This document shows, piece by piece, positions 1 to 64,000 of a DNA stretch of 64,000 nt. Every line of letters begins with the position of its first letter. Positions within the stretch are counted from its first letter, which is position 1. The DNA is taken from contig JBNKBE010000005.1 in assembly GCA_050287085.1 (NCBI GenBank), positions 1-64,000 on the forward strand, in the 5' to 3' direction. Source of the stretch: Polyangiaceae bacterium. Its GTDB lineage: Bacteria > Myxococcota_A > Polyangia > Polyangiales > Polyangiaceae. Below the pieces are notes generated by a model that was given only the letters and a program-made list of their open reading frames with translations, had not been told where the DNA came from and searched no databases. The position numbers were made by a program, and so were the translations under genes.

Positions 1-75
1 GCGCACTGCGCTGGCCGCCCGTGACGGGTCGCTCGCCCTGCGGGCCTCGCGCACTGCGCTGACGGCTGCGCGCGG
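1..75. repeat. REP-like GC-rich palindromic cluster at the window edge
   Basis: GCGCACTGCGCTG occurs at 1-13 and 49-61 (GCGCA/TGCGC is self-complementary). Short palindromes CCCGTGACGGG and GCCCTGCGGGC lie between the copies. Probably truncated by the window start. Confidence 0.5.
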
Positions 76-78
76 GAG

Positions 79-543
79 TCAGTGGGTGAGTTCCTGAGCG
101 ATGCGCTGTACGACCGCGGCGAGCGCGCTTTCTACCTCAGCGGCAGGGACGGGCAGCACGCGGTAACCCGCCGCCGCCAAGCGGCTGGCACGCTGGGCGT
201 CTGCGCGGCGCCCCTCGTGCCAGGCGCCGTCGACCTCTACGATGAGATGCGCCTCCGACGCGTAGAAGTCCGCGATGTAGCCCTGAAGTACAACTTGCCG
301 CCGGAACGTGACGCCGAGCTGCTCGGCGCGCAGCGCCTGCCACAGCAGCCACTCCGTGGGCGTGGGCTCTTGACGTATGCCGCGGGCTCGCTGACGAAGA
401 AGGCCGCGCTGGTGTGAGCTTACTTGACCAGTATGGGGTTTCGAGTCCCCGCCACCTGAGCCTTCTCGGCTCGTCGCGGGCGGCGCAGGCGCCGTGACGC
501 GCCACAACTGCAGTGACGAACAAGCTACGGCGGGGCCGCTCAC
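79..543 (-). CDS. DUF559 (Vsr-like PD-(D/E)xK) endonuclease domain protein; true start uncertain
   Basis: RARGIRQEPTPTEWLLWQALR..FRRQ..YIADF..LIVEVDGAWH..GYRVL matches the DUF559 pattern. The first ~30 aa look like non-coding read-through. Confidence 0.8.
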   Translation of the reverse strand: MSGPAVACSSLQLWRVTAPAPPATSREGSGGGDSKPHTGQVSSHQRGLLRQRARGIRQEPTPTEWLLWQALRAEQLGVTFRRQVVLQGYIADFYASEAHLIVEVDGAWHEGRRADAQRASRLAAAGYRVLPVPAAEVESALAAVVQRIAQELTH

Positions 544-2464
544 CCCGCGGCTGCGGGCAAATCCCTTTGCTCCACCAGCCCAATACTCTGAACGCGGTGG
601 GGCTCTGGTGCAGCGAGTTTGGCCGTGCTATCAGCAATGTGTGGACGAAGACACACCGATGTGCGCTGTCTCTGTGAAGGGGGCGCGGGCGCGGCGGCGC
701 TGGGAGGTGTGCGCTCCCTCGGACGCGGCGCTGGCCCCGCGGGGTTGCCTCTTTGCGGCGAGATTGGCGCTGGGTCTTCGGTTGCTGGCAACCCTGCCTC
801 TTGCCTGCAGCGAGACCGCTCCCCACCTCGATCCCAGAGCTTCCCACGGTGACGCGGGCAGCGATGCTACGACGCCAACTTCGACCACTTTGCCGGATGC
901 CCCCCCAGCCCCCGAGTTGGATCCCGGCTTCAAAGCTATCCACCGCTTGAACTCGGCTGAATACAACGCGACCGTAGCCGACGTCCTAGGCACGGCGTTG
1001 CAGCCCGCATCGGCCAACTGGCGAGGGGGTGAGCTTGCGGGATTCAACAACATCGCATCCGTGTTGGGGATCGACGATGCCCAATACGATCGCTACTTCG
1101 GCGCGGCTCAAACGCTCGCCAAAGAGGTCTTTGCGTCCGATACCCTACGCGCGAGGTTCGTTTCCTGCGACATCACCCAGACAGATTGCCCGCGCCAGAG
1201 CATCCAGGCGATGGGGCTGCGAGTATTCCGACGCCCCCTGACCGAAACTGAGATTCTCACCTACGAACGCGTCCACAGAGAGGCAATCGCCCTGGGCGAC
1301 AGCGAAAGCCAAGCCTTGGAGCTAGTTCTCCGAGCGCTCTTGTCGAGCGCAGAGTTCTTATTCCGCATTGAATTCGATCCGGATCCGAGCTCCACAGTCC
1401 CCCATCTCCTGGATGCTTTCGAACTCGCGTCTCGGCTATCCTACTTCTTGTGGAGTAGCGCCCCCGATGAGGAACTGCTCTCGGAAGCAGCCAATGGCTC
1501 GCTGCTGCAACCACCGGTCCTATCAGCAACGGTCGATCGCATGCTGGACGATCCCAGGTCAGAGCGGCTACTCCAGAGTTTCGCGGGACAGTGGCTCGGG
1601 GCGCGACAGGTCGTCGCTCACCCGGTCGCGCTCGAGTTCTATCAGTGGTCGCCCGAGGTAGCCCGGGCCGCAGGGGACGAGATGCTCTCCTATTTCGAGG
1701 AATTCTTTCGGACCGAGCGTTCTTGGTTCGAATTCCCGACGGCTGATATCAACTTCGTCGACGGCTGGCTCTCACGACTGTACGGCATGCCCACCCCGCT
1801 TGGGAGTCACGAAAGAGTTGAGTTCACTGACGACGAACGGGCAGGCTTCTTCGGTCTCGCCGGGTTCTTGGCGCTGACTTCCTTTGATCGGCGCACCTCG
1901 CCCTCCTTGCGCGGACGCTGGATCGCTAGCAACTTGCTCTGTACGAAACTGTCTGCGCCCCCAGCGGCCGTGCCCGAGTTGGCGGAAGGACCAGAGCCTT
2001 CGGAGCTGAATGTCCGCGCCGCCCTAGAGCAGCATCGCCAGAACCCCGAGTGTGCTGCTTGCCATGTCCTCTTCGATGCCTACGGACTGGCGTTGGAGGA
2101 ATACGACCCGGTAGGCCAGCATCGCACCCACTATGCCGAGGGCGTTCCCATTGATGCCACGGGCATAGTGCCCGCCGCCAACGGCACTTCGAGTGAGCAG
2201 ACCATCGTAGGACTCGACGGGTTGGCCCACTCCGTGGCGAGCAATCCGCAATTTGGCCGCTGCTTGATGGAGAAGCTGTTCACCTACGGCCTTGGCCGCG
2301 TCGTCAGCGGCACCGACTTGCCCTACCTGGATCAGGTGCAAGCCAGTTGGACCGCGGCGGACAGCGTGCCTACCATTCGTCGTCTGATCCACGGCCTTAT
2401 CCTTTCTGAGCCCTTTCGCCTTCGAAGGGGAGAAGGCGTCGCGATGGTAGAGGAGTCCCTATGA
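494..2464 (+). CDS. DUF1587/1595/1592/1588/1585 (PSD-type) lipoprotein with one CxxCH haem-c motif; real start probably downstream of 494
   Basis: HRLNSAEYNATVADVLG, FLFRIE, FELASRLSYFLWSSAPD, RTSPSLRGRWI, CAACH, lipobox-like LPLAC. The stop overlaps the next start (ATGA). Confidence 0.9.
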   Translation: MTRHNCSDEQATAGPLTPRLRANPFAPPAQYSERGGALVQRVWPCYQQCVDEDTPMCAVSVKGARARRRWEVCAPSDAALAPRGCLFAARLALGLRLLATLPLACSETAPHLDPRASHGDAGSDATTPTSTTLPDAPPAPELDPGFKAIHRLNSAEYNATVADVLGTALQPASANWRGGELAGFNNIASVLGIDDAQYDRYFGAAQTLAKEVFASDTLRARFVSCDITQTDCPRQSIQAMGLRVFRRPLTETEILTYERVHREAIALGDSESQALELVLRALLSSAEFLFRIEFDPDPSSTVPHLLDAFELASRLSYFLWSSAPDEELLSEAANGSLLQPPVLSATVDRMLDDPRSERLLQSFAGQWLGARQVVAHPVALEFYQWSPEVARAAGDEMLSYFEEFFRTERSWFEFPTADINFVDGWLSRLYGMPTPLGSHERVEFTDDERAGFFGLAGFLALTSFDRRTSPSLRGRWIASNLLCTKLSAPPAAVPELAEGPEPSELNVRAALEQHRQNPECAACHVLFDAYGLALEEYDPVGQHRTHYAEGVPIDATGIVPAANGTSSEQTIVGLDGLAHSVASNPQFGRCLMEKLFTYGLGRVVSGTDLPYLDQVQASWTAADSVPTIRRLIHGLILSEPFRLRRGEGVAMVEESL

Positions 2465-3918
2465 GTCACGCCGTGAGTCGCAGAGCGCTGCTACGCGGCG
2501 CGGGTGTCACATTAACACTTCCGTGGCTGGAGTCCCTGCTGCCACGAAGCGCCAGGGCGCAATTGGGGACCCCACCGAAGCGCTTCCTGCCTGTCTTTCT
2601 GCCGAACGGTGCGTCGGATTGGTGGTGGCCCGCCGCCGCTGGCGCGAACAACGATTGGCAGCTAACACCGGTACTCGAACCGTTCGGAACAGCACTGAAA
2701 GCCAAGTTGAGTGTCGTTTCGGGCCTTGAAAACGGCTCCGTCTTCAGCACGGATGGCACGGGTTCGGTCGAACCTAGCCACGGGCGTTTGGCAGGAGCCT
2801 GGCTGACCTGCGTCGACGCCACGGCCGTCCGAGCGGAGCTCGAAAGCACGGAGGCCAACGGGATCTCGGTAGACCAAGTACTCGCGCAAGCCACACCCTT
2901 TCGAGAAAAGACCGCCATCTCGTCGCTGCAAGTCGGCCTGTCTACGCCGCTGAGCAACTGCGATGGCCAGCCCTGCTCCAGCAGTCGCAGCATCTCCTGG
3001 GCCAGCCCCACCCAGCCCCTCTACAAGCTGGTAGACCCGCTGGAGGTCTTCAACACGCTAGTCACTTTGGCTCAGCCGCAAGACCCCACGGGGAGCGCGG
3101 CGGTCGAAGCCAAGAAACGTCTGGCCCGCAATCAGAGCGTACTGGACGCCGTCTTGGAGAACGCCACACACACTCGAGGACGTCTTGGCTCGAGCGATAG
3201 GCGCCGGCTGGACGAATTTCTGGACTCTGTCCGCGCGGCAGAGCGACGAGTCACGAACGTGTCAACCAGCATGGGAGGGCTTGGTTGCTCCGGACTCGAC
3301 GCGCCGAGCTTGCACACAGAACAGTCCGCTGAGGCGCCGCGCCAGACCACGGTAGCCTATGACAAAGGGGCTCACGCCGATGCCATGAACGATTTGATTG
3401 CCCTGGCATTTCAATGCGACATCACGCGTGTCATTTCATACATGCTGGAGGATGAGCGTTCTGAGTTCACCTACGACCACGTCGAAGTTCGCGCTTTCAC
3501 CCAGGACGGGTCCACCAGCAAAGGCGGTCTGTGTCCAGAGTATCACGTCGCCCAACACAGCGCCGGGGACGACTTCGCCACCATCACCTGGTGGAATGTA
3601 GGCCGAGTTGCGGAGCTCTGCCGCAAGTTGGATGCCATTGAAGAAGCCCCCGGCGTGACCCTGCTGGACAACTCGGTGGTACTTTTCGGCGGCTGCATGC
3701 ACGGCGGCAATCACCTGGCCGTCGACTTGCCGCTCGCATTGATTGGGGGTGGCAATCTTGGCCTGCGTGGTGACCAACACCTGGTACTGAACAATCGCCC
3801 GCTACGAGATCTGTACGTCACCCTCATGAACCAGGTCTACGGGGCAGAGGTCGAGACCTTTGGACAGAACCTCTTCGGAGCCCCTCCGGCGCCGATCGAG
3901 GAGCTGCTTTCCGTTTGA
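2461..3918 (+). CDS. DUF1552 (HXXSHH) family protein with Tat-type leader
   Basis: SRRALLRGAGVTLTLPWLESL leader, SVDQ, SISW, SVLD, ALAFQCDITRV, YHVAQH, TLLDNS. Confidence 0.9.
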   Translation: MSHAVSRRALLRGAGVTLTLPWLESLLPRSARAQLGTPPKRFLPVFLPNGASDWWWPAAAGANNDWQLTPVLEPFGTALKAKLSVVSGLENGSVFSTDGTGSVEPSHGRLAGAWLTCVDATAVRAELESTEANGISVDQVLAQATPFREKTAISSLQVGLSTPLSNCDGQPCSSSRSISWASPTQPLYKLVDPLEVFNTLVTLAQPQDPTGSAAVEAKKRLARNQSVLDAVLENATHTRGRLGSSDRRRLDEFLDSVRAAERRVTNVSTSMGGLGCSGLDAPSLHTEQSAEAPRQTTVAYDKGAHADAMNDLIALAFQCDITRVISYMLEDERSEFTYDHVEVRAFTQDGSTSKGGLCPEYHVAQHSAGDDFATITWWNVGRVAELCRKLDAIEEAPGVTLLDNSVVLFGGCMHGGNHLAVDLPLALIGGGNLGLRGDQHLVLNNRPLRDLYVTLMNQVYGAEVETFGQNLFGAPPAPIEELLSV

Positions 3919-4046
3919 TGCGCGGCGTCATCACAGGACTCTAAGACCTCGTCGAGAGGCTTTGACGCACCTCGGTCCCGGCACGAGCCCCGGGGTTTGG
4001 CAGCATATGTCTTCTTTCTTCTCTGGGGCTGATAGAACAGTAGGCC

Positions 4047-5137
4047 TCAGTCGGCGTAGCAATCGTCGAACTGGGTGTCGAAGGGCAGAAACTCGGCGAC
4101 TAGCTCATAGAGTACTGGGTCGTACACAGCGAGCTCGTCACGCGTATCGATAGCGTTGTGGATACCGTCCGGAGGCTCCGCTTCGAGGTTCGTGTTGTAC
4201 CAATCCTGGACTCCCTCAGCCCAGTACTCTTGGTAGCTCTCCAGTGCGTAGGTATTTGCGTAAAGCCCAGCGGCGAGCGCATCTTGGTACGCTCGCTCCA
4301 AGCGGCCTCGAAACGTAGGGTCAACGCGGAACAACCCGTTGACGGACATCGTGTGAGCAAATTCGTGAACGCAGATCCCCTCGCCCCTCCAGCGGTCGAG
4401 CGTCCTGTTGCAGAGAATGTTTTCCTCTGCACAAGACGCGGCGGGAACGCCCCCCAAGCCGCGAGCGCGCTCATTGATCGAATCGGGCTGGTCCCGGTAT
4501 TCAGGTATGTCGTTGGTCTGCTCTTGTTCACCAATAACGGCAAATCGCGTATGGGTCTCGAGCAATGACGCCAACACATCAGGGCGCGCTGACACCATGT
4601 CGAGCACCAATTCGCAGGCGCGCTCTAGAGCAGCATCCGCCGGACCAGCAGAGGCAATTACGGGTAGACCTCGCGCCAACGCAAGGGGGGTACTGGGAGG
4701 CCCGCGTCGCCCTCACCCATCGGGTCGAGGCCCGCGGCCCCACCTTGAGCCCCTTCTGCGCCGGCCGAGGCGCCCGCGTTCGCGGCTCCCGCCGTGACCT
4801 CGTCCATCCCTTGCTCCCGACTCGGCCCTCCCCCAAGCGAAGCCCCCCCTTGCTCCGACGCGTCCGAAGCGCCAGCGGCGTTGTCGGGTGCTTGCGGTAC
4901 TCCCATGCCCGGCGAACCCGAAGCGCCCCCCGCTCCGCCCCAATCCGACGGCGAGCCGGCACTGGGAGTGATCCCGATGCCCTCAACCGAAGGCGCCCCG
5001 CCCCCGACCTCACCCCTCGCTGCGTCGTCGTTGGCGTCGCCACATCCAACGGATCCAAACGCCCCCACGCTGACTAAAAGATGGGCCGCCCGGAGCAGCA
5101 GGGCACTGCCAAACTCCGCGCCGCAAGGGGCGTCCAT
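4047..5137 (-). pseudogene. Secreted zinc metallopeptidase-like lipoprotein split over two frames (frameshift or deletion near 4680-4700)
   Basis: ORF 4658-5137 has a lipobox (SVGC) and a Gly/Ala/Pro linker. ORF 4047-4679 has the domain with RARGLGG, CAEENILC, HEFAH (HEXXH) and QEYWAEG. The frames differ and the junction is next to a G6 run. Confidence 0.65.
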
Positions 5138-5565
5138 GAAGCTCGCGATTTCTCCATGCAGAACAGAACGGGCCCAAGCCCAAGCGGACTCGCCCTCGAG
5201 AGGGCGCCCCTAGAACGAAGCACTGCGCGCGTGAAACGCTGCGTCAGGAACCGGCCGCTCGGAATATTTTAGCACCACATGCCCAATTTTGACTGTGCAC
5301 GTCGCCATTCTTGAACGGCCAACGCCTGCTCCGCTCGCGCGTCGGCGGCCGCTCGCGCCATGCGCTCTCCAGGCTAACACCCCGACCCGAAGAAACGTCA
5401 ACCAGGTTCGGTCGGAATGTGATGAAATGCTCGGCAGCGCGATGGGATAGATGCGACAACCCGCGCCTGCATCCAGTCCAACGCCGCGCCGCCCCCGATA
5501 CCATATAACTCGCTCCGGCGCTGCGAATGGGCCATGCTCGCGCCTCCGGACAGCAATCGATACTC

Positions 5566-6924
5566 ATGCGCTACCCTCTCCACCGCTGGTTCTTCGTCCT
5601 GGCGCTCGGGACCCTCCCCAACTGTCGAGGCGACTTCTCGGGCGATCTGCCGCGTGGCTACAGCAAGACGAGCCACAGCAACACAGCCGCGCCGGACTAC
5701 GAACGGCTCTTCGACACCGAACACGTCCATAGACTCGATCTCGTAGTGGCCCCGGAGGTGCTCGAGTCCATGCGAAGTGACCTCAATGTCGCCCTCTACA
5801 CCGGAGCGAAGCCGCTGACGGAAGCGGTGACCGTCGTCTATGACGACCGAGAGTGGGAACATGTCGGGATGCGCTTCAAAGGGCTAAAGAGCGCGAAGAA
5901 CGCCCTCGAAGATGGGCGAGAGAAGTTCTCATTCAAGCTTACGTTCGACGCCTATGAGGATGAGTTCGATGAAACCAAGAACCAGCGCTTCTACGGTTTC
6001 AAGAAGCTCAATTTCTCTGCCAACCCCAACGACAACTCGCAGCTACACGAAGTGCTGGCTTCGGAAGTCATGCGCCAAGGGGGCGTGCCGACAGCACGAG
6101 CGGCATTTTGGCAGGTATTTGTCGATTCAGGGCGCGGCGCGACGTACTGGGGCTTGTACACAATGGTGGAAGACCCCGACGACAGTCCACTCCAGGAGTC
6201 CCAGCTGAAGGAGCGCGGAGGTAATCTCTATCAGGCGGTTGCGCCTCTCGCCGACTGGAAGAGTTTCGATCCAGCTGCTTTCCAAAAGGAAAACCACAAG
6301 GAAGCGGATGACTTCTCCGATGTAGCCTCGGCGATTGCCACCCTCAACTCCAATGAAACAGGCCCCCAATGGCGCAGCGCCCTCGAGAGCTTGTTTGCGG
6401 TCGATGTATTCTTGGATTGGCTTGCGCTCAACACCGTCATGGTCAACGGTGATGCGTACGGCTGCAAGGCTGACAACTACTACCTATACGGCGTTCCGAG
6501 TGAAGGCGGACGGCTGCACTATATTCCTACCGACTTCAATGCTGCCTTCGTCGGGAATATGGCATCGTGCGGCTCGAAGAAGAGCACAGCGCGCAAAGAC
6601 ACTCCGGAAGACCTCTTCTACCCGACGCTCGGCATGGAGATGCCCCTCATATCCCGACTCCTTGCCGACGAGACCTATCGAAAGCGCTACCGAGAACACC
6701 TCGCAGGGGCTCGTCAGGTACTGGATGCCGAAGCGGTGCTCCACCGCGCGCGTGAACTACATGAACTCGTCGCTCCCTATGTGACCGGCGACCATGGGGA
6801 ATCAGAACGGTACACCAGCGTGAGTTCCCCGAGCGCCTTCGAGAACTCCGTCGAGGAGGCCCTTAAGCCACACATCAGGGCTCGAAACGAATTGGTCGAC
6901 GCCGCGCTCGACGAGGCGAAATGA
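5566..6924 (+). CDS. CotH-family atypical protein kinase, predicted lipoprotein
   Basis: GMRFKG..KFSFKLTFD, YWGLYTMVE, NGDAY..DNYYLY, IPTDFN. Leader MRYPLHRWFFVLALGTLPNC is lipoprotein-like. Confidence 0.88.
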   Translation: MRYPLHRWFFVLALGTLPNCRGDFSGDLPRGYSKTSHSNTAAPDYERLFDTEHVHRLDLVVAPEVLESMRSDLNVALYTGAKPLTEAVTVVYDDREWEHVGMRFKGLKSAKNALEDGREKFSFKLTFDAYEDEFDETKNQRFYGFKKLNFSANPNDNSQLHEVLASEVMRQGGVPTARAAFWQVFVDSGRGATYWGLYTMVEDPDDSPLQESQLKERGGNLYQAVAPLADWKSFDPAAFQKENHKEADDFSDVASAIATLNSNETGPQWRSALESLFAVDVFLDWLALNTVMVNGDAYGCKADNYYLYGVPSEGGRLHYIPTDFNAAFVGNMASCGSKKSTARKDTPEDLFYPTLGMEMPLISRLLADETYRKRYREHLAGARQVLDAEAVLHRARELHELVAPYVTGDHGESERYTSVSSPSAFENSVEEALKPHIRARNELVDAALDEAK

Positions 6925-7724
6925 ATGACTCAGCGGCGATATTCGCCCCAGTGACCTCAGCGGGACCATTTGCCCTTCCCAGCGTCGAACATCTCCCCGA
7001 GGCAACACCGCATCTGCTCGCCAAGCGAGCCTTGTTGGAACGGGTCGACCGCAAATTTGTCACGACCACCTCTCGTCTCGCGGAACTGCTGCTCGGACTT
7101 GGTACGGCTTATCCCATTTTGCTATCTGAAGGAAACACTTGGGCGCGCTACCAAACATGCTACCTCGACACCGAGCAGCTCTCGATGTTTCGCGAGCACC
7201 TGCGTGGTCGGCGTCCCCGCTACAAGATCAGGATGCGACGCCATGTGGACCGCCACCGCGCGTTCCTCGAGATAAAGAAGAAACGGGCCAACGAGCGCAC
7301 CGAGAAGTTCCGTACCGAGCGTCCCTATGAACAAGACGCACTAACGCACGAAGAACTTGCTTTCGTTGCACAACACACTCCATTCGATTCAGCTGCGCTC
7401 AGTCTCAGCGTTTGGACCAACTTTTACCGAGCCACCTTGCTCGGCGTTGAGAGCGAAGAGCGCCTTACGATCGACGTGGGGCTTCATTTCGAACGAAACG
7501 GACAAAGCGCACAGCTGCAACAGCTTGCTATTGTCGAGCTCAAGCAGCGACGCCAGAGCAACCTAACGACGGCAGCCAAGCTGCTTCATGCAATGCGCAT
7601 ACGAGAGCAGTCTATGAGCAAGTACTGCACCGGTGTTGCGCACGTGCACGAAGGCGCTCCAGAACGCTGCCGCCAACTACTCCTCAAGAAGCTATCGAGG
7701 TTGAACAAGTGGAAGACTATATAG
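6921..7724 (+). CDS. VTC (polyphosphate polymerase / triphosphate tunnel) domain protein
   Basis: RVDRKF, YLDT, RYKIRMR, FLEIKKK, TEKFR, ERLTID, IVELK, SKYCTG. ATGA overlap with the CotH gene. Confidence 0.88.
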   Translation: MNDSAAIFAPVTSAGPFALPSVEHLPEATPHLLAKRALLERVDRKFVTTTSRLAELLLGLGTAYPILLSEGNTWARYQTCYLDTEQLSMFREHLRGRRPRYKIRMRRHVDRHRAFLEIKKKRANERTEKFRTERPYEQDALTHEELAFVAQHTPFDSAALSLSVWTNFYRATLLGVESEERLTIDVGLHFERNGQSAQLQQLAIVELKQRRQSNLTTAAKLLHAMRIREQSMSKYCTGVAHVHEGAPERCRQLLLKKLSRLNKWKTI

Positions 7725-8386
7725 GATTCGAACTGCTCTTTGATCCGGTCGATGCGACTCGCTTGGTAGTTCGCCTTGCCATCGAGATGTTTTTCGCCGC
7801 GATCGTCATCCAAGGGGTCTACTGCCGACGCTACCAGAACTCCGAACACGCTCTTACGTTCTGGCTGTTCAGCACCGTCACGTTCAGCCTCGCCTTTCTA
7901 TTGCGGAAAGTGCCAATGGAACTGGGCTTCGCGCTCGGTCTGTTCGCCGTCTTCGGGATCTTGCGCTACAGGACCGAATCCATCGGCGTCAAGGACCTCA
8001 CTTATCTCTTCGTGATCATCGGCCTGGCGCTCATCAACGCCCTCGCCAACAAGAAGATTAGTCTGGTGGAGCTCATGATCGTCGACGTGGTCATCGTGCT
8101 CACCGTCGTATTGCTCGACGGAGCGCACAAGCAGACTCACGAAGGAAGCATGCGGGTCCTCATCGACCGCGTCGATCTGCTGACCCCAAGCCGTCGCCCA
8201 GAGCTGCTTGCGGAGCTTGAGCAACGGATGCAGATCACTCCCAGTCGCGTGGTGGTTCACGAAGTCGACCTACTGCGCGACACGGCCCGTCTCTCGGTCT
8301 ACTTCGCAGACCCTGGCACAGGAGGTCCACAGTCTTCAACGAGCCCCTCCAAACCACGGGAGACCTCCCTCCCCAGCGCATCATGA
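7709..8386 (+). CDS. DUF4956 multi-pass membrane protein
   Basis: GFALGLFAVFGILRYRTESIGVKDLTYLF signature and several hydrophobic helices. Overlaps the VTC gene end. Confidence 0.88.
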   Translation: MEDYIGFELLFDPVDATRLVVRLAIEMFFAAIVIQGVYCRRYQNSEHALTFWLFSTVTFSLAFLLRKVPMELGFALGLFAVFGILRYRTESIGVKDLTYLFVIIGLALINALANKKISLVELMIVDVVIVLTVVLLDGAHKQTHEGSMRVLIDRVDLLTPSRRPELLAELEQRMQITPSRVVVHEVDLLRDTARLSVYFADPGTGGPQSSTSPSKPRETSLPSAS

Positions 8387-9057
8387 ATCCCCTGAATAGA
8401 AGGCTACGGAGACTGGCTGCCTGTCTGCCAGTGCTCATGCTCATTGAGTCCCCCGCGCACGCGCAGTCGTTGGAACCACAAGACAATCTCCAAGTGAGAC
8501 TTGGTGCTTCCTTGCGGCAGCGTGTGACAAAGAAGTGGCAGCTATGGCTTAGCCCTGAGTTGCGCACCAAGGAACGCCAGCTCGACCGGTATTTGCTGGA
8601 CTTCGCCGTGGGCTACAAGGCCAGCAAATACCTCCACCTAAGAGCCTTGATGAGAGGGGACCTCAATCGAAGCAACGACGGTCTTGGGTACGGAGTTCGC
8701 CCCGGATTGGCGGCTACCGGGCGCCTGCCTTTGGACACCGTCGAAGTGGGTCTCAGATTGATGTACACGTTCGACACCGGATATCTTCGCGATGATGAAC
8801 AGCGACTCCGCTACCGGGCGACGCTGGAGTACGACGTGCCCGACGTCCCCTTGGACGTGGAAGGGGAAATCGAGGCCTTTCACCACCTGGTCAAGCAGGA
8901 GGTCTTCAAGATGCGGTATGGCCTGCAGTTAGGCTACAAGCTGGTCAACGCGAAGCAGGCCGACCACTTCGTGTATTGCGGGTACCGCCTGGATTACTAC
9001 TTGGATCAGCCCCGCAACGTCCATATTCCGGAAGTCGGCTACAAGCTTCATCTCTAA
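8383..9057 (+). CDS. Outer-membrane beta-barrel protein, DUF2490-like
   Basis: Signal peptide ending AHA-Q, alternating amphipathic strands, RLRYR and MRYGLQLGY motifs, C-terminal VGYKLHL. ATGA overlap with DUF4956. Confidence 0.7.
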   Translation: MNPLNRRLRRLAACLPVLMLIESPAHAQSLEPQDNLQVRLGASLRQRVTKKWQLWLSPELRTKERQLDRYLLDFAVGYKASKYLHLRALMRGDLNRSNDGLGYGVRPGLAATGRLPLDTVEVGLRLMYTFDTGYLRDDEQRLRYRATLEYDVPDVPLDVEGEIEAFHHLVKQEVFKMRYGLQLGYKLVNAKQADHFVYCGYRLDYYLDQPRNVHIPEVGYKLHL

Positions 9058-9139
9058 CGCCGACACCGCCGTTACAGGGTCATGCCGCGTGAGTGGCGAC
9101 GTTAAGCCGAATGTCGGTCAACCTTCCCATCCGGGGTTC

Positions 9140-11206
9140 CTAGGGGGCCGAAGGAATGACCGATTGCCAATCCCAGTAGCAGGCGTGCGTGTTCACGCAG
9201 CGCTTCGTTTCGCTGTCACAAACTCCACTCTTGCACTCGGCATTGAGTGTGCATGAGGTCAACTTGCGCGGCTGACATGCACCCAGGCAATAGGCTCCCG
9301 GTTCGCAGACGGCGTTGGCTTCCTGCGAACAGTTGTCGAAAATGCGCGCCTGCGGCTGGCAGGTGAAGGGCTCACTGGTGTCATTCTTGGCTCGACGGGC
9401 GCAGTTCAACTCGGGACACAAGTAGGCCGGATGCTCGGCGCTTGTCCCGCACATCTCCCCGTTCTCGTACGCGACTGGAGTACACACGCGGTCCTGCGAA
9501 TCGCAGTACGTCACCCCCGGCTGACACAATGAACTCGCGGGATCGCAGGGTTCGTCGACAGCCAGGACCTGCTGACATGTGCTTGACGCCATCACGTTTT
9601 GGTCGAGATTCCTCGCACAGACGAGGCCGTCGGCAGCGCAGAGCGTGTTGTCGAAGTAGCAATCGATATTGTCGCTACTGGATGCGTCTTCAATCGTCGA
9701 AGGTGCTTCACATTGACCGTCAGCGCAGCAGCTGTCGCCCGGACACGCACCGCACGCCACGAAGGTACCGCACGAGTACCCTTCGTCGGCACAAAAGTCC
9801 TTGAATAGATCGAGATTGCAATACCGCGTGACGTCCGCTGGAAACTGGTCCGCATTGAATTTGCAGGTCGCACGCTCACGGGCAGGAAACGCCGAGAGGT
9901 CGACGCTCACGGTCGCGTCTCCAGTGGTGGCAGAGGTGCAATACGCTAGGAGATACGTCCTGTCGGGATACTCCGCCACCCGCTCCGCGATCTCGCCAAA
10001 GGCCTCTGCCCAATCCGCCGGCGTGGGAGCCAGAAACGAGCCGTCGCGTCCAATCGCGCCCAGATCCTCGTCGTCGATGTCAGAACTGATCCCCACCGAA
10101 ATAACGTTAACGCGCGTATTCTGGATCAAGGCTGCATTGAGCTTTGCATTCGATGAATCTCGACCGTCGGAGATGACAACAGCCGTGCCCGTGGTCAGCA
10201 CTCCACCTTCAGTGACCAGATGCCGCAGCGCTCGTACCCGCTCGACAGCTTGGACGCTCCTTTCGACCGCTTGATACAAGGCCGTTCCTTCGCCACGAAC
10301 CAAGCTGACGACGCGCTCTGGCTCCTTCTCGAGGGTTTCCAGCGCTGCGTCCAGCTCCGCCACGTCGGTGGTGAACGGTACATATTCCGCGACGAAGCGC
10401 CCAAAAACCAGAATGCTGATCGAAACCGGTGGGCTCCCAGGCGCGGGTTGAAGACTGTGCACGAAGGTGCGGATCTGGGCTACTAACTCTGAAAGGGCCT
10501 CGGCCTTCTGCTTGTCGCCGCTCACCCCCGTAACAGAGTCTGAGACGTCGATTGCGATGGCCAAGTAGGACTCGACACCGCGCTCGATGACCGTCGCGAC
10601 GCTCTCCTCGTTGTCCCGAATGTCGCGACCGTTCTCCAGAACGACAAAAGCCTCATTCAGGTCGCCTAGGTCTTCCGGGAGCACGGCGGTGCCCGCGCAG
10701 TAGTCAACGGCGAAGTACATGGCAACGGCAGGCTCGTCGAGCGATTGCCGACAGCTCGCTTCCTCAAGATAGCGGATCTTCTTGCAGCCCTTGTCGACGA
10801 CACACACGACTGCGTCGTCTTCGCCCTCTGCGACGTAGCCGTCGTCGCACACACACGCGAGATCTCCAAAAGCCGTCTCCACGCAGCGTCCGTGCCCCCG
10901 ACATGTGGACTCACCACAGTTGGCCGTGCCGGCGCCACCATCGCTACTAGTACCCGCATCGGGGACCGCGTTACCCGCATCGCCCGCGTCGGGAGTGGAG
11001 GCGTCGGAAGCCGCATCGGCCCCCGTCGCTCCCCCCGTGGGTGCACGAGCGTCGCGGCGCGTGCTGCCTCCCTTGGCGCCTGACGCCACATCGTCTAGGC
11101 GCGGCGCCCGATGCTCGCCCTTGCTACATCCGCACAGTACGAGCAACACCACCTGGCTGACGAATGCCAACGCCCAACTCCACGATCCCTTTGATCCGAG
11201 CATCAC
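9140..11206 (-). CDS. VWA-domain lipoprotein with EGF-like and multiple Cys-rich modules
   Basis: Lipobox LCGC, EGF-like CRGHGRC..CVCDDGY, MIDAS DVSDS, GTALY, VISDG, Cys-dense C-terminal third. Confidence 0.8.
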   Translation of the reverse strand: MMLGSKGSWSWALAFVSQVVLLVLCGCSKGEHRAPRLDDVASGAKGGSTRRDARAPTGGATGADAASDASTPDAGDAGNAVPDAGTSSDGGAGTANCGESTCRGHGRCVETAFGDLACVCDDGYVAEGEDDAVVCVVDKGCKKIRYLEEASCRQSLDEPAVAMYFAVDYCAGTAVLPEDLGDLNEAFVVLENGRDIRDNEESVATVIERGVESYLAIAIDVSDSVTGVSGDKQKAEALSELVAQIRTFVHSLQPAPGSPPVSISILVFGRFVAEYVPFTTDVAELDAALETLEKEPERVVSLVRGEGTALYQAVERSVQAVERVRALRHLVTEGGVLTTGTAVVISDGRDSSNAKLNAALIQNTRVNVISVGISSDIDDEDLGAIGRDGSFLAPTPADWAEAFGEIAERVAEYPDRTYLLAYCTSATTGDATVSVDLSAFPARERATCKFNADQFPADVTRYCNLDLFKDFCADEGYSCGTFVACGACPGDSCCADGQCEAPSTIEDASSSDNIDCYFDNTLCAADGLVCARNLDQNVMASSTCQQVLAVDEPCDPASSLCQPGVTYCDSQDRVCTPVAYENGEMCGTSAEHPAYLCPELNCARRAKNDTSEPFTCQPQARIFDNCSQEANAVCEPGAYCLGACQPRKLTSCTLNAECKSGVCDSETKRCVNTHACYWDWQSVIPSAP

Positions 11207-11353
11207 CCAGAAGGGTAGTCCAAGTCGCGGAACTGCACAAACCCGCGGCCGTTCCGACCACGGGACGCCGCCGAAAGCCTCCGACCTGCCCCCACCTGGC
11301 CCGACACGGGGAGCTCCCCGAAGCCGCTTGGGGCTGCGCTCAGCCTGACCGCA

Positions 11354-12541
11354 TCAGGCTCGCCCTTTGAGCATACCGTGCCAGTACAGACTGGGCAGCG
11401 CATACGCTTTGAGCGCATACATGGTATAGCGCTCCTCAGCCTGATCGAAGGGAAATGTTTCCATGATCTTGCCATCATAGCCGAACTCCGCCAGCATCAC
11501 TTTGCCGTATCCGGTGACCAGCGGACAGGAAGCATAGCCGTCGTAGCTAGCTGGGAGGGGTCGTGCGTCACGAAACGCCAATAGATTCGCCACCAGCACA
11601 GGAGCCTGCTTGCGAATCGCCGCTCCGGTTTTGGAACACGGCAGACTACTGGCGTCGCCGAGTGAGAACACGTTGGGAAAACGGGTGTGCTGCAGGGTGT
11701 GGCGATCGACCTCAACCCAACCACCGTCTCCCGCCAGAGGGCTGCGCTTCACGAAATCGGGAGCGCTTTGCGGTGGCACCACGTGAATGAGATCGTAGTT
11801 GAGCACGAGTTCTGACTCTCCGCTCGTGCTGCGGAAGACCGCTTCTTTGGTCGCCGGCCGTATCTCCACGAGGTCCCGCTGGAACTCAGTCTCGATATTC
11901 CGTTCTTTCACGATTTCACGTAGTGGCGCCGCGTACTTCGGAATGCCAAAAATGCCAGCAGTCGCTGAAACGTACTTGACGGCGATTCGATCGCGAACGC
12001 CGCGACGTCGAAACGCCTCTTCGCTCAGATACATTGCTTTCTGCGGCGCCCCAGCGCACTTGATCGGAGTCGCGGGGAAAGTGAACAGGGCGTTGCCTGA
12101 CGACAGCTTCGACACCGCCTCCCAGGTATAGGGAACGGTCTGATAGGAGTAGTTGCTGCAAACGCCATCCTTGCCCAATGCTTCAGGCAAGCCCTTGACC
12201 TTGCTCCAATCGAGCTGAATCCCCGGCGCGACAACAAGCTGTCTGTATAGAACCGTCTTGCCCGAGTCGGTGCTGATGGAATTGCTTTCCGGTTGAAAGC
12301 CGCTGACGCGATCACGGAGCCAGGTTACGCCTTTGGGCATAACCCGCCGCATTTCTCGCGCGGTCGTCTCCCGCTGAAATATCCCGCCTCCAACCAACGT
12401 CCAAAGCGGCTGATAGTAGTGGTATTCCGCAGGCTCAAGTACCGCCACCGTGAGTTCGGGCTTTGCTCCAAGCAGGCGAGCCGCAACCGTAATACCAGCC
12501 GTACCCCCGCCAACAATCACTACGTCAAATACATCTGTCAT
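11354..12541 (-). CDS. sqr: Sulfide:quinone oxidoreductase (type II-like)
   Basis: GGGTAG FAD motif, HYYQPLWTLVGGG, IKCAGAPQK, LGD, KTGAAIRKQ, YDGYASCPLVTG (both catalytic Cys). Confidence 0.9.
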   Translation of the reverse strand: MTDVFDVVIVGGGTAGITVAARLLGAKPELTVAVLEPAEYHYYQPLWTLVGGGIFQRETTAREMRRVMPKGVTWLRDRVSGFQPESNSISTDSGKTVLYRQLVVAPGIQLDWSKVKGLPEALGKDGVCSNYSYQTVPYTWEAVSKLSSGNALFTFPATPIKCAGAPQKAMYLSEEAFRRRGVRDRIAVKYVSATAGIFGIPKYAAPLREIVKERNIETEFQRDLVEIRPATKEAVFRSTSGESELVLNYDLIHVVPPQSAPDFVKRSPLAGDGGWVEVDRHTLQHTRFPNVFSLGDASSLPCSKTGAAIRKQAPVLVANLLAFRDARPLPASYDGYASCPLVTGYGKVMLAEFGYDGKIMETFPFDQAEERYTMYALKAYALPSLYWHGMLKGRA

Positions 12542-12607
12542 GCGCTATCCTCTCCACGACCCACTGCAAGCGACCGCCACCGCCGTTCGCCGACCCCAAA
12601 GTTTCGC

Positions 12608-13261
12608 CTATCCGCGTCCGTGCAGCTGCTTTGGATTGGCCCCCAAGCCCGCCCCGAAGCGCCCCAGTACCTGAAGGGCAAAGCCGACGGCATGCTGCAC
12701 GGGCTCCGTTCCCATGGCACGGATCACCCCAAACAAGCCGAGCGGTCGTGGAGGGGCGGCTTGAGCCTCAGCAATTGCTTGAGCAAACGCCCTGACTGCC
12801 GAAAGCGTGCCGCTTTCGAACAGCGCCGAGTCAAGCAGTCCACGAAAACGCGGTGAGGCGAATAGTGCGACCGACCGCACCGCCGCATCCATCAACCCTG
12901 TTGCCGTCTCTTCGACGCGCATCCCGCCGGTCTCTAGCCGCGACAATGCTTCGTCGGCGCTGTCTGCGGCAATGGCTACCATGTCGGGCATCCGCTCCGC
13001 GAGATCGACGAGCATTCGCAGCGAACGCAGCGTTTCCGGCCGAGACATGCGCTCGACGAGTGCCGTCAGCTCGCGGACGCGAGCCGCGACGTCCCCCACA
13101 GACGCGGCCTGCTCGTCCACCGTGTCGGCAGCGATGGCGAAGAGACTTGGCAGACTCTCCGCTAGCTCGGCGAGCTTCTGCGTATTGGCTTCGATTCGTT
13201 CTAGACGCGTTGCCAAATCAGTCCCCGGCGCGGCCCCAGATTGTGTCTGTCCCTCGTTCAT
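12608..13261 (-). CDS. DUF1641-like helical protein
   Basis: Repeated AIAADT/SxDE helices and C-terminal LGLFGVIRAMGTEPVQHAVGF resembling DUF1641. Lies between pdo and sqr. Confidence 0.7.
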   Translation of the reverse strand: MNEGQTQSGAAPGTDLATRLERIEANTQKLAELAESLPSLFAIAADTVDEQAASVGDVAARVRELTALVERMSRPETLRSLRMLVDLAERMPDMVAIAADSADEALSRLETGGMRVEETATGLMDAAVRSVALFASPRFRGLLDSALFESGTLSAVRAFAQAIAEAQAAPPRPLGLFGVIRAMGTEPVQHAVGFALQVLGRFGAGLGANPKQLHGRG

Positions 13262-13348
13262 GTCTTGTCCGTTCGTCCTGTTTACCCTCACCCTGCTAGC
13301 GACGTCGCTGCTATCGACGCTGTAAGGGTCGGCTCGAATGCACCCGAC

Positions 13349-14236
13349 TCATAGCGGGCTCCCCGCGTCATCGGTCGGGCGCGTACGATTCAAGGGAATC
13401 GTGAGATAACGTATGCCATTTGCGTGGGCCGGCGCAAGCTTTCCGGCGTTAGCGTTAACCTGCAAACTCTGGTAGATGAGCCGGGGTGGTGCGAGTCGCG
13501 CGTCGCGTTCGTCTCGTGCCCGAGTGAAGTCTTCCTTGCGCGTTTCCGCCCTCAGGATGGGATTGCACTTCTTGGACTTGCCGATCGTCGTCTCATACGC
13601 CAGCGTGCGACCTTCTGGGAGGTAGTCGTGTCCGACGAAGACCCGGGTTTCGTCGGGCAGCGAGTAGAGACGTCCATGAATGGAATCGTACAACTCGGCA
13701 GAGCTGCCATTGGGAAAGTCGGCCCGCCCTGTTCCGTAGTCGTCCATGAATAGCGAATCGCCGGTGAACACTGCATCGCGAATCTTGTAGCTCACACATG
13801 CGGGTGTGTGACCTGGAGTCGCGATCACCTCTATGACAAGCGCACCTGCCGCCAACGTCTCGCCATCAGATACCAAGCGATCAAATTGCGAACCATCAAC
13901 CGCGAAGTCTTCGGGCAAGTCGAAGACCGCCTTGAACGTGCTCTGAACCTGCTTGATGCGTTCACCGATCACCACTGGAGCGTTGAGGTTGCGTTTGAGC
14001 AACTGAGAGCCCGTGAGATGATCTGCGTGGGCGTGCGTTTCGAGCACGTAGTGCACCCGAAGGTTCTGCTCGCGCACACGGCCCAATACTTCCCCCACCG
14101 ACTCGGTGCTCGTCGTCCAGCGCAACGCATCAAAGTTGAGCACTGGGTCGATAACCACCGCGTCGCGGGTGTCCGGATCCCACACCAGGTAGGTCAGTGT
14201 GTTGGTGGGTTCATCGAAAAAGGCTTCAATTTTCAT
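13349..14236 (-). CDS. pdo: Persulfide dioxygenase (ETHE1/Blh-type MBL fold)
   Basis: [38 protein letters not shown]. Start taken at MKIEAFF. Confidence 0.88.
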
Positions 14237-14374
14237 GACGGGGTCCTTTCCATAGGAGGGCCAAAGGTTCACGAGAGCCGACAAAGTCCGAAACTCGCCT
14301 CTGAAGCGAGCCCTGCGACGCGGTGCGCCCAACCGCCCCGCCGCGGCCACTCTGGCGGCCTCACTCACCTCCTC

Positions 14375-14390
14375 TGCAGCACCCATGCCA
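14375..14390 (-). promoter_or_regulatory. Putative sigma54 (-24/-12) promoter for pdo-DUF1641-sqr
   Basis: Minus strand reads TGGCATGGGTGCTGCA (GG-N10-GC), about 140 nt upstream of the pdo ATG. Confidence 0.6.
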
Positions 14391-14787
14391 ACGGCGACCA
14401 GCGCCCAGAGGCACGCGTCTTCCAGCGTAGATCCCCAGGTCACCGCACACCGACCCAGACGCTCCGGGCCGCTCGCGGGGCCATCGCGCAACGCTTTGCA
14501 TCAACCGCCGAGACTCGTTGAAACACCGCCCCCCGGGCGACGGCGCGCAGCCCGGCGACGCGCCCAGGGGAACTGCAGCTCTGGGTCACGGCTCAAAGGC
14601 CGGCAGCGTCTCGCACTACAACATGTCCGTCGCTATCCGGGAGATAGCGGACGGCTCCGGCGAACCAGCGGTCCCAAACGCAGCGGCTGCAAGTTTCCTC
14701 GAATCGAGCTCCGCGTCCCAGCGGCGAAGCGCTCGCCCCGCCACCGGGACGTTGGAGGGGGGACGCGGGTCTGGTACATTCCCCGAC

Positions 14788-15054
14788 ATGAAGCAGCGTG
14801 CGTCCATGAGTGGTTCAATCCTGGTGGCAATCGCGCTCGCCGCCTGCTCGGCGAGCCAATCGTCGGCCAAAGACCCCTACCTCCCGCCGGAGACCGGAGA
14901 ACAAAGCGCCCCTGTTCCCGAAGAGCCAGAGTGTGTCGATCAAGACAACAACCCCGCAAGGTGTGAGCAGGATAGCGACTGCTGCGCTGGCTTCGTCTGC
15001 GGCCATGACCCAGAGCTCAATCACCGTGAGCTCTTCTGCCTCTTCGCGGGCTAA
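14788..15054 (+). CDS. Small Cys-rich lipoprotein (C-C-CC-C-C spacing)
   Basis: Lipobox LAAC, then C-x9-C-x5-CC-x4-C-x12-C. Confidence 0.75.
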   Translation: MKQRASMSGSILVAIALAACSASQSSAKDPYLPPETGEQSAPVPEEPECVDQDNNPARCEQDSDCCAGFVCGHDPELNHRELFCLFAG

Positions 15055-15108
15055 CTGCTTTCGCGGGCCAACGGCTTTCGCGGGCCGACTGCTTTCGCGG
15101 GCCGACTG
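15044..15108. repeat. 17-bp tandem repeat, about 4 copies
   Basis: TCGCGGGC(T/C)(A/G)AC(T/G)GCTT units start at 15044, 15061, 15078 and 15095. Confidence 0.9.
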
Positions 15109-15349
15109 TGCGAAGCGGCACAAGGCCTGCCGTGCCGCCCCAGTTCGACTCTGCTGCGATCCCGGACGGCGTCTCGGGGGAGCCGTGCGCCGGCTCACGG
15201 CACAAGCTTGCGCACCCAGGGCGGAAGCCTTCGCTCACTGTGCTACGGTTGGCCTCGCTGTGTGGGCGGACCGCCCCTCGACGCTTCTTTCGCGAGCCAC
15301 GACCGAGGGCCCGGGCGTCCTGGAGACATACGGCCAACGCACTGACTGA

Positions 15350-17308
15350 ATGCCTCGACCTGTGATGTTACTATTCCGCTCATTTCTCTCGCGCGCCTTT
15401 GCTCGTGCTGAATCCACCTGTGCGACGCGCTCGACTGCAGGCCAAGGAATGCTGGGCGCGCCCCTGGGGCGAGCCCGCTCTCGCGGACTTCAATCTCAGC
15501 TCGGTTGCGTTCAACTCGTCTCCGCAGCGCTCGTCTCGCTCCTTGTCGCCGGTTGCGCTAAGGGCACGTCGGAACGAGCCAAGCCCAGCCCCCGCGATTC
15601 GCTGGTACCGACGCTCCGGCGAGACCCTCTACCCGAGGTCGACGCGAGCGTGCCGGAGTCGCAAACCAGCCGTCTGGCGAGATTGCACATGCCCACCGAC
15701 GAGCCCTTGGACGATGTTCCAAAGGCATTGCGCTGTTCAGGCGAGCCGGTATCCCGAGTCATGCGACGCTTGAATCGTCGCGAGTACAACAACACGGTTC
15801 GCGACCTCCTGGGGGACAACTCGCGCCCAAGCGACGCGTTTCCGGAAGACGGCTTCGGCGACAGCTTCGACAACAACGCGGCGGCGCTGAGCGTCAGCCC
15901 GCTGCTCATGGAGGGATACCAGGCAGCCGCCCACGCGCTCGGGGAAGCGGCCGTCGCCAAGGAGTCTCCAGTCTACGAAGAATTGCTCGGGTGTAGCCTT
16001 GCGCAGAAGGGCACCCTCGGCTGCGCCCGCGAAACACTCTCCGCCTTCACGGCTCGGGCATTTCGGCGACCCCTGCTGGACGCCGAGCTGGAGCCTTTCA
16101 TCGAGCTGTTGCTATCCGCCCGAGACGAAGGACTGACCTACCCACGGGCACTTCAGGTGACGCTTGAAGCGGTATTCTTGTCGCCCAATTTTCTCTTTCA
16201 GATCGAGCGTGACGTCGATCCAGAGACAAGCGCGGCCCACCGTTTGACCGCTTTTGAGGTGGCGTCCCGTCTCTCCTATGGCCTGTGGGCCACCATGCCG
16301 GACGACGCGCTCTTCAAGGCCGCCGCCTCAGGTGAACTCGATACACCGGAAGGTGTTAGTGCTCAAGCCGAGCGGATGCTCGATGATCCGAAAGCAGAAG
16401 AGCTGTTGCACTCTTTCGTGGGCCAATGGTTGGAGGTCAATGACATCTCACGTACCAACGCTCCTGCCACCGAGCTCTTTCCCGACTACAGTCCGGAGGT
16501 GCAAGCAGCGATGGAGAACGAGACACGTCTGTTCATGCGGGACATCGTACAAGGTGAAGTCCCTTTCGAAGAGATGTTGACCGCGGACTTCACCTACGTA
16601 AACCAGACGCTCGCGAAGTTTTACCAACTCGAGGGAGAGTTTGGCGACGAGTTCGAGCGGACGTCGCTCGAGGGCAGTGAACGACGGGGACTTCTGAGCC
16701 ATGGTTCCATTCTTACGGCGACAGGGGCGCCAACCCGAACGTCGCCGGTACGCCGCGGCGTCTTCGTCCTTTCCAATCTATTGTGCTCCCCGCCCCCTCC
16801 GCCCCCCCCAGGCGTGCAGAACAACCTCGACGGGCCTAGCGCCGATGCAGACGCAGGCGTACCACCGCTGGCGGAACGCCTGGCTGCTCACGCAGAAGAC
16901 GCCCAATGCGCCGGCTGCCACGCCCTGATGGATCCCATCGGATTGGGACTGGAGAACTTCGACGCGGTCGGACGCTACCGACTTGAGGACGAGGGAGAGT
17001 CAATCGACGCGCGCGGCGAGATACTGGTGGATGGAGAGACACGCAGCTTCACTGGCCCGGTCGAGCTCGGAGAGCTGTTGTCCGAAGACCCAAGACTTGC
17101 GCGCTGCGCTACCCAGAAGCTCTTGACGTATATGCTGGCGAGAGAACTTACGAAGAACGACAACGACAACTGCCGTCTGCAGGCGCTGCTAGACGCCTTC
17201 ACCGACTCCAGCTCGAACTTCAGAGACCTGATAACGAATCTAGTCCAAACCGACGCATTCCGCGCCCGGCTCCCCCCCAACACTGGGTCGCAGAAGGAGG
17301 ACAAGTGA
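15350..17308 (+). CDS. Second DUF1592-type haem-c lipoprotein; start may be downstream (e.g. 15449)
   Basis: LLVAGC lipobox, RRLNRREYNNTVRDLLG, FEVASRLSYGLWATMPDD, RTSPVRRG, CAGCH, GLENFDAVGRYR. Confidence 0.9.
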   Translation: MPRPVMLLFRSFLSRAFARAESTCATRSTAGQGMLGAPLGRARSRGLQSQLGCVQLVSAALVSLLVAGCAKGTSERAKPSPRDSLVPTLRRDPLPEVDASVPESQTSRLARLHMPTDEPLDDVPKALRCSGEPVSRVMRRLNRREYNNTVRDLLGDNSRPSDAFPEDGFGDSFDNNAAALSVSPLLMEGYQAAAHALGEAAVAKESPVYEELLGCSLAQKGTLGCARETLSAFTARAFRRPLLDAELEPFIELLLSARDEGLTYPRALQVTLEAVFLSPNFLFQIERDVDPETSAAHRLTAFEVASRLSYGLWATMPDDALFKAAASGELDTPEGVSAQAERMLDDPKAEELLHSFVGQWLEVNDISRTNAPATELFPDYSPEVQAAMENETRLFMRDIVQGEVPFEEMLTADFTYVNQTLAKFYQLEGEFGDEFERTSLEGSERRGLLSHGSILTATGAPTRTSPVRRGVFVLSNLLCSPPPPPPPGVQNNLDGPSADADAGVPPLAERLAAHAEDAQCAGCHALMDPIGLGLENFDAVGRYRLEDEGESIDARGEILVDGETRSFTGPVELGELLSEDPRLARCATQKLLTYMLARELTKNDNDNCRLQALLDAFTDSSSNFRDLITNLVQTDAFRARLPPNTGSQKEDK

Positions 17309-18696
17309 ATTTGGGCAAGCCCCTCTCGCGACGCCACCTCTTACTTGGCGCTGGCGCCAGCGTAGCGTTGCCTTTCCTCGAGGCTATGTCACCTCGTTCA
17401 TCCGTTGCGCGAGCCAGCGTGGTCGCCCCTCGTCGCTGGGTGCTCTGGCATTTTCCCACTGGCTATCGACGAGACACCTGGGTGGTCGACGGCCCGGGTG
17501 AAGGAGAAAAGGACTGGAAGCTCACGCCAAGCCTTGAGCCTCTCGGCGAGCTCGGGCTTAAGGGCGACGTAAGTGTGATCCAAGGCACCGGGTCGACCTA
17601 CTACGCCCGCAGTCAGGGGGCTTCGCACACGTGCGGAGTATCCGCTCAGCTGACCGGGTTCAACTGCACACCAGAGCTCAGCGTCAATCGACGAACGATT
17701 GACCAGGACATCGCTGATTCGATCGGTCGTGATACGCCGATACGCTCGCTACAACTGGGAACCCGGATTCTACACGAGAATCCAAACGACGAGCCAGGTT
17801 ACTCTTCAGTCCTCAAAGACCACCTGTCATGGAAGGACGACGCGACTCCGCTTCCGAAGCAGGTGGACCCGGCGCAGGTGTTCAAACGGTTGTTCGGAGA
17901 TATCGTCACAGACGACGCGCTTTCCGCGGCTGAAGAGGCGAGAAGCCAGCGACTCCGACGGAGCGTTCTGGACACCGTTCTGACCGACGCGCGCTCGCTT
18001 TCATCCTACTTGGGCTCTCGGGATCGACAGAAGCTGGAGCAATACCTCGACAATGTGCGAGAGGTGGAGGCCAGCATTCAGGCGGCTCCGAGAAACGACA
18101 GCTCGGGGATGTGCAGCGCCCAAGAGCGAGTGGCGAGCTTCCATGCACCCGATGACATTGAAGATCACGTACGCCAGATGAATCAGCTGATGCTCCTGGC
18201 GCTGCAGTGCGACGCAACACGCGTCATAGTGTTTCAATACGAAAACACGGTGACGCCAATCCGTCACCCCTTCCTCGGTGTGAACGCGCCGTATCACTTG
18301 GGCGTCACGCATCACAGCTCGGATCTCGAGAAGCTGCGGGACTACGCAACGGTCAATCGCTGGCTGGTATCGCAATACGGAGAGTTTGTTAAGTCGCTGA
18401 AGGAAAGCGAAGACGTAGATGGCGAGTCGCTTCTGCACAACTGCTCCGTCGTGATGACAAGCGAACTCGGTGACGGCAACAGCCACGACCACGGTGACCT
18501 GCCGTGTCTGCTTGCCGGGCGTGCCGGTGGCGCCCTTCAATCGGGAAGGCACCTCTGGCGCGCAGGCGCAGACTTCATGCAGGTACTGATCGGAACAGCT
18601 CAAGCCGTAGGAGCAAAAATCGACTCCTTTGGGGTAGACTACCGAGGGAAGCAGGACGCGCCCATCGACGGTCCGCTCCCCGGGCTCCTTGATTGA
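17305..18696 (+). CDS. Second DUF1552 family protein with Tat-type leader
   Basis: LSRRHLLLGAGASVALPFLEAM, TIDQ, RRSVLD, LALQCDATRV, YHLGVTHH, GNSHDH. Confidence 0.9.
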   Translation: MNLGKPLSRRHLLLGAGASVALPFLEAMSPRSSVARASVVAPRRWVLWHFPTGYRRDTWVVDGPGEGEKDWKLTPSLEPLGELGLKGDVSVIQGTGSTYYARSQGASHTCGVSAQLTGFNCTPELSVNRRTIDQDIADSIGRDTPIRSLQLGTRILHENPNDEPGYSSVLKDHLSWKDDATPLPKQVDPAQVFKRLFGDIVTDDALSAAEEARSQRLRRSVLDTVLTDARSLSSYLGSRDRQKLEQYLDNVREVEASIQAAPRNDSSGMCSAQERVASFHAPDDIEDHVRQMNQLMLLALQCDATRVIVFQYENTVTPIRHPFLGVNAPYHLGVTHHSSDLEKLRDYATVNRWLVSQYGEFVKSLKESEDVDGESLLHNCSVVMTSELGDGNSHDHGDLPCLLAGRAGGALQSGRHLWRAGADFMQVLIGTAQAVGAKIDSFGVDYRGKQDAPIDGPLPGLLD

Positions 18697-18716
18697 GAGC
18701 CCGCGGATGGGGAAGT

Positions 18717-19589
18717 CTAGGGACTGGACGCTGGAGCACCCGCCATGCGAGCGCGGGCCGCAAGCAAGGTATTGTCCATCAGCATGGCAATCGTCATGGG
18801 TCCCACTCCCCCAGGGACCTTTGTTATGACCCCCGCCACCTCGGACACCGGCGCGAAGTCGACGTCACCGCAAAGCTTGCCATTCTCGTCTTCGTTCATG
18901 CCCACGTCAAGCACCGCCGCCCCCGGCTTGATCCAATCCTTCTTGACCAACTTGGCGCGTCCGACGGCCGCGATCACGATGTCGGCCTCGCGACAGCGCT
19001 GTGGGAGGTCTGCTGTGCGCGAGTGAGCGATCGTCACGGTCGCGTCTTGCGCTAGCAGCAATGCGGCGACCGGCTTACCGACGAGATTGCTTCGACCGAT
19101 CACGATCGCCCGCTTGCCGGAGGCAACCACTCCCGCTTCAGCCAGTAGCCGCATGCACCCCCGTGGCGTGCACGGGACGAGTCCCGCCATTCCGGACCAA
19201 AGCTTGCCCACATTGACGGCATGAAAGCCATCGACATCCTTCGCTGGGTCGATGAGCTCCAACACCCGCTCTGCCTGGAGATGAGCAAACAACGGGAGCT
19301 GCACCAAAATGCCATCAACCTGATCATCTTGATTGAGTTCCCGGATAAGCCCCTCCAAGTACTCTTGGGATACGGTCGACTCGAGGCGATGAACCTGACT
19401 GTTGAACCCCGCGAGACTTGCTGTCTTCTCCTTGTTGCGAACGTAAACCTGCGACGCCGGATCATCACCCGACAGCACCACATGCAAGCCGGGACTGCGT
19501 CCGTATTGCTTACGGAACGCCACGACTCCAGCACTGACCTCTGCCGTTACCTTCTTTGCGAGCGCGCGCCCGTCGATGATTACTGCCAC
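18717..19589 (-). CDS. folD: Bifunctional methylenetetrahydrofolate dehydrogenase/cyclohydrolase
   Basis: IIDG, ASQVYVRNK, GILVQLP, KDVDGFH, PCTP, GRSNLVGKP, VPGGVGPMTIAML. Confidence 0.97.
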   Translation of the reverse strand: MAVIIDGRALAKKVTAEVSAGVVAFRKQYGRSPGLHVVLSGDDPASQVYVRNKEKTASLAGFNSQVHRLESTVSQEYLEGLIRELNQDDQVDGILVQLPLFAHLQAERVLELIDPAKDVDGFHAVNVGKLWSGMAGLVPCTPRGCMRLLAEAGVVASGKRAIVIGRSNLVGKPVAALLLAQDATVTIAHSRTADLPQRCREADIVIAAVGRAKLVKKDWIKPGAAVLDVGMNEDENGKLCGDVDFAPVSEVAGVITKVPGGVGPMTIAMLMDNTLLAARARMAGAPASSP

Positions 19590-19595
19590 AGTCGG

Positions 19596-19624
19596 ACGTT
19601 ACCAGAGCGTGCCGCGAGCTTCAA
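19596..19624 (-). promoter_or_regulatory. Putative sigma70 promoter giving a leaderless folD mRNA
   Basis: TTGAAG-N17-TAACGT, 6 nt before the GTG start. Confidence 0.55.
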
Positions 19625-19660
19625 CGCACGCTAGGGCACGCGCCTCTTTCTGCGCGCGAG

Positions 19661-20872
19661 CTAGCTTCCCGCGCTTTCCCGCTTCCTGTCCTCGCCAGCA
19701 AGCAACTTTGCCGCTGCGACGAGATCGTCGAGCACGCGTTCCGCTTGCGGATGGGCTCCAAGCGCATGACGAAGTCGCTGGATCAAAGAACTATCGACCC
19801 GGTCCGGGCGCGAGCCGGGGAACCAGTCGTCCCCCGCGTTCAACAGGTTGTAGCGGGCGCGGGCGAAGGGCACCATATCCCACCCCACAGCCAGCTGATA
19901 GAGCCAGTTGATCGTCTGCAGGTTGATCCCGTCCGGGAGTTCCTCCCAGCGAGGCAGGGTTAACGCGAGCTCTTCGGGATGCCGAAAGCCGGTTCGCTCG
20001 TGCATCCGTGCGGCCAGCCTGGCTTCGGGAGCAGCCAAGTGGCGCTCCGCGTCCTGCAGCAAGGGCAGCACCCTGAGATGCTCGTCAAAGTCCGAAGGCC
20101 GTGCCGCGCCAATGCTCAGAGTATGAACCTCGGGGCGTGCCAAACAGAACAGATCGTTGAAGACGATAGGCGACAGCGGCGCACAAGCCTCTCGCCAGAA
20201 TGGCGTTGGCTGGTGAAGCTTGCCCCCCTTGTCCGTGGGCGAAATGATGAACACCCCCATGTCCCGCTGGCGAGCCGCATGCACCGCCCCCCAGTCGTGC
20301 TGCCGGATGAAATACCAATGCAGGTTGACGTAGTCGAACCCGGCTCCAACACGCGCCTCGCCGTGTGAAATTGCGTCGACAACAACGTCCAGCGGCCCGT
20401 GTGTAGAGAATCCAACGAAGCGACACTTGCCTTCTCTCCGCAGGCGCTGAGCTACGTCAAAGCACCCGCCAGCGGCCAGCGTCCAGTCGAGCTTCTCTCG
20501 ATTGTTTACGCCATGAATCGCAAAGAGATCGACGTAGTCGACCTGAAGTCGTTCCAACGACTCCAGAAACTGCTGCTCGAACACGGCTGGATCCGCGTTT
20601 GGTGCGACTTTGGTCTGAACGATCAGCTGCCTGCGGTCGAAGCGCTTGAGCACGGGTCCAAGCTGCCGCTCGCTCGAGCCGTAGCCGCGTGCCGTTTCAA
20701 TATGATTGATCCCGAGCTCGATCGCTCGCTCAATCGTGTGACGAAGGTTGGTCTGATTGTCGACCGGAACCTCACGAAGGGGCCTGTCAACCCACTTGTA
20801 TTGGTAGCGCATCCCCCCACAGCTGAAGAGGGGAATCTCGATCTCTGTACGCCCAAATCTTCGCGTGAGCAT
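19661..20872 (-). CDS. Aldo/keto reductase family protein
   Basis: RRFGRT, GGMR, GINHIETARGYGSSE, IVQTK, DYVDLFAIHG, GFSTHG. Confidence 0.88.
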   Translation of the reverse strand: MLTRRFGRTEIEIPLFSCGGMRYQYKWVDRPLREVPVDNQTNLRHTIERAIELGINHIETARGYGSSERQLGPVLKRFDRRQLIVQTKVAPNADPAVFEQQFLESLERLQVDYVDLFAIHGVNNREKLDWTLAAGGCFDVAQRLRREGKCRFVGFSTHGPLDVVVDAISHGEARVGAGFDYVNLHWYFIRQHDWGAVHAARQRDMGVFIISPTDKGGKLHQPTPFWREACAPLSPIVFNDLFCLARPEVHTLSIGAARPSDFDEHLRVLPLLQDAERHLAAPEARLAARMHERTGFRHPEELALTLPRWEELPDGINLQTINWLYQLAVGWDMVPFARARYNLLNAGDDWFPGSRPDRVDSSLIQRLRHALGAHPQAERVLDDLVAAAKLLAGEDRKRESAGS

Positions 20873-21039
20873 CGACGTCCTCCTGATCCATCGGAGCTTA
20901 CACGGTGCATCCGCGGCGTCACCCCCGGGGCTGACTCTTCCAAGCGGCCGAGCGTCCGTCCCCAGATGAGGACCGGGCCAAAGGCCCGGAGGCGAAAGTC
21001 GCGACTGGCCCTCTGACAGCTAGCCTCTCCCGCCGGCAC

Positions 21040-21660
21040 TCAAGGCGGCGGAACGACACCTGGCGCCTGCGGCCGCCCGAGAGAAAGCAGTTCTCTCTGA
21101 GAGTGCACGCCAAGCTTGCTGTAGATAGAGCGCAAGTGGTTGCGCACGGTGTAGTGGGATATCGACAGAGAACGAGCGATCTCCCGTGGTGACACCCCCG
21201 AATACAGAGCTTCGACGACTTGCCGCTCCCGTTCGGAAAGCGCAGTCCACGTCGGGAGCGGTCCTTTGCTCTTGGGCTCCGCATGGCCCGACTGCTGGCG
21301 CTCGAAGGCACGCCCCATCGCGGCGGTCAACCGCAAGTCGTCGAGAGGCTCTGCCAGGTAATCGCAGGCCCCCCCGCGCATAGCCCGGAGGGCCCCCTCC
21401 AACGTCGGGTAGGGCGAGGTACAAAAGAGGATTCTGAAAAAACCTGACCGGACCAAGGGGTCAAGGTAGTCGATCCCTGCTACTGGAAACTCCAACGACA
21501 GGACCAATGCGTCATATCGTTCCTGCTCCAACGCGGTCCAGGTATCACGCAAACTACCGGCAACTCCGACGTGATAGCCACGCATTCTCAAGCGTTCCGC
21601 CAGCGGCTGAAGGGAGACGACGGACGGTGAACTAAGCAGGATGCGGGGCGCGCTTTGCAT
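21040..21660 (-). CDS. Atypical response regulator: pseudo-receiver plus LuxR-type HTH
   Basis: C-terminal LSERERQVV..REIARSLSISHYTVRNHLRSIYSKLGV. N-terminal receiver fold (AMRGGACDYL) lacks the conserved Asp and Lys. Start chosen at MQSAP (ORF extends to 21729). Confidence 0.82.
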   Translation of the reverse strand: MQSAPRILLSSPSVVSLQPLAERLRMRGYHVGVAGSLRDTWTALEQERYDALVLSLEFPVAGIDYLDPLVRSGFFRILFCTSPYPTLEGALRAMRGGACDYLAEPLDDLRLTAAMGRAFERQQSGHAEPKSKGPLPTWTALSERERQVVEALYSGVSPREIARSLSISHYTVRNHLRSIYSKLGVHSQRELLSLGRPQAPGVVPPP

Positions 21661-21947
21661 TCGGCGGGGCCAAGGGCAGTGGTCGAAAAAGACCTGTGCA
21701 ACAGTGGCAATTCTCACAACAGAAGGCAACCTTCTTCACCGCGCGGACAGGGCATCAATCTGAATGAACTATGCGCACAGCACGCAGACCCGGACACCTA
21801 CCCCCACACGGACTCTAGGGCGAAGCGTTCTCTCGCCCAGGTCTTTGCATCACGCACCTCCCCTCGCGTCCTGCCCGGCCCGACCACGCCCGCTCAATTG
21901 GGACGACCGAACGTTCCGTGATACGGTTGGACCATGGAGTCGGCCCG

Positions 21948-23228
21948 ATGAGCGGAGGACCACGCTACACCATTGAGGAGCTCATTGCCGCCGGAGGGAT
22001 GGCGCAGGTCTATCGAGGGGTGAGCTCAGGAATCGAAGGATTCCGAAAAAAAGTGGCCATAAAGCGTGTGCTGCCCAAGCTGTCAGCGAATCAAGACTTC
22101 ATCAACATGTTCCTCGATGAAGCACGACTCTGTGCCTATCTGACCCATTCCCGCTGCGTCCAGGTCTTCGATATCGGCAAGGGAGGCGGCTCCCACTTCA
22201 TCGTGATGGAGTATGTCGAGGGTGCTGACTTGAAGGCCGTCCAGGAGTACCTAGCGCGCAGCAACACCTCCATGCCGCTGGAGGTCGCCTGTCACATCAC
22301 CCTGCAGATCTGTGAGGGCCTCGCCTACGCCCACAACGCCAAAGACCATACTGGGCGAGCGCTAGAGATCGTCCATCGTGACGTGTCTCCGCACAACGTG
22401 CTGATGACACGCTACGGTGAGGTCAAACTAGTGGACTTCGGGCTGGCGCGCGCAAGCTCGCATCTGACGGCAGAAGACGAAGATATTGTGAAGGGGAAGT
22501 TTGGGTATCTGGCCCCCGAAGTGACCCTGCGCCAGGGTGTAAACCATCGAGCCGACATCTTCGCCGCGGGTATCCTGCTGTGGGAAATGCTCGCGGGACG
22601 GCGACTCTTTCTCGGCTCGACCGATTTGGAAACCTTCAAGCTGGTCCAAGCTGCCCAGGTCCCAGACATTCGTCAACTGCGCCCCGACGCGACGGACAAT
22701 CTGTGGAAAGTGCTTCTCAAAGCCCTGTGGCGAGATCCCGAGTATCGCTACCAGAGCGCCGACGACTTCGCGCGTGATCTTTCGATCGTCCTCGCCCAGA
22801 TGCGACGCCCTACAACCTACCAGGACATCGCCCGCTTGGTGCGAGCCGCCGCTGATGCGCGTGCTGCTACCAAGCCCTCGCGGCCGCGCTCGGACTTGAT
22901 TGGTGAACTCATCCTCGAGACGCTACACGACTTCTCTGAGGGCGACGGTGACGAGCTCGCTTCGTCGTATCCCCCGTCGCGGGGTGCGGTTTCCGCTGTC
23001 TCTCCGCAATACGAAGATCCGACGGCCTGGGGACTGGAAGCCGCGCTGAACTCCTCCCTGCCTCCGCCCCCATCACAGGCCCCAACACAAGCCCGCCCCG
23101 CACCAAAGCCCCAGCCCCCGACTCGCCGGGTCGACATTCCTGAATCTCGACGTCCGCGCCGTCGCAGTCAAATACCAGCCCCACCAGACGTGCACGATGG
23201 GCCGTGGTGGCGCCGCTGGTTCAACTAG
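21948..23228 (+). CDS. Hanks-type Ser/Thr protein kinase, cytoplasmic, with Pro-rich tail
   Basis: GGMAQVY, VAIK, HRDVSPHN, DFG, GKFGYLAPE, DIFAAG. Confidence 0.93.
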   Translation: MSGGPRYTIEELIAAGGMAQVYRGVSSGIEGFRKKVAIKRVLPKLSANQDFINMFLDEARLCAYLTHSRCVQVFDIGKGGGSHFIVMEYVEGADLKAVQEYLARSNTSMPLEVACHITLQICEGLAYAHNAKDHTGRALEIVHRDVSPHNVLMTRYGEVKLVDFGLARASSHLTAEDEDIVKGKFGYLAPEVTLRQGVNHRADIFAAGILLWEMLAGRRLFLGSTDLETFKLVQAAQVPDIRQLRPDATDNLWKVLLKALWRDPEYRYQSADDFARDLSIVLAQMRRPTTYQDIARLVRAAADARAATKPSRPRSDLIGELILETLHDFSEGDGDELASSYPPSRGAVSAVSPQYEDPTAWGLEAALNSSLPPPPSQAPTQARPAPKPQPPTRRVDIPESRRPRRRSQIPAPPDVHDGPWWRRWFN

Positions 23229-23276
23229 AACCTGCGTGCCACCTTCGGAACGTCAAGGTATGCCTTGAAGGGGTCG

Positions 23277-23639
23277 CTACTTGCCTTCCAGGAGGTACAT
23301 CTCCTGGATATCGTCCTCATACTGCGCCTTATCCAGCAAGGTGATGGATATGAACAGCGTCACGAAGATCAGCGAGCTTGCGAACAAGACCGCGTTGAAC
23401 GGACGATCCCAGCGCAAGTGCATGAAGTAGGTGACAACCAGGCCCGCCTTGATGGTTGCAATGAGCATCGCAACCATCAAGTTACCCGATCGCCCTAGGT
23501 CCACGTAGGTAACCCAGACCGTAGCCGCTGTCAGAACGAGCAGCGTCGCCCCAACGCCAATCAACATCTTGGTTGGCATGACGTGGGCTATCGCGTTGTG
23601 CTCTTCGTGTCCGTGTGCAGATTCCTTAGAAGACATCAT
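23277..23639 (-). CDS. ctaF: Cytochrome c oxidase subunit IV (caa3 type)
   Basis: LLVLTAATV, IATIKAGLVVTYFMHLRWD, and position after subunit III. Confidence 0.85.
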   Translation of the reverse strand: MMSSKESAHGHEEHNAIAHVMPTKMLIGVGATLLVLTAATVWVTYVDLGRSGNLMVAMLIATIKAGLVVTYFMHLRWDRPFNAVLFASSLIFVTLFISITLLDKAQYEDDIQEMYLLEGK

Positions 23640-23683
23640 TTATCCTTCAGAGCCGAAGTCGAATTTCGTTGAGGCGACCTGCA

Positions 23684-24505
<822 letters not shown>

Positions 24506-24538
24506 GATAATTCCGAAACGTGTTGGAGCGATGGAGAG

Positions 24539-26215
24539 TTACGCCTCTTCTGCCTTGCGAACGTAACCGCCTACGGTCTTGTCGTAGTGCCAGTTCTTGT
24601 ACTCGTAGGGTCCCTCGGTGACGACCGGCGCATTGTGGAAGTTGTAATACGGCGGCGGTGACGAGCACGCCCACTCGAGGCTGTTGGCCCCCCAAGGATT
24701 AGCAGGCGCAAGCTTTCCCCTCTTCAGACTGCCGAGCAAGTAGAAGGCAATCACGAGGAAACCTACCCCCATCAGAAACGCCCCAACGGTGGACGCCTGA
24801 TGAAACGCCTGAAACTCCTCAAGGTAGTTGTAGTAGCGACGCGGCATACCACGCGACCCCATGATGAACTGAGGGAAGAACGTGAGGTTGAGCCCAATCA
24901 GCACAATCGCGCAGGCAATGCGCGCGATCTTGTCGTCGTACATCCTGCCGGTCATCTTGGGCCACCAATAGTGCAGCCCCCCGAGCAGCGCGGTAATGGC
25001 GCCGCCCATCATCACGTAGTGAAAGTGGGCGACTACGAAGTACGTGTCGTGAAGATGCACGTCCGTGCTCATCACAGCCAGGAACATGCCCGTCACGCCA
25101 CCGATCGCGAACACCCACAGGAAGCCCAACGCGTACAGCATCGGAGTCTCCAGATGAATCGACCCCTTGTACATGGTCGTCACCCAGTTGAAGACCTTGA
25201 TGGCCGTCGGTATCGCGATGAGGAAGGTAATGCCGCTGAAGACCGTTCCAGCAACCACGCTCTGGCCGCTGGTGAACATGTGGTGTCCCCACACCAGAAA
25301 TCCGAGGATGGCAATCGCCACGCTGGAAAGCGCAATGAACTTGTAGCCGAAGATCCGCTTCCGACAGAACACCGGAAAGATCTCCGACACGACGCCAAAC
25401 GCCGGCACGATCATGATGTAGACGGCGGGATGGGAGTAGAACCAGAAGAAGTGCTGAAATAGCACCGGATCGCCGCCCAGCGCGGGGTCAAAGATGCCAA
25501 TTCCGAGCGTGCGCTCAACCATTAGCATGCACAAGGTAATGGCCAGGACCGGCGTCGCCAGCAGCTGCATGATAGCTGTCGAATACAGGGCCCAAATAAA
25601 CAGCGGCATGCGAAACCACGTCATGCCTGGAGGCCGCATCTTGTGGATGGTCGTCATGAAGTTCAGCCCCGTGAAGATCGAGCTGAATCCAAGAATGAAC
25701 GCACCGAAGAGAGCCGGAAAGACACTGGTATCTGTGGTTGTGCTGTACGGCGTATAGAAGGTCCACCCGGTATCAACAGCGTTAGTCACCAGACTAGACA
25801 CTAGGAACAGGGCACCGATCACCCAAAGGTACCAACTCGATAGATTCAGTCGGGGGAAGGCCACATCCTTGGCCCCCAACATCAGAGGCAGAACCACATT
25901 GCCAAGCGCGGCTGGGATGCCCGGAATGATCACCAGGAATACCATGACCGCGCCGTGAACAGTGAACGCCTTGTTGTAGGTGTTGTGGTCTATGAGCGTC
26001 GGCCCCGGTGTCCACAACTCGGCGCGGATGAGCAAGGCAGCGGCGCCGCCGATCGCAAACGCTCCGAGCACGCACATCAGGTACATCAGTCCAATGCGCT
26101 TGTGATCGAGTGTGCAGAGCCAAGAAAGGATACCCTTCTCGTGCGTCAGAAAGTTCTCATCCGCAGACGAGGTGCCGCCCGCTACTTCTTCGGGGGTGGT
26201 GCTGGGAGCTGCCAT
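24539..26215 (-). CDS. ctaD: Cytochrome c oxidase subunit I, type A2
   Basis: [23 protein letters not shown] (YS motif of A2 oxidases), [25 protein letters not shown]. Confidence 0.96.
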
Positions 26216-26264
26216 ATTCAGGAACCTAGTTAGGGTTTTAGACCTTCTTCTGAATCAAGGACGT

Positions 26265-27290
26265 TTATTGGAGCGATCGGATGTAGGCGATGAGACCGTC
26301 TATTTTCTTGTCGCTCATCTGGCCCTTGAACGAGGGCATCTGGGGTGCGAAGCCTGCTACGACTTTGGCCTGTGGCTCCAAGATGGACTCCCGCAGGTAG
26401 TTTTCGTCGACTTTCACCGACTGACCATCTGCGAGCGCCTCGTTCTTGCCCCACACGCCCTTGAAGGAGGGCCCAACGCCGCGGGTACCATCCGTGCTGT
26501 GGCAAGCGCCACAACCGAACTGCTTGTACATCAACTGTCCGAGCGCAACAGGCTCCATCGCGTCGAGCTTCTTCTCGATATCCTTCATCCACTTCTCGTA
26601 GCCGCCCTCTTCATGAACGACGACCTTGGCGAGCATGTCTGAATGCGATGTGCCGCAGTATTCCGCGCAGAAGATCGGAAACTCGCCGGCATAGCGCGGT
26701 CTGAACCAAAGCTCGGTATAGCGGCCCGGTACGGCGTCCATCTTCACGCGATACTCTGGGATATACAGGCTGTGGAGGACGTCAACGGACTTGATTACAA
26801 CGCGAACGTTCTCGCCCTGCGGCACGTGCAGCTCGCTGTCGACGTGTCCGTTGGGGTACTTGAAGGTCCATTGCCACTTCTGCCCCGTTGCGTAGATCTC
26901 CATCGCGTCCTTCGGCGGCGTGCGAAGTGCCACGTAGTCCTTGAAGCCCCACACGAAGAACGTGATCACGAAGAACAGCGGAATGACGGACCAAGTGACC
27001 TCCAGCACGTTGCTGTGGTCCTCCTGGGACAAGGCCTGTTCGTTTGCCTCTCGGGACGTTGCCCGAAACTTGAAGGCAAAGTAAATCATGGCCGCAAACA
27101 CAGCTAGAACGCTGACTGCAGACACGTAGTAGATGTAGTGAAAGAGCGCGTCGACACTTTCGGCCACATCCGAACCGGCGTTTGGCAGCCAAAACTGGCT
27201 CGACTCTGGCACCTTCGGCAGAGCCGACGCCCCGGCGCCGTCTCCGGATTGCGCCATAAACATGAGAGAGTGAAGAGTGGATAGAGTCAT
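26265..27290 (-). CDS. ctaC: Cytochrome c oxidase subunit II with fused cytochrome c (caa3)
   Basis: DVLHS, CuA motif CAEYCGTSHSDM, C-terminal CGACH. Confidence 0.95.
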   Translation of the reverse strand: MTLSTLHSLMFMAQSGDGAGASALPKVPESSQFWLPNAGSDVAESVDALFHYIYYVSAVSVLAVFAAMIYFAFKFRATSREANEQALSQEDHSNVLEVTWSVIPLFFVITFFVWGFKDYVALRTPPKDAMEIYATGQKWQWTFKYPNGHVDSELHVPQGENVRVVIKSVDVLHSLYIPEYRVKMDAVPGRYTELWFRPRYAGEFPIFCAEYCGTSHSDMLAKVVVHEEGGYEKWMKDIEKKLDAMEPVALGQLMYKQFGCGACHSTDGTRGVGPSFKGVWGKNEALADGQSVKVDENYLRESILEPQAKVVAGFAPQMPSFKGQMSDKKIDGLIAYIRSLQ

Positions 27291-28174
27291 GATGCAGTCA
27301 CACCGATTGCGGAGGGGGCACGCAGCTTCTGACGACGCCGCTCGCCTCTCCAATACAAAGCCATAAACGCAGCCAAAGCAACGGCGACGAGGCCAGCTCC
27401 AACGCGCATAATATTCATTGCGACAGGCGCATAGCGCCCCTCGGTCTCATCGTAGTGAAAACAGTAAAGAATCAGGCGCTCGAGGGCCGTTGCAATCTTG
27501 CCTTCCGACGCCTCGACGAGTGAAAGGGAGAGAGTCTCGGGGTGGTATTCAAGGCCGTACAAGTAGCGGGCAACGACGCCGTCAGGGGTCAAGACCATGA
27601 CGGCAGCCGTATGCAGCCACTCCTTTCGGGCCTCGTTGAACGTGTACTGAAAGCCAACACTGTCCGCCAACTCGCGCACCGTCGCCTCAGACGCAGTAAG
27701 AAAGTGCCATCCCCGCTCGGCTCCCGGACGCGCATAGTCGCGAAGGTAGCGGGCCTTGGTCTTGCTCGCTTGCTGCGGCGTCTCCTTAGGATCGATGCTG
27801 ACCGTAACTATCTGAAAGTCTTCTCCAACCGATTTGTCGAGTTGCCGCAGGCCAAATACCAGCTTGTTCAGCTGAATGCTGCACAGCATTGGACAGTCGG
27901 AGTAGTTGAAGGTCAACAGGACCGGATGACGACCATCCAGGTACTGCCCGAGGGTTACGGTTCGCCCCGCGCTGTCGACGAGCGGCAGCTCCCCGCGCAG
28001 GCGCGCGCCCAGCTTCTCACTGATACCTACGTCAGTGAGTCTCCCCGGCAGCGCCTCGGTGCGTTCGGGAACCGTGTCAGGATCGACTGGCGCGCCTCCC
28101 GCGGCACTGGCGAACAGCGACGTCGCCAAAAGGCAGCTCGCTACTCGTGCTCGGAGATGTACCAGGTTCGCCAC
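27287..28174 (-). CDS. SCO family copper chaperone
   Basis: YSDCPMLC (CxxxC), VSIDP, WHFLT, HTAAVMVLTPDG, RYLYG. Start estimated at GTG 28174. Confidence 0.9.
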   Translation of the reverse strand: MANLVHLRARVASCLLATSLFASAAGGAPVDPDTVPERTEALPGRLTDVGISEKLGARLRGELPLVDSAGRTVTLGQYLDGRHPVLLTFNYSDCPMLCSIQLNKLVFGLRQLDKSVGEDFQIVTVSIDPKETPQQASKTKARYLRDYARPGAERGWHFLTASEATVRELADSVGFQYTFNEARKEWLHTAAVMVLTPDGVVARYLYGLEYHPETLSLSLVEASEGKIATALERLILYCFHYDETEGRYAPVAMNIMRVGAGLVAVALAAFMALYWRGERRRQKLRAPSAIGVTAS

Positions 28175-28190
28175 GGTGTTGGTTTTCCGC

Positions 28191-28742
28191 TCAGTGCTCG
28201 TGCGCTTCGACCGGCGAGGGAGCTGCGCCCCCTGGAGGTATGACGAGGCCCGGCGTCGTTGCCGGCGGTTGCGCGGTCTCCGCCGAGGTGGGAGCGCTCG
28301 AAGCACTAGGTGCAGCGCCGGTCGCTTCTGTCGTTGCCGCGGGAGCTAGCTCTGCAGAGGGAGCCGGCGAAACCTCACCCGACGAGGGCTGAGGCGCAAC
28401 CGCGCCTCCATCGAGCTCCGTGGACGGCGCAACGGCAGGCTCGGGAGCGGGAGGAGGGGTGAAGGGTGAGGCAGCCGTTGGGCTCTTCATCAACCCCGCG
28501 AGAATTGTCGCCTCGGCTTTCTCGATGGGCGACTTGCCGGACCGCAACTTGGCTCGCTGTTCCTCTCGAAGCGCTTTGATCGCTCCGAGATTGGCGTTTG
28601 TTGAGACCTGCTCGCCGAGCTCCTGCATCTCTCCCTTGGCGAGAGCCACCAAGCCAGCGCTCCCACCGAGCATAGCAGCGGCCCCTACGAGCAGCGCCGT
28701 CAGCACCACTCCCGTGTTCGTCTTGTCTTCTTCGGTAGCCAT
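28191..28742 (-). CDS. Single-TM protein with Pro/Ala-rich tail in the ActG position
   Basis: One N-terminal TM helix followed by a helical segment. Assignment is positional only (between actF and SCO). Confidence 0.6.
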   Translation of the reverse strand: MATEEDKTNTGVVLTALLVGAAAMLGGSAGLVALAKGEMQELGEQVSTNANLGAIKALREEQRAKLRSGKSPIEKAEATILAGLMKSPTAASPFTPPPAPEPAVAPSTELDGGAVAPQPSSGEVSPAPSAELAPAATTEATGAAPSASSAPTSAETAQPPATTPGLVIPPGGAAPSPVEAHEH

Positions 28743-28751
28743 GCCAGTACC

Positions 28752-29996
<1,245 letters not shown>

Positions 29997-30014
29997 GATG
30001 AGATTCCGTTCGGC

Positions 30015-31220
30015 TCAATTCGGGGTGCCGGTACCACCCTGGCTCTCCTGGAGAGCGCGGACGTAGAGAAGAATTGCCCAGCGATCCGCAGTCGAAATCT
30101 GGTCGGCATAGCCCGGCATATTCCGAATGCCAGCGGAGACTGTGTTGAATAGCTGCCCTATCGGCTGCGCCTTGATCTTCTCGTCTGCAATGTTGGTGGG
30201 TTTGACCCAAGTTCCTTCCGCCAGTGCGGCCGCGCGACGATGCACCATGCCATCACCGTCGCCGGTGAGACCATGGCACGGCGCGCAGTAGATCCCGAAA
30301 CGCTCCTTGCCGCGCTTCATGGTTTCGGCGCTCGGCTCAACCTTCTCAGGAAGGCTCAATGCCCACGCGTCACCCACCTTGCCAGCGTAGAAGTGGTCGT
30401 CGTCTCGCAGCTCCCCAACGGCTACGGTCCCCTCCACGGGCGCCCGCATGGCTCGGCCGTCACTGGCCGCGAAGAACTCGTTGCCACGCTGCGCCTTGTA
30501 GTACTTCTGAAAGTCCATGTTGGGGACCACGTGGTACTGCGGCTTGTCGGTCTTGTTAACGCGGGCTGCGGCAAACAAGCCGAAGGGGATCAGCGAAACC
30601 GCGATAAGCACGACAGCCGAGAGAACGACCGACTTCGGAATGGCCCCGCTCGAGGTGTCGTCAGGAACTAGTTCAACGGCAACCGGACCGGTAGCTTCGA
30701 GCATGTCCCGCGTCGCATCACCGTCGTACTTGGGGTCCGACGCTTCGATGACTACGAAGAAGCGGTCGTCCGACGCGCGCGCAAAGCGCCTCACGCGGTC
30801 GAGAGGAGACGAATGCTGCGGCAGGCCATTGAGCACGAGCATCGAGAAGAACGTTGTCAATGCGCTGAAGAGAACCGTCAGCTCGAAGGTGATGGGAATG
30901 TTCGCCGGAATGCTGAAGAATGGCTTTCCCGAAATCTTGAAAGCGTAGTCTACGCTGTTGGCCCAATACTGAAACCCGATCGCTGTCAGACAGCCGGTGA
31001 TGCCCGCCACCATGACGATATATGGCAGCTTGGTCCGCTTGATACCCATCGCCGGATCGATACCGTGCACTGGGAAGGGCGAATAGCAGTCCCACCGCGC
31101 GAACCCCTCGTCGCGAACCTTCCTGGCCGCCGCGAGCAGCTCCGTATGCGATTCGTACTCCGCCAGGATCCCGTAGGGACCACTGGACGTCTGGCTTTCG
31201 GTCTTTGTTGCTTCGCTCAT
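30015..31220 (-). CDS. actDE: Alternative complex III fused ActD (DUF3341) - ActE (monohaem cytochrome c)
   Basis: N-terminal YSPFPVHG, SGKPFFS, PITFELTVL; C-terminal MDFQ, PVEGTV, CAPCHG, MPGY. Confidence 0.88.
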   Translation of the reverse strand: MSEATKTESQTSSGPYGILAEYESHTELLAAARKVRDEGFARWDCYSPFPVHGIDPAMGIKRTKLPYIVMVAGITGCLTAIGFQYWANSVDYAFKISGKPFFSIPANIPITFELTVLFSALTTFFSMLVLNGLPQHSSPLDRVRRFARASDDRFFVVIEASDPKYDGDATRDMLEATGPVAVELVPDDTSSGAIPKSVVLSAVVLIAVSLIPFGLFAAARVNKTDKPQYHVVPNMDFQKYYKAQRGNEFFAASDGRAMRAPVEGTVAVGELRDDDHFYAGKVGDAWALSLPEKVEPSAETMKRGKERFGIYCAPCHGLTGDGDGMVHRRAAALAEGTWVKPTNIADEKIKAQPIGQLFNTVSAGIRNMPGYADQISTADRWAILLYVRALQESQGGTGTPN

Positions 31221-31232
31221 GGAAGTCAGCCC

Positions 31233-32597
31233 TCAGTGTCCGTGATGCTCTGCGACGTGAACGCCCTTCACCTCGGATGCTGCCACCTGTGGGAGGTAGC
31301 GGCAGAAGAGGAGGAAGAGAGTGAAGAACAGTCCAAAGCTTCCAAGGAAGGTCAGAAAATCCCAAGGGGTCGGGATGAAGTAGCCCCAACTCGACGGTAG
31401 GAAGTCGCGGTGGAGCGATGTCACGGTAATGACGAAGCGCTCAAACCACATGCCCACGTTGACGAGAATGCCAATGATGACGGACGCAACGAGATTTGTT
31501 CGGATCTTCTTGAACCAGTACAATTGGGGAAAGATCACGTTGCAGGACACCATGGTCCAGTAGGACCACGCGTAGGGACCAAACGAACGGTTGAACAAGG
31601 CAAACGACTCCGGCGCACTGCCGCTGTACCATGCGATGAAGTACTCCATCGCGTAGGCGTAGCCGACGAGCGTTCCCGTCGCCAAAACCACCTTGTTCAT
31701 CAACTCGATATGCTTGAGCTGGATGAGGCTCTTGAGCCCGAAGAACTCACGGGCTGGGACGAGCAGTGTCACCACCATCGCAAAGCCGCTGAAGATTGCG
31801 CCCGCGACGAAGTACGGTGGGAAGATGGTCGTGTGCCAGCCTGGTAGCTGCGAGGTGGCGAAGTCGAAGCTCACCACCGAGTGCACCGAGAGCACGAGGG
31901 GCGTCGAGAGCGCCGCGAGGATCTGGTAAGCCTTTTCGTACCGGTGCCATTGCCGCGCGGAACCACGCCAGCCGAGGGCGAAGAATCCATACAGGAAACG
32001 CCGCAGCGGACTTGTTGCTCGATCGCGAATCGACGCCAAGTCCGGGATTAGACCCATGAACCAGAAGGTCAATGAGACCGTGAAGTACGTACCCACCGCA
32101 AATACGTCCCAGTCCAAAGGACTGCGGAACTGCGGCCACAAGTCCATCTGGTTTGGAAGCGGTAGCATCCAATAGGGCAACCACGGTCGACCGATATGCA
32201 GCCCTGGAAATGTGAGCGCACAGATAACGGCAAAAATGGTCATCGCTTCTGCTGCCCGGTTGATGGCTGTTCGCCAGTTCTGTCGGAACAGATACAAGAC
32301 CGCAGAAATCAACGTTCCGGCGTGACCGATACCCACCCAGAAGACGAAGTTAACGATAGGCCAACCCCAGGCGACCGGGTTCATGTTGCCCCAGATACCG
32401 ATGCCCTCCCAAAACAGGTAGCCGACGCAGACGCCGAAGATCGCAAGCCACGTGAGCGCGATGCCAAAGGCCAGATACCATGCGCGAGGCGGCCGCGGCA
32501 CTTCGGTGACGCGGCATACGGCGTCAGTGATGCGCGCGAACTCGTTGTCACCCGCAGGCGGGCGTTGCCACTGAAGATAGTCGACGGTGTTAGCCAT
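31233..32597 (-). CDS. actC: Alternative complex III subunit C (NrfD family)
   Basis: [66 protein letters not shown]. Confidence 0.95.
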
Positions 32598-35500
32598 GAT
32601 GTTCGCTCTTACCTTCTGGTGCGTGATGCTCGGCCGACGCCGCGGACAGCTCAGGGTGGGGGTTGGTGATCCGCGCCAGGTAAGTCACACGCGGACGGAC
32701 GTTGAGCTCCTCTAGCAGCGCATAACCGCGTGGGCTTCTGGCCTTCTTCAGAACCTCACTATCCTTGGTGTTGAGGTCTCCAAAAGTGATCGCCTGCGTC
32801 GGACACGCATCCTGACAGGCCGTGCGAATCTCCTGATCGTCCAACTTGCGACGAGCATTCTTCGCTTGAATCTTTCCGTTCTGGATCCGCTGCACGCAGA
32901 ATGAGCACTTCTCCATCACACCGCGGAAGCGAATAGTCACGTCCGGGTTGGCCGCCATGCGGCGTGGCTCATTGCGCTTCTCCTTCAAGTCCAAGTTGAA
33001 GTTGAAGTAGTTGAAGCGTCTGACTTTATAGGGACAGTTGTTGGAGCAGTAACGCGTCCCGATGCAGCGGTTGTATGTCATGTCGTTCAGGCCTTCCGAG
33101 CTGTGGCTCGTGGCCTCTACCGGACATACTTGTTCGCACGGAGCATGCTCGCAGTGCTGACACATGACAGGCTGATTGTGGATCTGTTCGGGCTCATCCG
33201 GGTTGTCACCCTGGAAGTAGCGGTCGATGCGCATCCAGTGGAGTTCACGCCCCATGAGCACCTGGCTCTTGCCAACGACCGGAATATTGTTCTCGGAGTT
33301 ACAAGCGACCACGCAGTTGTTGCATCCGGTGCACTTGTTGAGATCGATGGCCATCCCCCACTTGTAGCCGTCGTAGCTGATCTCCTCCTGCCACAACGAC
33401 AACAGGGGCGGGTGATGCACGGCATGCTTCACCTTGTCAGGCTGCTTCTGATAGCCGGCATAAGTGTCCTGCCGTACGATCTGGGGTAGTCGCTCCTGAG
33501 TCGCGTTTCGTCCCATGTCATCCATGGGATGCTTGTCTTGGGTCGTCGCGAGACGAACCTTGCCGCCACTCGCCGAAACTTTGAGACCGGTTGCGATGTC
33601 CCAACCCGCAGCGGACCGCAGTGGGTAGACGTTGCTACCGACCGGTTCGACTGGATCGGCGTCGAAGGGCTGTCGCGCTCCTGCCACTACCCCTGCGTCG
33701 GTCCTGCCGTAGCCCAGCGCCACCGTGATGGCCCCACGGGCTTGAGCGGGCGACATCAGGGCCGGGATCGTCACGCTCCGGCCATCCACCGTCAGAGTAA
33801 CAACGTGGCAGTCCTGGACGCCGAGCGCCTCTGCCGTCTTGGGGTGAATAAACGCTGCGTTCTCCCAGGTCAGCTTCATCGACGGCTCGGGCAACTCCTG
33901 CAGCCAGCCGTTGTTCGCAAAGCGCCCATCGTAGATCTTGGGGTCCGGACGGAAATTCAACTCCAACTCGGCGTCCGAGACCCCGCCCAACTCCAGACCC
34001 GACAATGCTACCGGCGCGAGTGCGACCAACGTCGGCGTCACGGGCGCCGCTCCGCTCCCGGGCAACATACCGTCGTGCACGGCCCGCGCCCAGGCGCGAT
34101 CGTTCGAGACCCGCAAGGCCTTGCGCACCAGCGCTTGACCGTCTTGCTCTGGTGCCCGCGTGATGAGCGCTACGAGCTCGACCAGACTCTTGGTCCCGTA
34201 AAGCGGTGAGATCAGGGGCTGCGCAACAAGCCGAGTGCCCGAGTAGGACTGCGAATCAGCCCAGGTCTCCAAATAGTGCGACAGCGGGGCGTGCCACTTG
34301 CACGCGCGCGCCGTTTCGTCGCGGTAGAGCCCCAGATGAATGCTGGTAGCCACCTTCGCGAGCGCGCCCGCGAAGTCCACATCACCAGGTGCGGTATAGA
34401 GAGGATTGCCGTCAACGATGAGCGCGGTGGAGGCGGATGCCAGCGCGGCAACAGCTCGCGCTATCCCACCGCGCAAGTCGGCTGCGCCATCGTCCTTCGA
34501 ATACGTCACCGCGGAGCTGGCGAGCAATGTGTTGATGCGATGCGCAAGCGCATGCACCTGGGGTGGCTGGTGGTCGCCAACCAAGACCACACACCTGCCC
34601 TTGTTGGCAACGAGGTCACCCGCCAACACACTCACCAGTTTTGCAACTCGCGGCTGCTTCAAGAACTCCGCAACCGGCTCTGGCTGAGCTCCTGCCTGCC
34701 CTAGCAAGCGGCTCACAGCGCTTTCCAACGCTACCGCAAAGGCCTTGATCTGCGACGAACGCAAGGCGAGACGGTGGTCAGCCTGAGTTCCCGTGGGAGA
34801 AAGGCTGCTCTCCACGCTGTACAAGCGAGACAGCTGACCTTTTTCCGGCTCGCGCCGGCTCGCAAACCCACGCGCCATCGACAGCGACTCTGGACCACTC
34901 GCGAGCGGATCGGCGTCTAGACAAGCGACGACATCCGCCTTCGAGAGGTCGACATGTGAACGCAAGACCTCACCGAAGGCAAGCTTCGAGCCTTGACGAG
35001 CGTTGTCTCGGTTTACGGCTTCGTATTCGATCCACTGGGCCGCGGGAAACGCCTTGGCAAACGCCTCTTTCGCAGCAGCAACGGCTAACGAAGACGTCGC
35101 TTCGGAAACGACCACGACGCCTTGGCCGCCCGTGCTCCGCAGCTCCATGAAGTGCCCAAAGGCGAATTTCTCAAAATCCGCTTGGGTTACATCCTTCGCG
35201 ACGCCGCCTTCTAGCTGAGCGGGGCTGCGACTTCGATCGGGATCGTAGAGGCCGAGAATCGACGCTTGCTCAAACGCTCGAGAGGCACCCAATGTGTCGG
35301 CATGCTCCTCATGGCCGTCGACTTTGATGGGACGCCCGTCGTAGCTCTTGACCTTGAGCGGAACCCCTATCCCGCCAAGCTCCATCGCTGAGTGAAAGTA
35401 CTTGGGAACCCCGGGTACCATGCCCTCCGGTCGACGGGACATGGGCAGGAGCTTGTCCTGCTCCCAGCGACACCCAGCGGCACCAGCCAGGGCAAAGGAG

Positions 35501-35670
35501 GCAGACATCAGCTGCATGAAACGGCGACGCTGCTTCGAATTCGGTGGGGCCTCAGTGAGTGGGGTTCCGAACTCGTGCTCTAGGTAGTTCTGGAACTCCG
35601 GATCGTTCTCGTACTCGGCGAGGCTACGCCACAACCTGGGCGATCGGCTCTTGTTGTTCATCGATGACAT
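32590..35670 (-). CDS. actB: Alternative complex III subunit B (molybdopterin-oxidoreductase-like domain plus Fe-S domain)
   Basis: LWRSL and RRRFMQLM Tat-variant leader, [68 protein letters not shown]. Confidence 0.95.
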
Positions 35671-36302
35671 GTGGAGCAATCGGTTGAGGGGTTGATGTTG
35701 TTCTGTTCGCGAAGGCGAGCGCCCAGCCCGGCCTCCGGAGCCTCCCACTGCATGTTCGTGACCTCGGAAGGCGGTCGCAGGTGCTGCTCTGGTGCTCGAT
35801 GGCAGTCCAGGCACCACCCCATACTCAGCTGTTCGTGCTGGTAGACGACATCCATCTCATCGACGCGGCCGTGGCACGAAACGCAGCCAACGCCCCGGGT
35901 CACGTGCGCGGAATGATTGAAGTAGACGTAGTCGGGAAGGTCGTGAACCTTGAGCCACTCAACCGGCTGACCCGTCGCGAAGCTCTCACGCACGGGCGCG
36001 AGCTTGGGGCTCTTTGTGCGCACACGTTGGTGGCAATTCATGCACGTTGCGGTAGGCGGGATAGCGGCCACCGCTGCCTGCTCAACCGTGTTGTGGCAAT
36101 ACCGGCAGTCTAACCCTAGCTCACCGACATGGAGAGCATGGCTGTAGGGCACCGGCTGCTCAGGCGCAAACCCAACGGCCATCGTAACGGGGCTTGCGCC
36201 GTACCAAACGAGACCTATGAGGTAGAGAGGTGCGAGAGTAAGCAGTGCCCCAACCAGACGCACCGTGCTGTTTGCCCACTTGGGGAATACGAAGAGATCC
36301 AT
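35658..36302 (-). CDS. actA: Alternative complex III pentahaem cytochrome c subunit A
   Basis: Five CxxCH motifs (CRYCH, CMNCH, CVSCH, CLDCH, CSTCH), PEQPVPYSH, N-terminal TM anchor. Confidence 0.95.
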   Translation of the reverse strand: MDLFVFPKWANSTVRLVGALLTLAPLYLIGLVWYGASPVTMAVGFAPEQPVPYSHALHVGELGLDCRYCHNTVEQAAVAAIPPTATCMNCHQRVRTKSPKLAPVRESFATGQPVEWLKVHDLPDYVYFNHSAHVTRGVGCVSCHGRVDEMDVVYQHEQLSMGWCLDCHRAPEQHLRPPSEVTNMQWEAPEAGLGARLREQNNINPSTDCSTCHR

Positions 36303-36772
36303 TTTGCAACTATCCGCCGTAAACTGCGAAGGCCTGCCTCCGCGTGGTTCTCCAGCCCGCGCTGCGACCAGTCGCGGCACTTTGATCGGACCCGGCACCG
36401 CTAGGCTCAGCAGCGCCCAACTCATCAGCGGCGCCCAACTCGACAGTGGAGGGCGCCCTTGTGACGCTCCATTTTGCTAGCGCGTCCGCTCCGGACGCGA
36501 CCGGAGCGAGTACTGAAGGAAAGCGCGCTTGGGCGACCGCCGTGCGCGCGACGCGCCACATCTCTGCCGTTCTACCTGCATCCGCCACGAGAATCGCTCG
36601 CTTCGCCACAACAGTCAGACGTCGACCACCGGAGACCCCGCACGCACCCATTACGGGCTCTGGTGCATTTGCATTAGTGTGGAAAAGAGCCTGGAACGGC
36701 TGTCTTGGAAGCGAGCCCTGTCCAATGCTGACGTGGGCGGCGAAGGCACGCCGATCGCACTGCTGAGCACAG

Positions 36773-36853
36773 GCACCGTGACTGACACGGGCACCGTGAC
36801 TGACACGAACACTGCGACTGGCACGAACACTGTGGGTGCGAGACATGAACACG
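36773..36853. repeat. Degenerate 18-bp tandem repeat upstream of actA
   Basis: GCACCGTGACTGACACG is repeated, followed by diverged units such as AACACTGCGACTGGCACG. Confidence 0.75.
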
Positions 36854-37014
36854 ATGACTGGGGACGACGCCAGAGCTAGCAACTGACACTGCGAGCCGCC
36901 GCGGTTCGCGGGCACGTCATGACCGCATCGGATGAAAATGTAAATATCCGCGCGTGCGACGTGCTGTCACACCGCTAAGTGCTGAGAATCAAAGCCACCC
37001 AAACATACCGTCAG

Positions 37015-37044
37015 GCCGGGTGGGGGCTCCGCCCCCAGCCCGGC
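37015..37044. repeat. Strong GC hairpin (REP-like or terminator)
   Basis: GCCGGG-TGGGGG..CCCCCA-G-CCCGGC inverted repeat. Confidence 0.55.
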
Positions 37045-37519
37045 CCCCATCGGCTCATATTGCAAGCGACCAGCTTGAGGCCCGCGGATGGGAAAGGAAT
37101 ACTACGGTGGCCGATCCTCTTACTGTGGCGGGCGGGTTCGTCGCTCTGCTCCTCGAGCTACCCGAATAGCCCTGCGGTGCTCGCTCGGTCACGCACCCAC
37201 TTCGCGGCGGCTCAAGCGGACCAAGACTGACTCTCCCATCCGCTGGCCCTTAGCTCGCTTGGTCGGCAGCCCGTTCCGTTGCTGGGTTCAAGCGCCAGCC
37301 ACGACGCGAGAGCCGTCGGCCGCTCGGTAGAGGCAGGGAAAGCTCCCGATATGGATCGAGAGCCCTCCCTTGCAACAAGCCCTGCAAGCTTGCTCTGGCG
37401 TCATCGAGCGCCGCGAGAGGCGGCTGCCCCTCCGCGGCGCGGCTCGGGACCCGCGAACGGCGAGGTCATACCGCGCCGGCCAATCCTCTTGCCGTGTCGC
37501 TCGAGCTCGTGGCCGTCCC

Positions 37520-38920
37520 TTAGAACTCGCGCATCTGCTTGCGAATCTTGCCGATTGCCTGCTCTTGCAACTGGCGGATGCGCTCGCGTGACAGATTGTA
37601 CTTGTCGCCGATCTCCTTGAGCGTCAGTTCGTCTTCGTTGTCCAGACCGAAGCGCCAGCGAATGATCCGTGACTCAATCGGAGTGAGCGTACCAAGGAGC
37701 CGCCTGACTTCATCACCCCACCTCGATGCGGCCAGATCTTCGTACGGACTAAGACCGTTCTCCTCGACCAAGAAGTCAATGAACTTCCGCCCGTCTTCAT
37801 CGCCTACCGGACGATCCAACGAGAACGGCGTGTCCGCGTACAGTTCGCGAACCTTCTCCAGTTTCTCCTGAGGAACGCCGGTTTCCTTCTCCAACTCCGC
37901 CGGCGTCGGCTCGCGCCCGGTGCGTGCGATCAGCGCCTGGGTCGCACGGGCCACTCGATTGTAGGTGTCGAGCATGTGCACTGGGATCCGAACCGCACGC
38001 CCTTTGTCCGCCAGCGCGCGGCTGATGGCGTGCCGAATCCACCACGATGCGTACGTAGAGAAGCGATAGCCACGGCTGTGATCAAAACGCTCGACAGCCT
38101 TCATCAGTCCAATGTTGCCCTCTTGAATCAAGTCGATAAGAGGTAGACGACCGCGATTGTAGCGCCGAGCGATGCTGACAACGAGTCGGAGGTTGGCTTT
38201 TACAAAGCGATTCTTGGCATCGCGCTGACGCGCGTCGGCCGCCCTAACACGCGACACGTAGCGGACATAGCTCTGCGTTGCTGCTACCGAAGGGCGCTCC
38301 GACGTGCTTTCTTGCTCGGTAACCGTTCGCGCAAATTCGAAGGCATCGCTCATCCAGATTCGGTCGCTATCCAGCAGTCGTATGGCACGCGCCAACTCCT
38401 CGGATAGTTCAGTCCATGTACGCGTCTGGTTGGCATGCAGCTTCGAGCGCTGCTTGCGATAGGTGGCACACAAGTCTAGCAGCTTGTCGAGCGAGCTCAG
38501 GTCTGGCGCCTCCTCATCCGTGATAAGTTGGAGGTGTTTTGCCAGAGTCGGCAGAATATGTTCAGCAACCGGGACGAAGCTGAGCAACGATACCCACTGT
38601 TCAACCTCCGCGTCTTCGACCGCGCGCGCAGCGCTAAGCTCCTCATCGGGGCCCATAACCTGGTGGCTGGCCATGTCTCGAAAGTACCGTGACAACATGG
38701 AGTCACCGGACACGTCATCGCGCGGCTTGGGCGTGCGTTCTTCGTCGGCGTTGAAGCGACTGCGCTCCGGCGGCGTACTGTCAAAGCGACGGACGCTGGT
38801 GAAGGACGGCGGCGGCACTGACGGCCGGGCAAATGCGGAAGAAAAGCGCATTGCACTGTCGTCGCTGGATTCGTCGCTTCCGAGCGCGAGGTCACCGGCC
38901 GTTTCGTGGATTTCGCTCAT
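37520..38920 (-). CDS. RNA polymerase sigma70-family factor (group 1/2-like, RpoD/RpoS-related)
   Basis: Region 1.2 [10 protein letters not shown], region 2 [43 protein letters not shown], region 4 [15 protein letters not shown]. Confidence 0.93.
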
Positions 38921-39211
38921 ATGAACTCCCTTCTACCTGTCGAAGCCGCACGGCCCCGCACCCCAACACAACACCCCTTCGAAGCGAACCGGCTGCCAGC
39001 TGAACCAATGCTGGCAGGGGCCCGATGTCCCAGAAAGCACGTCTGCACCTCTGCACGCGTTCGAACACCGTACTCGTAATTTCCGGATCGAATATGGCCG
39101 GCCTTGTGGGTTCGGCGTGCGAAGAGGTTCAATTGCGCTATCATGGGTGAAATAACTGGGTGTGATTGGGAATTGGGACTCGCTCGGGTTGAACTCGAAT
39201 CAATATTCTTG

Positions 39212-39227
39212 AGCAAACATCGTGCCG
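39212..39227 (-). promoter_or_regulatory. Putative sigma54 (-24/-12) promoter for the sigma70-family gene
   Basis: Minus strand reads CGGCACGATGTTTGCT against consensus TGGCACG-N4-TTGCW, about 290 nt upstream of the ATG. Confidence 0.62.
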
Positions 39228-39649
39228 TCAAAACCTTGTCGGCGCTTGCCCGTGTCCTTTCTACGCTCAGTCATTCAGTACGGCTTACGGGAGGGAGACA
39301 TAACGCGAAAATTGCCGGGTTTCGTGCAGTTGTCGCCCCTCCACCGCAGTGCTGGCGGTAGCTCGCACCCTTTCCCATCGGGTAGGATACGACCGCTGAG
39401 AAAAAGTTGCGGACGAGCGACAAGTTCCGTCACCCAACGTCATAGTGACCGATAAGTTGACGACTCCATTACCTATGGAGCCCGAACTCGAGGTTGAGAA
39501 CCCCCTCGCCGTTCAGCTCGGGGGCCGACGCGGTGTCGAAAGAAACCCGGGCATCGGTGCCCTAACACGAGCCCTTGGCACAATATGACCCAGCCCCGCC
39601 CCGCTATCAGCCCTCGAAAGTCCCGGCCGCTCTGGGCTCCCCCGACCCG

Positions 39650-40726
39650 CTAGAACTGAGCTAAGAAGCGGGGATCATTCTCAAAGAGCAATCGGATGTC
39701 CGGTATACCGTGGCGGAGCATGGCCTGGCGCTCCACCCCCATCCCAAACGCAAAGCCGCTGAAGCGCTCCGCGTCGATGCCGCCCGCCGCCAGCACTCGC
39801 GGGTGAATCATGCCGCAGCCCAGGATCTCGAGCCAGCCTGTGGACTTGCAAACGCGGCAATGCTCGCGTGAACCGTCTTCTGGACGGCAAAACACGCAGC
39901 CCACGTCCAACTCCGCGCCGGGCTCTACAAAAGGAAAGTAGCTCGGGCGAAAACGCACCGGAGTCCCCACCCCGTACAGCTGCTCAGCAAAGCTGGTCAG
40001 TACCCCCTTCAAGTCGGCGAAGGCGATGCCCTGGTCCACGATGAAACCCTCCACCTGGTGGAACATGGGTGAGTGCGTGACATCGTCGTCACGCCGGTAC
40101 ACGCGCCCAGCGCTGACGATGGCCATCGGAGGTTCATGGGTCGCCAGGTAGCGCGACTGAACATTGCTCGTGTGCGTTCGGAGCACCGTGGGGACGGGAG
40201 CACGCGCATCCTTGACGTCGACCCAGAAGGTGTCCTGCATATCCGTGGCGGGGTGGTCGGGCGGAAACGCGAGTCGCGTGAAGTTGTTCTCCTCGGTCTC
40301 CACCTCGGGACCCCAAGCGACCTGAAATCCAAGATTCCTGAAAATGTCTAGAATCTGGTCTTGAGCTTGGGTGATAGGATGCTGATGCCCTCGCTCCAGC
40401 GGATACCGCCCCGGAAGACTCAGGTCGTAGGGTGTGGCTTCGAGTTCGGCTTTGCGCGCTGCCGCCTCCAGCTCGGCTAGCCTGGTGTTGAAGGCCTGCT
40501 CCACCTCGCCCTTGAGTTCATTGACCGCTTGCCCGAGCTCTCGCCTGGCCTCCGCGGGAGCCGCCGCCATGGCCTTAAGCAGGCGAGTGAGCTCCCCTTT
40601 CTTGCCCAGAAAGTCGGCGCGGGCACCGCGGAGTCCCAGTTCGCTGCTGGCAGAGCGAAACTGTTGTCCAAACGACGCCCTCAGAGCATCCAATCCAGCG
40701 AGTATGTCCTTGGCAACATCCGACAC
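39650..40726 (-). CDS. pheS: Phenylalanyl-tRNA synthetase alpha subunit
   Basis: LGKKGELT, HPATDMQDTF, LRTHTS, THSPMFHQVEG, RFRPSYFPFVEP, GFAFGMGVER. Confidence 0.97.
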   Translation of the reverse strand: MSDVAKDILAGLDALRASFGQQFRSASSELGLRGARADFLGKKGELTRLLKAMAAAPAEARRELGQAVNELKGEVEQAFNTRLAELEAAARKAELEATPYDLSLPGRYPLERGHQHPITQAQDQILDIFRNLGFQVAWGPEVETEENNFTRLAFPPDHPATDMQDTFWVDVKDARAPVPTVLRTHTSNVQSRYLATHEPPMAIVSAGRVYRRDDDVTHSPMFHQVEGFIVDQGIAFADLKGVLTSFAEQLYGVGTPVRFRPSYFPFVEPGAELDVGCVFCRPEDGSREHCRVCKSTGWLEILGCGMIHPRVLAAGGIDAERFSGFAFGMGVERQAMLRHGIPDIRLLFENDPRFLAQF

Positions 40727-40874
40727 GCGCAAGCTTGTAATACCACGCCACCGCGCTTCGCAAGGAGGGTGGCAACTTACTTCCGTCGTATGCCTTCGTG
40801 GAGTCCTAGCTACGCGCCAACGAGACCCCAGCAGTCTCGACCTCATAGCTGAGTCGTGATATCCGGCGAGAACG

Positions 40875-40920
40875 CAGAAGCCCCAAGTAGTCCGCCGACG
40901 TCGGACAACCTGGGGCTCTG
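40875..40920 (-). terminator. Hairpin downstream of rplT, possible intrinsic terminator
   Basis: CAGAAGCCCCA...TGGGGCTCTG outer arms with inner GTCCG/CGGAC. Confidence 0.5.
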
Positions 40921-40989
40921 TTATGGACGACTAAGTCAATGCCTTGCGGCTCTCGTCACCCGTAGCAGCGGCGCCATAGCGCCCTGCGA

Positions 40990-41337
40990 TTATTGAACTG
41001 CGAGCTGAGCGAGCTCTTTGAATGCCGCCGGCTGATTGACGGCAAGATCCGCCAGCACCTTGCGATCGAGCTCGATCTGCTGAGCCTTGAGCGCCGCGAT
41101 GAAGCGTGAGTAGGTCGTGCCGTTCTCACGACACGCCGCATTGATGCGCTGAATCCACAACGCTCGGTACTGACGCTTCTTCTGCTTACGTCCGATATAA
41201 GCGTATTGCCACGCTTTGCGGAGTACGCGAACAGCCTCGCGAAAGCGGTTCTTACGTCCGCCGAAATAGCCCTCGGTCTGCTTGAACACCCGCTTCTTGC
41301 GACGACGGGGGATGTTGCTGCGCTTTACACGTGACAT
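40990..41337 (-). CDS. rplT: 50S ribosomal protein L20
   Basis: MSRVKR, GYFGGR, LWIQRINAA, YSRFI, LDRKVLADLAV. Confidence 0.97.
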   Translation of the reverse strand: MSRVKRSNIPRRRKKRVFKQTEGYFGGRKNRFREAVRVLRKAWQYAYIGRKQKKRQYRALWIQRINAACRENGTTYSRFIAALKAQQIELDRKVLADLAVNQPAAFKELAQLAVQ

Positions 41338-41444
41338 CGTACTTCCTGTCTCAGATGAATGAAGATTTTGAACTTAGGGGGCGACCCAGCAAAGCTGCAG
41401 CGACCACACCGGGGCCCTGCTTCAACGCCGTGTCTCGACGCGGC

Positions 41445-41642
41445 TCACGCGTACGGCAATAGGATTCTGACGCGCTTCTCCATGGCCGAGTCGACCATGT
41501 CGTTGTCGCGAGCACGTCGGCGACGCGAGCGGGTCTTGCCGATCATTCCGTGCTGACCGCCCTCCTTCGGGCGACGAATTCGACCAGAGCCGGTCTTCTT
41601 GAATCGCTTTGCGGCGGCACGGTTGGTCTTCATTTTAGGCAT
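41445..41642 (-). CDS. rpmI: 50S ribosomal protein L35
   Basis: MPKMKTNRAAAKRFKKTGSG...LLPY. Confidence 0.97.
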   Translation of the reverse strand: MPKMKTNRAAAKRFKKTGSGRIRRPKEGGQHGMIGKTRSRRRRARDNDMVDSAMEKRVRILLPYA

Positions 41643-41698
41643 GCTACAACTCCTACCGATCGGACTGCGGGGCAGAATGCGCCGCTCGGGAGGCGGGG

Positions 41699-41727
41699 CT
41701 TATGACGGAAGATCGAGCCCACGTCAA
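41699..41727 (-). promoter_or_regulatory. Putative sigma70 promoter for rpmI-rplT
   Basis: TTGACG-N17-CATAAG on the minus strand, about 55 nt upstream of rpmI. Confidence 0.55.
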
Positions 41728-42057
41728 GAGGGGGTCGCTACAGTTTTGTCTCGTGCGCTCACCTGTTCAGCATCTGGGCCTTCAGCGGGAGGTCGGCAGG
41801 TCGCTCCCATCTTGACAACACCGTACGCCCGATTGCCGGATTGTGGCGCTAACACGTGGAAACTTGCTGGAAACTTGCGATTCTGACGGCAAGTACGGTT
41901 GCTCTTGGGGGCGCCGTAGGCTAACTGCGTCGCGGCGTGCTCTCGCACCACACCGCCTGAGCGCTTCGATTGCAATTCCGCAAACCAAGTCCAAATCCCC
42001 ACCACGGCGCGTTTAGGCCCCGGGGTCGGGCAAACGTCATCCAGACGGAGGGCAACA

Positions 42058-43254
42058 GTGAACATCCACGAATATCAGGGCAAAGCTCTCTTCGCCCGCT
42101 ACGGCATCAGCGTCCCCCGGGGCATTCCCGTCTTCGAACCAGAGCAGGCGCAAGCCGCTGCGCAAAAAGTGATCGACGAGACGAAGATCCCAGTGGTCGT
42201 CGTCAAAGCTCAGATCCACGCCGGAGGCCGAGGCAAAGCTGGAGGGGTCAAGGTCGTCAAAGGGGGCGCAGCTGAGGCTCAGAAGGTAGCAAGCGAGCTA
42301 TTCGGAAAGAATCTCGTAACGCATCAGACTGGACCCGAGGGGCAGACCGTGCGCAGGCTCTACATCGAGCAGGGTCTGGACATCGCGCGAGAGCTGTATC
42401 TTGGACTCGTCGTCGATAGAGCGGCACGTCGCATCGCCGTCATGGCCTCCACGGAAGGTGGCGTAGAGATCGAGGAGGTCGCGGCCAAGACTCCCGAGAA
42501 GATAATCACGGAGCACGTGGACCCCTTAGTCGGACTTGCGGGCTATCAGGCCCGCAAGATCGCATACGCACTGCGCGTGACTGAGGGAAGCCCAGACCCA
42601 AAGAAGACCACCAAGCAGTTTGTCAGCATTCTTACCAAGCTTGCCTCTCTTTTTGAAAAAGAAGACTGCAGCCTGTGCGAGATTAACCCGCTTGTCATTA
42701 CCGGCAGCGGCGATGTCGTGGCGCTCGACGCCAAGATCAACTTCGACGACAATGCCCACGCGCGCCACCCCGAGTGGAACGAGTTGCTAGACAAGAGCGA
42801 GGAGGATCCAGTCGAGCTCGAGGCCCAGGAGGCGGGATTGAGCTATGTGTCCCTGGACGGGAACATCGGCTGCATGGTCAACGGCGCGGGTCTCGCAATG
42901 GCCACGATGGACATCATCAAGCACGCCGGAGGAAGCCCCGCCAACTTCCTCGACGTCGGGGGCAGCGCCACCAAGGATCAAGTCAAGAAGGCGTTCGGGA
43001 TGATCCTCAGTAGCCCCAAGGTGAAAGGCATCTTCGTCAACATCTTCGGCGGCATTGCCAAGTGTGACTTGATCGCCGAAGGCATCGTCGCGGCAACCAA
43101 AGAAATGGCGCTCGACGTTCCCCTCGTCGTGCGGCTCGAAGGCACCAACGTCAACGAGGGCAAGGACATCCTCAGCAAGAGCGGACTCGCAATCACCACC
43201 GCCGACGGCATGGCTGACGGAGCGGCAAAAATCGTCAAAGCAGTCAGCGCATAA
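42058..43254 (+). CDS. sucC: Succinyl-CoA synthetase beta subunit
   Basis: [57 protein letters not shown]. Confidence 0.97.
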
Positions 43255-43265
43255 GGGCAACAATC

Positions 43266-44159
43266 ATGAGCGTATTGGTCAACAAGAACACCAAAGTAGT
43301 AGTTCAAGGCATTACAGGCGGCGCTGGTTCCTTCCACGCCACCCAATGCATCGCCTACGGCACTCAGGTCGTCGCGGGTTGCACTCCCGGTCGTGGTGGC
43401 GAAGTATTCGAAGCCAAGGATGCGAACGGCAACGGCGTGCAGGTGCCGGTATTCAACACCGTCGCTGAAGCCGTCAGCGAGGCGGGTGCCGACACGTCCT
43501 GTATCTTCGTACCCGCGCTGGGTGCAGCTGATGCCATTCTTGAATCGCTATCGGCTGGGTGCAAGCTGGTGATCTGCATCACGGAGCACATTCCCGTCAT
43601 GGACATGATCCGCGTTCGCCGCGCGCTCGAGAGCTATGAGGCGACGCTGATTGGACCGAATTGTCCCGGTATCATTACTCCCGGGGAATGCAAGATCGGC
43701 ATCATGCCCGGGCATATTCACAAGCCCGGTCGCATCGGTGTGGTCTCCCGCTCAGGAACGCTGACGTACGAAGCCGTCGGCCAACTCACCGCGCTCGGGC
43801 TTGGCCAGAGCACCTGCATCGGCATTGGAGGCGACCCCGTTGCGGGACTGGACTTCGTTGATGCGTTGACCCTGTTCAACAACGACCCCGATACGGACGC
43901 CGTGATGATGATGGGTGAGATCGGCGGGACCGCCGAGGAGAACGCCGCAGCCTACATCAAGGCCAATATGAAGAAGCCGGTCGCTGCCTTCATCGCCGGA
44001 ACTACGGCGCCCCCGGGCAAGCGAATGGGGCACGCCGGTGCGATCATCAGTGGTGGCAAGGGTACCGCTGCAGACAAGATCGCCGCATTGGAAGACGCCG
44101 GGGTAAAGGTTGCCGGAACCCCGGCCGAAATGGGGCGAACGCTCCAGAGCCTGCTGTAG
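43266..44159 (+). CDS. sucD: Succinyl-CoA synthetase alpha subunit
   Basis: [34 protein letters not shown] (phospho-His). Confidence 0.97.
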
Positions 44160-44171
44160 GTCTCAACGCTC

Positions 44172-44217
44172 CAACGTGGCGCGCGCGTCGGATTGGACCG
44201 CACGCGTCACGTTGTTA
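44172..44217 (+). terminator. Hairpin after sucD
   Basis: CAACGTG...CACGTTG inverted repeat 13 nt after the stop, with only a short T tail. Confidence 0.45.
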
Positions 44218-44390
44218 TGACTCGCTAGCGCCTGGTCCGGCGGCTCGCCAGTGGCTTGCGGGACGTTCAAAAGTGGCGCACGCTTGCGGTGGAGGCGTTC
44301 GCAAACGCCCCAATGTCACAATCATAATACGGGCAGCCAGCAATACGGGCCGCCAGCAGAGCACAGACTCTGCACCCCCGGGAGGTCGCA

Positions 44391-44822
44391 TTGGCCATCG
44401 AGAGAACGCTCTGCATCATCAAACCACTGGCCGTGAAGAACGGCTCGTACGGCCCGATTCTGACGCGGATAGTGCACGACGGATTCGAGCTCCTTGCGCT
44501 GCGCAAACTGCAGCTAAGTCCCTCACAAGCCGGAGCCTTCTACGCGGTGCATCGTCAGCGCCCATTCTTTGACGACCTCGTGGCATTCATGTGCAGTGGG
44601 CCAGTGATAGCGGCAGCCCTTTCGGCAGAAAACGCCGTCGCTCACTGGCGAGAACTGATCGGAGCCACCGACCCTGCCAAGGCTGCGAGCGACACGCTGC
44701 GGAAGCTTTACGGCACCGATCTGGGTCGCAACGCCGTACACGGCTCTGATTCCGTCGAGAACGGGCTTCGCGAAACGGCGTTCTTTTTTAACGGCTATGA
44801 GCTTGGGCAGGAGCTGAGCTGA
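44391..44822 (+). CDS. ndk: Nucleoside diphosphate kinase
   Basis: ERTLCIIKP, FYAVH, SGP, WRELIGATDP, NAVHGSDS. Confidence 0.96.
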   Translation: MAIERTLCIIKPLAVKNGSYGPILTRIVHDGFELLALRKLQLSPSQAGAFYAVHRQRPFFDDLVAFMCSGPVIAAALSAENAVAHWRELIGATDPAKAASDTLRKLYGTDLGRNAVHGSDSVENGLRETAFFFNGYELGQELS

Positions 44823-44881
44823 CGCCGGCGCCGAGCTCCGTAGGTGGCGGCCCGTAGCACGATGCTCCCCCGGATCGACTC

Positions 44882-45676
44882 ATGACCCAGGACACTCCTT
44901 CCTCGCGGAGTGCCTTAGGCACCATGCGGAATGGCCTCGGGGCGCTGACCAATCTGCGACAACTGCTTTCTGCACGCCACATTGGCCCGCAGAAGATTGA
45001 AGCCGTTCTACCTGACGTACGCCAGGGGACCAGCAGCATGTTGAGTGCTTCGGAGACACTGCTGGCACGCGATGTCAGCTCTTCCGTCGAAGCCGGGTTC
45101 ATTAAGAGAGTAGTAGCCAAGACGCTGCTCGATCTCGACGGAACCCTACAACGGGCAGCGAGTGGGCGCCGTCTCGGCGCCGGCGCGCGACTGAAACTCG
45201 AGCGCGCCGTCGATCACGCCGAGGTCGCACTATCCAGTGTGATGCTGCTCTTCGAAGTGCTCGCAACCCAGGTCAGCGAGTGCCGCGCCGTCGACCTCAA
45301 TGAGCTCGTCCAGCAGAGTCGTTCCGGAGATGCCGCGACCACCCCGCGTTCGGAGGGCACCACCGTGCTCTTGTCGAGCGAGGGATCCGCCCGAATGCGT
45401 TCGACACCGAGAGCCGCGCTGGCCTTGTTATGCCTCGGTGCCGCGGCAGCGCATTGCCCATCACCCTTGGAACTGACGCTGACGCCGGGCCTCGCACGCT
45501 TCTGCCAGGCGAGCCACGGCCGCGCCGGCGTGGGCAGCAATAGCACTGCCACTCTTCTGCTGCCCCCCACGACGCAAGCGACTGGCCCCGCTTTCTCACT
45601 TGCGGCCCGCGTCTTTGGACTGGAAGCGCGCTGCGACGTCGGATCTGCGGTGATCCTGCTGCACGCCGCTCCCTGA
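44882..45676 (+). CDS. Hypothetical protein
   Basis: 264-aa ORF filling the gap between ndk and dapD; no recognisable catalytic motif. Confidence 0.6.
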   Translation: MTQDTPSSRSALGTMRNGLGALTNLRQLLSARHIGPQKIEAVLPDVRQGTSSMLSASETLLARDVSSSVEAGFIKRVVAKTLLDLDGTLQRAASGRRLGAGARLKLERAVDHAEVALSSVMLLFEVLATQVSECRAVDLNELVQQSRSGDAATTPRSEGTTVLLSSEGSARMRSTPRAALALLCLGAAAAHCPSPLELTLTPGLARFCQASHGRAGVGSNSTATLLLPPTTQATGPAFSLAARVFGLEARCDVGSAVILLHAAP

Positions 45677-45719
45677 AACGCCTTGCGAGCCTGGGCTTTG
45701 ACCGTTACACCCAGCGACC

Positions 45720-46544
45720 ATGACAGATTCGAAACGCCAAGAGCTGGTAGAAGCCGCGTTTGCGAACCGCGAGTTGCTCAAGGATCAAGCGTACGAGAAC
45801 GCAGTCCTTGCGACCGTGGCAGACCTTGATGCTGGCCGGCTGCGGGTCGCAACACAGAACGGCCCCGGAGACTGGACCACACACGCGTGGATCAAGCAGG
45901 CGGTGTTACTCTATTTCGGGATCCGCAAGATGGAGCGCCTGGAATGTGCGCCTTTCGAGTTTTACGACAAGGTCCCTTTGAAATCGAAACTCGATGAAGC
46001 TGGCGTGCGGGTGGTTCCTCCGGGTACCTGCCGCTATGGCAGCTTCCTCGAACCGGGTTGCGTGGTAATGCCAGGCTACGTGAACATTGGTGCCTACGTC
46101 GGAGCTGGCACCATGGTCGATACTTGGGCGACGGTCGGTTCTTGCGCCCAGATCGGTAAACACGTCCACCTTTCAGGTGGGGTTGGTATCGGAGGCGTGC
46201 TCGAGCCGCCAGGAGCCCAGCCGGTGATCGTGGAAGACGGGGCGTTCATCGGTTCGCGCTGCATCATCGTAGAGGGGATGCTGGTTGAGTCGGAAGCCGT
46301 TATCGGAGCAGGTGTCACACTGACTGCGTCCACGGTGATCTTGGACGTATCTGGGGCCGAGCCCAAAGAGTACCGTGGACGCATCCCGGCGCGGTCAGTG
46401 GTGATTCCCGGAACACGCACCAAGCGATTCCCTGCGGGAGAGTTCAACGTGCCCTGCGCGCTGATCATTGGTGAACGCAGGCCCTCGACCGACAAGAAGA
46501 CCTCTCTCAACGCTGCCCTGCGCGATTTTGGCGTAGCGGTCTAA
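45720..46544 (+). CDS. dapD: Tetrahydrodipicolinate N-succinyltransferase
   Basis: WIKQAVLLYF, DKVPLK, RVVPP, MVDTWATVGSCAQIG, GGVLEP. Confidence 0.96.
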   Translation: MTDSKRQELVEAAFANRELLKDQAYENAVLATVADLDAGRLRVATQNGPGDWTTHAWIKQAVLLYFGIRKMERLECAPFEFYDKVPLKSKLDEAGVRVVPPGTCRYGSFLEPGCVVMPGYVNIGAYVGAGTMVDTWATVGSCAQIGKHVHLSGGVGIGGVLEPPGAQPVIVEDGAFIGSRCIIVEGMLVESEAVIGAGVTLTASTVILDVSGAEPKEYRGRIPARSVVIPGTRTKRFPAGEFNVPCALIIGERRPSTDKKTSLNAALRDFGVAV

Positions 46545-46550
46545 TACGCC

Positions 46551-47210
46551 GTGTGTGCTTCGTCGACGGCCTCGCATTCGCGCGCATCGAAGACCGGGCT
46601 CGGAACTCTCCGGCGCCTAGGCGGATTGCGCGGCCGCCCTCGTAGCCTGCTCGTGTTCGTCTTTGCGCTTGGCTGCGAGCCGCGGTCGGTGCCAGAGCGT
46701 GACACCGTCGGGGGGCCTGCCACCGCCACCCTGCCTGCCCCGCAATCGTTGCTAACGCCGAAGGGCCTCAGACCAGCCCTCGAGGTGTTGATGCAGCAGG
46801 TGTCTCGCTCTGGACGACTGCTGAGCCTCACGGCACTTCATGGCCAAGTGATTTTGCAACTGCAGAGCCCCGAGCACCCATCCGAAGTGCTTGAATACCG
46901 CTATCGCTACGACGGAAAGCTCATCGGTCCGGGACCGGTCACGCTCCTTGGTACGGGCAAACTGCAAGAAAACCTCTTCCCTCGCAGCGCGGCAGCGCCA
47001 ATGATCGCCATTGAGGTGTTGGAACACATCGCGAGCGATCCCTCGACGCGCGACCTGGTTCTCAAGAAGCTCGTCATGCAGCGCAATCTGCCTCGCTCCA
47101 GGGACATTCAATTCCGCCTCTATTTCAAGGGCACGAAGAGTGATCTCGTCGTCGCCGCCGACAAGCGAGGTCGCGTGTTGGGCCCCCCCGTGCCCGTGGG
47201 CGAGGAGTAG
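46551..47210 (+). CDS. Hypothetical lipoprotein
   Basis: LLVFVFALGC lipobox-like segment followed by a globular region; start uncertain. Confidence 0.6.
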   Translation: MCASSTASHSRASKTGLGTLRRLGGLRGRPRSLLVFVFALGCEPRSVPERDTVGGPATATLPAPQSLLTPKGLRPALEVLMQQVSRSGRLLSLTALHGQVILQLQSPEHPSEVLEYRYRYDGKLIGPGPVTLLGTGKLQENLFPRSAAAPMIAIEVLEHIASDPSTRDLVLKKLVMQRNLPRSRDIQFRLYFKGTKSDLVVAADKRGRVLGPPVPVGEE

Positions 47211-47232
47211 CACTCCTCGTTTCCGGGGCCCT

Positions 47233-48648
47233 TCAGTAGGCGTTCTTGTCGCGCAAGACGCGAAAGACCGTCTTGAAGATGATCTCCAGGTCCCAGCTCA
47301 GATTCCAGTTCTCGATGTAGTCGAGATCGTAGTGAACCCGGGCGCGCATCTTGTCGACGGTGTCGGTTTCACCACGGAGACCGTTAACCTGTGCCCAACC
47401 GGTGATACCAGGCTTGACCTTGTGGCGAAGCATATACCCGTGGATCAGCGCGCGGTAGGATTCGTTGTGCGCGACCGCGTGGGGGCGAGGCCCTACAATC
47501 GACATGTCTCCACGCAACACGTTGATAAACTGGGGCAACTCGTCAAGTGAGGTGGAACGCAGAAACGCTCCAACCCTCGTGATGCGCTTGTCACCACGTT
47601 GCGCCTGCTTGACGACGTTGCCGTCGTCCTGCGTGGTCATGCTCCGAAACTTGAGAACCTTGATGGGCTTGCTGTTGAGCCCATAGCGCGTTTGAGCAAA
47701 AAATACCGGTCCCGGAGAGCTCAGCTTGACGGCAATGGCGCACGCCAGCATCACCGGTGATATCAAGATCAGAATGAGACCTCCCAGTATTAGGTCCTCA
47801 GCCCGTTTGGCGAGTCTGGCCATCCCCTGGAAGGGGGTATCGAACACGCTGACGGTAGGTACCTCGCCCACGGTAACCCAGCGGGCATGCAGCAGGTCGA
47901 ATACGGAGAAGTCCGTGACCAATTGCACGGTCGCCGTCGTATCGGCTAGCGCGGCCACAGTCTCCGAGATGCGTGCCTCCGCTTTGAGCGGCAGCGCAAT
48001 GTACACGTAGTCCAGCTTTCCGGCCTTCGCGTCCGCAACCGCATCGCTGATATCACCCACGAGCTCACCGTCCCCCAAGAACTGACGGCAGCGTTCGCTG
48101 CTGCGGGCGTCGTAGAAGCCAGCCAAACGAATACCCAGGGAAGGATCTTCGAGCTGTTCCTTGAGGCGCACACCGGAGGCGGTCGCTCCGATGATACCCG
48201 CCGTCCGCGTATTGGCGCCGCGCACGCGCATCGAGCCCAGCACGACCCGTTTGATCACACGAACAACCAGCAAACACACGATGGTGCCGCCAAACCACCC
48301 GATGTTGACCAGTCGCGAGTATTCGGCGGCCGTCTTGGACGCGAAGACCCAAATTAGCAGAGGCGGTGCCACCATCAGCCAGCTCCACAGACCGGCCCGC
48401 AGCTCCTCGCGAACGGCCGTGCCTCGCCAGGATCGGTAGATACCGTTGACTTCACCCACCACGGAGAAGATCAGCAGCGCCACTAGCGTGACGACCGTGT
48501 CTGAATTGTCCCAGGGCTTGGGGTAGAGCACACACGCCAGGTACCGTGCGGCGCCCACGACGCAGATGTCCGCCAGGCGCTGCACCGCCGCTACCACCCC
48601 ACCATAGGGCCTGAGTCGTCCGCGCGATGCCGTTCTTACAGGTGTCAC
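47233..48648 (-). CDS. wcaJ: Undecaprenyl-phosphate glucose phosphotransferase (WcaJ/GumD type)
   Basis: N-terminal TM block, KRAEDL, SPGPVFFAQ, KFRSM, SLDELPQFINVLRGDMSIVGPRP, VKPGITGWAQVNG. Start estimated. Confidence 0.92.
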   Translation of the reverse strand: MTPVRTASRGRLRPYGGVVAAVQRLADICVVGAARYLACVLYPKPWDNSDTVVTLVALLIFSVVGEVNGIYRSWRGTAVREELRAGLWSWLMVAPPLLIWVFASKTAAEYSRLVNIGWFGGTIVCLLVVRVIKRVVLGSMRVRGANTRTAGIIGATASGVRLKEQLEDPSLGIRLAGFYDARSSERCRQFLGDGELVGDISDAVADAKAGKLDYVYIALPLKAEARISETVAALADTTATVQLVTDFSVFDLLHARWVTVGEVPTVSVFDTPFQGMARLAKRAEDLILGGLILILISPVMLACAIAVKLSSPGPVFFAQTRYGLNSKPIKVLKFRSMTTQDDGNVVKQAQRGDKRITRVGAFLRSTSLDELPQFINVLRGDMSIVGPRPHAVAHNESYRALIHGYMLRHKVKPGITGWAQVNGLRGETDTVDKMRARVHYDLDYIENWNLSWDLEIIFKTVFRVLRDKNAY

Positions 48649-48849
48649 TACAGGGCCTCCGTCGCCTGGCTTAGCATATGCCCAAGGCCTGCCGCGACGG
48701 TGTGACAAAAATGTTCACCGAGCGTCGGAGCGTGCCGGATCGGTGCATCTCTGGATTCTGAGCTCTGGGGTTGGCTCCGCGCAGCGCGGAGCTCGGCGGC
48801 AATAGCCCCAAGCCTACGCGCCGGGAGCTTGCTTCCGCCCCCAGGCGGC

Positions 48850-49620
48850 CTAGCGCTGTAATCGAGCTCGCATGGCGTGGCCCATGAGCGTGAAGAAGAA
48901 TGGCAAGTCGTGGCACAGATAACGCTCCGCCAGGCGGTGGGGCTCCTGAGCCAAACGATGAAGCCATTCTAGGCCCAACGACTGCAGCAGACGGGGCGCG
49001 CGCGGAACATCCCCGGCGAGAAATCCGAACGTGCCCCCGACACCCACCATGACGGCCCGGCATCCTCGCTGGCGGAGGGCCGCGATGACCGCCTCCTGCT
49101 TCGGTGAGCCGAGACCGACTAGGACGACGCCGGGAGCTCTGGCCTGCAGCACTTCCACGACCGGATCCAGCTCCCCCTTTGTGGGCGGATTGGAAAAGCG
49201 AGCCCCTGAATCGGCCGTTATCTCAATCCCGTCGTAGCGTTTGGCCAGCGCCGCCGCCGCTCGCTCGGCCGTGCCCGGAGCGCCGCCGAGAAAGTAGAGC
49301 GACCACCCACGACGCCAACAGCCCTCGATGAGGTGCTGACTCAGTGTAGAGCCGGCAACCCGCTCCGGGATTGGAGTGCCCGCGAGGCGCGCCGCCCACA
49401 CCAGGGGCATGCCGTCCGCAACACAAAGATCCGACTGCTGATACACCTCACGCGCCCGATCATCGGTTGCGAAGATACGAAGGATATCGAGATTAGCCGT
49501 GAGCACGGTGGCACCAGGGGTGCTCTCGTCTTGCTTCGCGAATAGGTGCTCGACCAGTTCGGCCTCCCGAAAGGGATCGACTTGCATGCCCATCAGGTCT
49601 ACGCGCGAGCGCTCGTTCAT
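48850..49620 (-). CDS. WecB/TagA/CpsF (GT26) glycosyltransferase
   Basis: ADGMPLVWA, ERVAGS, VGLGSPKQE, GVGG, RAPRLLQSLGLEWLHRLAQEP. Confidence 0.92.
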   Translation of the reverse strand: MNERSRVDLMGMQVDPFREAELVEHLFAKQDESTPGATVLTANLDILRIFATDDRAREVYQQSDLCVADGMPLVWAARLAGTPIPERVAGSTLSQHLIEGCWRRGWSLYFLGGAPGTAERAAAALAKRYDGIEITADSGARFSNPPTKGELDPVVEVLQARAPGVVLVGLGSPKQEAVIAALRQRGCRAVMVGVGGTFGFLAGDVPRAPRLLQSLGLEWLHRLAQEPHRLAERYLCHDLPFFFTLMGHAMRARLQR

Positions 49621-49651
49621 GGCGGCACCGTTGCCTCGAACGGCATGCGCG

Positions 49652-49976
49652 TCAAGGTCTCTCCGGCCAACGACGTCGATGATCGCCGATCGTCACCCTG
49701 TCGGTCACCCCCGCGCCAGCCCCTATCCACACGTCCCGCCCAACGACAATGCCTTCCGACCGCACGGGCTGCGCGGAGATGGGTCGCTCCGCTGCGATCC
49801 CGTGCTCAAACGCAAACAGCCTCGCTTGGGCGCCGATCCGAGTGCCCTCCCCGATCCGAACGCCGCGCGCGCCGCCATCCATGACAACGCCCACGTTGAA
49901 GCTGACACCGCCGCCAGCGTGGAGCGGCCCGTGACTTATGCCGCTCCTGGTATTCCGCCGAGAGCGTGCTCACCAC
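49652..49976 (-). pseudogene. Hexapeptide-repeat acyltransferase remnant with an internal frameshifting deletion
   Basis: The LbH segment HGPL..VRIGEGTRIG..FEHG..DVWIGAGAGVTDRVTIGDH is out of frame with the upstream start VSTLSAEYQERHKSR. The usual terminal GAVVTxDV..GVPAR segment is absent. Confidence 0.7.
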
Positions 49977-49979
49977 GAT

Positions 49980-51116
49980 CTAATCTCGAGCTGGCTCTTG
50001 CTGCGTGCTGCAGTGGATAGTGCCTAGACCAAGCACCAGGTCCCGGCAAAAGACCCCCACGACCCGTCGCGTCGGAAATAGCTCCTGTAGGATCCCCAGC
50101 GCCTCGGCATCGCAGGGATCGTTGAACACGGGCACGAGCACGATGCCATTGGCGATGTAGAAGTTCGCGTAGCTCGCGGGCAAGCGTTCACCGTCGCAGA
50201 CGACCGGGCCGGGCATGGGCAGCGCAATGACGTCCAAGCGCCGACCACAAGCGTCGGTCGCTCCTCGCAGTTGCTCCTGGGCCCGCTGAAGTGGCGCATA
50301 GTTTACGTCCGTCGAATCAGACTCACTGGCGCAAACGACAACGCCAGGGCGGACGAAGCGTGCAAAGTCGTCCACGTGCCCCGACGTGTCGTCTCCTGCC
50401 ACGCCATCATCAAGCCAAACGAACTTCTTGACGCCCAGCGCTCCTTGCAAGGTCTCTTCGATAGCCTGCTGGCTTGCCCCGGGGTTGCGCGCGAAGCGCG
50501 TCCCAAGCAAACACGCGCGCGTGGTGAGCAATGTCCCCTCCCCATCTACGTCAATGGCGCCCCCTTCGAGGACCATGGGCGCGGGCCCGGAGCCTGCTTC
50601 TACCACCGGATAGTCGGCTACGTCCGCGAAGCGTTCAGCCACAAGTCGCCCCGCCGTGTCGTCCAGCGCGTGGTCGTCGTAGCGAGCCCAGCCGTTGAAG
50701 CGGAACTTCGCAGCGCCCAGCCGCTGCGAATCGCTTCGATGCTTGAGAAAGCTTGGCAAGTTGTCCCGCGCCCAGGTCCGATTGGTGGCGGCATGAACGA
50801 AGTCGACCTGGGAGAGATCGAGCCCAACCCGTCCCAATTGAACGCGGCAACGCTCTTCAACAGCTCCGCTGGAAACAATGAGCCGAACACGCTCGTGAAC
50901 CGTCAGCAGGCGAATGAGTTCACAATACACCCAACGAACGGCCTCCAACTTGCCGGGAAAGTCGTCGCTTTCGGGCCAGATGAGCCAGGTGGCCGCGTGG
51001 GGACTCCATTCGGCCGGCATGTAGAACCCGCGCTCGCTCAGCACGCGCTGATCGCCATCAACCCTCGACGTCATTGCAACTCCTTCTGCCACTGCTTCGC
51101 GCACCGTTGCCGTCAC
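49980..51116 (-). CDS. aguA: Agmatine deiminase (PAD/AgD family)
   Basis: MPAEW, WARD, FNGW, LEGGAIDVDGEG, DDTSGHVDD, ASYANF, GTIHCSTQQ. Confidence 0.92.
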   Translation of the reverse strand: MTATVREAVAEGVAMTSRVDGDQRVLSERGFYMPAEWSPHAATWLIWPESDDFPGKLEAVRWVYCELIRLLTVHERVRLIVSSGAVEERCRVQLGRVGLDLSQVDFVHAATNRTWARDNLPSFLKHRSDSQRLGAAKFRFNGWARYDDHALDDTAGRLVAERFADVADYPVVEAGSGPAPMVLEGGAIDVDGEGTLLTTRACLLGTRFARNPGASQQAIEETLQGALGVKKFVWLDDGVAGDDTSGHVDDFARFVRPGVVVCASESDSTDVNYAPLQRAQEQLRGATDACGRRLDVIALPMPGPVVCDGERLPASYANFYIANGIVLVPVFNDPCDAEALGILQELFPTRRVVGVFCRDLVLGLGTIHCSTQQEPARD

Positions 51117-52000
51117 GTGCCGTCGCGGCCGAAACGCCGTGTCAGCGCACCGTATTCGTCCACCCGCCGGTCGCGAAGGAACGGCCAGGTACGGCGAGTT
51201 TCTCCGATCAGCCCTAGATCACAATCGGCGAGGAGAACAGCCTGCTCCTGCCCCGCCTGCGCCAGGATGCGGCCCTGGGGGTCACAGATGAAGCTGTGCC
51301 CCCAGAACTCGATCTCGCCTCGCTCCGAGCTTTCGACTCCAATGCGATTGGCCGACACGGTGAAGACCCCGTTGGCGATCGCGTGTGAGCGCTGGATGGT
51401 CTGCCACGCCGAGAGCTGGTCGGCGCCGAACTCTGCCTTCTCATCCGGAAGCCAACCGATGGCGGTGGGGTAAAAGAGGAGCTCAGCCCCCAAGAGGGCC
51501 GTCAACCTCGCTGCCTCGGGATACCACTGGTCCCAGCAGATCAGCGGCCCCAGCACCGCATCACCGGCGCGCACCGCCATGAAGCCGCGATCGCCTGGAG
51601 CGAAGTAGTACTTCTCCTCGAACTGCGGATCGTGCGGAATATGCATCTTGCGGTAGACACCCAGGAGCTCGCCGTTCGCTCCACATAGGGCCAGGCTGTT
51701 GTAGTAGAGGCCCGGCGCCTCCTGCTCGAAGAAGCCAGCCAACAAGGTGATGCCAAGCTCGCGCGACAAAGCGCGCATCCGCGTTATCAGCGGTCCAGAA
51801 GCCGGCTGGGCCAAGGCGAAGCGCCGCTCGTCCAACGTCTGGCAAAAATAGACGGATGCAAAAAGCTCCGGCAGGAGCACGATCTGGGCCCCCTTGCTGG
51901 CCGCCTGCCGAACGAGGGCGCTAGCGCATGCGACATTTGCTTCAACGTCTTCGCCGCACGCGTATTGCACGAGACCAACTCGAACGCTCCGCTGAGCCAT
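51113..52000 (-). CDS. aguB: N-carbamoylputrescine amidase (nitrilase family)
   Basis: LPELF, YRKMHIP, EKYYFAPGD, ICWDQWYPE, YPTAIGW; adjacent to aguA. Confidence 0.88.
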   Translation of the reverse strand: MAQRSVRVGLVQYACGEDVEANVACASALVRQAASKGAQIVLLPELFASVYFCQTLDERRFALAQPASGPLITRMRALSRELGITLLAGFFEQEAPGLYYNSLALCGANGELLGVYRKMHIPHDPQFEEKYYFAPGDRGFMAVRAGDAVLGPLICWDQWYPEAARLTALLGAELLFYPTAIGWLPDEKAEFGADQLSAWQTIQRSHAIANGVFTVSANRIGVESSERGEIEFWGHSFICDPQGRILAQAGQEQAVLLADCDLGLIGETRRTWPFLRDRRVDEYGALTRRFGRDGT

Positions 52001-52326
52001 GCAGCTCCCTATCGCGATCCCGCGCGGCGGGCGAGTGCGAAGCGCGAAGCGAGCCCGGCGATCAGACCACGGGCCGATCCTCATAGCCGCCCTCAACGAG
52101 GTGCTCATCGCACAGGGCCCGCGGATGAAGAAGTCGTCGCCAGCCCGTCCGCCCCAGCAAGATGACGGCCGAACCCCAAACCGCTCGGAGCGAGCAAGCT
52201 CCTCCCCGCTCCTCCGATCAAAGCTTCGGAGTCGAGCGCAGCCGTTGCTCCCGGCCCCAATACGATCTATGAGCCAACCCTTTCGCTGCCCCCAAGCGGC
52301 TCTGCGTCCCCGACGACAATAAGACG

Positions 52327-53397
52327 ATGCTGGTACTGGGAATCGAGACCTCTTGTGACGAAACGGCTGCGGCTGTCGTGGACGGGCTAGGCCATGTACG
52401 CTCCGACGTCGTCCATTCGCAGATAAGTGTGCATGCGCCCTATGGCGGCGTGGTGCCGGAACTCGCATCGCGCGATCACTTGCGCAATGTCCGACCCGTC
52501 GTCGATCAGGCGCTGGTCAACGCGGGCGTGACTCTCTCCGATCTGGACGGCGTTGCGGTAACCTGTCGACCCGGGCTATCGGGCGCCTTGCTCGTGGGAG
52601 CTCAAATGGCGCGGGGCCTATGCTGGTCCGCCGATTTGCCCTTGGTCGGGGTCGATCATCTCGTCGGCCATCTCATGGCTGTGTTCCTGCGGCACCCGGA
52701 CGTCGAGAGCCCACCGCCGCCCGCCTTTCCATTTATCGGCTTGCTAGCGTCAGGCGGCCATACCGCGCTCTATCGAGTCGATGGCCCGGAACTGAGCCAA
52801 ATCTCAGAGCTTGGCGCAACGCGCGACGATGCCGCGGGCGAGGCCTACGACAAGACCGCGAAGTTGCTTGGACTGGGTTATCCGGGTGGACCCATCATCG
52901 ATCGCTTGGCGAGCGAAGGCGATCCGGAGCGCGTTGTCCTCAGCAAGCCGATGCCTCAGCGCGATTCTTTGGAGTTCAGCTTCTCAGGTCTGAAGAGCAA
53001 TGTAGCTCGCTGGGTGAGCGCCAACGGCACGCCGAAAAACGATGAAACCTTGCGCGACCTATGTGCGGCCTTCCAACGGCGCGTTGTCGACGCCCTGCTC
53101 GGAAAAGCCCTCCGCGCGGCGAAACGCGAACGCATCGACACCGTTGTCCTAGGCGGCGGTGTAGCGGCCAATCGCGAGCTCCGCGCCCGAGGTACCGCAT
53201 TGGGGCGCGAAGCGGGTATTCGGGTGGTCTTACCTCCCTTTCGGAGTTGCACCGACAACGCCGCAATGATCGCCTACGCTGGCATCCACCGGCTGAGCGC
53301 CGGCGCAAACGATCTGCTCTCGCTCGAGACCAGCCCTCGCACAGCGCTGCCGCGAGTGACGCGCAAAGGCAAAGGACGACGCGCCGGACTCGCGTGA
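52327..53397 (+). CDS. tsaD: tRNA N6-threonylcarbamoyladenosine transferase
   Basis: LGIETSCDET, GGVVPELASRDH, HLVGH, SGGHT, DDAAGEAYDK, FSFSGLK, GGVAAN, TDNAAMIA. Confidence 0.97.
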   Translation: MLVLGIETSCDETAAAVVDGLGHVRSDVVHSQISVHAPYGGVVPELASRDHLRNVRPVVDQALVNAGVTLSDLDGVAVTCRPGLSGALLVGAQMARGLCWSADLPLVGVDHLVGHLMAVFLRHPDVESPPPPAFPFIGLLASGGHTALYRVDGPELSQISELGATRDDAAGEAYDKTAKLLGLGYPGGPIIDRLASEGDPERVVLSKPMPQRDSLEFSFSGLKSNVARWVSANGTPKNDETLRDLCAAFQRRVVDALLGKALRAAKRERIDTVVLGGGVAANRELRARGTALGREAGIRVVLPPFRSCTDNAAMIAYAGIHRLSAGANDLLSLETSPRTALPRVTRKGKGRRAGLA

Positions 53398-53424
53398 GGG
53401 CCCCCACTTCTTGCTTTGAGGCTG

Positions 53425-53545
53425 CCGGAGCCGCTGTGGCTCATGTGGGCTGCAGCTACGTTCATGTTTGACTAGACAAACACGCCCGGAGCCGCTGTGG
53501 CTCATGGGCTGCAGCTACGTTCATGTTTGGCTAGACGGAACACGC
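53425..53545. repeat. About 60-bp imperfect tandem duplication of the 3' end of the neighbouring gene
   Basis: CCGGAGCCGCTGTGGCTCATG..GGCTGCAGCTACGTTCATGTTTG..CTAGAC..AACACGC at 53425-53485 and 53486-53545. Confidence 0.92.
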
Positions 53546-54098
53546 CGAAGGCCCCTGCTTCGTTCCCTTCTTCGTCGCTCGCGCTGTTCATCAGTCGTAG
53601 CTCAACACTTCCATCGAACATGAGCGATATGACAACCAGGTACGGGCCTTCACAGCGTGAATCCACCCAGCCGACGATGTTGCTTTGCTGAGAATCGCTA
53701 AAGAGCAGCGTCGATACCGCATCAGCGCGAAGCTCCTGAGAGACGCGGATCTGCGAGGCCTCGAAGCGATTCCCGTCGTCGCAAGGACCGTCGGCGTCGT
53801 CGAGAAGCGTTAGAGTGCCGGGGCGAGTATCCAGCGTATCGGTGTCGAGTTCGAGCTGAAGTCGCACGCGCTGCGAGAAGCCGCGACGAACGAAAGATGC
53901 TGGGACAATGTTGCCACAGAAGGCCCCAGGGCCTTTGGTATCAAAGCGCTCCGTGTGCTCGCAGGCCACCCCTTGAATGAATGCGCAGACGCCAAAGGCA
54001 GTGCCACGCAGAAGCTCGAAACATCGACTCATCCGCCCCCGTCGCTGACCGAGTGTCGAGCCTGCGCCAAGTGTTCCGCTCCGGATATTGCTAGCCAT
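53502..54098 (-). CDS. Hypothetical lipoprotein
   Basis: Lipobox-like GVAC and a beta-rich domain with several Cys; ORF overlaps the end of the TPR gene; start uncertain. Confidence 0.65.
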   Translation of the reverse strand: MASNIRSGTLGAGSTLGQRRGRMSRCFELLRGTAFGVCAFIQGVACEHTERFDTKGPGAFCGNIVPASFVRRGFSQRVRLQLELDTDTLDTRPGTLTLLDDADGPCDDGNRFEASQIRVSQELRADAVSTLLFSDSQQSNIVGWVDSRCEGPYLVVISLMFDGSVELRLMNSASDEEGNEAGAFGVFRLAKHERSCSP

Positions 54099-57000
54099 CG
54101 TAGTTCTCCATCAAGTGCCCCAGGGCATCGCGCACCGCTGGCTCGACCTCGGTCGCCAGAAGGCGAGCCCCGATCGCGGACCGCTGCGGGTAAGGAACCC
54201 AATGCAGCGAACGCACCGCCGCCTCGCGGACCAGCGCGTATCGGTCCCCTGCAGCTGCGCGCTCGAGCGCCCCAAGCGCTCGCTCCTGGGCCGCCGGCGG
54301 CAGAGCAGCACTCCCAAAGAGCGCCGACGCCGCGGCGACCCTCACAGTCCAGCTACGCGAGCTGCCAAGGAGCGAGATCACAGGGCCCAGATGTGCCAGC
54401 AGCGACTCGCTACGCAGGGCGCCCAAAATCGCTCGCTGCACGGGAGGAGCGTCGTCCATCAGACGCCCATTTACCGCCTCGACCACAGGCGCCTCCGAAC
54501 GACGAGCGAGAAACGCCGAAACCACACCCCGATCCGCTGTGCTGGGACTGTCCAGAGCCGGCAAGAAGACAAGCGCGGAACGCTCCAAGACGGTGTCTAC
54601 CAATGCCGCTAGACGCTGGCGGAGTCCGCCTTCAAGCCGCGCACTTTCGATTCCCCACAGCGTGCGTCCCTCCGCAGGCGCGTCCAAGAGTCGAGCCAAG
54701 CGCGCCGCTGAAGCCGGTTCAGCTCCGAGCGTGTCATGGACCGCCGCGGCGAGGTCGGGCGCCGCCAATTCCAAGGCAGCGATGCGCTGAGCATCGGATA
54801 CAGGCACATCGAGCCACTGGCCAATGAGAGCGTAGGGAACCGCGAGCTCACGGGCAGCAGGGTTCAAACCTCGCTTCTTCCCGATGCCCGAGAGCAGAGC
54901 AAGTGCCCGAGCGCCAGAGCCGCGGGGGCCTGCAACCAACTGCGTGCACAAACGCATGCGACCTTCCTCCGCCCGCGCGGAAACCAAAGCGCTCAACCCC
55001 GCCCAGCGCAGCACCGGTTCCGATTCTAGGCTCAGCTCGCGCAGGGCCCCAACCACCTCCGGCCGCGGATGAACAGAGAAGTAGAGAGCAGCGGCCGCGC
55101 GCACGGCACCGCTTTCCTCCAATGATTCCAACTTCTCCCGCATCAAAGCTGTGGTCGTAGGTGAGACCTTCTCTCGTTCAGCCGCGGCCAAGGCAGCCAA
55201 CACCCGCGAGGCCACCGACGTAGCGTTCAACGCACCTTCCCCCAGGCGGAGGGCTGCCGGAGTATCGAGTCGCAGCAGAGTCCAAAGGGCAGCCAGTGCA
55301 ACGACGTCTCCGTCGGCGGCATATTCTGGAGCGTCACCGAGGAGGGCAAGCAAGCGAGACTCTAGCTCGGGAGCAGGCGCCTGCGCGACGACCAACAGAG
55401 CCTCTGCCCGCAATTCAGCCTCTCCCGGGCCCGTCGCGAACGCGACCAGAGCCGCATTGGCGAGCGGCGAGGCGATCGCGGCCAGAAGATTCAGCGCCTG
55501 TCGTCGCACCGCCGCGCTTTCATCCGCGAGCGACTCGACGAGTGGGCGTATCGCTCGCGGCGCGAGGGAGCGTAGTGCGCCTCGTGCGGCCTCCACGATC
55601 ACGGCGTCTGCGCTTTGCAGCGCCTCCAAGTGCGGCCGGGCCCACTGTGTGTAGAGCTCAAGCAGCAGATGGCGATGCGTTGCTAGGCGCGTTTGCCCCA
55701 CGAGGAGCGGAGCCCAGTCTCGCTCCAGCTTCAGGAGGGTACCCGCCTGGCGATGGAGCTCGACACTGGTACGGCCCGCGCGCAAGATGATTTCTTCGTC
55801 ACGGGCGCGACGAACCACCTCCCGCAGCAACTCGTCAGCCTCGTCGCGTTTGCCGGCATCTAGCAGCAAGTCAGAAAGCAAGAAGGCCGCCTCAAACAGC
55901 GCGGGATCGGCGGCAAGGGCCCGTCTCAATTCGAGGATGGCCTCCGCAAACTGTCCGCGCTGGCGATGGAGTTGAGCCAGTCTTAGGTTCAACGTCGCGT
56001 CGTCCGGGCCTGCTTGAGCGGCCTGGAGCGCATAGCGCAGGGCGGCGTCATCCTCGTACAAGCGCTCGGCATATTGTGACATGCGCCGCAGATGGGCCCG
56101 AGCCCGTGGCGCATCTGCCTTGACCAGACGCGCCACGATCTCCAGGGCGCGCCGGTAGTCCAAGCGCTGAACCAGCAATCGCTCGAGGCGCGTGAGCGCT
56201 GAGATGTCGTTTGGGTTCAGGTCGAGCAAACGCGCCAACGTTGACTCAGCGCGCTCGGCTGCGCCGAGACGCAAATACACCTCGACCAGCAGACGTCCCG
56301 CTACCTCATCGGGTGGCGTTCTGCCAAAGGCGTCCTCGAGAACGCGGGACTCCGCCTCGAGGACTCCCGCAAAGGACCAGAGAGTCACCAGGTGGTTCTG
56401 AGCCTCGCTCCGAGCTGGTGCGTCCCCCTGCTTCGACCACAGAAGCTCGCGCCAGAGTGCGATAGCTGCGGCCCGATCCGCGTCGGGCGTCGCCGCCCCA
56501 TCCAACGTCGCCCGTCGTTCATAAGCGCGCGCGAGCAGCTTTTTTGTCGCCAAGTCTCCCGGGGAATCCGCTTGGGCACGCTCTAGCTCCAATACGGCCT
56601 CAGCGACAAGACCGTGCTCCAGCAAGACGTCTCCCAGGCGGCGACGTAGCGCTGCAGGGTCGCCGCTCTTGAGCATACGCCGCCAAACCTCAAGCGCCGC
56701 ATCGCTTTGCCCCGCACGAAAAAGGCGGCGCCCCAGCTCCATCAGGCGCTCGACGTCATGACCACTGCCGGCTGCAGCCTTACGCAACAAGCGCTCCACC
56801 TGGGGATGCTCGCCAAGCTTGTCATATAGGTCGACGATCCGATCCAGCAGCTCGGGCTGGTGCTGGGCGCGCCCCTCCAGCGTGCGCAAGGTGTGCAGCG
56901 CGTCCGCCCGACGCCCTTGCATTCGCAGCGCCTCGACCAAGGCGACGGCGGCCCCGACGTCGTCGGGTGACTGCGACACGAGCGCGCGACGCTGCTCCAG

Positions 57001-58170
57001 CGCGCTCTCGAACTGCCCCTGCAACTCGAGCAGCTCGATCAGCTGCTGACGCACCTCGATATCCCGTGGACGAAGCGTTTGCGCACGACGCGCAGCCTTC
57101 AGAGCCGCCTCCAGCTGACCCAGTTCCTCGAACACGCGAGCTGCGGCGCGTTGGGCCTCGAAGTCAGCCATCATCTGGGCAAGACGCTCACCTATATGTG
57201 GCAGCTCCAGCGCTCCTCGAGCCGCTTCGACCAGCAAGGAGAAAACCTCCCGTCGCAAGCCCGACCCCGGCGGCGACGCACGAGCCGCGCGCCACAAGGC
57301 CGACTGCGCGCGATCGAACTTGGCGGTCTTGAGCAAAACCCGCCCGTAGTCCCGCAGTGCCGGAGCTAGCGCCCGCGCGTCACCGGCAGCTCCGTCCACG
57401 AGCTTTCGGCTCTCCGCCTCCGCCTCCGGGTACAAGCGGCGAGCCAGGAGCTCGCTCGCGAACTCGGCGCGGACGAAGTAGGAGCCGCCCGCCGCTTGCA
57501 CCAGCGTCTCGTGAAAGCGCCGTGCGGCCGTCACATTGCCTTGGTCCAGCTGGAGCTGCATCAGGCGCCGCGCCGTGGTCTCGCGCTCCATGGGCTCGGT
57601 CAGGGCCCCGAGCGCAACTTCTAGCTGCGACGCAGCTTCCGCTTGACGCCCGAGACGGATGAGGAGATCCGCGTAGGCCACCCGCACGCGAGGCTCCCCC
57701 GGAGCTACGGCCAGGGCCTGCTCAAAGCGCCGAGCCGCGTCGTCCAGCTGGTTATCGAGCACAAGCAGCCCCGCCAGGGCCACCAGAGGGCGGTACTGCT
57801 GCTGACCGGGCACCTGGGAAAGGGCCTCGAACTCCGCGAGCAAGGCCCCAAGCCCTCCCTCCTGCCCGCGGCTCAGCGCGGCCAGGCGCTGCAAGGGAAA
57901 GACCACACCCGGCTGCTCCAAGGCCACCCGCTTGTAGCGCGCGATCAGTCGCTCGACAGACTCCGGCTGCGCCTCCCGCGAGGCAACGGTAGCCCCCCGC
58001 GCTTTCGGGCGAGTTCGCGACGCGCCCTTGCCTCCGGACGCTCCGCTCTTCTTGCGCCCCCGCGGGTCAAAGCCCTGAGCCGTATCGGGCGCCGCGACTG
58101 CACCGAGCCCCAGCGCCGCACACAAAGCGACCAGGCGAAGCGAAACGAGTCGGTTGCGGCGTGCCGTCAC
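54091..58170 (-). CDS. Large secreted TPR plus HEAT-repeat protein
   Basis: Signal peptide (LVALCAALGLGAVAA), many TPR-like helical pairs, HEAT-like repeats (LVESLADESAAVRRQA, WTVRVAAASAL, LVREAAVRSL). Confidence 0.8.
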   Translation of the reverse strand: MTARRNRLVSLRLVALCAALGLGAVAAPDTAQGFDPRGRKKSGASGGKGASRTRPKARGATVASREAQPESVERLIARYKRVALEQPGVVFPLQRLAALSRGQEGGLGALLAEFEALSQVPGQQQYRPLVALAGLLVLDNQLDDAARRFEQALAVAPGEPRVRVAYADLLIRLGRQAEAASQLEVALGALTEPMERETTARRLMQLQLDQGNVTAARRFHETLVQAAGGSYFVRAEFASELLARRLYPEAEAESRKLVDGAAGDARALAPALRDYGRVLLKTAKFDRAQSALWRAARASPPGSGLRREVFSLLVEAARGALELPHIGERLAQMMADFEAQRAAARVFEELGQLEAALKAARRAQTLRPRDIEVRQQLIELLELQGQFESALEQRRALVSQSPDDVGAAVALVEALRMQGRRADALHTLRTLEGRAQHQPELLDRIVDLYDKLGEHPQVERLLRKAAAGSGHDVERLMELGRRLFRAGQSDAALEVWRRMLKSGDPAALRRRLGDVLLEHGLVAEAVLELERAQADSPGDLATKKLLARAYERRATLDGAATPDADRAAAIALWRELLWSKQGDAPARSEAQNHLVTLWSFAGVLEAESRVLEDAFGRTPPDEVAGRLLVEVYLRLGAAERAESTLARLLDLNPNDISALTRLERLLVQRLDYRRALEIVARLVKADAPRARAHLRRMSQYAERLYEDDAALRYALQAAQAGPDDATLNLRLAQLHRQRGQFAEAILELRRALAADPALFEAAFLLSDLLLDAGKRDEADELLREVVRRARDEEIILRAGRTSVELHRQAGTLLKLERDWAPLLVGQTRLATHRHLLLELYTQWARPHLEALQSADAVIVEAARGALRSLAPRAIRPLVESLADESAAVRRQALNLLAAIASPLANAALVAFATGPGEAELRAEALLVVAQAPAPELESRLLALLGDAPEYAADGDVVALAALWTLLRLDTPAALRLGEGALNATSVASRVLAALAAAEREKVSPTTTALMREKLESLEESGAVRAAAALYFSVHPRPEVVGALRELSLESEPVLRWAGLSALVSARAEEGRMRLCTQLVAGPRGSGARALALLSGIGKKRGLNPAARELAVPYALIGQWLDVPVSDAQRIAALELAAPDLAAAVHDTLGAEPASAARLARLLDAPAEGRTLWGIESARLEGGLRQRLAALVDTVLERSALVFLPALDSPSTADRGVVSAFLARRSEAPVVEAVNGRLMDDAPPVQRAILGALRSESLLAHLGPVISLLGSSRSWTVRVAAASALFGSAALPPAAQERALGALERAAAGDRYALVREAAVRSLHWVPYPQRSAIGARLLATEVEPAVRDALGHLMENYDG

Positions 58171-58236
58171 CAATAGAGCTTACAGGGCTCCGCCCCTAGC
58201 GTCACGCGCCGCGAAGGTCGGAGACTCGCTGGGTCG

Positions 58237-60108
58237 CTACTTCGTCTTGGAGTTGACGAAGAATTCGACATAGTCTTTGCGCAGACGTGCCTTGAACCCC
58301 GGTGGTTTACCTTTGAAGCGAAAGGTCACGGTGCTGCCCGCCGGACCGTTGTCCACCCGCACGTGTGTGATTCGGGTGTCGTGAGCGGCGATGTTGTCGC
58401 CATTCTCCATAATGCGACGCCCGGGGATCACCACGCGAAAGCCGCTTTCGGTCGTGTGCCCTTGGAGAGCACTGCCTGGCCCATCCAAGCGCAAGCGGTG
58501 CACTACGGGGAGTACCATGCGCCCGACCTGAAACTGACGATCTCCCCCCGGCGCCGCGTCGGAGCGGTCCTGAGGAATAGGCGCTGCCTTCGACAGAGCG
58601 GGAGTCTTTCCGAACACCTGGTCCTGAGCCATCGAAAGCTCGTCGACGACTTGAGAGCGAGACGGGGTATCGGGGGCAGCCTCCGTCGTAGCCAGGCGCT
58701 GCTTGCCGAATAGGGGTACCTCGGCCACTATTCCATTCGGCCCCACCGCGAGCTGCTCTTCCGTGTCGAGGCGTGAAATCTCGGGAAACTCCCCTGGCTC
58801 CGGCGGCAGACTCGATGCCATCACAGATGGCTCACCTGAGGCCGTCAGGCGCGACTCTTGGCCTTTGGATGCGACCTCGTCCGGGTTTCTCGCCAAGGTC
58901 AGGCCTACGCCTGCCAACACCAAGGCCGCCGCAGCCGCCACCCAGCGCCCTTTCTTCTGAGCACTCAGCGCCCCAACGCCGCTCTTGCCGGCAGCGGCCG
59001 GCGCGCGCGAAACGCGTCCATTCGCACGATGGGTGCGGCGAACAGCACTGGGCACGGGTCTCGAGCCGCGCGGCGCAGGCGATGTCGACCGCCGTACCCC
59101 GGCGCTCTCCGCCTCGCCCTTGTTGGCTTTGAGCGCGGGAAACGCGCGAGCTCGCTCAGCCAGTGTCGCCGCTGCGCCCGACACCCGGCGGGAGGCATCG
59201 CGCATCGCTCTTCCGGCGTGGCTCGCCCAGGCCTCGACGCGCCCCTTGAACAACTCCTCGGCCGCCAACAGCTCGAGATCGGGATCACCTGCGCCGTCGA
59301 CCTCATCCTCATTGAGCTCTTCGTCTGCATCGGACGCCGGCGCTCGTGAATGCTGCGCCCTGTTCACCTGCTCGATAACCAGCGGCTCGGGCGTCTCGTC
59401 GGCATCGTACGGGCCGGTCCCAAGCGAGAGTACCAAATGCGGTATCTGCGTTTCCGGATCGATGCTGATGTCAACAGCATGTAACGTCGCATGGCGTCCG
59501 CCCGAGACCCCACCCACCTCGACCTCCAGCTCACTCCCCAAACGCAGGAACTCGAGCTGGGAGCCAACGGACAACAGCCGCCCGCCAGAATCGAAGACAC
59601 GGGCCTTCATCGGAGCTCCAAGTCCGGCCATATGGAGGCGAACGTCCGAGCCCGCCGCAATGCGCGCGACACTCGACGGCTCAGGAAGCGTCGCCGACTC
59701 GCTCTCGGCGCTGGGGACCGCGGACCCTTCGTCGTTGGCCGCCGACACTCGATTGTCGTCAGGCACCGCCGCTTCGGACGCAGCAGCGCAGACCGAGCGC
59801 AGCAGTCGAATACTATCGCTGTCTACTGCGGTAAAGCGAATCCCCAGCAGCCCCGGCCCCGGCGCATCGCCCCACGCCACATCCCCTTCGATGACCGCTT
59901 CCTCTCCGTTCTCTTGAAAGCGCAAGACAATCGCCGTTCCGGGTGCTGGCACAAACGACGAACGCACGCACATGCCACGTCCGCTGAGGTTGAGCGACTG
60001 TGCTTCAAACACCGACGCCGCCTTGTCCCGCGCGCAAATTTCCACCTTGGTCTGGTGGGCAACGCGTCGCGTGCGCTTCGCCCGACGGTCTTCCTGTTGC
60101 ATTTCCAT
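58237..60108 (-). CDS. PilZ-domain membrane protein with a predicted periplasmic C-terminal domain
   Basis: N-terminal RxxxR (RRAKRTRR) and NLSGRGM, GIRF, one TM (WVAAAAALVLAGVGLTLA), beta-rich C-terminus. Confidence 0.75.
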   Translation of the reverse strand: MEMQQEDRRAKRTRRVAHQTKVEICARDKAASVFEAQSLNLSGRGMCVRSSFVPAPGTAIVLRFQENGEEAVIEGDVAWGDAPGPGLLGIRFTAVDSDSIRLLRSVCAAASEAAVPDDNRVSAANDEGSAVPSAESESATLPEPSSVARIAAGSDVRLHMAGLGAPMKARVFDSGGRLLSVGSQLEFLRLGSELEVEVGGVSGGRHATLHAVDISIDPETQIPHLVLSLGTGPYDADETPEPLVIEQVNRAQHSRAPASDADEELNEDEVDGAGDPDLELLAAEELFKGRVEAWASHAGRAMRDASRRVSGAAATLAERARAFPALKANKGEAESAGVRRSTSPAPRGSRPVPSAVRRTHRANGRVSRAPAAAGKSGVGALSAQKKGRWVAAAAALVLAGVGLTLARNPDEVASKGQESRLTASGEPSVMASSLPPEPGEFPEISRLDTEEQLAVGPNGIVAEVPLFGKQRLATTEAAPDTPSRSQVVDELSMAQDQVFGKTPALSKAAPIPQDRSDAAPGGDRQFQVGRMVLPVVHRLRLDGPGSALQGHTTESGFRVVIPGRRIMENGDNIAAHDTRITHVRVDNGPAGSTVTFRFKGKPPGFKARLRKDYVEFFVNSKTK

Positions 60109-60293
60109 AGGCCCTCGAAAGTCGATCTAGGGTGCCGCGGAGGAGGTCTGACCGCGGTTCGCTAAGTCGTCCCCTAAGCGTACCCATTGGCCAGGGCCAA
60201 GTTTTTCGACAGCAGCTAGGCCAGCAGCCCCGCTGGGCCATCAAACAGATTGCTTTGCAACCGCAACTGCGCTCCGGTAGGGACTGAGCGGCG

Positions 60294-61322
60294 ATGGCGC
60301 TCACATTGACGATCCGTTCGGGTGATGCCGAAGCGCAGTCGGTCACCTTCGACGCGCCGCGGATTGTGTTGGGACGCGCCAGTGGGTGCGACGTCGTGTT
60401 GCCCGATCCGAGCGTCAGCCACCGCCACGCGTCGATCCGTCAACGAGGCAGCGACTATATCGTGCTTGATGAGGGCTCGACCAATGGGACCTTCGTCGGG
60501 CCACTACGCCTGTCGGACGGAGCCCCGCGGGTGCTCAAGCATGGCGACCTGCTACGCGTCGGGCGCGTCTGGCTGGAAGTGGCACTTGGGCCCGAGGTGT
60601 CCTCACCCAACCCGGCCCAGCTCACCAAGGAAATGGCTCTCCGGCTCATCTCGAGCGCACTGGAAGCATCCGATGCCCCTCACGCCCACCCCGAAGTACA
60701 CGTGGTCAGTGGACCGTCCGTGGGCAAGACGCTGGTGCTTGGTCGCTTCAGCGCGCCCTATTGTGTGGGCCGCGGCAAGGGCTCGGATCTGGTCATTGAA
60801 GACGAAAGTGTGTCGCGTCGGCATATCGAAATCACGCGCCGCGGCCTGCACGTATACGTTCGCGAACTGGGCACGAAGAACGGCGCGGTTCTGGGTGAGG
60901 CTCCACTCGAGCGCAACGTAGAAACCCTATGGTCTCGTTCGCGAAGCTTGATGGTGGGGGAAAGCACCCTCGAACTCAGCGATGTGGTAGCCGAACTGCT
61001 CGCTGAACTCGACGCCGCCCCCGATGAGCTCATCGAAGGTCCCGTCGATCCGCCCGTAAACCCAAGCGCCGATGCGCGCACGACCGGACTTGAAGCAAAT
61101 GTCGTCCAACCTCGTCGTGCTCCGCAACTGAAAGCTCGCCCGGTCCACGCTACCCCACTGCCCACCCCCGAACCGAGTCCCGTCCGCTCGGCGGCCTGGC
61201 CCGTGAAGGTATCGGACGAACGCAAGGCGCGGCGCTGGTCGGCTGCAGATCTAGTGGTCGCCCTGCTCGCGCTGGGTGTCTTGCTCACGAGCCTCGCGGC
61301 GCTCGCCTGGCTGCTCGAATAG
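60294..61322 (+). CDS. Double-FHA domain protein with C-terminal membrane anchor
   Basis: LGR..SVSHRHA..GSTNGTFV and VGR..SVSRRH..GTKNG; terminal hydrophobic helix. Confidence 0.88.
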   Translation: MALTLTIRSGDAEAQSVTFDAPRIVLGRASGCDVVLPDPSVSHRHASIRQRGSDYIVLDEGSTNGTFVGPLRLSDGAPRVLKHGDLLRVGRVWLEVALGPEVSSPNPAQLTKEMALRLISSALEASDAPHAHPEVHVVSGPSVGKTLVLGRFSAPYCVGRGKGSDLVIEDESVSRRHIEITRRGLHVYVRELGTKNGAVLGEAPLERNVETLWSRSRSLMVGESTLELSDVVAELLAELDAAPDELIEGPVDPPVNPSADARTTGLEANVVQPRRAPQLKARPVHATPLPTPEPSPVRSAAWPVKVSDERKARRWSAADLVVALLALGVLLTSLAALAWLLE

Positions 61323-61396
61323 GGCGCACGCATAGTACTCCCTCCCGTCACGGACCGCGCGGCCTCGCTCACCTCAACGCGAGCGGCGCCCTTAGC

Positions 61397-62812
61397 TCAC
61401 CCCAGCACGCCGCTCAGCCCCCCCCCCTCCGCCAGTCGAAGGTCGCCAAAGCTCGGCTCGTCCATCCCCATCGCATGCATGCACGTAAGAAGCATCTGCG
61501 AGAACCCCGCCTCGTTGCGCAGGTCGTGAAAACGCCCTCGCTCCAGGGAAGGCAGGCCGCTGGCAAGCACCACAAGCTGATCGTCGATACTGTGCACGTC
61601 TCCTTGCCCTAGCTCGTTCCAGTGCACGACCAGCGTCGTATCCCACAGCGTGCCCGCTCCTTCGGGTGTGGCCTTAAGGAGGTCAAAGAGGCGAACTGAG
61701 TTCTCCCAAAGGTGACGATGAATACTGCGAATCTGCGCGTACGCCGCCTCAGTACTGATGTGTGAGAGGTCGTGATGTGGCTCGGTGATTCCGAGTTCAC
61801 GATAGGTCCGCGTGCTGACACCCCCAGCCCACGCGAAGTTCACGCAGCGAGTTAGGTCGCAGGCCAGCGCCAGCGCTATCAGCTGGTGAAATGCCGCACC
61901 GGCGGCGACATGCCCGGCATCCAAGTATACGTTGCCCTCGAGCTCCAACGGAATCGGCTCACACGCGCCGGAGTTCCTGCGCGGCACGAGCGCTCTTTCG
62001 ACCTCTCGAAGCGACTCGCTGTATTGCTCGAGACGCATCCGGTCGCCTGCGCCGAGTTGCTTCGCCAGCGCCGTGTTGTTTTCGATGACCAGGTCAAGGA
62101 CGGACTGCTGACGGATGAGTCGTTCACTCAGAGCGTCATCGTCCGTTCCATCTCCGAACAGACGCAGGTAAGCCGCTATCGGATCTGTCTCCGGGGGGAT
62201 CGGGTTCTGCGTGCCAACCGGCCCCGCATGTGCCGTGTGATTGTTGATGTTGTTCTGTAGGCCCCCGACCCGATAGACTAGCTGACGATAGGCAAGCGCA
62301 GGGTTCCGCTGCAGAAGAAACTCCCCGATGACGGTGTCGACGCTTGGCCCGAGCACGTAGCCGATACGTCGATCCTCTCCGAAGACGGTGAAGTCCCCTT
62401 CGCCCTGGGGCCAGGGTGCCAATGCCATCGTACCCTCCTGATGCCGATCTCCGCGCTCGGACACCATGAAGTTTCCGAACCGCTTATCAAGTCGATGAAG
62501 CACCACCAGCTCGTCTCGATAGCGCTCAAGCGGCGCCAAGAAGTCGCCAAATGCAAAGTCGGTGGCGCCCTCGCGAGTGAAACGACTCGCAACATGGTCC
62601 CCGTTGGGCTTGAACTCGAAGACAATGCGCCGCGGGCTCTCGAACTGTCCGCGTGCGGAGCGTTCTTGCATGGCTTCGAATAGCGGAAGGCTGACGGCGG
62701 CGCCAAGCGCGCCCCGCAGCAGGGTTCGGCGCGGGAGTCGCCGAATCAGATGGCTACGAGGCCTTCTAGCTCCAAGAGCGTCCGACGTCCGTGGCTTACC
62801 TGCCGTTGTCAT
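61397..62812 (-). CDS. Third DUF1552 family protein with Tat-type leader
   Basis: PRRTLLRGALGAAVSLPLFEAM, SVD, QSVLD, ALACDLTR, HHDLSH, TLWDTT. Confidence 0.88.
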   Translation of the reverse strand: MTTAGKPRTSDALGARRPRSHLIRRLPRRTLLRGALGAAVSLPLFEAMQERSARGQFESPRRIVFEFKPNGDHVASRFTREGATDFAFGDFLAPLERYRDELVVLHRLDKRFGNFMVSERGDRHQEGTMALAPWPQGEGDFTVFGEDRRIGYVLGPSVDTVIGEFLLQRNPALAYRQLVYRVGGLQNNINNHTAHAGPVGTQNPIPPETDPIAAYLRLFGDGTDDDALSERLIRQQSVLDLVIENNTALAKQLGAGDRMRLEQYSESLREVERALVPRRNSGACEPIPLELEGNVYLDAGHVAAGAAFHQLIALALACDLTRCVNFAWAGGVSTRTYRELGITEPHHDLSHISTEAAYAQIRSIHRHLWENSVRLFDLLKATPEGAGTLWDTTLVVHWNELGQGDVHSIDDQLVVLASGLPSLERGRFHDLRNEAGFSQMLLTCMHAMGMDEPSFGDLRLAEGGGLSGVLG

Positions 62813-64000
62813 GGTGCTTTCTCCTCAAAGCGGTAGCGAAACTGATCTGTGCGCGTCAGGCCGACGATGAGATCATCTAGCCGGTAGCCCCGACGCGAGA
62901 ATTCCGTCTGCAACTGGTCGAGACTGGTCGCGTCTGCCGCATCCGGTGGGCGACCGAAGAAGAAGTGAAACGCCTTTTCTACCGCACAGCGACGAGCCAA
63001 CGCGCTGGTCGCCAAAGTCTCCGCGAAGTCGCTGAGCGAATCGTAGCGACCGTCAAGCTCCCCGAGACCTGTGAGTGTGGCTCTCACGTCGACAGATTGC
63101 CCAAGCTCGTCCTCCGTACGCATGCGTCCCACGGCGTCAAAGCCTTCGAATAACGCACCTAGCGGGTCGATCACAGCGTGACAGCCCCGGCACGCCGGCG
63201 CCTTCCGATGTGCCTCGAGCCGCTCACGCTGGGAGACCCCCGGCTCGGGCTCTGGCAGAGTGAAGTTCGCGTTCTCCGGAGGAGGCGGGGGTGGCGTACA
63301 CAAGACGTCTGTGCGGAGCCGTACTCCGCGGCGAACGATCGACGTACGATCAGCGCGATCTAGAGCGATCAGCATACCCTGCGTCAAGACGCCACTGCGC
63401 CCTGGGGCTGCCAGCCTCTCAAAAGCGTCGCCGGCTGGGATCTCCTGCAGCGCATAGTGTTGTGCCAAACGGCGGTTGGCAAAGGTATAGGGCGCGGTAT
63501 AGAGCTCTTCCAACGTCCCCCCGCCAGCCAGCAGGTTCAAGACGAATTGGCGCGCTTCAACCTGCATGAGAGTCGGTAGTTCCGCCGGCAGGTTCGGATA
63601 ATACGTGTCGTCGCGCACCAGCCCCGGAAGCTCGTCGAGCCCGAGCCACTGTTCGAAGAACTCATAGACGCGCAGGCTCTTCGCATCCCCGAGCATCCGC
63701 CGAACCTGCTCGCTGATATCCCCCTCGGTCTCGAGCTCACCCTCGGCCGCCGCATCGAGCAGGACCTGATCTGGAGCGCCTTGCCACAGTAGGTAGGCGA
63801 GTCTCGTGGCAAGCTCGAAAGCGCGCACCGTTTCGACTTCGTCCACCGGCAACTCAATGCGAAAGAGAAAGGGCGCCGCCGCAAGCAATCCCGTGGTCAT
63901 CCAGGTGAGCGCGCCGCGAAAGGTACTGGTTGCCTGCGCCCCCAGAGCGTATAGCTCGACCATCTGTTCCCGCTCCGCTCGGCTTAGCGGTCTTCGAAAC
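62809..64000 (-). CDS. Third DUF1592-type haem-c protein, 5' end outside the window
   Basis: FLFRIE, FELATRLAYLLWQGAPD, RTSIVRRG, CRGCH, FEGFDAVGR. Confidence 0.88.
   Translation of the reverse strand, partial: FRRPLSRAEREQMVELYALGAQATSTFRGALTWMTTGLLAAAPFLFRIELPVDEVETVRAFELATRLAYLLWQGAPDQVLLDAAAEGELETEGDISEQVRRMLGDAKSLRVYEFFEQWLGLDELPGLVRDDTYYPNLPAELPTLMQVEARQFVLNLLAGGGTLEELYTAPYTFANRRLAQHYALQEIPAGDAFERLAAPGRSGVLTQGMLIALDRADRTSIVRRGVRLRTDVLCTPPPPPPENANFTLPEPEPGVSQRERLEAHRKAPACRGCHAVIDPLGALFEGFDAVGRMRTEDELGQSVDVRATLTGLGELDGRYDSLSDFAETLATSALARRCAVEKAFHFFFGRPPDAADATSLDQLQTEFSRRGYRLDDLIVGLTRTDQFRYRFEEKAP

Follow-up and report, generated by a model that had tools for sequence, protein, structure and literature searches.

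A conserved VTC-DUF4956 gene pair with exchangeable CotH and DUF2490 partners in a Polyangiaceae bacterium: a possible polyphosphate supply for envelope kinases

Introduction

The yeast VTC complex (Vtc4/Vtc3/Vtc1; PDB 3G3Q; PMC9911596) resembles the locus described here in its tunnel domain, with eight of nine Vtc4 catalytic residues shared, and in the small partner protein, which crosses the membrane several times and has conserved arginines. Unlike the yeast polymerase, however, the bacterial VTC protein has neither an SPX domain nor a fused membrane part, and carries Phe in place of Y359. Its partner is a DUF4956 protein (weakly MgtC-like) and not DUF202/Vtc1, and the bacterial module adds predicted outer-membrane conduits and client kinases. 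The CotH protein of the locus shares its family and both catalytic aspartates with the Bacillus spore-coat kinase CotH (PDB 5JD9/5JDA), but it is a probable lipoprotein with Gln and Thr in place of Tyr142 and Trp245, lacks spore substrates and is phyletically tied to DUF4956. Secreted CotH kinases are frequent among non-sporulating bacteria. The acidic-sugar porins NanC and KdgM are the top fold matches (Z 16.9) of the DUF2490 protein, whose arginines are conserved. Porins of the NanC/KdgM and OprO/P types are uptake channels.

Genes for CotH, a polyphosphate polymerase and DUF4956 have been described as accessory genes of Gram-positive pel operons, as with SIR_1594-1592 of S. intermedius (bioRxiv 10.1101/768473, PMC12345266), and the trio is also present in C. 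perfringens NELoc-2 (PMC11677781). In the S. intermedius study (PMC12345266), strains without DUF4956 or CotH aggregated, in one medium, less than half as much, and the VTC knockout was not among the strains with an aggregation defect; the level of Pel did not shift the same way when DUF4956 was lost as when CotH was. In the same study, SIR_1592 is assigned to MgtC (CDD), polyphosphate (polyP) is suggested to stay possibly in the cytoplasm, the trio is reported as not found outside pel loci, and an export role is not proposed. A sequence-only reading of the present DNA had known of no functional characterisation; knockouts of the trio do exist, but they were published without a function.

As in S. 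intermedius, the three families are contiguous in our locus, with a secreted CotH, a cytoplasmic VTC protein and a DUF4956 membrane protein with an ACT domain. Our locus differs in having no pel operon, in residing in a diderm cell and in the addition of a porin. New relative to the published trio is its occurrence beyond Gram-positive pel loci, together with outer-membrane conduits.

Results

The window, that is the whole 64,000-nucleotide stretch that was analysed, contains four overlapping genes on one strand (Table 1). All four open reading frames and their overlaps were found as the sequence-only reading had described them, with ATGA stop/start overlaps at 6921-6924 (CotH/VTC) and 8383-8386 (DUF4956/DUF2490) and a 16-nt overlap of VTC and DUF4956 at 7709-7724. 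Its domain assignments were also borne out, since every Pfam score exceeded the curated cut-off. A genome search returned one copy of each gene. As both neighbours are on the opposite strand, the four genes make up a self-contained unit. Searches for a sigma-70-like promoter of the operon and for a terminator at its end found none. An in-frame ATG lies upstream of the CotH start, at 5527. The same four genes, in this order and on one strand, were seen in 14 of 173 other loci, which argues that the arrangement is not due to chance; these loci, and co-occurrence across phyla, agree with the earlier claim that the gene association recurs.

Table 1. Genes of the four-gene unit and its neighbours
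Feature	Position	Strand	Remarks
Divergent neighbour gene	4658-5137	opposite to four-gene unit	
CotH gene	5566-6924	+	Pfam PF08757, E 2e-52
VTC gene	6921-7724	+	Pfam PF09359, E 6e-25
DUF4956 gene	7709-8386	+	GTG start; Pfam PF16316, E 6e-43
DUF2490 gene	8383-9057	+	Pfam PF10677, E 7e-10
VWA protein gene	9140-11206	opposite to four-gene unit	convergent with four-gene unit

VTC lay within 6 kb of DUF4956 in 157 of 173 loci, and within 500 bp in 135. Among 80 genomes of the phylum, all 35 VTC-positive genomes carried DUF4956 and 43 had neither. These and the other counts given here include non-independent kin and hence overstate. Pairwise distances of the two proteins were correlated (rho 0.81, 152 pairs), and remained so within subtypes (rho 0.70 and 0.72, against permutation maxima of 0.15 and 0.10). 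The trio was found in loci of Myxococcota, Bacteroidota, Pseudomonadota, Deinococcota, Actinomycetota and Bacillota, where Bacillota, Actinomycetota and archaea were spot-sampled; all three families also match in the genomes of B. thetaiotaomicron, C. glutamicum and M. acetivorans. The conserved core of the module is VTC plus DUF4956. Twelve DUF4956 loci had no VTC although each was flanked by 3.2 kb or more on either side, and in five of five such genomes tested there was no VTC match anywhere. At these loci DUF4956 is accompanied by a porin and CotH, by HlyD/TolC, or by an adjacent secreted dikinase (L193). PPK1 was found in four of four VTC-less-locus genomes tested, and is also present in the host genome.

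The VTC protein has 267 residues, with PF09359 as its sole domain and no hydrophobic segment. A single-sequence search of the PDB gave nothing significant, while a profile search succeeded, its best matches among solved structures being Vtc4 3G3Q (E 7.5e-4) and Vtc2 3G3O. By profile alignment to Vtc4 3G3Q, K45, R104, R106, K119, R170, E206, S233 and K234 are equivalent to Vtc4 K200, R264, R266, K281, R361, E426, S457 and K458, which places eight of the nine listed Vtc4 catalytic residues in the active site; 147 of 154 homologues have the identical eight core residues of Vtc4. Vtc4 Y359 is replaced by F168; the same VTC subtype has Phe here in 76 of 93 members, and all 61 members of the other subtype have Tyr. 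In yeast, Vtc4 Y359F reduces polyP. TTM hydrolases and cyclases have glutamates at four positions (PMC4641920), of which three are basic in the VTC protein (R41, K129, K208) and the fourth is acidic (D43; D or E in 149 of 154). The equivalence of K208 was derived from the residue numbering of that paper, whereas R41, D43 and K129 were matched to the plant enzyme glutamates by motifs and not by a structural overlay. Overall the active site looks Vtc4-like and not hydrolase-like. We regard the VTC protein as a probable polyP polymerase that uses ATP.

An AF2 model of the DUF4956 protein (mean pLDDT 84) has five helices followed by a C-terminal ACT-like domain. Its only near-invariant basic residues form an R86-x-R88 motif (R86 in 170 and R88 in 173 of 173 sequences). 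A fold search with the model gave no match at E <=0.001, an absence that is not evidence of a new fold; a second search returned only generic helical bundles (best Z 9.8), and no VTC chain was among the listed fold matches. The DUF4956 profile matched neither the PDB nor the DUF202 gene of the host genome. The idea of a split VTC is an analogy, since no likeness of DUF4956 to Vtc1 was found in sequence or fold and its weak link is to MgtC. Pfam MgtC did not match this protein; one homologue matched it below the cut-off (E 3.5e-4), and comparison of the DUF4956 profile with one MgtC gave a probability of 1.3%. An apparent VTC-DUF4956 fusion at locus L090 was discarded as an assembly-gap artefact marked by a run of N. 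We regard this predicted inner-membrane protein as a candidate channel subunit.

The DUF2490 model (pLDDT 89) is a beta-barrel behind a signal-like helix. Its closest folds were NanC (Z 16.9, rmsd 2.7, 172 aligned) and KdgM (Z 16.9, rmsd 2.3, 157 aligned), with other small barrels only about 1.5 Z below; identity to NanC/KdgM is 11-12%, and Pfam treats DUF2490 as a separate family. R61, R91, R106, R125, R143, R178 and E164 are each conserved in at least 90% of 41 sequences. The predicted outer-membrane barrel would accordingly be anion-porin-like. Across the 173 DUF4956 loci, DUF2490 was found in 52, an OprO/P-like porin in 25 and an HlyD-type adaptor in 40, with a single overlap; within one subtype, DUF2490 and the OprO/P-like porin never overlapped, against 10.7 expected. 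Of 16 OprO/P-family porins tested, 15 matched PF07396, 13 above the cut-off, and TolC was present in 20 loci. The conduit is therefore exchangeable, being DUF2490, an OprO/P-type porin, or HlyD with or without TolC.

With CotH, too, a single-sequence PDB search found nothing significant and a profile search succeeded, the family profile matching B. cereus CotH 5JD9 at E 2e-55. In the alignment Asp296 and Asp323, both catalytic, are retained, and the adenine sandwich Tyr142/Trp245 is replaced by Gln223/Thr322, assuming a one-residue offset between index and number in 5JD9. The residue roles are those given in bioRxiv 10.1101/469122, a second-hand source for the original structure. Module-linked and module-less CotH could not be told apart by the adenine pocket (72 vs 8 sequences), and its loss was dropped as a mark of module-linked CotH. 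The compartments proposed earlier stood for a soluble VTC protein, DUF4956 membrane helices and a predicted DUF2490 barrel; for CotH, the lipobox is non-canonical (L-P-N-C20). In alignments Cys20 falls at the lipobox Cys of homologous proteins, making this atypical kinase a probable lipoprotein.

Of the 35 module genomes, 32 had CotH, compared with 9 of the 43 module-less ones. At least two CotH matches were seen in 27 of the 35 and in none of the 43, a difference that held in every genome-size bin, and single genomes had up to 15 matches. A secreted His-domain/ATP-grasp protein with a glucan-water-dikinase-like domain order was found in 24 of the 37 genomes that have DUF4956, against 2 of 42. 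This dikinase-like lipoprotein takes the place of CotH in loci (2 overlaps, where 7.2 were expected), and its ATP-grasp K, R, E, Q and R residues are retained in 29-30 of 31 sequences. Both the CotH and the dikinase folds use ATP. Module-less genomes gave eleven client matches (nine CotH, two dikinase; G071 has both), and a wider profile, run without a positive control, found no DUF4956 in five of these genomes. These data support CotH and the dikinase-like lipoprotein as exchangeable outside enzymes that depend phyletically on DUF4956; CotH and DUF2490, taken earlier as fixed parts, turned out to be exchangeable accessories.

Other neighbours of DUF4956 include an inorganic pyrophosphatase with a signal-like N-terminus, after DUF4956 in five loci, phytase-like propellers, and a PiT/PHO4 transporter (L067, L177). 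For the c10 lipoprotein, none of five tested matched Pfam. Gram-positive DUF4956 loci sit among glycosyltransferases. PelG had no match in the host genome (97%-complete) or in four relatives, and the flanking genes are unrelated; a pel link for the host genome was therefore rejected. A literature search that reached few subscription papers listed none on the biochemistry of bacterial VTC domains, on DUF4956 as a polyP exporter or on the secreted dikinase.

Discussion

Our data show gene content, conservation, active-site residues and predicted folds; polyP synthesis, docking, transport, its direction and donor use we infer as follows. VTC would use ATP to make polyP where a predicted DUF4956 oligomer opens to the cytoplasm, and the oligomer would lead the chain through into the envelope. 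There polyP would serve the CotH lipoprotein as phosphoryl donor, and its way across the outer membrane would be the DUF2490 porin. VTC and DUF4956 would form the supply core, with CotH, or elsewhere the secreted dikinase-like lipoprotein, as the client, acting likely on surface proteins or glycans. We put forward this export of VTC-made polyP to envelope CotH tentatively, and hold its chances to be somewhat short of even. In its favour are the VTC-DUF4956 linkage, the Vtc4 signature, the mutually exclusive conduits, the kinases that track the module, the secreted pyrophosphatase and, in S. intermedius, the aggregation defect common to the DUF4956 and CotH knockouts. Against it stand, again in S. 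intermedius, the lack of such a defect in the VTC knockout and the differing Pel shifts, as well as the 12 VTC-less loci, the Phe at Y359 and the retained acidic D43/E. No likeness of DUF4956 to Vtc1 was found either, and its only near-invariant basic residues are R86 and R88; the client folds use ATP, the adenine pocket is non-discriminating and eleven client matches come from module-less genomes; PPK1 is already in the genome, and the OprO/P and NanC/KdgM porins are of the uptake type.

The cargo could be ATP instead of polyP, and DUF4956 may be the essential exporter of a ready-made cytoplasmic donor (ATP or PPK1 polyP), with VTC on its cytoplasmic side as a booster, gate or regenerator that it can do without. 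The partners of DUF4956 at VTC-less loci, PPK1 in their genomes, the ATP-using client folds with the dikinase ATP-grasp residues kept, and the S. intermedius knockouts, in which DUF4956 and CotH matter and VTC does not, all fit such an exporter. We nevertheless consider it unlikely, as VTC is adjacent in about nine of ten loci, co-diverges with DUF4956 and has a near-invariant polymerase site, and as ATP would be expected to leak through a porin or TolC conduit. Transport might also run inward, external polyP or phosphoanhydrides being scavenged through porin and DUF4956 while VTC, reversed or as a hydrolase, yields ATP or Pi. The OprO/P-family porins, the predicted NanC/KdgM-like fold of DUF2490, the propellers, transporter and secreted pyrophosphatase nearby, and the one acidic-patch residue kept in VTC would suit this, but HlyD-type adaptors and TolC are efflux parts, the second-metal site of the hydrolases has mostly turned basic, and the tracking of the module by secreted kinases is left unaccounted for; scavenging has in our view a slim chance.

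A slimmer chance attaches to a role without transport, near the published view, in which DUF4956 is an MgtC-like ACT regulator, VTC makes cytoplasmic polyP or another signal, and the genes, regulated together, assist in exopolysaccharide or envelope biogenesis. The published MgtC assignment of SIR_1592 and suggestion of cytoplasmic polyP, the single sub-threshold MgtC match and the glycosyltransferase setting of Gram-positive loci point this way. It leaves unexplained, however, why three mutually exclusive outer-membrane conduits are tied to the core and why two unrelated families of secreted kinases depend on DUF4956, and PelG is absent from the host genome and four relatives.

Returning to export of polyP made by VTC, a wider form would make VTC plus DUF4956 a prokaryote-wide synthase-translocase that powers extracytoplasmic phosphorylation, with polyP leaving by one or other of three interchangeable outer-membrane conduits and reaching secreted kinases of at least two unrelated families, which would use it instead of ATP to phosphorylate surface proteins or glycans; this general version is rather unlikely as it stands. 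We know of no standard ATP supply in the cell envelope. With one part per compartment in four genes, both the supply of envelope kinases and a polyP route to the surface become testable, and the matches in B. thetaiotaomicron, C. glutamicum and M. acetivorans mean that tractable hosts exist. If the proposal is true, the yeast VTC polymerase would gain a bacterial counterpart with a different channel.

The operon and its published relatives

The sequence-only reading had described four overlapping genes of the CotH, VTC, DUF4956 and DUF2490 families, and coordinates, overlaps and Pfam matches agree. A profile search found one copy of each in the genome, and the flanking genes lie on the opposite strand. 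The unit is a real operon. Genes for CotH, a polyphosphate polymerase and DUF4956 occur as accessory genes in streptococcal, clostridial and bifidobacterial pel clusters (available part of bioRxiv 10.1101/768473), and trio-type genes are present in C. perfringens NELoc-2 (PMC11677781, in part). A genome search gave no match to PelG, and the operon is a diderm, pel-independent variant of this published, unexplained trio. PPK1 is encoded in the genome.

The S. intermedius proteins have been modelled and the DUF4956 protein termed MgtC-like with an ACT domain; in the available part of that study, the authors found no trio outside pel loci and suggested that polyphosphate (polyP) may remain cytoplasmic (bioRxiv 10.1101/2024.04.20.589940; PMC12345266). 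Pel was still produced in all three knockouts. In artificial sputum medium, aggregation fell by >50% on loss of DUF4956 or CotH; the strains named there as affected do not include the VTC knockout (same sources). The earlier remark that no functional characterisation was known holds for biochemistry, no such study being found in the literature searched, but not for genetics.

Several other genes were observed in the window and on its contig. Convergent to the operon lies a gene for a 688-aa protein, rich in Cys, with VWA/EGF domains and an N-terminus like that of lipoproteins (9140-11206, minus strand); it is a possible CotH substrate. A DUF1552 (HXXSHH) protein and its partner of the PSD1-5/DUF1592 type (494-3918), like a second protein resembling the latter by appearance (15350-17308), had no connection to the operon in the tests made. 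Consecutive genes for an FAD-dependent oxidoreductase, a DUF1641 protein and an MBL-fold hydrolase (11354-14491, minus strand) form what may resemble a cluster for sulfide oxidation (SQR with persulfide dioxygenase). A DUF202 (Vtc1-family) gene lies ∼220 kb away (L200, C5:228008-228205); it is probably unrelated to the operon, since four other genomes tested, three of them shown to carry VTC, gave no match.

A conserved VTC-DUF4956 core

DUF4956 was found in 152/301 genomes of the phylum, and in 24/81 and 6/151 genomes of Bacteroidota- and Pseudomonadota-centred samples. We examined 173 loci: 60 hand-picked among 176 phylum matches (20 strong, 40 weaker; long contigs favoured), 73 from the best 80 closest matches after removal of 7 recognised duplicates, 20 out of 25 additional matches in Bacteroidota, 7 in Pseudomonadota, and 13 records from a plasmid collection. 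Local profiles seeded with Pfam-checked members served to label the neighbours. Conservation of the neighbourhood across phyla, a check put forward earlier, was borne out, including in the Bacteroidota and Pseudomonadota samples: VTC lies within 6 kb of DUF4956 in 157 loci, as a fragment in one of them, and the distance is at most 500 bp in 135. Four of the 16 VTC-less loci are truncated by contig ends; 12 are not. Among 80 comparison genomes of the phylum, all 35 with VTC carry DUF4956, two have a weak DUF4956 match only, and 43 lack both. Pairwise distances of the two proteins correlate, indicating joint inheritance, not contact.

The best solved-structure relatives of the VTC profile are Vtc4 and Vtc2. 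The available texts report nine residues as required for polyP synthesis or metal binding, less polyP on changing yeast Vtc4 Y359 to Phe (bioRxiv 10.1101/2023.01.27.525886), and an acidic patch that TTM hydrolases and cyclases require and Vtc4 lacks (PMC4641920). Eight of the nine are identical in the operon VTC and in 147/154 homologues; the Y359 position is Phe. Three of the four acidic-patch positions are basic and one acidic, under a partly assumed mapping of the positions. The protein therefore looks like a polymerase, as had been proposed, the Phe and the acidic residue leaving some doubt.

DUF4956 is modelled as five helices with an ACT-like domain; R86 and R88 are nearly invariant and, by topology, probably cytoplasmic. 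The yeast VTC channel is likewise lined with basic residues (PMC9911596, in part), but fold and profile comparisons found no homology between it and DUF4956. Of the proposed split VTC-like complex, the Vtc4-like enzyme as near-constant neighbour stands, and the likeness to the yeast channel is one of analogy. The module probably operates in the manner of the eukaryotic VTC complex, of which it is not a member.

Exchangeable putative conduits and clients

Neither DUF2490 nor CotH is the fixed component once supposed. DUF2490, modelled as a barrel with NanC and KdgM as best fold matches, is present at 52 loci; 25 have an OprO/P-like porin and 40 an HlyD-type adaptor, with one overlap. CotH is nearby at 64 loci, and at 26 a neighbour has a PPDK_N domain, with three overlaps. 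TolC-like proteins occur in 20 loci. Conduit type partly tracks two DUF4956 subtypes, in one of which DUF2490 and porin never co-occur (10.7 expected). In B. thetaiotaomicron DUF2490 adjoins DUF4956 (a table row in PMC10434189). At L045, L048, L051, L052, L055, L060 and L063 DUF4956 is directly followed by an HlyD-type adaptor with a fused phytase-like propeller, and then by TolC; this gene order resembles that of a tripartite exporter in which DUF4956 would be the sole inner-membrane part.

CotH is present in 32/35 module genomes versus 9/43 module-less ones, with multiple matches in 27/35 versus 0/43 at all genome sizes; the dikinase-like PPDK_N-domain protein occurs in 24/37 DUF4956 genomes versus 2/42 others (G002-G080), and one client or the other in 34/35 module genomes. 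As kin are not independent, the counts by locus and by genome are overstatements. The operon CotH keeps both catalytic aspartates and lacks the adenine-stacking pair. Module-linked CotH domains retain D296 in 50/72 and D323 in 52/72, about three in ten lacking one or other; the Tyr-position change tells nothing about the donor, as module-less CotH proteins show much the same pattern.

The PPDK_N-domain proteins, mostly ∼650-700 aa, have a lipobox-like Cys in 24/31 aligned rows (crude pattern) and a conserved His motif ahead of the ATP-grasp domain in 28/31, an order presumably resembling glucan water dikinase; the Pfam GWD His-domain match is weak (E 0.012-0.022, 3/6 tested). This secreted, mostly lipoprotein family, of which we found no description in the literature searched, also occurs at L006, L020, L069, L080, L156 and others, often beside a gene of the c10 lipoprotein family (C3:1442-2584 in the operon's genome).

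At five marine Flavobacteriales-type loci a pyrophosphatase with a signal-like N-terminus, mostly bearing a lipobox, directly follows DUF4956. The ∼560-615-aa protein upstream of each pair, with a Pfam beta-helix match in two of five, is possibly a decayed CotH fusion. Separately, L193:4313-10335 encodes a lamin-tail protein, an OprO/P-like porin, a divergent DUF4956 (weak MgtC match) and two CotH proteins; VTC was not found in its genome (93% complete, 10 CotH matches).

Positions of pyrophosphatase and dikinase-like genes
Feature	Location	Strand
Inorganic pyrophosphatase after DUF4956	L127:4018-4581	
Inorganic pyrophosphatase after DUF4956	L128:7603-8160	
Inorganic pyrophosphatase after DUF4956	L132:7589-8152	
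Inorganic pyrophosphatase after DUF4956	L134:7584-8231	
Inorganic pyrophosphatase after DUF4956	L139:7583-8143	
Dikinase-like protein of the operon's genome, distant from it	C3:2656-4941	-
Dikinase-like protein of the operon's genome, distant from it	C1:55842-58988	-

Possible roles of the module

The context comprises two unrelated secreted phosphotransferase families dependent on DUF4956, three alternative outer-membrane conduits linked to it and a Vtc4-like near-constant neighbour. Its simplest account, which we favor tentatively, is that the module would be a line supplying the envelope with a phosphoryl donor, the cargo being polyP made by VTC. The main rival, rather less probable, keeps the supply line and makes its cargo ATP or PPK1-made polyP, with VTC optional. 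The VTC-less loci and the S. intermedius knockout pattern agree better with this rival than with VTC-made polyP. Export in one form or the other is likely. Inward scavenging would suit the uptake-type porins and phosphate-related neighbour genes, and we consider it improbable; a non-transport regulatory role, closest to the published view, seems slightly more so.

For export of VTC-made polyP, we infer the chemistry and transport steps from sequence and models, with a putative VTC-DUF4956 contact. In its boldest and more doubtful form, VTC and DUF4956 would constitute a prokaryote-wide synthase-translocase that may supply polyP via three conduits to CotH and dikinase-like kinases.
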